A stretch of DNA of 32,000 nucleotides, from NCBI RefSeq assembly GCF_000981785.2, contig NZ_CP011304.1, positions 630,001 through 662,000 on the forward strand, written 5' to 3'. Position 1 is the stretch's first letter, and each line of letters starts with the position of its first letter. This DNA comes from Microcystis aeruginosa NIES-2549 (GTDB taxonomy: Bacteria; Cyanobacteriota; Cyanobacteriia; Cyanobacteriales; Microcystaceae). Below are positions 1 through 32,000 of this stretch, piece by piece. The notes under the pieces were generated by a model, which was not told where the DNA came from, made no database searches, and was given only the letters and a program-made list of their open reading frames with translations. Both the position numbers and the translations under genes were made by a program.

Positions 1-98
1 CTGAGGCGGAAACGAGATAACTTAAGCGTAGTGACCACAACTGCTATAAAATGTCAGATTAAGTTTATTAATCTCACTTAGTTGGGAGGAATCCATCA

Positions 99-584
99 AT
101 GAGTATCGTCACGAAATCGATCGTGAATGCTGATGCTGAAGCTCGTTACCTCAGCCCCGGCGAACTAGACAGAATTAAAGCCTTCGTTGGCAGTGGTGCC
201 GCTCGTTTACGCATCGCTGAAACCCTGACCGGCGCTCGCGAAACCATCGTCAAACAAGCTGGCGATCGCTTATTCCAAAAACGTCCTGACATCGTTTCCC
301 CCGGTGGCAACGCTTACGGCGAAGAAATGACCGCTACCTGTCTGCGTGACATGGACTACTACCTACGTTTAATCACCTACGGAGTAGTTGCTGGTGATGT
401 CACCCCGATTGAAGAAATCGGTTTAGTCGGTGTGCGTGAAATGTACAAATCTTTAGGAACCGACATCGGTGCCGTAGCTCAAAGCGTTCGCGAAATGAAA
501 GAAGTTGCTACCGGTCTTATGTCTTCTGACGATGCTTCTGAAGCTTCTTCCTACTTCGATTACGTGATCGGCTCTATGTCGTAG
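99..584 (+). CDS. apcA: allophycocyanin alpha subunit
   Basis: 161-aa ORF ([27 protein letters not shown]...) with the phycobiliprotein chromophore-Cys context [20 protein letters not shown] Shine-Dalgarno at 85-90. First gene of the canonical apcA-apcB-apcC order. Confidence 0.95.
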
Positions 585-663
585 AATAATTCCTTTGTGA
601 ATCGTTCTAGACACACCCCTCGTAAACCTCTTAAGATTAAGCAAAACCCAAGGAAGAACCACC

Positions 664-1149
664 ATGCAAGACGCAATTACTTCTGTTATCAACTCTGCTG
701 ACGTTCAAGGCAAATACCTTGACGCTTCTGCTCTCGGCAAACTGAAAGGCTACTTCGCCACCGGTGAACTGCGCGTGCGCGCCGCTAGTGTCATTAGCGC
801 CAACGCTGCCGGTATCGTTAAAGAAGCTGTGGCTAAGTCCCTGTTATACTCTGACGTAACCCGTCCCGGTGGTAATATGTACACCACCCGTCGTTACGCC
901 GCTTGTATCCGTGACCTCGACTACTATCTCCGTTATGCTACCTACGCTATGTTAGCTGGAGATCCTTCTATCCTCGACGAGCGCGTTCTCAACGGCCTGA
1001 AAGAAACCTACAACTCTTTAGGTGTACCCATCTCCTCCACCGTTCAAGCTATTCAAGCGATGAAAGAAGTCACCGCTAGTTTAGTTGGTGCTGATGCGGG
1101 TAAAGAAATGGGGATTTACTTCGACTACATTAGCTCTGGCTTAAGCTAG
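664..1149 (+). CDS. apcB: allophycocyanin beta subunit
   Basis: 161-aa ORF ([20 protein letters not shown]...) with chromophore-Cys context [14 protein letters not shown]. Paralogous to the preceding ORF and 79 nt downstream of apcA. Confidence 0.95.
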
Positions 1150-1339
1150 AAGTAACGAACTCGGACAAAATAGGGTTCGGGAAGCCGAGGATGAGTGCTA
1201 GGTCTTTAAAGGCTGAATCTGGCCAAGATAGGTTTTGACGAGCTAGTATTGATCCTTGACTCCCGACCTTTGTTATTTTAGGAAAAAGCCTTCGTTAGTT
1301 TAAGCGACAAGTTTTTCAGCGATTAGGAGAAATCAATCC

Positions 1340-1543
1340 ATGCGGATGTTCAAAATCACCGCTTGTGTTCCTAGCCAAAGCCGCATTCGGACACAACGGG
1401 AATTACAAAATACCTATTTCACCAAACTCGTTCCCTACGATAATTGGTTTCGTGAGCAACAACGCATCATGAAAATGGGCGGCAAAATTGTCAAAGTGCA
1501 GTTAGCTACTGGCAAACCAGGGACTAATACAGGTTTACTGTAA
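1340..1543 (+). CDS. apcC: phycobilisome small core linker (7.8 kDa, CpcD-like)
   Basis: 67-aa ORF MRMFKITACVPSQSRIRTQRELQNTYFTKLVPYDNWFREQQRIMKMGGKIVKV, typical of ApcC. AGGAGA SD at 1325-1330. Sits after apcAB. Confidence 0.9.
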   Translation: MRMFKITACVPSQSRIRTQRELQNTYFTKLVPYDNWFREQQRIMKMGGKIVKVQLATGKPGTNTGLL

Positions 1544-1563
1544 TTGGCTGCCACTGGAACTTT

Positions 1564-1592
1564 AAAAAAGAGGTCTGGAAAGACCTCTTTTT
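1564..1592. terminator. bidirectional intrinsic terminator between convergent apcC and msrB
   Basis: Perfect 8-bp stem AGAGGTCT / AGACCTCT with GGAA loop (1569-1588). It is flanked by an A-run on the left and a T-run on the right, so it reads as hairpin plus U-tract on both strands. Confidence 0.7.
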
Positions 1593-1595
1593 GCT

Positions 1596-2012
1596 TTAGG
1601 GATTTTTTTCAAACTGCAAAGCGGCAGAGTTGAGACAATAGCGTTTTCCCGTCGGGGGTGGACCATCATTAAAAACGTGACCGAGATGAGCATCACAGGT
1701 GGCACAAACAATCTCTGTCCGCACCATGAAAAAACTAACATCTCGTTCGTACTTAATATTAGCCTCGTTAGCAGCAGTCCAGAAACTCGGCCAACCAGTA
1801 CCCGAATCATACTTGCTGTCAGAAGTAAATAACTCCGTACCACAGCAGACACATTTGTAAATACCTTTTTCTTTATTATCGTGATATTTACCAGTAAAAG
1901 CCCGTTCTGTTCCCTTTTTGCGGGTAACTTGGAACTGTTCGGGAGTTAGCTGGGCCCGCCATTCCGCCTCGGTTTTACGAACTTTTTCTACCATAGTCAT
2001 CACAACCGCCAT
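1596..2012 (-). CDS. msrB: peptide-methionine (R)-S-oxide reductase
   Basis: 138-aa ORF with two CxxC zinc pairs ([19 protein letters not shown]) and the catalytic RYCLNS motif. The true start may be one of the Met residues at aa 1, 5 or 7. Confidence 0.9.
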
Positions 2013-2206
2013 TATGATTAAATTTCTCTTTTTAGTCTAACCTGAGTTCGAGATCTGGGTTTTTTTCATAAATATGAAGTATGACCTGATTTGGCATCGG
2101 CTTCTGATGACGGACTCCCAAAAAGGAAAAGTTGGTCAGGGAACCCTATAAACTTAGCATAAGCCCACCTTATCACCCCGACAAGTAATACTGAATGTCA
2201 AACCCC

Positions 2207-2235
2207 TTTACAAACCGTTACAAACTCTCTAAGAT
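2207..2235 (+). promoter_or_regulatory. psbA promoter with HLR1-type direct repeat
   Basis: TTTACAAA-CC-GTTACAAA (2207-2224) matches the HLR1 consensus (G/T)TTACA(T/A)(T/A)N2(G/T)TTACA(T/A)(T/A). TTTACA (2207-2212) can serve as the -35, followed by a 17-nt spacer and TAAGAT (2230-2235) as the -10. That leaves a 5' UTR of about 50 nt before the ATG at 2289. Confidence 0.6.
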
Positions 2236-2288
2236 AGAGACATCATCAATCAATCGTACCTCGATAACTTAATAGGAATCATAAACCA

Positions 2289-3371
2289 ATGACCACCACT
2301 CTACAACAGCGCGAGAGCGCTTCCCTGTGGGAGCAGTTCTGTCAGTGGATCACCAGCACCAACAACCGTCTTTATGTCGGTTGGTTCGGTGTCATCATGA
2401 TCCCCACCCTGCTCACCGCCACCACCTGCTTCATCATCGCCTTTATCGCCGCTCCTCCCGTAGATATCGACGGTATCCGCGAGCCTGTAGCTGGTTCTCT
2501 ACTCTACGGAAACAACATCATCTCTGGTGCAGTTGTTCCCTCTTCTAACGCGATTGGACTCCACTTTTACCCCATCTGGGAAGCTGCTTCCTTAGATGAG
2601 TGGTTATACAACGGTGGTCCCTACCAGTTAGTCATTTTCCACTTCTTACTAGGTGTCTTCTGCTACCTCGGTCGTCAGTGGGAACTGTCTTTCCGTTTAG
2701 GAATGCGTCCTTGGATCTGTGTAGCTTACTCTGCACCTGTATCCGCCGCTACTGCTGTATTCTTAATCTATCCCATCGGACAAGGTTCTTTCTCTGATGG
2801 TATGCCTTTAGGAATCTCTGGAACCTTCAACTTTATGTTCGTGTTCCAAGCAGAACATAACATTCTGATGCACCCCTTCCATATGTTAGGTGTTGCTGGT
2901 GTGTTCGGCGGTTCTCTGTTCTCCGCGATGCACGGTTCCCTAGTAACTTCTTCTTTAGTGCGTGAAACCACTGAAATCGAATCTCAGAACTACGGTTACA
3001 AATTCGGTCAAGAGGAAGAAACCTACAATATCGTTGCCGCTCACGGTTACTTCGGACGTTTAATCTTCCAATACGCTTCTTTCAACAACAGCCGCTCCCT
3101 GCACTTCTTCTTAGGTGCTTGGCCGGTAATCGGTATCTGGTTTACGGCAATGGGTGTTAGCACCATGGCGTTTAACCTCAACGGTTTCAACTTCAACCAG
3201 TCGATTCTCGATTCTCAAGGTCGTGTAATCGGTACTTGGGCCGATGTGTTAAACCGCGCTGGTATCGGTATGGAAGTAATGCACGAGCGTAATGCACACA
3301 ACTTCCCCTTAGACTTGGCTAGTGGTGAACAGGCTCCCGTAGCTCTGACCGCTCCCGCTATCAATGGTTAA
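2289..3371 (+). CDS. psbA: photosystem II D1 protein, copy 1
   Basis: 360-aa [38 protein letters not shown]..., unmistakably D1. Gln at position 130. CtpA processing site ...NFPLDLA(344)/[16 protein letters not shown]. Confidence 0.98.
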
Positions 3372-3391
3372 TTCCTAGTCTGAACGAAAAG

Positions 3392-3417
3392 GCACTCCCG
3401 CGAGGGGGTGCTTTTTT
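3392..3417 (+). terminator. psbA intrinsic terminator
   Basis: GCACTCCC-GCGA-GGGGGTGC hairpin followed by TTTTTT (3412-3417), 21 nt after the stop codon. Confidence 0.75.
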
Positions 3418-3460
3418 GTTGTTAGAATAGAAGGTGGTTTTTTGAGTTTGAGGTTAAATT

Positions 3461-3676
3461 ATGATCAGTTTAGAACAAGCTTTAAATACTGTTGAGCAAC
3501 TATCTTTAGAACAACAGGAAATGTTATTAGAAATTTTACAAAATCGTTTACTTGATATTCGTCGTCAAGAAATTGCTAGGGATGCTAGGGAGTCAATTAA
3601 TGCTTTTCATCAAAGAGAATTTAAACCTCAACCCCTAGAAATTGTTCTGAGAGAATTGAGAGAAACTTTAGAATAG
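3461..3676 (+). CDS. putative type II antitoxin (partner of the truncated RelE/YafQ-like toxin)
   Basis: 71-aa helical, acidic ORF 5 nt upstream of a toxin-like ORF. Same size and position as the second pair at 4085-4294. Confidence 0.5.
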   Translation: MISLEQALNTVEQLSLEQQEMLLEILQNRLLDIRRQEIARDARESINAFHQREFKPQPLEIVLRELRETLE

Positions 3677-3681
3677 ATATT

Positions 3682-3897
3682 ATGAGAGAACTGGTTTTAA
3701 CGCCTAAATTTAAGCGGACTTTCCGTAAGTTTGTTCTCAGAAATCCTCAACGACAGAAAGCGATTGAGAAAACATTGGCACAAATGAGGGAAGATATTTA
3801 TTTTTTGAACTTGGGAACTCATTCATTAAAAGGGGAATTATCGGGACTTAAAGCTTGTTCTTGTGGTTATGATTGTCGGATTATTTGGCTCTCTTAG
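3682..3897 (+). pseudogene. RelE/YafQ-family toxin, C-terminally truncated
   Basis: 71 aa aligning with the intact 95-aa paralog at 4297-4584 (KFKRTFRKF/ FKRSFKKL; THSLKGELSGLKACSCGYDCRII / THKLSGNLEGLWSCTVAYDCRII). It stops right after CRIIWLS and so lacks about 25 C-terminal residues. Confidence 0.55.
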
Positions 3898-4084
3898 GTT
3901 TGGTGGGTAAAATGTATTCTAAGATACAGTCCTGGTGACGAGCGAGTGGAGCAAACCACAAAGACACAAAGGACACAAAGATTGATCGCTCCTATGTAAG
4001 TTAAACTGGTCGCAACGCGCTCGCTACGCGAGATCACACAAAGAATAAGAGATTCCAGGTTTTTATCGAGAGTTAAGAGGTAAA

Positions 4085-4294
4085 ATGATGACTTTGCAAG
4101 AAATGATCAAATCTTTTGAGAATTTATCAGAGGATGAACAGGAGTCATTGTTAGAGATTTTGTGTCAATATAGAGCTAAAGCAAGAGAAAGAGAAATTTT
4201 AGCTAATTTTAAGGAATTGAAAGATGCGATCGCTACTGGAACGGCCAGAAGGGGAACCGTAGAAGATTTGATTGCTGATTTGAATGAGGATTAA
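4085..4294 (+). CDS. putative type II antitoxin
   Basis: 69-aa ORF whose stop lies 2 nt before the toxin ATG. Small and charged, typical antitoxin position. Confidence 0.6.
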   Translation: MMTLQEMIKSFENLSEDEQESLLEILCQYRAKAREREILANFKELKDAIATGTARRGTVEDLIADLNED

Positions 4295-4296
4295 CA

Positions 4297-4584
4297 ATGG
4301 AGCTAATATGGAGTGATGGGTTTAAGCGTTCGTTTAAGAAGCTAATCAAGAAAAATCCCCAGTTAAAACCTAAAATTTTCGATGTACTTAGAAAACTGGC
4401 AGAAGACCCATTTACACTGTCTTTAAAAACCCATAAGTTAAGTGGTAATTTAGAAGGGTTATGGTCTTGTACTGTAGCTTACGATTGTCGAATTATTTTT
4501 AGTTTTTCGGAAGATGGAGAATATTTAGAAGTTATCATCTTGTTAATTGATATTGGTAGTCACGATCAGGTGTATAGAAAATAG
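4297..4584 (+). CDS. RelE/YafQ (ParE superfamily) type II toxin
   Basis: 95-aa ORF with the family pattern F.RSFKKL...P....KTHKLSGNLEGLWSC.V.YDCRIIF... Confidence 0.7.
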   Translation: MELIWSDGFKRSFKKLIKKNPQLKPKIFDVLRKLAEDPFTLSLKTHKLSGNLEGLWSCTVAYDCRIIFSFSEDGEYLEVIILLIDIGSHDQVYRK

Positions 4585-4656
4585 GATATACTGGAAAGCG
4601 ATCCTGCGGGTTTCTGCGTTGCGGTACACATATATTTATAATAAGATAAATTTTTT

Positions 4657-6021
4657 CTAATCGTTAGGATTTCTTTGAAGATAGGATTTAAACACAGGAT
4701 TAATAGGAAAATAGGACGAGGTTTCTGATGGTAATTTATCCAGTAAACAGCGTCTCATTAATGACTGAATAGTTGCCCAAAATTCAGAAGTAGATAAGTC
4801 AAGATTAGCAGTTTTGGGAAACTTTTCTACCGCTTCAGTTTGATTAGCTAACCAGTGCATCACCTTTTTTTCTGTTGCGGATAAACGCTGTAAATGACAT
4901 TCGATCGAGTCTTCTATATCTCCTAAATAAATTTCATTTTTCATTTGTTCTAAAAATAAGGATACTTCTCCATCAAATAGTTCAATAAGGGTTGAGGAGA
5001 TGATATTTAACCAGTTAGGATGACCTTGATAAAGTTCGCTCAGTTTCGTCCATTTCTCCTCACTTTTTAAACCGTATTCTTTGAAGATTTCTTCAAATTC
5101 TGTTGTTAAACCTTGCAGGTATAAAGTTTTAATTTTATCGGATTTTAAGGTGACAAAATCTCTGGGAAGTTCCCAACTAATTAAAATTAAACAACTTTGA
5201 TGAGATGTGGTAGCAATTTGCTGAAAAAATTTATGATAATCCTGACAGTCGCTTAAATATTTACCTGCTAATTCCCCCAGTTTAAAAATATTCTGTACAT
5301 CATCAAGAATAATTAAACAACGATAGGAGCTTAGATAATCTATTATATCGGGTAAGGGGGTTGATAGAGATTGGCTGAAAAACTGTTTTAGATTATCTTT
5401 GAGAGCAATTAATTGAGGAATATTTTCCAGGCTGCGATAAATAATATAATCAAATTGTGAGGCAATTTCTGAAATTAATTTAAGGGTTAAAGCTGTTTTT
5501 CCAATTCCACTTAACCCATAAATAGTAATTAATCGAGTTTTATTATCTAGCCATTCTTTTAAGGTGGATAGTTCTAACTTACGTCCATAGTTATACCTTA
5601 ATTCAGGAGCTTTTGTTAAGTCAATCATGGGAGATTTATTATTATGTAAAGAATATGATCGGTTTTGGTTATCATTAGTCGTTTGAATAATTTGACCACC
5701 AATATTGATGTTATCAATTTGTAACAAACAATTCCCCGAATGATAAGCTTGAGAAACCCGATATTTTCTTTCTAACTTGGATCGTAAATTATCTTTATTA
5801 ACATCTTCGTCTAATACCTTACCCAACTTTTTCCATAAGTTAGCAGCCTCTTTTTTAATATGAGATTCACTACAACCATTAAAAGATTGAGCAATTTGCC
5901 AATATTTTTGACCTTGCCAAACCCCTGTCAAGATTGCTTCTTGTACTGGTGTCAGATGAGACTCCACTTTCTCAAACATTAAATCATCAACATATTGCAA
6001 AACTTGGTCAATATTATTCAT
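4657..6021 (-). CDS. STAND NTPase: N-terminal LuxR/GerE-like HTH + NB-ARC (AP-ATPase) core, no C-terminal repeat sensor
   Basis: HTH-like LTPVQEAILTGVWQGQKYWQIAQSFNGCSESHIKKEAANLWKKLG. Walker A GLSGIGKTAL, Walker B CLIILDDVQ, then LILISWE and GHPNWL (GxP-like) motifs. Only 454 aa, with no WD40/TPR/LRR region. Confidence 0.8.
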   Translation of the reverse strand: MNNIDQVLQYVDDLMFEKVESHLTPVQEAILTGVWQGQKYWQIAQSFNGCSESHIKKEAANLWKKLGKVLDEDVNKDNLRSKLERKYRVSQAYHSGNCLLQIDNINIGGQIIQTTNDNQNRSYSLHNNKSPMIDLTKAPELRYNYGRKLELSTLKEWLDNKTRLITIYGLSGIGKTALTLKLISEIASQFDYIIYRSLENIPQLIALKDNLKQFFSQSLSTPLPDIIDYLSSYRCLIILDDVQNIFKLGELAGKYLSDCQDYHKFFQQIATTSHQSCLILISWELPRDFVTLKSDKIKTLYLQGLTTEFEEIFKEYGLKSEEKWTKLSELYQGHPNWLNIISSTLIELFDGEVSLFLEQMKNEIYLGDIEDSIECHLQRLSATEKKVMHWLANQTEAVEKFPKTANLDLSTSEFWATIQSLMRRCLLDKLPSETSSYFPINPVFKSYLQRNPND

Positions 6022-6269
6022 TTCTGGTTAAAAAATTAGAGGGGTAATCAAATATATTATACCAAACGGAACTAAGACTGTACCGTAACCTACCTATAAA
6101 TTGTGTACCAAAGCCTACTTTTGTACTAAAATCAAGCGCTACAATACTGAGATGTTAGGTAAATCAAGCTAATTAGTCCTATTTGCTTGCTAGATTGTCA
6201 TCATAGCCCATTTTGCGGTGACATGATCATCTTTTCCCTTTCAAAAATCAATGAAGTAATCTTTAAGTT

Positions 6270-7070
6270 ATGTATCAAGAACTACTGAGTAGCGCCAAGC
6301 CTGGATTTATCCTGATTATGATTGATCAGTCAGCTTCAATGTCAGATAAATACGCCAATTCAAATAAAGCAGATTTTGCCGCATTAGCCGTTAATCGAGT
6401 CATCGGAGAAATTATTACAGCTTGTTCATCGGGTAATGAGATTAAAGACAGATGTTTTGTGGCGGCGGTTGGCTATGGAGCAGGTATTAATGTACTATTT
6501 CTAGATAAAGCCTCAGAGTTGGCTAAAAATCCCAATACAACAACCCTTAAGAGAAAAGTCTCTGATGGTGCAGGTGGGTTGGTTGAAGTGGATGAAGTAA
6601 TGCGAGTGTTTGTGAAACCGACTGCAAGTAATGGAACACCAATGGCTGAAGCCTTTAAACAGGCTTATAATGGGGTAGAAAAATTTATTTCTAATCATCC
6701 CGATAGCTTTCCACCCGTTGTTATTAATATAACCGATGGAGAACCTAATGATTTTAATGCTGCTACTACTGAAGCGAAAAAACTAGCACAACTTAAAACA
6801 AGTGACGGTAACGTGATTGTTTTGAATGCTCATATTTCTAACGCATCAGCAGGGAAAATAGAGTTACCTAGTGACAATGCTGGTTTTAACAATAATAAAT
6901 TTGCTAACTTTTTGTTTGATATTTCCAGTGTGCTTCCTGATCCTCTTGCTGAGAGTGCCAAAAATGCGGGTTTTAATGTTCAACCTAATGCCAGAGGTTT
7001 TATCTTTAATGCTGATGCTGAAGCACTGATTAAACTTCTTCAATTTGGTTCTCAAGGAGCATTACGCTAA
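6270..7070 (+). CDS. von Willebrand factor A (TerY-like vWA) protein
   Basis: 266 aa with MIDAS residues in order: ILIMIDQSASMS (DxSxS), NGTPM (Thr) and INITDGEP (Asp). Size and layout are like TerY-type stand-alone vWA proteins. Confidence 0.85.
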   Translation: MYQELLSSAKPGFILIMIDQSASMSDKYANSNKADFAALAVNRVIGEIITACSSGNEIKDRCFVAAVGYGAGINVLFLDKASELAKNPNTTTLKRKVSDGAGGLVEVDEVMRVFVKPTASNGTPMAEAFKQAYNGVEKFISNHPDSFPPVVINITDGEPNDFNAATTEAKKLAQLKTSDGNVIVLNAHISNASAGKIELPSDNAGFNNNKFANFLFDISSVLPDPLAESAKNAGFNVQPNARGFIFNADAEALIKLLQFGSQGALR

Positions 7071-7075
7071 AGTTA

Positions 7076-8713
7076 TTGTCATTAATTATGGAATCTCATC
7101 ATAAAGTTTCAGTCATCCGTCGGTTCAGTGATAGAACTCATAAAGAGATGGAAACCATTAGCGGTTGTCAAGATAATTTTAGCTATAATGAAGCTAAGAA
7201 TTGTTTTGCGATCGCCGATGGTGCAACTCAATCATTTTACTCAAGTATATGGTCAAAACTTCTTGTTGATTATTTTTGTGAAAATCCCCAGATTGATAAA
7301 AACAATTGGCAAGAATGGCTTGAACTAATTCAGCAAAAATGGTTAGAAGAAGTTAGAGCAGAATTAGAAAAAGCAAAAAGCGGTAATAATTTTGCCTGGA
7401 TTGAGATTTACAATGGTTTGGAACGTTCTAAATCAGCAACATCTACCTTTATTGGGTTACAATTTATTGAAAATCAAGCAAAAATCTCAATTGTTGGCGA
7501 TAGCTGTCTGTTTATTTTTCAGGGAAATCAATTAATTCAAACCTATTTATTGAAAAAATCAACGAATTTTAATGATAGACCTGGATATTTTGGAAGTCGC
7601 TCTAAAAATAATGATGATTATGAGCCAGAGTTTTTAGACATCGAATTAAAATACAAACAACATTCAGATAAGCTTTATTTTGTACTAGCAACTGACGCTC
7701 TAGCTGAATATATTTTTAAATATACAGAACAGCAAAGAGATATTTTAACAACTTTACTTACCATTAATTCAGAACAGGAGTTTGAGAATTTTGTAAAATC
7801 TGCTAGACATAATGGCACAATAAAAATGAAAAATGATGATGTCACTTTAATGATTTTAGAAGTCAGTGATCGTGAAATCGTCAGTTTGCCTACACAAACC
7901 AGAAAAGAAAATCAAAAAAATACTCCTATCATTTCACCTTTAAGTTATGAAACTGAACAGCCTTCTAAAGAAGATCAAAACAATTCTTCAAGCGTAGAAA
8001 AAGAACCTAAAGACAATACTCCTGCTGAAAATTTAGAAGATACTTCTGGTTTTGCCAAAATAAGCTCCAATCTACAAACATTATTAAAATTTCTGCCATC
8101 TTTACCCATGACGCACCGCAATTTGAGAGGAGTTTCTTCTTCAAGTCCTCAACTGAGAGAAGACAAACCACCCGTAATTAAAGGAATAGATGGAATCCGT
8201 AATCTTCTCCTTGTTTTTATTCCTTTAAATATATTCTTAACTATACTCTCCACTGCGACCATATTATATTTTATTTCTCAGACAGCTAACAAAATAAATA
8301 GTATAAAAACTGAACAATCAAGCAATTCAAATTCATCTAGTCAAGTCACTAAATATGAACCTAAATATATGAACCTTGAAAAAGGAAATAAAATCTACAA
8401 AGATCAAACTTTTCAAGAAATTATTATTCCTGCTTTATCTGACTCATCTCAGGTTTTAATTTTAGAAGAAGGAGACAAATGGATTAAATTTCAGATTGAT
8501 CTTTATGCTAATCAAGCAATCTTGAATCAATGTTCTACTTGTGCAAGGGATGAAATAGAAATAAAACCCAAGACAAATCTGAGAACTTTGGCTAGTGAAT
8601 CAGAAAGGGATGTTTTTGGACAATTAAGCGAACCATCAAAGTTTAAAAAACTTGAATTTGATTCCCTTCCCAATTGGTCTAAATTTACATTTGTGGGGTA
8701 TGTAAAAAAATGA
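7076..8713 (+). CDS. PP2C-family (PP2C_2-like) Ser/Thr phosphatase with TM helix and C-terminal SH3b-like region
   Basis: N-terminal ~270 aa carry FAIADGATQS, IVGDSCLF, LATDALAEY and NDDVTLMILEV motifs. These are followed by a low-complexity linker, a predicted TM helix (LLLVFIPLNIFLTILSTATILYFI, about 8200-8280) and a ~145-aa beta-rich tail. The track start at 7076 is TTG; the ATG at 7088 (MESHHK) is more likely. Confidence 0.8.
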   Translation: MSLIMESHHKVSVIRRFSDRTHKEMETISGCQDNFSYNEAKNCFAIADGATQSFYSSIWSKLLVDYFCENPQIDKNNWQEWLELIQQKWLEEVRAELEKAKSGNNFAWIEIYNGLERSKSATSTFIGLQFIENQAKISIVGDSCLFIFQGNQLIQTYLLKKSTNFNDRPGYFGSRSKNNDDYEPEFLDIELKYKQHSDKLYFVLATDALAEYIFKYTEQQRDILTTLLTINSEQEFENFVKSARHNGTIKMKNDDVTLMILEVSDREIVSLPTQTRKENQKNTPIISPLSYETEQPSKEDQNNSSSVEKEPKDNTPAENLEDTSGFAKISSNLQTLLKFLPSLPMTHRNLRGVSSSSPQLREDKPPVIKGIDGIRNLLLVFIPLNIFLTILSTATILYFISQTANKINSIKTEQSSNSNSSSQVTKYEPKYMNLEKGNKIYKDQTFQEIIIPALSDSSQVLILEEGDKWIKFQIDLYANQAILNQCSTCARDEIEIKPKTNLRTLASESERDVFGQLSEPSKFKKLEFDSLPNWSKFTFVGYVKK

Positions 8714-10041
8714 AATATCCGCTTAGAACTGACTATGAAACAGTCGTAAAATACCCTGATAGATTTATATACGATGGTATTTTACAACAAGGAAAGCCTG
8801 TTAAGCAAAAGCAAAATCAGAACTTTTTACTGTCTCATAATGGCGGAAAAGCCGTTGTTTATGAAATTCAAACTAATCCTAAAAAATATGCCCTTAAATG
8901 TTGGATAGAAGATTTAGGGGATCTAAAAATTCGTTATAAGGCGATTGATGCCTATCTTAAAACAGTTCAACTTCCTTATTTTGTTGATTTTGCTTACCAA
9001 GAACAAGGAATTTTAGTCAATGGACAAAGATTTCCCATTATTAGAATGGAATGGGTTGATGGTATTAGCTTTAAAGACTTTATATCTAGTAATATTAATA
9101 ACCCGACTTCTATCCGTAACTTTGCCGAAAAATTCTTAGAAATGGTTAAAATTCTTCATCAAAATAATATTTCTCATGGAGACTTACAACACGGTAATAT
9201 TATAGTGCGTAAAAATGGTGATCTATGTTTAATTGACTATGATAGTTTATATGTTCCTCAATTAAGCAACGCAACCGACAATATTAAAGGACTCCCTGGT
9301 TATCAACATCCTAACAGAAATAAGTTATCTAAATTAAGTCCAAAAGCTGACTATTTCTCAGAAATGGTAATTTATTTATCATTGCTTGTTTTATCAGAAA
9401 ATCCCAACTATTGGCAACAAATACAACAAGAAGAAAGGCTACTATTTTCCGAAAAAGACCTAATTAAACCTAATTCATCCAAGATTTTCAAAGAACTTAA
9501 AAATCTTTCTCCTGAGATTGTGTATTTTACCCAAGAATTAGAGAAATTTTGTCAACAATCAAATATTGAAAACCTACAAACTCTTGAAAATTTAGTCAAC
9601 AATTACACAGGAGTTAAATGGAGTTTTGTGCCTCCTACTAACCCTATTCCAATCGTTACTTCACCTGTTCCTGTAGTTAATAATCCTACTAATTGGGGTT
9701 TTACATCTAATAATTCTACTCCATCCCCATACCCTCCTCCCTCAAGTCAAGGATGGACTTTCTCCCCTAACGGAGTTCAAACTCAAACCAGTCCAAAAAA
9801 TACAACATCTTCAGATCCCTGGACAAAACTTGAAACCAATTCATCAAGTGCTTGGGATAAATTTGACACGGGTAAAACACCACCTCCAACAGATTGGGAT
9901 AAACTCCATCAACAACCTCGAAAAGAAGCACCAGTACCTATTCCAGATGAAAACATTTGGGATAAATTTGATAATATTTGGAAGAAACTTACAACATCTG
10001 TATCATCTATTTGGAACAAAATTTTGAACTGGTTTAATTAG
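8710..10041 (+). CDS. protein-kinase-like (Ser/Thr kinase fold) protein with Pro-rich, Trp-repeat C-terminal tail
   Basis: Kinase hallmarks: YALKCW (beta3 Lys), catalytic loop HGDLQHGNIIV and DFG-equivalent LIDYDSL. The ATG overlaps the phosphatase stop (ATGA at 8710-8713). The last ~140 aa are low complexity. Confidence 0.8.
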   Translation: MKYPLRTDYETVVKYPDRFIYDGILQQGKPVKQKQNQNFLLSHNGGKAVVYEIQTNPKKYALKCWIEDLGDLKIRYKAIDAYLKTVQLPYFVDFAYQEQGILVNGQRFPIIRMEWVDGISFKDFISSNINNPTSIRNFAEKFLEMVKILHQNNISHGDLQHGNIIVRKNGDLCLIDYDSLYVPQLSNATDNIKGLPGYQHPNRNKLSKLSPKADYFSEMVIYLSLLVLSENPNYWQQIQQEERLLFSEKDLIKPNSSKIFKELKNLSPEIVYFTQELEKFCQQSNIENLQTLENLVNNYTGVKWSFVPPTNPIPIVTSPVPVVNNPTNWGFTSNNSTPSPYPPPSSQGWTFSPNGVQTQTSPKNTTSSDPWTKLETNSSSAWDKFDTGKTPPPTDWDKLHQQPRKEAPVPIPDENIWDKFDNIWKKLTTSVSSIWNKILNWFN

Positions 10042-10067
10042 CTATCTGATTATTCTGTGCAGTTCTC

Positions 10068-10490
10068 CTATCCTAAAATCAACTCCATTGCTTGATTAAT
10101 AATTCGATTTTTATCAACCATAGCTTCAATTTCTTCGGGTTTATATATACCTTCAAAAGCTTCTAATGCCCCTTGTCTTAAAGCCGAAGAATAAGCATCA
10201 TCTAAGGTTTCTTTTAATTCTTCTATTGTTAGATAATTTCCTCCAGTTTTACGTCGTTTATTAATGCGTTGAATCTGTCTAACAGAATTAGAAATAGAGG
10301 TTTCCCATGAGCGGGTACTGCGTTTTTCTGCTTGCTGTTTAATCAGATGTAATAGAACAATAATACTAAAGCTAAAAATCTTATTGAGCTTATCATCCTT
10401 GCTCATTTCTGTCATTTCCTCTACCAGGAGCAAGGCATCGGGAATATTTCCTACCAAAAGTAAATCCTTTAATTCTAACAATTCTTCCAT
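10068..10490 (-). CDS. DUF29-like helical protein
   Basis: 140 aa. The segment EMTEMSKDDKLNKIFSFSIIVLLHLIKQQAEKRSTRSWETSISNSVRQI follows the DUF29 pattern (E.G...R......L.VLL.HLLKW.YQP..RS.SW..TI...R). Family recalled from memory. Confidence 0.5.
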   Translation of the reverse strand: MEELLELKDLLLVGNIPDALLLVEEMTEMSKDDKLNKIFSFSIIVLLHLIKQQAEKRSTRSWETSISNSVRQIQRINKRRKTGGNYLTIEELKETLDDAYSSALRQGALEAFEGIYKPEEIEAMVDKNRIINQAMELILG

Positions 10491-10544
10491 ATTGCCCCTA
10501 TTATCAATTCAGTCGTTTTTTGAACCAAGCCAGATATAATTAAT

Positions 10545-11483
10545 TTATTCAGAGATGAATCGTCTGATTAAATCTTCCCGTGAAGACTCCAATAATAAAC
10601 GACTAGACTCCATCGGTGATAACTTAAGCAACTCATCAATGACTTTTATTAAAGACTCATCCAATTCTCCAAACCTCACTTGCATTAAATTTTCAATAAT
10701 TTGTCGTTGTCCTTGTTGAAGTCCTTGTTGAAGTCCTTCTTGTTTGGTCGCCTCTTTCCACTCTAAATAAGATTGAGATAAAGCCATAAATACCTCCCTA
10801 TCTTCTGATTCTAAAAGATTGTTAACTTCAACACTCACACGCCAACTAATCAATAATTCCATGACATTTTGACGGAAGGAATCGCCGGAAGGCAACTCAA
10901 GCAACTCTCTTACCGCCTGGCTTTGGGTTTTCCCCCGTCCCAACAATCTTAACAGTAAAGTGTCTGGGGTAATAGGTAACTGATTAATCGCTATAATTGC
11001 CGTTCGGTGAGAAGGAGATAAAAAATAAATCCCTTCTGTCCAGTTTTCCAGTTCTAACTTAGCATCAAAACTCTCTAGTATCTGGAAACTAATAGAAGTA
11101 GCCAAAATCCATAATCTAGGTAAGTCATCCTCATTTAACTCAGTTTTTTCCCGTTTCCCTTTCCGTTGAAGTTCAGCAAAAATCGAAAACAGTTTTAAGA
11201 TACAGTTGCGAATTTCCGTTCGATTGGGAGCATTGCGAAAAGGCTCAAGCAAAGTGCTTGTGGTCACCATTTGCCCTAAAAGACCCAAAAATTGAGCATT
11301 TCCCCGCATATTAGAGTCAGGAGAGAAGAAAACATCCACCTGACGGGTTTCATCCGCCACTTCCTTGCTAACTTCCACCCTTCCCAGAGGAGACAGCAAT
11401 TCTTCTAGGTATTGTTTGGCAAATTGATCGTGAGGTTGTCGAGTCATATCTTCAATCTTAGACCAGAAAAGACCCAACCGCAC
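10545..11483 (-). CDS. PD-(D/E)XK / Rpn(YhgA)-related putative nuclease with DUF4351-like C-terminus
   Basis: N-terminus ...MTRQPHDQFAKQYLEELLSPLGRVEVSKEVADETRQVDVFFSP...LLEPFRNAP matches an abundant cyanobacterial family annotated this way. The track start at 11483 is GTG; the ATG at 11447 (MTRQPHDQ) is the likely start. Confidence 0.55.
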   Translation of the reverse strand: MRLGLFWSKIEDMTRQPHDQFAKQYLEELLSPLGRVEVSKEVADETRQVDVFFSPDSNMRGNAQFLGLLGQMVTTSTLLEPFRNAPNRTEIRNCILKLFSIFAELQRKGKREKTELNEDDLPRLWILATSISFQILESFDAKLELENWTEGIYFLSPSHRTAIIAINQLPITPDTLLLRLLGRGKTQSQAVRELLELPSGDSFRQNVMELLISWRVSVEVNNLLESEDREVFMALSQSYLEWKEATKQEGLQQGLQQGQRQIIENLMQVRFGELDESLIKVIDELLKLSPMESSRLLLESSREDLIRRFISE

Positions 11484-11542
11484 CCGACCCGTTTCATAAC
11501 GTCAGCTTATCAATGGCATAAGTAACAATATCGTCAAACCCC

Positions 11543-11571
11543 TTTACAAACCGATACAAACTCTCTAAGAT
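11543..11571 (+). promoter_or_regulatory. psbA copy 2 promoter with HLR1-type repeat (second half-site degenerate)
   Basis: TTTACAAA-CC-GATACAAA (11543-11560; GTTACA in copy 1 is GATACA here), then TAAGAT as the -10 at 11566-11571. Confidence 0.55.
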
Positions 11572-11624
11572 AGAGACATCATCAATCAATCGTACCTCGA
11601 TAACTTAATAGGAATCATAAACCA

Positions 11625-12707
11625 ATGACCACCACTCTACAACAGCGCGAGAGCGCTTCCCTGTGGGAGCAGTTCTGCCAGTGGATCACCAGCACCAACA
11701 ACCGTCTTTATGTCGGCTGGTTCGGTGTGATCATGATCCCCACCCTGCTCACCGCCACCACCTGCTTCATCATCGCCTTTATCGCCGCTCCTCCTGTAGA
11801 TATCGACGGTATCCGCGAGCCTGTAGCTGGTTCTCTACTCTACGGAAACAACATCATCTCTGGTGCGGTTGTTCCCTCTTCCAACGCGATTGGACTCCAC
11901 TTCTACCCCATCTGGGAAGCTGCTTCCTTAGATGAGTGGTTATACAACGGTGGTCCCTACCAGTTAGTCATTTTCCATTTCTTACTAGGTGTCTTCTGCT
12001 ACCTCGGTCGTCAGTGGGAACTGTCTTTCCGTTTAGGAATGCGTCCTTGGATCTGTGTGGCTTACTCTGCACCTGTATCCGCCGCTACTGCTGTATTCTT
12101 AATCTATCCCATCGGACAAGGTTCTTTCTCTGATGGTATGCCTTTAGGAATCTCTGGAACCTTCAACTTTATGTTCGTGTTCCAAGCAGAACATAACATT
12201 CTGATGCACCCCTTCCATATGTTAGGTGTGGCTGGTGTGTTCGGCGGTTCTCTGTTCTCCGCGATGCACGGTTCGTTAGTAACTTCTTCCTTAGTGCGTG
12301 AAACCACTGAAATCGAATCTCAGAACTACGGTTACAAATTCGGTCAAGAGGAAGAAACCTACAATATCGTTGCCGCTCACGGTTACTTCGGACGTTTAAT
12401 CTTCCAATACGCTTCTTTCAACAATAGCCGCTCTCTGCACTTCTTCTTAGGTGCTTGGCCGGTAATCGGTATCTGGTTTACGGCAATGGGTGTTAGCACC
12501 ATGGCGTTCAACCTCAACGGTTTCAACTTCAACCAGTCGATTCTCGATTCTCAAGGTCGTGTAATCGGTACTTGGGCCGATGTGTTAAACCGCGCTGGTA
12601 TCGGTATGGAAGTAATGCACGAGCGCAACGCTCACAACTTCCCCTTAGACTTAGCTAGTGGTGAACAGGCTCCCGTAGCTCTGATTGCTCCCTCTATCAA
12701 TGGTTAA
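11625..12707 (+). CDS. psbA: photosystem II D1 protein, copy 2
   Basis: 360-aa ORF identical to copy 1 through residue 353. It differs only at T354I and A357S, both inside the CtpA-cleaved C-terminal extension. Confidence 0.98.
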
Positions 12708-12727
12708 GTTCTAGTCTGAACGAAAAG

Positions 12728-12753
12728 GCACTCCCGCAAGGGGGTGCTTTTTT
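12728..12753 (+). terminator. psbA copy 2 intrinsic terminator
   Basis: GCACTCCC-GCAA-GGGGGTGC hairpin plus TTTTTT (12748-12753). Confidence 0.75.
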
Positions 12754-12816
12754 GTTGTTAGAATTGGGGAACAATGAAAAACGCTGCAAAATGCTTATTC
12801 TCAAACAATCATCATT

Positions 12817-13404
12817 ATGACCGCTCTCACTGGAAAATATACTCTTAGTCAATATTTTGAGCGGGAAATACAATCCCAAACTCGCCATGAATATCTGGAT
12901 GGAAAAATTATTGCTATGACAGGAGGAACACCGACTCATAATCGCATTATTAGTAATTTATTAGTGGCTTTATATACTGGACTAAAGAATCAACCCTATG
13001 CCGTTTTTGTCACCGATCAGCGTTTATGGATACCTGAGCGTCAAATAGCTACCTATCCTGATATTATGGTGATGCCTGAACCTCTCACTTATCAAGAAGG
13101 ACGCAAAGATACTTTAATTAATCCTGTTTTAATCGCTGAGGTTTTGTCTGCTTCAACGGCAAATTACGACAGAGAAGAAAAGTTTGCCGCTTATCGAACC
13201 ATTGCAACTTTTCAGGAATATTTATTGATTTCTCAGGAAAAATGTTATATTGAACATTTTCAAAAGGAAGGCGCACCGCAAAGCGGATCTCTGCGAGATC
13301 GCTGGTTGTTTACAGCTTATGAATCTGATAGGATAATTCATTTAAACTCTTTGCGGGTTGAGGTGGAGATAGCAGATATTTATAACAAGGTAATCTTTAG
13401 TTAA
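12817..13404 (+). CDS. Uma2-family (DUF820) putative restriction-type endonuclease
   Basis: 195 aa with the family pattern ...HEYLDGKIIAMTGGTPTHNRIISNLL...DQRLWIPE...PDIMVM...PVLIAEVLSAST..YDREEKFAAYRTIATFQEYLLISQE. Confidence 0.8.
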   Translation: MTALTGKYTLSQYFEREIQSQTRHEYLDGKIIAMTGGTPTHNRIISNLLVALYTGLKNQPYAVFVTDQRLWIPERQIATYPDIMVMPEPLTYQEGRKDTLINPVLIAEVLSASTANYDREEKFAAYRTIATFQEYLLISQEKCYIEHFQKEGAPQSGSLRDRWLFTAYESDRIIHLNSLRVEVEIADIYNKVIFS

Positions 13405-13467
13405 AGCTTTAAATTTGAAGCTTTTGTTATCATTAAACTAGACTAATCTTGGTCAGGAGTTAATTTT

Positions 13468-13731
13468 ATGATATCCCCTCAAATTATTGAACTTGAACAA
13501 AAGTTACGAGACTGTTCTCTTGAAGATAAAAAATGGTTATTGGAGCAGTTACACAAGCATTTAGAAGGTTTAAAAGAAAATGTAAATAGAAAACAGGCCA
13601 AAGATTTGATTATGGAAACATTAAATGAGGTTCAAAATATGCCCGATAATTGTTATCATGAAGTTTGGCAAAAATTTGATGACGCTTGTGTGAGAATTTC
13701 AGGAAACTTAGAAGAATCTGATTTACTATGA
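13468..13731 (+). CDS. putative antitoxin of the PIN toxin
   Basis: 87-aa ORF whose stop overlaps the PIN ATG (ATGA at 13728-13731). No recognisable DNA-binding motif by eye. Confidence 0.5.
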   Translation: MISPQIIELEQKLRDCSLEDKKWLLEQLHKHLEGLKENVNRKQAKDLIMETLNEVQNMPDNCYHEVWQKFDDACVRISGNLEESDLL

Positions 13732-14165
13732 TGTTTGCTCAAGATTCACCTCTTGTTATTCTTGATACTTCGGTTTTTCTTTCAGCTTTGTTAAGTAAAA
13801 ATCCTAACAGTGCGCCTTGTCAAATTATTCGTTATTGGCGAGAGGGTAGATTTAAGTTAGTTATTTCTCCTCAATTATTGGAGGAATTGGTTGAAAAACT
13901 ATTACTGAAAAATATTGACAGAAATTATATTAAGGAGATTTTAACGGCTATTTTTTATACTGCTATCAAAATTCAAGGCATTTATCAAGCAACGCTACTC
14001 GATCAGGTTGATCCAAATGATAATAGGTTTTTGGCAGCCGCTTACGAAATAGGTGCTGATTATCTAGTTTCTTTAGATAAAAAAAACATTTTACCGCTAA
14101 AGCATTATCATCATACACAAATTTTATACCCAAATTTATTCTTACAAGTCTTACAAAATAGTTAA
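13728..14165 (+). CDS. PIN-domain toxin (putative toxin-antitoxin system toxin component, PIN family)
   Basis: 145 aa: VILDTSVFLSALLS (first acidic residue), QLLEELVEKL and DPNDNRFLAAAYEIGADYLVSLDKKNI (C-terminal acidic residues). Confidence 0.8.
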   Translation: MMFAQDSPLVILDTSVFLSALLSKNPNSAPCQIIRYWREGRFKLVISPQLLEELVEKLLLKNIDRNYIKEILTAIFYTAIKIQGIYQATLLDQVDPNDNRFLAAAYEIGADYLVSLDKKNILPLKHYHHTQILYPNLFLQVLQNS

Positions 14166-14205
14166 AGGTAAAAAGGCGATCGCATCTATTTGTCAAGAGA
14201 TAATC

Positions 14206-14415
14206 CTAATCGTTAGTATTTCTTTTAAGATAGGATTTAAACACAAGATTAATTGGAAAATAGGACGAGGTTTCTGATTGTAATTTATCCAGTAAACAGC
14301 GTCTCATCAACGACTGAATAGTTGCCCAAAATTCAGAAGTATATAAGTCAAGATTAGCAGTTTTGGGAAACTTTTCTGCTGATTTCTTTACCCTCTGATT
14401 GTACTTGATTGTCAT
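14206..14415 (-). pseudogene. 3'-terminal relic of a second copy of the HTH/NB-ARC STAND gene
   Basis: 14206-14377 aligns base for base (172 nt, a handful of mismatches) with 4657-4828. The encoded EKFPKTANLDLYTSEFWATIQSLMRRCLLDKLQSETSSYFPINLVFKSYLKRNTND matches the last 56 aa of the 454-aa protein with 5 differences. Upstream of 14377 homology is lost, and the remaining ORF residues are unrelated. Confidence 0.75.
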
Positions 14416-14495
14416 GAAAAGTGCTGTATCTTAATTCTATATCCCCCAGAGTCCCAGAAGAGGGATAAGCATAATCATCTCACTCTCGTTAAAAA

Positions 14496-16733
14496 TCACT
14501 GATTACTGTTGACTAACTCCTGCTTAATCACTCTAGAATTTTGATAGGCAAGGGGTAAAGTAAACCAAAATTGTGAGCCAACCCGCGGGGTACTTTTTAC
14601 CCCAATTCTGCCGGAGTGAGCCTCGATAATTTGACGACATTGGTAGGAACCTAAACCAATTCCCGTTAGGTGTTGATTATGAAGATTTCTTACATATAAA
14701 TGGAAAAGATGTTGACATTGTTCCTCATCCATGCCAATGCCATTATCGCTTAAAGTGCAGTAGAGCATATCTTGGTCAATACGAGCATCTAAAGCTAATT
14801 GAATCGGTGAAGGATTATGTTTTAAGGCATTATTTAATAATTGTTCAAAAACACTTCTTAGCTGACAAGGATCGGCATCAATAGCGGGTAAGTTATCGGG
14901 GAGAAGATTAATAAAAGTAGCTTGATATAAATCAAAATCTTTTTGCCAATCTTTGAGCCAAATTTCCACCTGTTCTTTTAAAGATAGAGGTTGACGATGT
15001 AAGATTAAAGGTCGTTCTTCAGCAAAATGATTTTCCGATAAAGCATTAATTAAAGTTAGTTGTCGATCGCAACTACGCACCACCTGATCGAGCATTGCTC
15101 GTGAGATAGTTACTTTTTCTGTTTGCCGACACTGTAAATTTTTTAATAACATCACTAATCCCATAATCGAAGTGCGAAGATCGTGGGATACTGCCTGCAA
15201 AAAAACCGTTTTCATTTCGTATAAACGCTGAATTTCCCAGACTTTTTCCCGCAGTTCCATGGTTCTGGCTGCCACTTCCCGTTCTAAATTATTATTCAAG
15301 CTTTGCACCCTCTGATATAGTTGCGCTTGGCCGATAGCGATACAAACTTGGGTGGCTAACTGTTCTAATAATTTGACCTCGCTTTTTTGCCAATGACGGG
15401 GATGGGAATATTGATGGACAACTAAAGCACCTAAATGTTGATTATTAACCGTTAGAGGTAAAACTAAAGAGGATTTAACTTGCAGGTATTCGTAATAACC
15501 CTTGAGAGTGGGCAGAGTTTGCACCTTAGCGGTATTATCGGCAATAATTAACTTATCTAAAGAAAATAATTGTCCCAATTCTTCCAGTAATTCTGGTTCG
15601 GGAAACCAACCCATCAGCGAGGGAATCTGGGGACGACGGGACTCGGCGATTACCTTAGACCAACCCCCTTCTTGACAGTGGCCGATATAGACTTGATCGG
15701 CATCGAGAAAATTTCTGATTTCCTCAACAATGGTATTCAAAACTTGATCTATATCTAAAGATTGATGGACTTTTAAAGCAACTTGTGTTAGTAAATGTTC
15801 TCGTTCTAAAGTTTCATTTAAAGCTCGATCGATCTGTTGTCTTTCGCTAATCGCCGCCGATAAAAACAGAGAAGTTGACATGACAATGACTAAAAAGATT
15901 TGTAAGATCAGGACACCTCTGGTATAATCGGGAGCCTGTAGGATAAAAGGGCTGATTCCCCCAGCCAATCCCATCAAAGCTAAAATAGATACTAAAAAAT
16001 TGGCTATTACCGCTCCCCAGGTCTGAAAACGCATAGCAGCCCAAACCACAAAGGGAAAAGGGAGATATTCGAGGTACTGCACCATACTCCAATCGGGGTT
16101 AAGAAAATTCTGTTGACCACCAAAAACCACGGAAGTCACCACCGTTAGCAAACTCAGACAAAGTAAGGCCTCGCCAAGGCGTTGGGGTTGCTGGGGTTCC
16201 CGCAGAGAGTGACGATGGAAGCAAAAACGCAACAGCAGCGGCGTGGTCATTAAGATCCCCGTACTATCTCCGAGCCAGATAATGCCCCAAGACTGTCCAA
16301 ATTGCCGCCAATCCCAAGTATTTAGCCAACTACGGGCAAAAGTATCGATAGTGGCATTAACTGCCGAGGCCAATAAGGCCGCTAAAAATACCAGTAAAAG
16401 GATATCGCGAATGCGCTGTAAAGTGGCGGAAAATCTCAGATAATGCAAGAATTGCGCCCCTAACAGGGCCGATAAACTGCTGCCGAGTGCTGAAAATAGA
16501 GCTATGGGCCAACTAGCCCCTAAAAAGAAGGTAAGAAGCAAATCCCCGATAAAAACGCCTAAAACTAGCCTTTTTCCCCCTAAAAAAACAGCAGTCAAGC
16601 CAATACCGGCACTCATCCAAATTGGGGCAGGTCGCGACCCTAAATTTAAGCAGAGATAGCCTAGCCAACCAACACCCAGATAAACTAGGGCAACAAGCAC
16701 AATTTTAGAGCGATCTGATGAAATCCGTAGCAT
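14496..16733 (-). CDS. sensor histidine kinase (multi-pass membrane MASE1-like N-terminus, GAF, HisKA, HATPase_c)
   Basis: 745 aa. About 300 aa of hydrophobic helices, then a GAF-like region (DIDQVLNTIVEEIRNFLDADQVYI...), H-box AVSHDLRTS, N-box LLNNALKHN, and G-boxes SDNGIGM and GIGLGS. Confidence 0.9.
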   Translation of the reverse strand: MLRISSDRSKIVLVALVYLGVGWLGYLCLNLGSRPAPIWMSAGIGLTAVFLGGKRLVLGVFIGDLLLTFFLGASWPIALFSALGSSLSALLGAQFLHYLRFSATLQRIRDILLLVFLAALLASAVNATIDTFARSWLNTWDWRQFGQSWGIIWLGDSTGILMTTPLLLRFCFHRHSLREPQQPQRLGEALLCLSLLTVVTSVVFGGQQNFLNPDWSMVQYLEYLPFPFVVWAAMRFQTWGAVIANFLVSILALMGLAGGISPFILQAPDYTRGVLILQIFLVIVMSTSLFLSAAISERQQIDRALNETLEREHLLTQVALKVHQSLDIDQVLNTIVEEIRNFLDADQVYIGHCQEGGWSKVIAESRRPQIPSLMGWFPEPELLEELGQLFSLDKLIIADNTAKVQTLPTLKGYYEYLQVKSSLVLPLTVNNQHLGALVVHQYSHPRHWQKSEVKLLEQLATQVCIAIGQAQLYQRVQSLNNNLEREVAARTMELREKVWEIQRLYEMKTVFLQAVSHDLRTSIMGLVMLLKNLQCRQTEKVTISRAMLDQVVRSCDRQLTLINALSENHFAEERPLILHRQPLSLKEQVEIWLKDWQKDFDLYQATFINLLPDNLPAIDADPCQLRSVFEQLLNNALKHNPSPIQLALDARIDQDMLYCTLSDNGIGMDEEQCQHLFHLYVRNLHNQHLTGIGLGSYQCRQIIEAHSGRIGVKSTPRVGSQFWFTLPLAYQNSRVIKQELVNSNQ

Positions 16734-16736
16734 TTT

Positions 16737-16785
16737 CAGTTATCAGTTATCAGTTATCAGTTATCAGTTATCAGTTATCAGTTAT
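16737..16785. repeat. heptanucleotide tandem repeat (CAGTTAT)x7
   Basis: Seven perfect units starting 4 nt from the kinase start codon (16731-16733 on the minus strand). On the minus strand they read ATAACTG repeats. Confidence 0.95.
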
Positions 16786-16820
16786 TAGGTTTAAGTTTTA
16801 AGTTATTAGGTTTAAGTTTT
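16780..16820. repeat. 2 x 20-nt direct repeat AGTTATTAGGTTTAAGTTTT
   Basis: Units at 16780-16799 and 16801-16820, separated by one A and followed by TTTTCAATTTTCAA. Confidence 0.85.
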
Positions 16821-16847
16821 CAATTTTCAATAAATTTAGTATCTTTT

Positions 16848-16900
16848 ACTGGTCAGGTCACTGGTCACTGGCCACTGGTCACTGGTCACTGATCACTGTT
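16848..16900. repeat. degenerate heptanucleotide tandem repeat (ACTGGTC)n
   Basis: ACTGGTC-aggtc-ACTGGTC-ACTGGCC-ACTGGTC-ACTGGTC-ACTGATC-ACTGTT. Confidence 0.9.
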
Positions 16901-16990
16901 AATCTATCTCCAGATTGCCTAAACTAGGAGTAGTTCTGCCTCATGCAGATGGGTGAAAACCGTACATTTTCCCGTTAGGACTCAAAGATC

Positions 16991-17623
16991 ATGCGGATTT
17001 TAATTGTTGAAGACGATCCTTTAATGCAGTTAGGTTTAGAACAAGCACTCGGTGAACAGCCAGATTTTGAGATTGTCGGTCAAGCTAGTGATGGTCTAGC
17101 GGGGGTACAATTAGCCCTATCCCTACGGCCAGATTTAGTGGTCATGGACATCGGTTTACCCCGTCTCGATGGCATTGCGGCAACTAAACAGATTAAGGAG
17201 GGTTTAGCTAATGTTCATGTGGTCATGCTCACTTCCCACACTCTGCAACGGGAAGTGATCGCGGCGCTGGCTAGTGGTGCTGATGCCTATTGTATCAAGG
17301 GAGCGAGTCTCGATCGCCTTTTGGCCGCTATTGAAGCCGCTAAGGATGGGGCCACCTATTTAGACCCCCAAATTGCCCGTTTAGTCATGGATAATCTCAA
17401 ACCGCCGGCAGTGCAACCTAATCCCAATCTAGCACTTTTATCCGAGCGAGAAATGGAGGTTTTAAAGTTAATTGTTGAAGGCAAAAGTAACGCTGAAATC
17501 GCCGAACAACTTTATTTAAGCACCAATACAATTAAAACCCATGTGCGGGGAATTATGAATAAATTAGCCGTGGACGACCGAGTACAAGCGGCCGTAATTG
17601 CCCTGCGATCCGGTATTGTTTAA
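16991..17623 (+). CDS. NarL/LuxR-family response regulator
   Basis: 210 aa. REC domain (MRILIVEDDP..., phospho-acceptor context LVVMDIGLPRLDG, conserved CIKG Lys) plus C-terminal LuxR HTH (LSEREMEVLKLIVEGKSNAEIAEQLYLSTNTIKTHVRGIMNKL). Divergent from the kinase. Confidence 0.92.
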   Translation: MRILIVEDDPLMQLGLEQALGEQPDFEIVGQASDGLAGVQLALSLRPDLVVMDIGLPRLDGIAATKQIKEGLANVHVVMLTSHTLQREVIAALASGADAYCIKGASLDRLLAAIEAAKDGATYLDPQIARLVMDNLKPPAVQPNPNLALLSEREMEVLKLIVEGKSNAEIAEQLYLSTNTIKTHVRGIMNKLAVDDRVQAAVIALRSGIV

Positions 17624-17642
17624 GGAGAAAATTGCGATTTAC

Positions 17643-18383
17643 TTATCCCAGATTCGAGGCTTCTCTAATCACCTCTAAAACCTCTGAAGCATGGGAAATA
17701 GTCGGGACGTGACCGGATGCCAAAACCACTGTCTTTGCTCCCATTCTCTCGGCCAAATTAAACTGTAATTCTGGGGGGACGGCTTGATCTTGACTAGAGA
17801 CAATATACCAATTTGGCTTATTTCTCCATGCGGGTGTAGTGGTTTTTGTTGTTAGTAAAGAGGCGGATGCTGGGGTTTGGGTGGCATAAATTAAAGCAGC
17901 TTTTTCGGCGGGCAAATCATTGGCGAGAATTTTCTCTATTCCCTCTTGAGAAATCCAGATAAACCCCTCTTGTTCTTGAAAATACTGTGATGGGTTTTCG
18001 TATTCACTAAACAAATCTACCATCGATTCCCCTGCATCGGGAGCCAGCGCTGCAATATAAACTAAACCGGACACTTTTTCATCGTTGCCCGCTTCTGTGA
18101 TTACCATACCCCCCCAAGAATGACCGACTAGAATACATTGTCCTTGCATACGGTTTAAAATTCTTTTCGTAGCAGCTACGTCATCCGCTAGAGAAGTGAG
18201 AGGATTTTGCACAGCGATCGCTGCGTATCCTTCGGCTAATAACTGGGCAGTTATCTGATTATAACTAGAACCATCGGCCCAAAAACCGTGAACCAAAACA
18301 ATATTGTTAATTCTGTTCATAAGATTTCTTACAAAACTCGAATTACTGTTGGAATAGGGAAAGCCGTTTACAAAACGATGCAA
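17643..18383 (-). CDS. alpha/beta-fold hydrolase
   Basis: VLVHGFWADGS oxyanion region, nucleophile elbow VGHSWGG and C-terminal SGHVP His. The likely true start is the ATG at 18320 (MNRINNIVLVHG), not 18383. Confidence 0.8.
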   Translation of the reverse strand: MHRFVNGFPYSNSNSSFVRNLMNRINNIVLVHGFWADGSSYNQITAQLLAEGYAAIAVQNPLTSLADDVAATKRILNRMQGQCILVGHSWGGMVITEAGNDEKVSGLVYIAALAPDAGESMVDLFSEYENPSQYFQEQEGFIWISQEGIEKILANDLPAEKAALIYATQTPASASLLTTKTTTPAWRNKPNWYIVSSQDQAVPPELQFNLAERMGAKTVVLASGHVPTISHASEVLEVIREASNLG

Positions 18384-18384
18384 A
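18367..18384 (+). promoter_or_regulatory. HLR1-like direct repeat A
   Basis: TTTACAAA-AC-GATGCAAA in the divergent hydrolase/ferritin-like intergenic region. First half-site perfect, second degenerate. Confidence 0.4.
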
Positions 18385-18437
18385 CCTCAAGCCTTAGACA
18401 CTCCATCAATTCTTAGGGGTTAGAATACGGAAAGACC

Positions 18438-18455
18438 TTTACAAAACTATACAAA
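18438..18455 (+). promoter_or_regulatory. HLR1-like direct repeat B
   Basis: TTTACAAA-AC-TATACAAA ending 3 nt before the ATG at 18459. The context CCTTTACAAA..ACAAACTC is nearly the same string as at the psbA promoters. Confidence 0.45.
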
Positions 18456-18458
18456 CTC

Positions 18459-19352
18459 ATGACCGTTGCTTACCCTCGTAAATTCAAGAAGACGATGAGC
18501 GCTCGCGACATCATGAAGCGTGTCATTAGCGATCGCGAAATTCACCTTGTCACCCTCAACCGCTACCGCTACAACGAACAACGTAGCTGTAAAGACCTCA
18601 CCGAACTGATCGAAACCTTAGACGGACAACCGCAAGAACTGATACAGGATCTTTCCCACCACGTTGCTGATGAGGCCCGTCATGCCTACTGGTTAACCGA
18701 TTTATTGATCGAATTGGGGGCCGATGTGGGGAAACCGCCGGGGTTGTCCTATATCGATGAATTTGAACGTCTTCTCGATCAAGATCAATTCCAAGGCGAA
18801 GAACAAAGGGAAGATGGACTGATTGCAGCCCTAGCGGCAATTAACGTCACCGAAAAACGGGGATGCGAATACTTTGCCGCCCATATTTATGCTCTCAAAG
18901 AAGGGGAACAAACCCCGGAAAATCTCAAAATTCGGGAAACGATCGCCAAAATCTTTCCCGAAGAAGCCGGCCATGTGCGTTGGGGTAATCGTTGGTTAGC
19001 CAAAATTGCCCAAAAAAGCCCCGAACATCGGCAAAAAGTCGAAAAAGCTAAGGCCAAATACTCGGCGATCGAACAAGCCGCCTATGAATCGGGTATGGAT
19101 ATCACCCTAGGGGCAGAATTGCGCCGCGTCGGTCATTTAATGGAAATCGCCGCCACTATGCCGCTTTGGGAACGTCCTCAATATCTGATGGAACGTTTAC
19201 CCCAATCCCTTCTCGACCCGAAATTGCAATTATTCCGGGTAGAAGCGGCTCAAAAAGCCTGGAATCGTGATCCACAAATGTTTATGGAACGCTTTTTGCC
19301 GATGTTTTTTAACGCGGACGGCAATATCGGCAAAAAAGAGAAAGTCAACTAA
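18459..19352 (+). CDS. ferritin-like (di-iron carboxylate) domain protein
   Basis: 297 aa with two E...ExxH-type ligand segments (HHVADEARHAYW; EKRGCEYF...FPEEAGHVRWG). The start is uncertain: an ATG at 18495 is possible if the HLR1-like site B is part of the promoter or 5' UTR. Confidence 0.55.
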   Translation: MTVAYPRKFKKTMSARDIMKRVISDREIHLVTLNRYRYNEQRSCKDLTELIETLDGQPQELIQDLSHHVADEARHAYWLTDLLIELGADVGKPPGLSYIDEFERLLDQDQFQGEEQREDGLIAALAAINVTEKRGCEYFAAHIYALKEGEQTPENLKIRETIAKIFPEEAGHVRWGNRWLAKIAQKSPEHRQKVEKAKAKYSAIEQAAYESGMDITLGAELRRVGHLMEIAATMPLWERPQYLMERLPQSLLDPKLQLFRVEAAQKAWNRDPQMFMERFLPMFFNADGNIGKKEKVN

Positions 19353-19494
19353 TTTAACCTTGATTTTCAGGGGCAATCATTCAGCGATCGCCGAATAAAG
19401 GTTCATCGAGGATCGAGAAAATCAGCTATTGTTTTAAATAGGGGTGAGTTCTCAGCTTTAGGGCCAGAGAATCACCACTTTTTTACTGTTTATT

Positions 19495-20580
19495 TTGGCT
19501 TTTCTTTTTTGGATTATGCGTCTTTTAGCTGCCTTCGATCGCTATCCCGATAGTGTATCGTTAACCCTAGAACCAGTAGCCACCGACTCGCAAAAATTTG
19601 ATTTATATTTAACTTTACACCTACAAGCTCAAATTCAATCTCTCCTCGGCGGGGAAATTAAATGGGGACTGAAAGGAGGAAAATTAGATTTTGTTTTAGT
19701 TAATTGTCTCCTAACACCAAATCTTCTTTCTAGTCAAGAGTTATACATAAATCGTATTAATAATCATCAATGGCGGTTATCCTTCAAAAGTCCTCAGTCA
19801 ATATTTACAGGAGCGATCGAAAGGATTAACCTAGGAACCGTGAGTGTGGAGGAAGAACCTTATCATCTGACGGTGCAATTTTCGGTGACAGCTGCCGATA
19901 TCTGTATCACGGAAACATCAGGATTATGGAAACACGATATAAGTCCCAATAAACATAGTATTTTAGAGCGAAAGTTAGCATTTTTCCTGATGGACAATCA
20001 ATTTGCTGCTTTTTTGAGTCGTATTTCTTGGGGGTCATCCCAGGTAGAATTAGATACTATTCTAGTTGAACCGAAAGCGGCAGCATCAGAAAATTTAGAG
20101 AAATTGCTAGGACAAATTGAGGTAATTTATGCTGCTGTTACTGATGATTTTCTGGAATTAGCCCAATTAGCTGAACTCAATCCCCTAACGGATTTTACTG
20201 GGGCAAATCTCTTAGCAGCAGAATTAAGTGGTATATCTTTAGGCATGGCTAATCTCTATCAAGCGAATCTGCGCGGGGCAAATTTAACCGATGCTGATTT
20301 AAGCGAAATTAACGGCAGTCACGCTAGTTTTAAGGGAGCGGATTTAAGCGGAGCCTTATTAGCTAATGCCGATTTAAGTTATGCTGATTTTTACCGTTCT
20401 AGTTTGGCTTTAGCTAATTTAATCGGCTCCAATTTAGAAGGAGCTAATTTGGTTGAAGTCAATATCACTCAAGCGAATTTTAGCGGGGCAAAAGTGAAGG
20501 GGGCAAAGTTTGCCGATAACGTGGGTATGACCGAGGAATTGCGGGAAAATTTACGCTCGCGCGGGGCTTTCTGCGATTAG
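19495..20580 (+). CDS. pentapeptide-repeat protein with unknown N-terminal domain
   Basis: The C-terminal ~130 aa are A(D/N)LXX repeats (ANLRGANLTDADLSEINGSHASFKGADLSGALLANADLSYADF...). The track start is TTG; the ATG at 19516 is an alternative. Confidence 0.85.
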   Translation: MAFLFWIMRLLAAFDRYPDSVSLTLEPVATDSQKFDLYLTLHLQAQIQSLLGGEIKWGLKGGKLDFVLVNCLLTPNLLSSQELYINRINNHQWRLSFKSPQSIFTGAIERINLGTVSVEEEPYHLTVQFSVTAADICITETSGLWKHDISPNKHSILERKLAFFLMDNQFAAFLSRISWGSSQVELDTILVEPKAAASENLEKLLGQIEVIYAAVTDDFLELAQLAELNPLTDFTGANLLAAELSGISLGMANLYQANLRGANLTDADLSEINGSHASFKGADLSGALLANADLSYADFYRSSLALANLIGSNLEGANLVEVNITQANFSGAKVKGAKFADNVGMTEELRENLRSRGAFCD

Positions 20581-21012
20581 TCAACTATTAAGCTTCTATG
20601 GTAAATTGATAGGATTCCTGCCAAGTATTGCCGATCACTTCTTCGTTTTCTTCTTGATAATCCTGGTAAACTTTGCATAGTTTTTGACCTACATAGCTAT
20701 CTTGATCGCACATATTGATCAAGGAAATATTAATTACTTTCTTCTCAAATCTTGTCTCTCCTCATACATTCATTTTCTCTCATTCCCCACGCCTAATTAT
20801 TATCATTCAAAGATGGGTAAATTAGTATTTATGTCAAGTTTTTAACATTTTTTTCGCAAAAAGTTTAAATTATTTTAAGTAATTTGCCAGTTTATTACAA
20901 TCTATGTCAAAATGTGATCACTAAACTGTTCCCCAGTTCCGGCCTTCCCCAAAACCAGAGACTTCCTACTGCTGTGGCTAAAAATCGAGTTTAGTATCAA
21001 GGAAACCTAGAA

Positions 21013-21354
21013 TTGTCTATGAACACATTTACTCCCCATCAAATTGTTAGTTTATTCTGCAAAAATCGAACTTTATACGGAGAAGTAATTCAGGTGATCG
21101 AAAGTCGTTCGGCTCTTTGGGTGCGTCCTCTTTGGTTAATTATAGCCGATAATTTTGAGACAATTGATGTGCGGGAAGGTTCCGATTTAATCCTGCCGAT
21201 GGACTTATTTAACCCCGCCTTAGACACGGAAGTTTTGCCCTTATTCTCCCAAGTAATTAAAGATAATTATATCGCTAATATTTCCTATCCTCTCCAGGAC
21301 TTTGTGCAGAAAGTTTGTCAAAATTATCCCGAATATTTTCAGAAAAATATATGA
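21013..21354 (+). CDS. hypothetical protein
   Basis: 113-aa ORF (ATG at 21019). Its stop overlaps the ATG of the next gene (ATGA at 21351-21354). No motif recognised. Confidence 0.45.
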   Translation: MSMNTFTPHQIVSLFCKNRTLYGEVIQVIESRSALWVRPLWLIIADNFETIDVREGSDLILPMDLFNPALDTEVLPLFSQVIKDNYIANISYPLQDFVQKVCQNYPEYFQKNI

Positions 21355-21962
21355 TTGATGAAGGTTACGTTAAATACAATTGTACTTGGATTCCTGACCG
21401 TCCCTTAATAAGCTCAGAGATTGCAGAATTAAATTCTTGGCGCAATCGCCTCTATCAACTGGGATTAATCGGTCAATACGATAACGGAATCGGTTTTGGG
21501 AATGTGAGTCAACGAGGTAAAATAGACAAAGAAATCATTATTTCTGGCACTAACACTGGGGGAATACCGGTATTAAATGAATCCCATTACACCACAGTTA
21601 TAGACTACGATTGGAGAGAAAATTGGGTCACTTGTCGGGGAACAATCGCCGCTTCTTCGGAAACTCTCACCCATGGAGCGATTTATGAAGCGAATCCCCA
21701 GATTAATGGGGTGATTCATATTCATCATCGCCACCTGTGGCAAAATTTAATGTATCGAGTGCCGACCACTCAAGAAAATATCGCCTATGGAACCCCAGAA
21801 ATGGCCGCAGAAATTATCCGTTTATGTCAAGAAGAGCGTCTAGAGGAGCAACAAATTTTAGTGATGAGTGGTCATGAAGAAGGAATTATCGCCTTTGGGC
21901 AAGATTTAGCAAAAGCGGGCAATTTATTATTATCCTATTACCTGCAATCTCAGTCATCTTGA
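21315..21962 (+). CDS. class II aldolase/adducin-domain protein
   Basis: GNVSQRG...IIISGTNTG, AASSETLTHGAIYEA and metal-binding GVIHIHH motifs. The likely start is the ATG at 21351 (MIDEGYVKY). Confidence 0.7.
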   Translation: MSKLSRIFSEKYMIDEGYVKYNCTWIPDRPLISSEIAELNSWRNRLYQLGLIGQYDNGIGFGNVSQRGKIDKEIIISGTNTGGIPVLNESHYTTVIDYDWRENWVTCRGTIAASSETLTHGAIYEANPQINGVIHIHHRHLWQNLMYRVPTTQENIAYGTPEMAAEIIRLCQEERLEEQQILVMSGHEEGIIAFGQDLAKAGNLLLSYYLQSQSS

Positions 21963-22032
21963 AAGTGACCTCCTTTCCAACTCACCGCCGGGGGGAAAAA
22001 ATTGGTTTTGATTTAGTCGTTTTCATGTTAAC

Positions 22033-22272
22033 TTGTTCTGTAGATTTTCGTTTTTGAGGAATGCCATCGTGATCGACACCTTCCATCATCTATCCGTCTC
22101 GATCGACTTTTCCCCCCTTACCAATGTCTTGATGACTATTTCGGAGCAAGACGTGGATATCATCGAGAATTTCCAGAAATCCTTCTCAAATTTCCTCAAC
22201 AGTGGGCAAGCATGGGACCTATTAATCGGTTTGATTGTCGGTTATATGTTTCGAGGTTTTACTTCTTATTAG
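22033..22272 (+). CDS. hypothetical small protein (possibly 22132-22272 only)
   Basis: ORF with a TTG start. An internal ATG at 22132 gives a 46-aa product with a C-terminal hydrophobic helix (AWDLLIGLIVGYMF). No family recognised. Confidence 0.25.
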   Translation: MFCRFSFLRNAIVIDTFHHLSVSIDFSPLTNVLMTISEQDVDIIENFQKSFSNFLNSGQAWDLLIGLIVGYMFRGFTSY

Positions 22273-22405
22273 CTTTTCGCCTATCGGCATTCAGCCAGAG
22301 TGAGCAATTCTTGCTATTCTTATGTTTGTAGAGTTGGAGATTTTTCTAACCTGAAGCGGTAATGCTATCAGCACCAGATTATCCCTAAAAATTGCCTAGC
22401 ATATT

Positions 22406-23830
22406 TTGGTTAACTTTATCCACAATCATCTGACGAAAACAGTGACAGCAAAGAAAACTTGGAGCGATCGCTTTGAAGGTAGTCTCCATCCTACGATCGT
22501 AGAATTTAATGCCAGTATTGGCTTTGATATCGAATTAATCGAGTATGATCTCACCGGATCGATCGCTCACGCTAAAATGCTCGCCTATACGGGTATTATC
22601 AGCCCCGAAGAAGCTGATAGTCTCGTCTCTGGATTGGAACAAATTCGTCAAGAATACCGCACCGGCAACTTTAACCCCGGCATCGATCAAGAGGACGTGC
22701 ATTTTGCCGTAGAACGTCGTTTAACCGAGATCGTGGGAGATGTGGGCAAAAAACTGCACACGGCCCGTTCGCGAAACGATCAGGTAGGAACGGATATTCG
22801 TCTGTATCTTAGACAACAAATCGATGATATTAGGCAAGAAATTCGCAATTTTCAGCAAGCTTTAGTTAATCACGCTGAAAACCATCTGGAAACCCTGATC
22901 CCCGGTTATACCCACCTACAGCGCGCTCAACCGATTAGTTTAGCCCATCATCTCCTCGCTTATTTTCAAATGGCCGAACGGGATCACCAAAGATTGGGGG
23001 AAATTCGCGCTAGGACTAATATTTCGCCCCTAGGATGCGGGGCCTTAGCGGGGACGACTTTTCCGATCGATCGTCATTACAGCGCCAATTTACTCGATTT
23101 TGAGCAGGTGTATAACAATAGTCTCGATGGAGTCAGCGATCGAGATTTTGCCATTGAATTTATGACAGCCGCTAGTCTGATTATGGTCCACCTGAGCCGT
23201 TTGAGCGAAGAAATGATTCTCTGGTCTTCCCAAGAATTTAGTTTTATCACTCTCACCGATAGTTGTGCCACGGGATCTAGCATTATGCCCCAGAAAAAAA
23301 ATCCCGATGTTCCCGAATTGGTGCGCGGCAAAACAGGGCGGGTTTTTGGGCATTTACAGGCGTTATTGACCTTAATGAAAGGTTTACCCCTGGCCTATAA
23401 CAAAGACTTGCAGGAGGACAAGGAAGCCTTATTTGATGGCGTTAAAACCGTGCGGATTTGTTTGCAAGCGATGACGGTACTTTTAGCCACCGGGATTCAA
23501 TTTAAAACCGACCGATTAGCTAACGCGGTGGCGGAAGATTTTTCTAATGCGACGGATGTGGCGGATTATTTAGCCAGTAAGGGGATTCCCTTCCGAGAAG
23601 CTTATAATTTAGTCGGGAAAGTCGTTAAAAGCAGTTTGGCAGCGGGTAAGTTATTAAAAGATTTAACCCTGACTGAATGGCAAGAATTACATCCAGCTTT
23701 TGAGGCCGATATCTACGACGCGATCGCTCCTCGTCAGGTGGTAGCGGCCCGTAATAGCTATGGTGGCACAGGTTTTGAACAAGTGCGATCGGCTTTAATT
23801 CAGGCTAAAGCCATTCTCAATCATGATTGA
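22406..23830 (+). CDS. argH: argininosuccinate lyase
   Basis: [10 protein letters not shown]-terminus, TARSRNDQV, and the fumarate-lyase signature [12 protein letters not shown]. The start is uncertain (TTG at 22406 or GTG at 22442). Confidence 0.95.
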
Positions 23831-23850
23831 TATTGTTGGGGGTTGGGGGA

Positions 23851-23878
23851 TAGGTGTTAGGCAATAGGCAATAGGCAA
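23851..23878. repeat. heptanucleotide repeat (TAGGCAA)x3 plus one degenerate unit
   Basis: TAGGTGT-TAGGCAA-TAGGCAA-TAGGCAA, 21 nt after the argH stop. Confidence 0.85.
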
Positions 23879-23930
23879 AAGTCCTAACTCCAGCAATCCC
23901 GTCCCCTTTTTTTACTTTTTAGCTTTATAT

Positions 23931-24386
23931 ATGGGTCGTGTTTGGCATTTTATTAAAAGTGTGATGGGAATTATCTTTCGTCATCCTGTAACTGGGGTGA
24001 CAATAATTCCCCGGCTTGCTGACGGTAGAATTGTTTTAATCAGACGCAGAGACACCGGCAAATGGGCCCTACCGGGGGGAATGGTCGATTGGGGGGAAGA
24101 TATTTTTAATACTGCTCAAAGGGAATTAAAAGAGGAAACAGGATTAAATTTAGTCAGTTTAGGGCGTTTAGTCGGGGTTTATTCCTCTTTTGAGCGTGAT
24201 CCGCGCATTCACTCCATTTCGGTGTTAATTGAAGTGACGGCCGCAGGGAATTTTCAGATCAAAGATACATTAGAAGTTAGCGAGGTGAGAGCTTTTAGCG
24301 TCGAAACTTTACCTCTAGGCAATCTCAGTCACGACAATGATCGCCAACTAGAAGATTATCTCAGGGGTGCCACTGTAGTGGCTTGA
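23931..24386 (+). CDS. NUDIX hydrolase
   Basis: Nudix box GGMVDWGEDIFNTAQRELKEETGL (Gx5Ex7REUxEExGU). Confidence 0.85.
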   Translation: MGRVWHFIKSVMGIIFRHPVTGVTIIPRLADGRIVLIRRRDTGKWALPGGMVDWGEDIFNTAQRELKEETGLNLVSLGRLVGVYSSFERDPRIHSISVLIEVTAAGNFQIKDTLEVSEVRAFSVETLPLGNLSHDNDRQLEDYLRGATVVA

Positions 24387-24426
24387 TTTTGTCCTATTTG
24401 TCAACAGTTCCCTTAAACGTGACCCC

Positions 24427-24609
24427 ATGCTAGAAATTGTAGCTGGGATTTTGCTGAACAGGTGGTTATTTGGGCCGATGATCGCCGTAATGGTGATTTT
24501 GATCAACGCCGGACCAGGACTTGATCGAGAGAAATTAGCAGCCCAGGGAACCGTCGCCCTAGGTTTGGGGTTGCTGCGGGCGGCTTATTTTAACCTGAGT
24601 TCGGGATAA
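24427..24609 (+). CDS. doubtful small hydrophobic ORF
   Basis: 60-aa ORF whose last 7 codons are supplied by a solo MITE terminal repeat (24590-24609). Confidence 0.2.
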   Translation: MLEIVAGILLNRWLFGPMIAVMVILINAGPGLDREKLAAQGTVALGLGLLRAAYFNLSSG

Positions 24610-24616
24610 CGCTATC

Positions 24617-24723
24617 TTAACCTCAGTTCGGGTTAAGGCTATTTTCTTACTCATTCCACAAAAGAATAGGGTTTACAGCGAACGAGAAAATTAGGGTTTT
24701 AGCTTATCCCGAACTCAGGTTAA
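24617..24723. mobile_element. MITE-like element, copy A (~107 bp)
   Basis: Terminal inverted repeats TTAACCTCAGTTCGGGTTAAGGCT (24617-24640) and AGCTTATCCCGAACTCAGGTTAA (24701-23). A third, solo copy of the terminus (TTAACCTGAGTTCGGGATAA) lies at 24590-24609. No coding capacity. Confidence 0.55.
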
Positions 24724-24777
24724 CTACTTATAAACCCCAGAGGCGGTAAACAGTAAACAGTGACCAATCACTAACCA

Positions 24778-24797
24778 CTGATAACTGATAACTGATA
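24778..24797. repeat. (CTGATAA) heptamer array, ~2.9 units
   Basis: CTGATAA-CTGATAA-CTGATA. Same heptamer (reverse complement, phase-shifted) as at 16737-16785. Confidence 0.9.
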
Positions 24798-24978
24798 TGA
24801 AGATATAGATAACATTATTAATGGAATTTGCCACCTAGCCAACCATCATGAAATATTTTATAAGTGGCGACCATTAGCCAAAGATAAAGATGATAATTTT
24901 TTGATAGATTTAGCCCTTAAATGTCAAGCAATATTTATAATTAGTTACAATCAAAGAGACCTAAAACCAAAAGCATAA
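24796..24978 (+). pseudogene. PIN-domain toxin relic (C-terminal ~55 codons only)
   Basis: Open frame without a start codon: YEDIDNIINGICHLANHHEIFYKWRPLAKDKDDNFLIDLALKCQAIFIISYNQRDLKPKA*. The W-R-P...D.DDN.L.DLA....A..I.S.N..D pattern is the C-terminus of the same PIN family as 13728-14165. The 5' part is replaced by the repeat block. Confidence 0.6.
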
Positions 24979-25016
24979 AAGCAATAAGGGGGGAACTGAC
25001 AATTTTTAACACCTAA

Positions 25017-25123
25017 CTAACCTCAGTTCCAGTTAAGGCTATTTTCTTACTCATTCCACAAAAGAATAGGGTTTACAGCGAACGAGAAAATTAGGGTTTT
25101 AGCTTATCCCGAACTCAGGTTAA
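25017..25123. mobile_element. MITE-like element, copy B
   Basis: Near-identical to copy A, offset by exactly 400 nt. The left terminus has GG to CA (TAACCTCAGTTCCAGTTAAGGCT); the right terminus is at 25101-25123. Confidence 0.55.
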
Positions 25124-25177
25124 CTACTTATAAACCCCAGAGGCGGTAAACAGTAAACAGTGACCAATCACTAACCA

Positions 25178-25211
25178 CTGATAACTGATAACTGATAACT
25201 GATAACTGATA
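25178..25211. repeat. (CTGATAA) heptamer array, ~4.9 units
   Basis: Four full units plus CTGATA. The flanks are identical to the 24778 array, which has two fewer units. Confidence 0.9.
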
Positions 25212-25307
25212 TAGCGTTTCTCATCAAGATGAAGTATAAGCTAGTCTGATCCTGTCTCCTGACTCCCCAAAACGAAGACTTCGTACCTCACTATTAAGAT
25301 ATAGGGA

Positions 25308-26315
25308 CTAAATTTGTACCTGTCTGAGATGACGACGGGGATCGGTGCTACGCTGAGATTTAATTTTCTCGTATAATTCCCGTTCGATCGCCGTTAATTC
25401 TTTGGGAGTATCGATGACAATTTTGACTAATTGATCGCCGCGTTGTCCTTTATTATCGATCCAACCTTTGCCGCGTAAGCGCAGGGATTGGCCGGAACGA
25501 ATACCGGCGGGAACTTTTACCGTCACCAGGCCATCGGGGGTAGGAACTTCGATCGCTGTGCCTAAAACCGCCTCATCGGGGGTAATCGGGACTTCACAGG
25601 TTAAATTATCGCCTTCAAAAGTAAAGAAAGGATGGGGTTCTAATTCCACATCGAGAAATAGATCTCCCCGTTGTTTACTCAAGGGATCGATTAGTCCTTT
25701 ACCCCGTACCCGGAGACGATTACCGGTTTTGGTTCCTGGGGGGATTTTGATATCGATCATTTCTCCGGCTAAATTAACCCGTTTTTGTACTCCTCGTAAA
25801 GCTTCCCCAAAACTCAGACGCAGTTTAGCGGTGGAGATGCCAGAAGTGACGGATTGCGGTGGAGTACGAGAGCCGGCAAAGTCGTTAAAATTGCTAAAAT
25901 CGCTAAATCCTCCCCCCGGAGTCCCGTAGGAATGGGAACGGGGGCGAGTACCGCCGGGGCGACCCATGCGACCGAGTAGTTCGTTGATAAAATCATCAAA
26001 GGTGCTGTACTGGCTAAAGTCAAAACCGTCCGAACCGAAGTCAACCCCCGGATTACCACCCGGCCAATTTGATCGCCCGGCCTGTTGCCAATATTGTCCA
26101 AATTGATCGTATTTTTGGCGTTTTTCGCTATCGGAGAGGACTTCGTAAGCTTCGCTAATTTCTTTAAAACGTTCTTCGGCACTTTTATTGTTAGGATTGC
26201 GATCGGGGTGATATTTGACGGCTAATTTGCGAAAAGCTTTTTTAATTTCTTCGGCGCTGGCAGTTTTACCTACTCCCAGAACGGCATAATAATCTTTATA
26301 ATCTGCGGCAGGCAT
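25308..26315 (-). CDS. DnaJ-like co-chaperone (J domain + Gly/Phe-rich region + DnaJ C-terminal domains, no zinc finger; CbpA-like)
   Basis: [34 protein letters not shown] with the HPD motif. No CxxCxGxG repeats. Confidence 0.9.
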
Positions 26316-26385
26316 CGATACGCTATCTCCTTAGCAATGAGGATTCAGTCGGGATATTCCTAATCTAACTTAATTTTATCGCTGA

Positions 26386-27036
26386 TCACTGAAAGGGAAA
26401 TTGCCGACGACGACGATACCAAGTTCCCACACCTACTAACAGAGCAATAAGGGTAAAAGCCACCATCAGGGGCAATATATCGCCTTTTCCTAAAGATTTC
26501 AAGCCCGCACCCATCATAACAAAGGGTAAAATTCCGGGGACAGTGCCTAATAAAGTACCGATGAAATAATCGCGAAAACGGATAGAAGTTAATCCCGCAA
26601 CAAAGTTAACGATACCGTAGGGAATAATCGGTAATAGACGGATAGCAAACATATAAAATAGGCCGCCTTGCTGCATTTCTGCATCGATCGCTTGCCATTT
26701 TCCCTGAAATTTTTTGGCGGTATATTCCCGGCCGATAGTACGGGTAAAAGCAAAGGCAACTATAGCGGCCACCAAAGCGGCGATCGTTGTCCAAACTGTT
26801 CCCATAACTACCCCAAAGATCGCCCCACCACTGAGGTTTAAGGGGGTAGAAGGCAGGATTAAAATTGTCCCGATCGTATAGAGAATAATATACAAAATGG
26901 GGGCCATAATTCCCATTTGTTTTAACCAGATCTGTAATTGTTGGGAGTCGATACCACCGAGCAGATAAACTCCGATCGCCGTGGCGATAATACAAATTAC
27001 GGTTAGGATAATAACACTACTTTTAGTTTTAGACAT
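26386..27036 (-). CDS. TVP38/TMEM64 (DedA-related) membrane protein
   Basis: 216 aa, multi-pass. ILILPSTPLNLSGGAIFG and LLPIIPYGIVNFVAGLT are characteristic of the family. Confidence 0.8.
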   Translation of the reverse strand: MSKTKSSVIILTVICIIATAIGVYLLGGIDSQQLQIWLKQMGIMAPILYIILYTIGTILILPSTPLNLSGGAIFGVVMGTVWTTIAALVAAIVAFAFTRTIGREYTAKKFQGKWQAIDAEMQQGGLFYMFAIRLLPIIPYGIVNFVAGLTSIRFRDYFIGTLLGTVPGILPFVMMGAGLKSLGKGDILPLMVAFTLIALLVGVGTWYRRRRQFPFQ

Positions 27037-27208
27037 TTAACGGCAATTTTGGGCTAAGTTCGGGTTGCAAAACATAAGATGCAGCCGGGGTCAATATTTC
27101 CCTATTGCCAAAAATATAGCAGAAATCGGCATAGGATCGATCTCGATCTCAATATTAGCCAGCTGCCCGATCGGTCCCCAAATTACCACCGATATCGGTG
27201 TGGGTAGT

Positions 27209-29626
27209 TCAGTTAATCTCCTCGCAAACCACGATCGAAAAACCATTGACTTTATAGTTATCGGCAATTACTGTCCCTTGATCCACAGACCAACAATTAT
27301 AATCGGTTTCCGCCCAAGCGGCCGTGTCAATAATTCTTACCCAACGATAATTATTGGATGGGGAGGGAAGACGAAAATCCACCGGCAGATGATACATATT
27401 AATTAACACCAAAAAATCGTGATCACCGACGGCACTACCATCAATTAAAAACCAAATACAGCGATCATCGGCAGTTAAATCGCTAACCCCATCGGGTTTC
27501 TTAAATAAATAGGTGACATCATTACCCGCATCGAGAACCAGATCGCCGTAGCGGCACTGTTTAAGTGCTATATGATTGTTTCTTAAGTGAGCAATATAAG
27601 CGGCAAAAATAAATAAAGGATTGCGTTCTTCTTGATTAGTTCCCGTGCCAAAATTATTGTGATAAGCTTCCCGATAACCCGTGGGCAGTAGATGGGGTGA
27701 ACGGGTGGCAATCATATCATAATTATTCCAAGTGGCCACACTATCAATATTGTAGGGATTATTATTACCATTTTGGCTGCGGCCAAATTCATCGCCCCAG
27801 ACAGTCATCGGCACACCGCGAGACAAAAATTGAATCGTCCAAAAGTTGCGTAATCTTTGGCGACGTAAGGCCTGATCGCCCCCAGAATCCCAAGAATCGT
27901 TATTATTATTGCCGCCATCGGAAGGACCAAAGGGCCAGGGAGTGAGGTTATTTTTATGGTTATAACTGACCAAATCCATCAGGGTAAAACCATCGTGGGC
28001 AACAATAAAATCGATCGATTTTTGTGGTCCGCCTTGGTCGTTAAAATTGTGATAATCTCCGTTCACCTGTTCGATGAATTTAAAAGTATTACCATCTCCC
28101 TTTAAAAAACGCCGAATTGCATCGCGATAACGGCCATTCCATTCTCCCCAACCCGTCGGGAAATTCCCCACTTCGTAACCCCAGCTATCCCAAGCTTCGG
28201 CGATCATTTCGGCATCGTATTTCTTGCCTAATTTCTCGATCTTTTCTAACAAAGTATGTTTAGGGAAGAATTGTTTTTGTTTGCCCCGATCTTCTCGTTG
28301 ATGACTAGAAGGAGTTCGGCCGAGGACGGGGGCCAGATCAAAACGAAAACCATCAACTGCCATGGTTTCTAACCAATAGGTGAGGGAATCAAGAACCAGA
28401 TTACAGGTGACAATATGGGAAAAGTTTAATTGATTTCCGCAGCCGGTGGCCCCATCGACTAGATAATGTTCATCGGTGAGTTGATAGTATTCCACCACAT
28501 CAAAACCACCAAAACTAACAAATCCGGTGACATCGTTGCTGCCCCAATTGCCCCCTTCTCCGGTGTGATTATAGACCACATCGAGATAAACTTCCATGCC
28601 TTGGTCGTGGAAAGCTTTGACCATGGCCTTAAATTCTCTGGTGGGTCCCCCGGGGGAGCGATCATAAGCATAACGGCGATCGGGGGCGAAATAACCAAAG
28701 GTCATGTAACCCCAATAGTTACCGCTGGGGCGATCGTCGGGGTTATTATCGTTAGCGGTTTCCTGGACTGGTAAGAGTTCGATCGTGGTAAATCCCAGCG
28801 CTTTCAGGTATTTGGCCATATAGCCGGCTCCTGCATAAGTTCCTCTGTACTGGTCGGGAACGTTGGCCACTTCCTCAAAACCCCTAATTCCCTTGAGAAT
28901 ATCTTCTAAACGACTAGCGGAGGGGTGATTGCTTAAACCGCGCACATGGGCCTCATAAATGATCGCTTTTTCCGCACCCAGACGGGGACGAATCCCGGTG
29001 GAAGTTCCATCCGGTGCGATCACAATGCCTTTGGGCGACCATTTACCCGTATCGTATTGCCGCCGGATCACTCCTTTGTAGTCCCCTTCTCCCGTGGCAT
29101 ACATTCCCGCATTTTCTCCGGCCGCGATCATGGCCGGGGTTTCAAGGTCGTGGGAAAGTTCTCGCGCGTAGGGATCGAAGAGGACTTTATTGGGGTTAAA
29201 ACGATGGCCGAAATCGTCCACATCTGCCCGAAAACCAGCGTTACTGTGGCCTCTTTGCCATTTTTGATCAAATTGCCAATTGGGACCCCAACAGCGAAAA
29301 GCGTAGTAGCTGCCCTGGGCAATACCGGCGATTTTTGCCCGCCATATATCATCATTTCGGTTTTTTGTCAACCAGTAATCATACTTAGCGTTTTCTCCCG
29401 TCGGGCGATCGTAGATTTCCAGAAGAATCTGACTGGCATTTCTAGAATAGACGGCAAAGGTGACACTATCGCCCCGATAATGCGCCCCGAGGGGATAGGT
29501 GGCATCGGCCCAGAGATGGCTATCTAGGGGGGCATAATTACCAGATTGGGGATGATTTTGACCGATCGCTGGTATCATAAATTGGCGGGATAATATCGCC
29601 TTTGATGATAGACATTTTTCGCTCAA
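27209..29626 (-). CDS. glgX: glycogen debranching enzyme (isoamylase-type GH13)
   Basis: GH13 conserved regions: YLDVVYNHT, DGFRFDLA (nucleophile Asp), AEAWD (acid/base Glu) and FIVAHDG. The track start is TTG at 29626; the ATG at 29578 (MIPAIGQ) is more likely. Confidence 0.9.
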   Translation of the reverse strand: MSEKCLSSKAILSRQFMIPAIGQNHPQSGNYAPLDSHLWADATYPLGAHYRGDSVTFAVYSRNASQILLEIYDRPTGENAKYDYWLTKNRNDDIWRAKIAGIAQGSYYAFRCWGPNWQFDQKWQRGHSNAGFRADVDDFGHRFNPNKVLFDPYARELSHDLETPAMIAAGENAGMYATGEGDYKGVIRRQYDTGKWSPKGIVIAPDGTSTGIRPRLGAEKAIIYEAHVRGLSNHPSASRLEDILKGIRGFEEVANVPDQYRGTYAGAGYMAKYLKALGFTTIELLPVQETANDNNPDDRPSGNYWGYMTFGYFAPDRRYAYDRSPGGPTREFKAMVKAFHDQGMEVYLDVVYNHTGEGGNWGSNDVTGFVSFGGFDVVEYYQLTDEHYLVDGATGCGNQLNFSHIVTCNLVLDSLTYWLETMAVDGFRFDLAPVLGRTPSSHQREDRGKQKQFFPKHTLLEKIEKLGKKYDAEMIAEAWDSWGYEVGNFPTGWGEWNGRYRDAIRRFLKGDGNTFKFIEQVNGDYHNFNDQGGPQKSIDFIVAHDGFTLMDLVSYNHKNNLTPWPFGPSDGGNNNNDSWDSGGDQALRRQRLRNFWTIQFLSRGVPMTVWGDEFGRSQNGNNNPYNIDSVATWNNYDMIATRSPHLLPTGYREAYHNNFGTGTNQEERNPLFIFAAYIAHLRNNHIALKQCRYGDLVLDAGNDVTYLFKKPDGVSDLTADDRCIWFLIDGSAVGDHDFLVLINMYHLPVDFRLPSPSNNYRWVRIIDTAAWAETDYNCWSVDQGTVIADNYKVNGFSIVVCEEIN

Positions 29627-29800
29627 AGAAATAAGAAAAAAATCTAAAGCTTGCTCCCCCAGAAAAACAAGTTGTGTAATTTAACCTAGAGATAAATTTT
29701 CGGCTTGTCAACATCAATTTTCTCGGTGTAAGTCCTTCTTTGAACACTCGATTTTCTGCCGTCAGTCAACTAATTTGGTTAACTAAATCACTGACTAATT

Positions 29801-29930
29801 CATCTAAGTAGGTAGGCACAATTATTTGTAGGATGGGTTAGCGGTAGCGTAACATAATCGGGCGTTGGGTTTCATGCTTCAACCCAACCTACGTTCATTT
29901 TATATTTAATTCCACCCACCTACTTAGATG
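29801..29930. mobile_element. MITE-like nested palindromic element (~130 bp)
   Basis: Outer inverted repeats CATCTAAGTAGGTAGGCAC (29801-29819) and CCACCCACCTACTTAGATG (29912-29930). Inner inverted repeats GTAGGATGGGTT (29828-29839) and AACCCAACCTAC (29881-29892), plus a GTTGGGTT...AACCCAAC hairpin. Confidence 0.5.
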
Positions 29931-29978
29931 GTGTAGATTGCTATGGGAATTACTAAGTACCTAAGCAAAATAAAGCTT

Positions 29979-30005
29979 TTGCCTTGTGCCTCTTGCCTTG
30001 TGCCT
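29979..30005. repeat. 2 x 13-nt direct repeat TTGCCTTGTGCCT
   Basis: Two identical 13-mers separated by a single C, about 50 nt downstream of the Argonaute stop (on the minus strand). Confidence 0.8.
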
Positions 30006-30055
30006 ATCTTCACTAGAAAATTTATTTTGCACGACTACTTACATAATTTTTCTCT

Positions 30056-32000
30056 CTAAAGCCAGAATTGACAATCATCTTCTAATAAACTAGGATAAAT
30101 TCCTTGTAAGCGTCGATAAGCAATAATATCCGCTCCATACAAAGGGATAGGTAAACGGGGATCTTTGAGAGAACCATAGTGAAGTAAAGTTAATTTTAAC
30201 GTGGTGTCAACTAACTGTTTTAAATTTACTTGCTCTCCTAATTCATGAACTTTTAAGCGCAAGGGACGAGGAACACCAATTTTTTCAGAAACTTGGGACG
30301 TTATCAGGATAACTTCCCGATTTGATAAAGCTAAAGCTAATCCTTTGGAGGGAGCATTTATCTGTTTTTGCTGAAGATTATAAAGTCTAGGAATGCCAGT
30401 CTTATAACATTCTACGAGAATAAATTTAGCATTAATTGCTCTAGCTCTTGCCAGTAAATTTTCAACCTCCTTTCCTTGAAATTTACCATCTCTGTAAATG
30501 AGAACTGTCTGATTTTTTAGTTCAGCTTGCGGTAAACAATTTTCCAGAATCCGTTGAGGAATTTCTTCTCCCTCGGTTAAACTATCTTCTACCCGACAGC
30601 GAACAAATTCTCCCTGTTTGCCATATAGTCGCACACTTGCACAAACATTGAGACTCCCCGGCAGATTTTTTTTAGGCATCCTTCCCACATCTAAACCAAT
30701 AAAATAATCGGCAATTTCTAGAGGTTCAGCAAGGACATAGGGTAAATTTCCTAATTTGGCTAGGATCCCTGGGACAACTTGATGGAGAATATTATTATAG
30801 TTGCTCTTATTATTTAAAGTTTTCTCATAAATCATTTGAGTTATAACTCCACGATCCAGAAACTTTTTTTTAATCCAGGAATATAAACTCCCTTCTTCAG
30901 TATTATCCGCATTGCGATCAGACTGGGGAAGAAATACTAAGGCAATATCTACAGGAATTTCTCCTCGAATTAATTGATCAACTGCTTCTTCCAGTCTAGC
31001 TCTTTTTTCGGATCCTACACCTTCGACAGAAAAATTTATTTGATTCTCTGGTGGCAAAATAGTCTCAAATTTATAAAGTTCTAATCGCTTTTCTAATTGT
31101 TCTCTAAAATCTCCTACTTTAAAACTATCTGGTTTGAGAATAGCTAAACGAATTTTACGAGCAGGATCCTCATATTCTCGATGACGTTTATATACACCAC
31201 CCTTCGATAATCCTTTGAGAGTTTCTCTTTTTTCTCCCCTTTCTCCCTTACCAAATAAGATGGGAGTTTGCTCAAGAGAAATAGAAGGAGTCCAAAAGAC
31301 TTCGGGGTATTCTTGGCTGTTAATACTTCTTTCTCTTAACTGAAAACCAAAGTTATTCAAAGTCTTTTGTGCTTCCTGTTTATACAACTTTAATAGTTTT
31401 TGTCGTTCAGCATAGAAAATTTTTGTTTTCTTTAATAAGTCTCCGTAATTAACTTGAAAAAAACTCTCATCCTTATCTGTCATACAGGGTTTTAAAGCTG
31501 CCAATGGATAAATATAATCCTGGGGATTTTTTCCAAATTGTACCGCAACTACTGGTTGATCCCGATGAGCTTCTTCTAATTTTCTTCGACTAATTGAACC
31601 CGTAGCTTTTGTTAATAGATACTCTCTTTTTTCCCCAATTGTACCCGCTATTCTAATAATTTTAGCTGTCCCATTAGTTTCTATAGTTTTAACCTTTAAA
31701 CCTACTAATAATTTAGCAGCATCTTGTCTATAGGGGTGATTTTCATAAAATTGTTCTAAATCTCCACTATAGACAATACTACTGTCAACAGTTAAACAAA
31801 TAGCCGGATCGGTGTCATTGATGATTTCTGCCCAAAAATCAACTTCTCTCCTTACCTGTACTTGGTTTTCACTTATCTCACTATCTTTAGGAAAAACTAT
31901 TGGATAGGAAAATTTACCAAATATTTTCAGAATTCTAACTGCTAATTGTGCTGTAACTAAAGCTGTTATCTGAAAGTCTTTTAGCCAATGAATAGAATAA
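30056..32000 (-). CDS. long prokaryotic Argonaute (PAZ-L2-MID-PIWI visible), 5' end beyond the window
   Basis: The track ORF begins at a TTG (31504), but I translated the same frame by hand up to position 31999 and found no stop (…VKTIETNGTAKIIRIAGTIGEKREYLLTKATGSISRRKLEEAHRDQPVVAVQFGKNPQDYIYPLAALKPC…, PAZ-like). MID 5'-phosphate pocket pattern Y208-x3-K212...Q223...K250 (track ORF numbering). PIWI motifs FIGLDVG (D272), VLIYRDG (D339) and PLYGADIIAYRR (D459), with Glu-finger candidates at E311-E314. Confidence 0.85.
   Translation of the reverse strand, partial: YSIHWLKDFQITALVTAQLAVRILKIFGKFSYPIVFPKDSEISENQVQVRREVDFWAEIINDTDPAICLTVDSSIVYSGDLEQFYENHPYRQDAAKLLVGLKVKTIETNGTAKIIRIAGTIGEKREYLLTKATGSISRRKLEEAHRDQPVVAVQFGKNPQDYIYPLAALKPCMTDKDESFFQVNYGDLLKKTKIFYAERQKLLKLYKQEAQKTLNNFGFQLRERSINSQEYPEVFWTPSISLEQTPILFGKGERGEKRETLKGLSKGGVYKRHREYEDPARKIRLAILKPDSFKVGDFREQLEKRLELYKFETILPPENQINFSVEGVGSEKRARLEEAVDQLIRGEIPVDIALVFLPQSDRNADNTEEGSLYSWIKKKFLDRGVITQMIYEKTLNNKSNYNNILHQVVPGILAKLGNLPYVLAEPLEIADYFIGLDVGRMPKKNLPGSLNVCASVRLYGKQGEFVRCRVEDSLTEGEEIPQRILENCLPQAELKNQTVLIYRDGKFQGKEVENLLARARAINAKFILVECYKTGIPRLYNLQQKQINAPSKGLALALSNREVILITSQVSEKIGVPRPLRLKVHELGEQVNLKQLVDTTLKLTLLHYGSLKDPRLPIPLYGADIIAYRRLQGIYPSLLEDDCQFWL

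Follow-up and report, generated by a model that had tools for sequence, protein, structure and literature searches.

Do a STAND NTPase gene and the vWA-PP2C-kinase operon transcribed away from it form one four-gene conflict system, or is the former the regulator of a known defence triad? This question is raised by a region of Microcystis aeruginosa NIES-2549, examined here within a 32,000-nucleotide stretch of DNA (the window, to which all coordinates refer). The four ORFs of the original prediction were all found, one on the minus strand (4657-6021) and three on the plus strand (6270-7070, 7076 or 7088-8713, and 8710-10041); the 248 bp gap between the STAND and TerY genes and the overlap of the phosphatase stop with the kinase ATG at 8710-8713 are present, and the motifs quoted for the STAND, vWA and kinase proteins can be read in the translations. 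The main domain calls were confirmed, and the overall interpretation was partly supported.

The vWA-PP2C-kinase operon

The first gene of the operon (6270..7070, plus strand) encodes a TerY-like stand-alone vWA protein of 266 aa, the PADLOC TerY match of which (6e-58) covers profile positions 3-273 of 277. DQSAS, GT and TDG are present in the translation; the MIDAS is complete, and its residues D19, S21, S23, T123 and D156 do not vary among 16 homologues. The second gene encodes a PP2C phosphatase (PADLOC PP2C, 1.2e-35; Pfam PP2C_2, 23.7 bits against a cut-off of 24), which is 541 aa long from the ATG at 7088 (7088..8713, plus strand) and 545 aa from the TTG at 7076; the 541-aa form is found in databases, 100% identical in several Microcystis strains. 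The third product is a Ser/Thr kinase of 443 aa (8710..10041, plus strand; PADLOC STK_OB, 1.4e-64; Pfam Pkinase, 2.2e-14), with HGDLQHGN and DYD in the translation and a kinase domain at approximately 1-300. For the vWA, PP2C and kinase assignments Pfam support was weak or moderate, whereas PADLOC support was strong. The gene order TerY-PP2C-STK, present as one operon in the window, was kept in nearly all of 80 metagenome loci. Judged from the sequence, the operon at 6270-10041 clearly reads as a TerY-P triad, as had been proposed, and as a cyanobacterial variant of it.

The TerY-P triad was reportedly described by Anantharaman, Iyer and Aravind in 2012. Such triads also attach to NTPase-centred conflict systems, namely CoCoNuT McrB-type GTPases and GAP1-N2 GTPases. 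The standing of TerY-P as an experimentally supported anti-phage system, part of the original prediction, agrees with PMC11090510 and PMC7699616, in which anti-phage activity is attributed to Gao et al. 2020 and protection against T7-like phages is described for other representatives expressed in E. coli.

In the phosphatase, a PP2C domain (approximately 1-265) and a low-complexity linker are followed by one TM helix (approximately 383-410) and, after an S/N-rich linker, by an all-beta domain of about 115 aa at the C-terminus (8360..8710, plus strand; AF2 pLDDT 89.8), which is presumably extracytoplasmic and which, in an orthologue alignment, is conserved and contains CxxC. The TM helix bears out the predicted membrane anchor. 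The "SH3b-like modules" also attributed to this protein found no support: there is a single all-beta domain, which Pfam SH3_3 matches at E=0.013 and in two of seven orthologues, and for which Foldseek gave no significant match (best E 0.046 in the PDB and 0.088 in BFVD) and a sequence search of the PDB no match. The Trp-repeat tail of the kinase was found as predicted; it consists of W[DE]K[FL]D repeats of low complexity, ends in ...IWNKILNWFN and is kept in cyanobacterial orthologues. The STK_OB match is limited to profile positions 1-296 of 562, and neither an OB fold nor a zinc ribbon was seen in the tail by PADLOC profile coverage and orthologue alignment.

The STAND protein and the repeats upstream of its gene

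The divergent gene (4657..6021, minus strand) encodes a 454-aa HTH_VMAP-M9/NB-ARC STAND NTPase, as indicated by Pfam, motifs and homologues. The NB-ARC core stood up to scrutiny, with a Pfam match of 28.0 bits against a cut-off of 23.5 and with Walker A (GLSGIGKT), Walker B (CLIILDDV) and GHP motifs in the translation; ATPase_2 (33.5 bits, cut-off 33.2) and AAA_14 were also above their Pfam cut-offs. The Pfam GerE match reached 22.5 bits with a cut-off of 23.5 (E=8.5e-5), a weak GerE match was seen in the Geminocystis homologue, and PF26355 HTH_VMAP-M9 is assigned in homologues by precomputed Pfam. A profile search against PDB sequences yielded the plant NLRs Sr35 and ZAR1 and the archaeal PH0952, the plant NLRs being the best matches (3e-5).

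The protein is laid out as a five-helix HTH (1-90), a disordered S/T/N-rich linker (approximately 93-151) and an NBD-helical-winged-helix part (approximately 141-454). The HTH (codons 1-90, 5752..6021, minus strand), in which the AF2 model and a subfamily comparison point to CSESHIKKEAANLWKKL as the putative recognition helix, is the sole confident domain of the AF2 model, with five helices and a pLDDT of 73-92. The NTPase part was modelled poorly (pLDDT about 40-60); its secondary-structure order is consistent with NB-ARC, in a model of low confidence, and with this same model Foldseek also matched ORC, Cdc6 and DnaA. A repeat sensor domain was absent by Pfam and in the sequence, the protein ending after the winged helix, and about 455 aa is the usual length in the family, in keeping with the original description of a STAND protein devoid of a sensor array. 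BTAD, Trans_reg_C and TPR gave no Pfam matches, an N-terminal effector domain was not found, and PADLOC returned zero matches, none to its defence STAND or Avs models. The protein also carries no sensor domain that would explain what the switch reads.

In the intergenic region, direct repeats that are phased but degenerate form a putative operator array at 6054..6148 (minus strand), recognized from a consensus match, the density of RGTA and the homologous arrays present upstream of STAND genes in other loci. Its RGTA cores lie at 6148, 6127, 6119, 6109, 6094, 6084 and 6063, and its best repeat unit is AGTAGGCTTTGGTAC at 6105-6119. The family consensus AGTAGGATTTGGTAC has a single match in the 32 kb window, with 1 mismatch, and this falls between the STAND and TerY genes; at 7 per 110 nt, the RGTA cores of the array are the maximum of the window on either strand (mean 0.7). 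TRF reported no array in the window itself, where the array is degenerate and has one good unit, and detected a 10-nt array of 4.7 copies in the STAND locus L016. An 8-mer repeated at least 4 times within 150 nt was found in 57 of 87 STAND upstream regions versus 25 of 434 control regions, with repeat spacings upstream of STAND genes of mostly 10, 20, 29 and 39 nt. Phased 10-nt direct repeats are present upstream of most STAND-family genes and differ in sequence by subfamily, each recognition-helix type pairing with its own repeat motif in a nearly diagonal helix-by-motif table; this correspondence was set post hoc on phylogenetic clades, so that common ancestry of the upstream regions accounts for part of it.

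The putative array overlaps the STAND promoter and, on the TerY side, the -35 position. Between the STAND and TerY genes, a consensus two-hexamer scan detected no complete sigma-70 promoter. Inspection of the sequence pointed to a putative extended -10 of the STAND promoter, TGGTATAAT (6056..6064, minus strand), and to a putative -10 of the TerY-P operon, TACAAT (6140..6145, plus strand), which would be followed by a leader of approximately 118 nt. TACAAT or TATAAT occurs at the aligned position in the window, in Dolichospermum L010, in Geminocystis L163 and in L087, and ACAAT in Richelia L165. Upstream of the putative TerY -10 there is no -35 consensus; a repeat unit occupies that position, as it does upstream of the conserved -10 in L010 and L087. 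The product of 4657..6021 is predicted to be a cluster-situated transcription regulator.

Association of the STAND gene with the triad and with other cargo

The STAND gene lies divergently upstream of six of nine distinct cyanobacterial-type triads (Microcystis, Dolichospermum L010, Geminocystis L163, L087, L089 and L167), the cyanobacterial triads of L091, L092 and Richelia L165 having none. The divergent gaps measure 157-262 bp, except in L087, which has a duplicated promoter and a gap of 952 bp; the six linked triads bear four different HTH and repeat types. The predicted adjacency therefore holds among cyanobacterial-type triads, but it does not extend further: none of the non-cyanobacterial triads among the 80 metagenome TerY-P loci adjoins the STAND family, and a full triad is found in one of 80 STAND-family genome loci, a TerY remnant alone occurring in a second. 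In M. aeruginosa NIES-3806 the STAND gene is a frameshifted pseudogene and the triad is intact, so regulation cannot be obligatory; in L167, degradation affects STAND gene and triad alike.

The STAND family is very large, all of its named matches are cyanobacterial, and some homologues are labelled "DnaC" by JGI. The nearest upstream gene is divergent in 61 of 75 STAND-family genome loci (median gap 233 bp), and the divergent partners comprise at least 25 distinct families, including FG-GAP/M23 proteins, a C39 peptidase with an OMP, an MvdD ATP-grasp with a peptide, rSAM/SPASM enzymes, ABC transporters, glycine-rich TM proteins and TerY-P. Many of these cargoes are secreted or membrane proteins or RiPP enzymes, not classic defence genes. 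In most loci the repeats are closer to the STAND gene than to the cargo; synteny of STAND with psbA is widespread regardless of cargo and spans orders, the loci being chromosomal. The "type B" STAND alleles of Microcystis have no obvious array and no divergent cargo. Because there are at least 25 other kinds of cargo, because non-cyanobacterial triads lack the STAND gene and one STAND-family locus in 80 has the triad, and because of the NIES-3806 pseudogene, the STAND protein appears to belong to a family of modular regulators and not to be an immune sensor specific to the triad; on the same grounds, the term "four-gene conflict system" overstates the link.

In the window, the genes sit in a low-GC island (31-37% GC at 4-11 kb versus 43-49% in the flanks), and a Pfam/HMM search of the window ORFs found genes for YafQ/RelE-type toxins, PIN, Uma2 and DUF29 among the neighbours, matching the AT-rich island with toxin-antitoxin modules that had been described. 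The left boundary of the island is psbA copy 1 (2289..3371, plus strand), convergent with the STAND gene, and the right boundary is psbA copy 2 (11625..12707, plus strand), both identified by translation; a 300-nt direct repeat at the two copies (2197-2496 versus 11533-11832) is 98% identical. This psbA-flanked layout is also found in other Microcystis strains, among which the region differs in toxin-antitoxin modules and duplications. A remnant of a second STAND gene, consisting of 69 codons of the 3' end only (14206..14415, minus strand), was recognized by a direct repeat (4657-4835 and 14206-14384, 94% identical) and by an HMM match covering profile positions 399-457; it sits downstream of psbA copy 2, Uma2 and a PIN toxin-antitoxin pair.

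Presence and absence among related strains, a point that the original prediction had proposed to check, could be read from a blastn comparison of the window with the Microcystis loci L003-L008, in which the triad is missing: homology ends at 5645 and restarts at 10074, and outside this segment the window DNA is 91-96% identical to the triad-less strains. The segment (5646..10073) takes in STAND codons 1-125 (HTH and linker), the intergenic putative operator and the TerY-P operon. HTH, intergenic DNA and triad together behave in Microcystis as a single exchangeable cassette, or recombination block.

A two-layer model, its rivals and its known relatives

The explanation in which we place slightly better than even confidence is a two-layer one, combining the known TerY-P defence triad with a cluster-situated MalT/AfsR-like regulator. 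The STAND protein would most likely be a dedicated, ATP-switched transcription regulator of the triad and not an immune sensor of a new kind; control of the divergent operon by a nucleotide switch had been among the roles originally suggested, and the comparative data favour this reading. In the first layer, the operon at 6270-10041 would act as a TerY-P variant with both enzymes apparently attached to the membrane; the all-beta domain of the phosphatase, extracytoplasmic in this view, could report on the envelope, and a Trp-rich, amphipathic tail would replace the OB fold of the kinase. Kinase and phosphatase would determine how far a target is phosphorylated, cytoplasmic TerY (vWA/MIDAS) serving as adaptor or substrate, and infection or perturbation of the envelope would tip the balance between them, presumably to anti-phage effect in Microcystis. 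In the second layer, the N-terminal HTH of the STAND protein would bind the phased direct repeats at approximately 6054-6148, and nucleotide-dependent oligomerisation of the NB-ARC part on this array, prompted by a sensed signal, would activate or repress the STAND promoter and the -35-less TerY-P promoter, much as MalT acts on MalT boxes and AfsR/SARP on 11-nt direct repeats.

One alternative scenario is an integrated four-gene immune system, with the STAND protein as infection sensor or switch and post-translational partner of the triad and with DNA binding as a secondary matter; the kinase and phosphatase could, for example, control STAND oligomerisation via the S/T-rich linker, or STAND oligomers could provide a scaffold for TerY. 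We regard it as distinctly unlikely. The divergent adjacency does recur in at least five cyanobacterial lineages, the disordered linker at 93-151 could be a kinase substrate, the STAND gene and triad of L167 are degraded jointly, and triads elsewhere join NTPase-centred systems such as those of the CoCoNuT McrB-type and GAP1-N2 GTPases; however, the genes are divergent and not co-operonic, the STAND protein has neither effector nor sensor domain and neither PADLOC nor Avs match, triads stand alone elsewhere, and the unrelated cargoes of the family, the rarity of the full triad among its loci and the pseudogene beside an intact triad in NIES-3806 all speak against it. That the genes adjoin by chance in a hot spot of insertion, the STAND protein regulating itself or something elsewhere with no tie to the triad, seems fairly unlikely to us. 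Such a coincidence would fit the strain-to-strain variability and low GC of the psbA-flanked region, the cargo-independent STAND-psbA synteny and the position of the repeats nearer to the STAND gene, but the same divergent geometry is seen with orthologous triads in different genera, outside the Microcystis island context and with four STAND/operator types among them, the -35 position of TerY coincides with a repeat unit, and HTH, operator and triad are inherited as a single block. Chance adjacency in six of nine triads would moreover be very unlikely, at about 0.2% per event by our own estimate for a genome with few STAND copies.

A further scenario leaves the STAND protein as regulator and concerns the triad, which might be a membrane stress or signalling switch (Ter-type, sensing metal or the envelope) and not an anti-phage system; this we consider somewhat unlikely. 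A metal-sensing phospho-switch was the original comparative-genomics proposal for TerY-P, this kinase, unlike the tested defence kinases, has no OB fold, the phosphatase bears a presumably extracytoplasmic domain, and many other STAND cargoes are secreted, membrane or RiPP proteins; on the other hand, the PADLOC TerY-P matches are strong for all three proteins, and defence genes typically sit in islands such as this one, low in GC, rich in toxin-antitoxin modules and variable between strains. It is very improbable that the HTH-NTPase is an initiator of the ORC/DnaA/IstB type or a mobile-element protein, with iteron-like repeats serving replication or transposition of the island. The Foldseek matches to ORC, Cdc6 and DnaA come from the low-confidence model, and the "DnaC" labels and the iteron-like look of the phased repeats adjoining the STAND gene are set against sequence profiles that favour NB-ARC (Pfam, and plant NLRs as best PDB sequence matches), chromosomal loci syntenic with psbA across orders, repeats that overlap promoter elements, and a lack of transposase, integrase or ori features beside the STAND gene.

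Returning to the regulated-triad model, the operon resembles known TerY-P systems in its stand-alone vWA protein with MIDAS, PP2C and Ser/Thr kinase, encoded in the same order by co-directional, tightly packed or overlapping genes. It departs from the tested ones in a kinase with a Trp-repeat tail instead of a C-terminal OB fold, from the CoCoNuT-linked ones in the lack of a zinc ribbon in the kinase, and from the usual ones in a phosphatase that is approximately twice as long and bears a TM helix and a presumably extracytoplasmic beta domain; unlike other TerY-P triads, most cyanobacterial examples have a divergent HTH-NB-ARC gene attached.

The MalT/LAL and AfsR/SARP regulators combine a DNA-binding domain with an oligomerising STAND NTPase, and their genes adjoin the clusters that they control; the targets of MalT and AfsR are short direct-repeat arrays, phased at about one helical turn, that overlap the -35 of activator-dependent promoters. 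The STAND protein likewise appears to join a DNA-binding HTH to a STAND NTPase and, as in AfsR, the DNA-binding domain is N-terminal and NB-ARC follows. Unlike the C-terminal LuxR HTH of MalT, its HTH is of the HTH_VMAP-M9 class and at best distantly GerE/sigma-r4-like; it has no OmpR-type wHTH and BTAD, in contrast to SARP regulators, and differs from both groups in being half the size and in having no TPR or other sensor. Fusions of an r4-type HTH to NB-ARC, WD40 or TPR_MalT in cyanobacterial genomes were listed in a survey (PMC11119718), which is a catalogue only and proposes no function, operator or gene-neighbourhood analysis; a paper on the MalT domain is among its references.

With Avs/AVAST the protein shares a STAND NTPase core and a location in a defence-type island; instead of an N-terminal effector, a C-terminal repeat sensor and a PADLOC match, it has an HTH and putative cognate DNA repeats. 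CapW/BrxR-type wHTH-WYL proteins are transcriptional regulators attached to defence systems, and CvkR is reportedly the regulator of a type V-K CAST. The gene studied here, predicted to encode a regulator, is similarly placed beside, and like many of them divergent from, a mobile defence or conflict cassette; it differs from CapW/BrxR and CvkR in belonging to another protein family, in its NB-ARC ATPase switch and in the many non-defence cargoes of its relatives.

A cyanobacterial form of the TerY-P triad

The four open reading frames (ORFs) of the cassette were translated, and their predicted coordinates proved exact: a STAND protein of 454 aa on the minus strand (4657-6021) and, across a gap of 248 bp, a plus-strand operon encoding the vWA protein TerY (6270-7070, 266 aa), a PP2C phosphatase (from an ATG at 7088 or a TTG at 7076 to 8713; 541 or 545 aa) and a kinase (8710-10041, 443 aa) whose ATG overlaps the phosphatase stop. 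All motifs quoted from these proteins in the original prediction were readable in the translations. An NCBIfam search of all four returned no informative family. Pfam supported the vWA, PP2C and kinase assignments weakly to moderately; the strong support came from PADLOC, whose models bore out the identification of the operon as TerY-P (TerY, 6e-58; PP2C, 1.2e-35; STK_OB, 1.4e-64).

When an alignment of TerY homologues, in which the MIDAS residues are invariant, was scanned against metagenome contigs, 80 loci were recovered, and wherever these were long enough the genes stood in the order TerY, PP2C, kinase. TerY-P was defined via comparative genomics (PMC11090510), and its OB-fold-kinase version protected E. 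coli from T7-like phages (PMC11090510, PMC7699616); the triad as such is therefore already known. As judged from sequence, the triad studied here is a TerY-P member by all features tested, the C-terminal domain of the kinase excepted. The kinase matched only positions 1-296 of the 562 in the STK_OB profile; its tail is composed of W[DE]K[FL]D repeats, ends in IWNKILNWFN and is conserved in cyanobacterial orthologues. The phosphatase is twice as long as usual: its PP2C domain is joined by a low-complexity linker to one hydrophobic helix, from which a second linker leads to a conserved C-terminal domain of ~115 aa with a CxxC pair. AlphaFold2 (AF2) modelled this last domain as all-beta (pLDDT 89.8). 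The SH3b-like modules originally assigned to the phosphatase found no support there, since Foldseek returned no significant relative (best E 0.046 in the PDB and 0.088 in BFVD, a library of predicted viral-protein structures), a PDB sequence search gave no match, and Pfam SH3_3 reached E=0.013 in 2 of 7 orthologues. A homologue search with the phosphatase retrieved near-identical Microcystis sequences only. In two more distant triads (L097 and L098) the kinase ends in a TM segment, which would fit action close to the membrane in this part of the family.

The putative TerY leader (~118 nt; 6146-6269, plus strand), aligned with those of loci L010, L087 and L165, contains the partly conserved blocks AAGTAAATnAGCnTAAT and ATTTGCTT, which are also kept in the Richelia locus (L165) that lacks a STAND gene. 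It could be a regulatory 5' UTR; an Rfam search of the window, this leader included, gave no match.

The cassette lies, as predicted, in an AT-rich island (31-37% GC at 4-11 kb vs 43-49% in the flanks) with toxin-antitoxin modules and nucleases around it, namely two YafQ/RelE-type pairs, a PIN pair, a Uma2 nuclease-like gene and a DUF29 gene. At the DNA level the window shares 98.3% identity with the NIES-3806 locus and so comes from a close relative of that strain, not from the strain itself. An exact-sequence look-up of the STAND protein gave no match; it shares 96% identity with its M. flos-aquae FACHB-1344 homologue, and the phosphatase is 100% identical in M. aeruginosa NIES-3806 and several other strains. 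Two flanking ORFs of 360 aa were considered as IS transposases and rejected, their translations being psbA; these two direct psbA copies (2289-3371 and 11625-12707) bracket the island and share a 300-nt repeat of 98% identity. A third unit, a 69-codon remnant of a STAND 3' end (14206-14415), lies beyond the second psbA copy, Uma2 and the PIN pair. The tandem YafQ/RelE-type pairs (3461-3897 and 4085-4584) separate psbA from the STAND gene; of their toxins, the first is probably decayed, as it is truncated to 71 aa and matches YafQ weakly (E=0.006). Other Microcystis strains carry at the same position either Uma2 and one toxin-antitoxin pair or a PIN pair. An ORF of 312 aa (10545-11483, minus strand), to which neither Pfam nor NCBIfam searches gave a match, is kept beside DUF29 in many Microcystis strains, and NIES-3806 has partial duplicates of its 3' end. 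Tandem (TTATCAG)n heptanucleotide arrays were seen at 16733-16830 and, as the reverse complement, at 24766-24797 and 25166-25211, thus forming inverted repeats ~8 kb apart, and a 180-nt direct repeat (24618-24797 and 25018-25197) is 99% identical.

The STAND gene next to triads and its inheritance

Two scans addressed the association of the STAND gene with the triad. On the STAND side, one genome per species was scanned, giving 80 loci, among which only Dolichospermum sp. ST_sed8 (L010) had the complete triad, likewise arranged divergently; a Microcystis MAG (L001) retained a TerY fragment only. On the triad side, cyanobacterial-type triads, defined by a TerY at least 67% identical, were compared where the flanks were long enough; the STAND gene was present in Microcystis (the window, L081-L083, L085, L086 and L170-L174), Dolichospermum (L010), L087, L089, Geminocystis (L163, truncated to 261 aa) and L167 (STAND gene split, PP2C gene interrupted by a transposase). 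It was absent beside L091, L092 and Richelia sinica L165, and was found with none of the non-cyanobacterial triads. Present with six, absent with three and with all non-cyanobacterial triads, the predicted link is thus real within cyanobacteria, where it recurs, but neither universal nor exclusive. A neighbour-joining tree built on residues 1-245 placed the triad-linked STAND proteins at three or more separate positions, and they represented four recognition-helix/repeat types; their TerY proteins are 73-80% identical to that of the window. The STAND-TerY spacer of L087 (819-1770) measures 952 bp because it contains a second copy of the STAND promoter, of its repeat arrays and of the first 12 codons; this extra coding stub reads MNIQELSQCTDE and then a stop.

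Comparison with Microcystis strains that lack the triad (L003-L008) showed 94-96% DNA identity from the psbA side up to 5645 (STAND codon 125), after which homology was lost, to return at 10074 in DUF29. The variable block therefore spans the HTH with its linker, the putative operator and the whole triad, and the NTPase-coding part is common to the window gene and to type B alleles, which have a different HTH. By identity, the HTH of the window comes nearest to its counterpart in the triad-linked gene of Dolichospermum (73% vs at most 67% for all non-linked genes). This fits acquisition of HTH, operator and cargo as a unit, with one putative crossover inside the conserved part of the gene, and such inheritance would be expected if HTH and operator are matched to each other. 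There is decay as well: L081 has a split kinase and an intact STAND gene, and in L167 both partners are damaged.

Repeat arrays and divergent partners of the STAND family

The STAND protein scored above the Pfam cut-offs for NB-ARC, ATPase_2 and AAA_14 and just below that for GerE; precomputed Pfam data place its N-terminal domain in PF26355 (HTH_VMAP-M9), a module first delineated in variable middle regions of vWA-MoxR-associated proteins (PMC7159879). With a profile of 14 homologues, the nearest solved sequences were the plant NLRs Sr35 and ZAR1 and the archaeal STAND protein PH0952. In the AF2 model only the N-terminal five-helix domain is confident (pLDDT 73-92); residues 93-151 form a disordered, S/T/N-rich linker, and the NTPase part of the full model, built on 14 sequences, is poor (pLDDT 53.8). 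The Foldseek ranking, in which NLRs, Apaf-1 and CED-4 are mixed with ORC, Cdc6 and DnaA (TM ~0.2-0.26), is for this reason a coarse guide. The family comprises 1,494 clusters (50% identity, E<=1e-30), and all hits with an organism name are cyanobacterial, except one MAG binned as Actinomycetota. The best 150 of these clusters are mostly 440-480 aa long and align end to end; the repeat-less form is therefore the family norm and not a truncation.

A nearest upstream ORF of at least 100 aa was identifiable in 75 of the 80 genome loci. It was divergent in 61 of them, at a median distance of 233 bp, with 42 divergent partners at 150-300 bp. The partner varies by locus and falls into at least 25 sequence clusters. 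Besides TerY-P, Pfam assignments included an FG-GAP/M23 peptidase protein, a C39 peptidase with an outer-membrane barrel and a small secreted protein, an MvdD-type ATP-grasp enzyme preceded by a gene for an 81-aa peptide, a radical-SAM/SPASM enzyme, an ABC transporter with small TM proteins, a GUN4-TM protein and several glycine-rich membrane proteins; against PADLOC these cargoes gave generic domain-level matches only. One conserved HTH-NTPase combined with many alternative divergent operons at promoter-sized spacing is a pattern characteristic of a cluster-situated transcription regulator.

Several partners deserve description in their own right. Microcoleus, Tychonema and Phormidium-like genomes have a STAND paralogue that is divergent from the 81-aa peptide gene and the MvdD-type ATP-grasp ligase, a graspetide-like RiPP cluster (L052, L056, L057, L061, L063, L064, L068, L070 and L072) that lies ~220-1650 bp upstream of the STAND start and has its own AGTGGG-type repeat array. 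The radical-SAM/SPASM enzyme is the partner in L071 and L080. The GUN4-domain protein, a divergent partner in some loci (for example L028, 8210-8947, minus strand; cluster c46), has a glycine-rich TM tail, and its GUN4 part matches the C-terminal region of the PADLOC PD-T4-6 kinase model (E=5e-27). Downstream, psbA is convergent with the STAND gene at a few hundred bp to ~5 kb in at least 20 of the 80 loci, across cyanobacterial orders; many other contigs stop 1-3 kb downstream of the STAND gene, as would be expected if assemblies break at multi-copy psbA.

Within 125 nt upstream, most STAND-family genes have direct repeats, either tandem or phased, whose units measure ~10 nt; in the largest subfamily these include TTTAGTAGGATTTGGTAC and TTGACAAAGTAGGATTTAGTAGGATATAGTAC. 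An 8-mer occurring at least four times within 150 nt, one mismatch allowed, was found in 57 of 87 upstream regions vs 25 of 434 control stretches of 150 nt drawn at random from these loci. Spacings were mainly 10, 19-20, 29 and 39 nt, and in L016 TRF reported a 10-nt period with 4.7 copies. The repeat sequence tracks the putative recognition helix by subfamily: helix SESH[IV]KKEA goes with repeat AGTAGGAT, YSYDH.K.EG with AGTGG[GC], RSEDHIKQV with AGTGT[GT]AT, RSKSH.KNI with AGTA[CT]GA, SEGH.RD with GTCGGAA and RSYDH.KKEAWKLWK with GTGGGA. The occurrence table of these motifs, which were picked by eye from the same data, is nearly diagonal. Ancestry contributes to this pattern, as the helix groups are also clades, but it does not account for the repetition inside each array.

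In the window itself the array is degenerate. Neither TRF nor a strict PWM detected an array in the STAND-TerY intergenic region, the PWM finding one good unit, whereas a looser RGTA-core density did: 7 cores per 110 nt on the STAND-sense strand at 6061-6170, the maximum of the whole window on either strand, where the mean is 0.7 and the 99.9th percentile 5.2. The good unit, AGTAGGCTTTGGTAC (6105-6119), is the only match in the 32 kb to the consensus from other genera, with 1 mismatch; we estimate ~0.003 chance matches at up to one mismatch. The array overlaps a putative extended -10 of the STAND gene, TGGTATAAT (6056-6064), and extends as far as the -35 position for a TACAAT element (6140-6145). 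This element precedes TerY and is conserved across the window, L010, L087, L163 and L165. A consensus -35 was seen at neither putative promoter, and a two-hexamer promoter scan found none in the intergenic region and fewer sites overall than in shuffled sequence. MalT boxes and SARP/AfsR direct repeats show the same array/promoter geometry, which suggests, by analogy, autoregulation together with control of the cargo promoter.

A candidate regulator and its relation to known systems

We lean towards the reading, the best supported one, that a defence triad of known type, here as a cyanobacterial variant tethered to the membrane, is controlled by an HTH/NB-ARC regulator dedicated to it; we are far more certain of the homology statements than of this reading. 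That the regulator binds DNA, in which direction it acts, what signal it reads and that the triad serves in defence are all matters that we infer. The STAND regulator probably binds the intergenic repeats, and the switch would be its nucleotide-dependent oligomerisation.

A separate question, a role of the triad in stress signalling rather than defence, is compatible with the regulator model; such a role is doubtful. That the STAND gene and the triad are coincidental neighbours in a hot spot appears unlikely; the island has toxin-antitoxin modules and varies between strains, and the divergent layout recurs in Dolichospermum. Somewhat less likely still is an integrated four-gene immune machine. 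The link recurs and L167 has both STAND gene and triad damaged; in NIES-3806 (L169, 4560-5934) the STAND gene is frameshifted, with no gene called there, and TerY, PP2C and kinase are intact and 98-100% identical to the window, making this strain a natural knock-out of the putative regulator. An iteron-binding STAND initiator is highly improbable; DnaA and ORC did appear in its Foldseek ranking, and the array overlaps a putative promoter. The finding is more modest than the novel four-gene conflict system first put forward, and it does bring with it a testable, potentially general regulatory principle.

More tentatively than the regulator reading of this locus, the family as a whole may be an unrecognised class of operator-specific, ATP-switched transcription factors with swappable HTH/operator/cargo cassettes. 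Each protein would be wired to its own divergent cargo (defence, RiPP biosynthesis, secreted peptidases or membrane toxins), the module would be swapped by recombination inside the conserved NTPase-coding part, TerY-P in Microcystis would be one plug-in, and the triad kinase and phosphatase might in turn act on the disordered linker of the regulator. What the data indicate is a very large uncharacterised NB-ARC family resembling cluster-situated regulators, with predicted operators readable straight from genomes. If true, this would help in predicting the regulation of natural-product, secretion and defence clusters in cyanobacteria, the bloom-former Microcystis included, and NB-ARC modules would act as transcription switches without a repeat sensor. 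TerY-P is among the least understood validated anti-phage systems, and a membrane-tethered variant with its own ATP-switched regulator would provide concrete handles for its study: how the operon is induced, to what the extracytoplasmic domain of the phosphatase responds, and whether expression is kept gated on account of the system's cost.

A limited literature search found no description of the TerY-P and STAND combination or of operators for this STAND family; a survey of cyanobacterial sigma-like proteins records r4-type HTH-NB-ARC architectures and proposes no function for them (PMC11119718). The STAND protein matched no PADLOC defence model and is not one of the Avs-type defence STAND proteins. 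It is proposed, by analogy, to work like the MalT/LAL and AfsR-type regulators, yet it is not a member of these groups, having another class of HTH, no TPR sensor and half their size.
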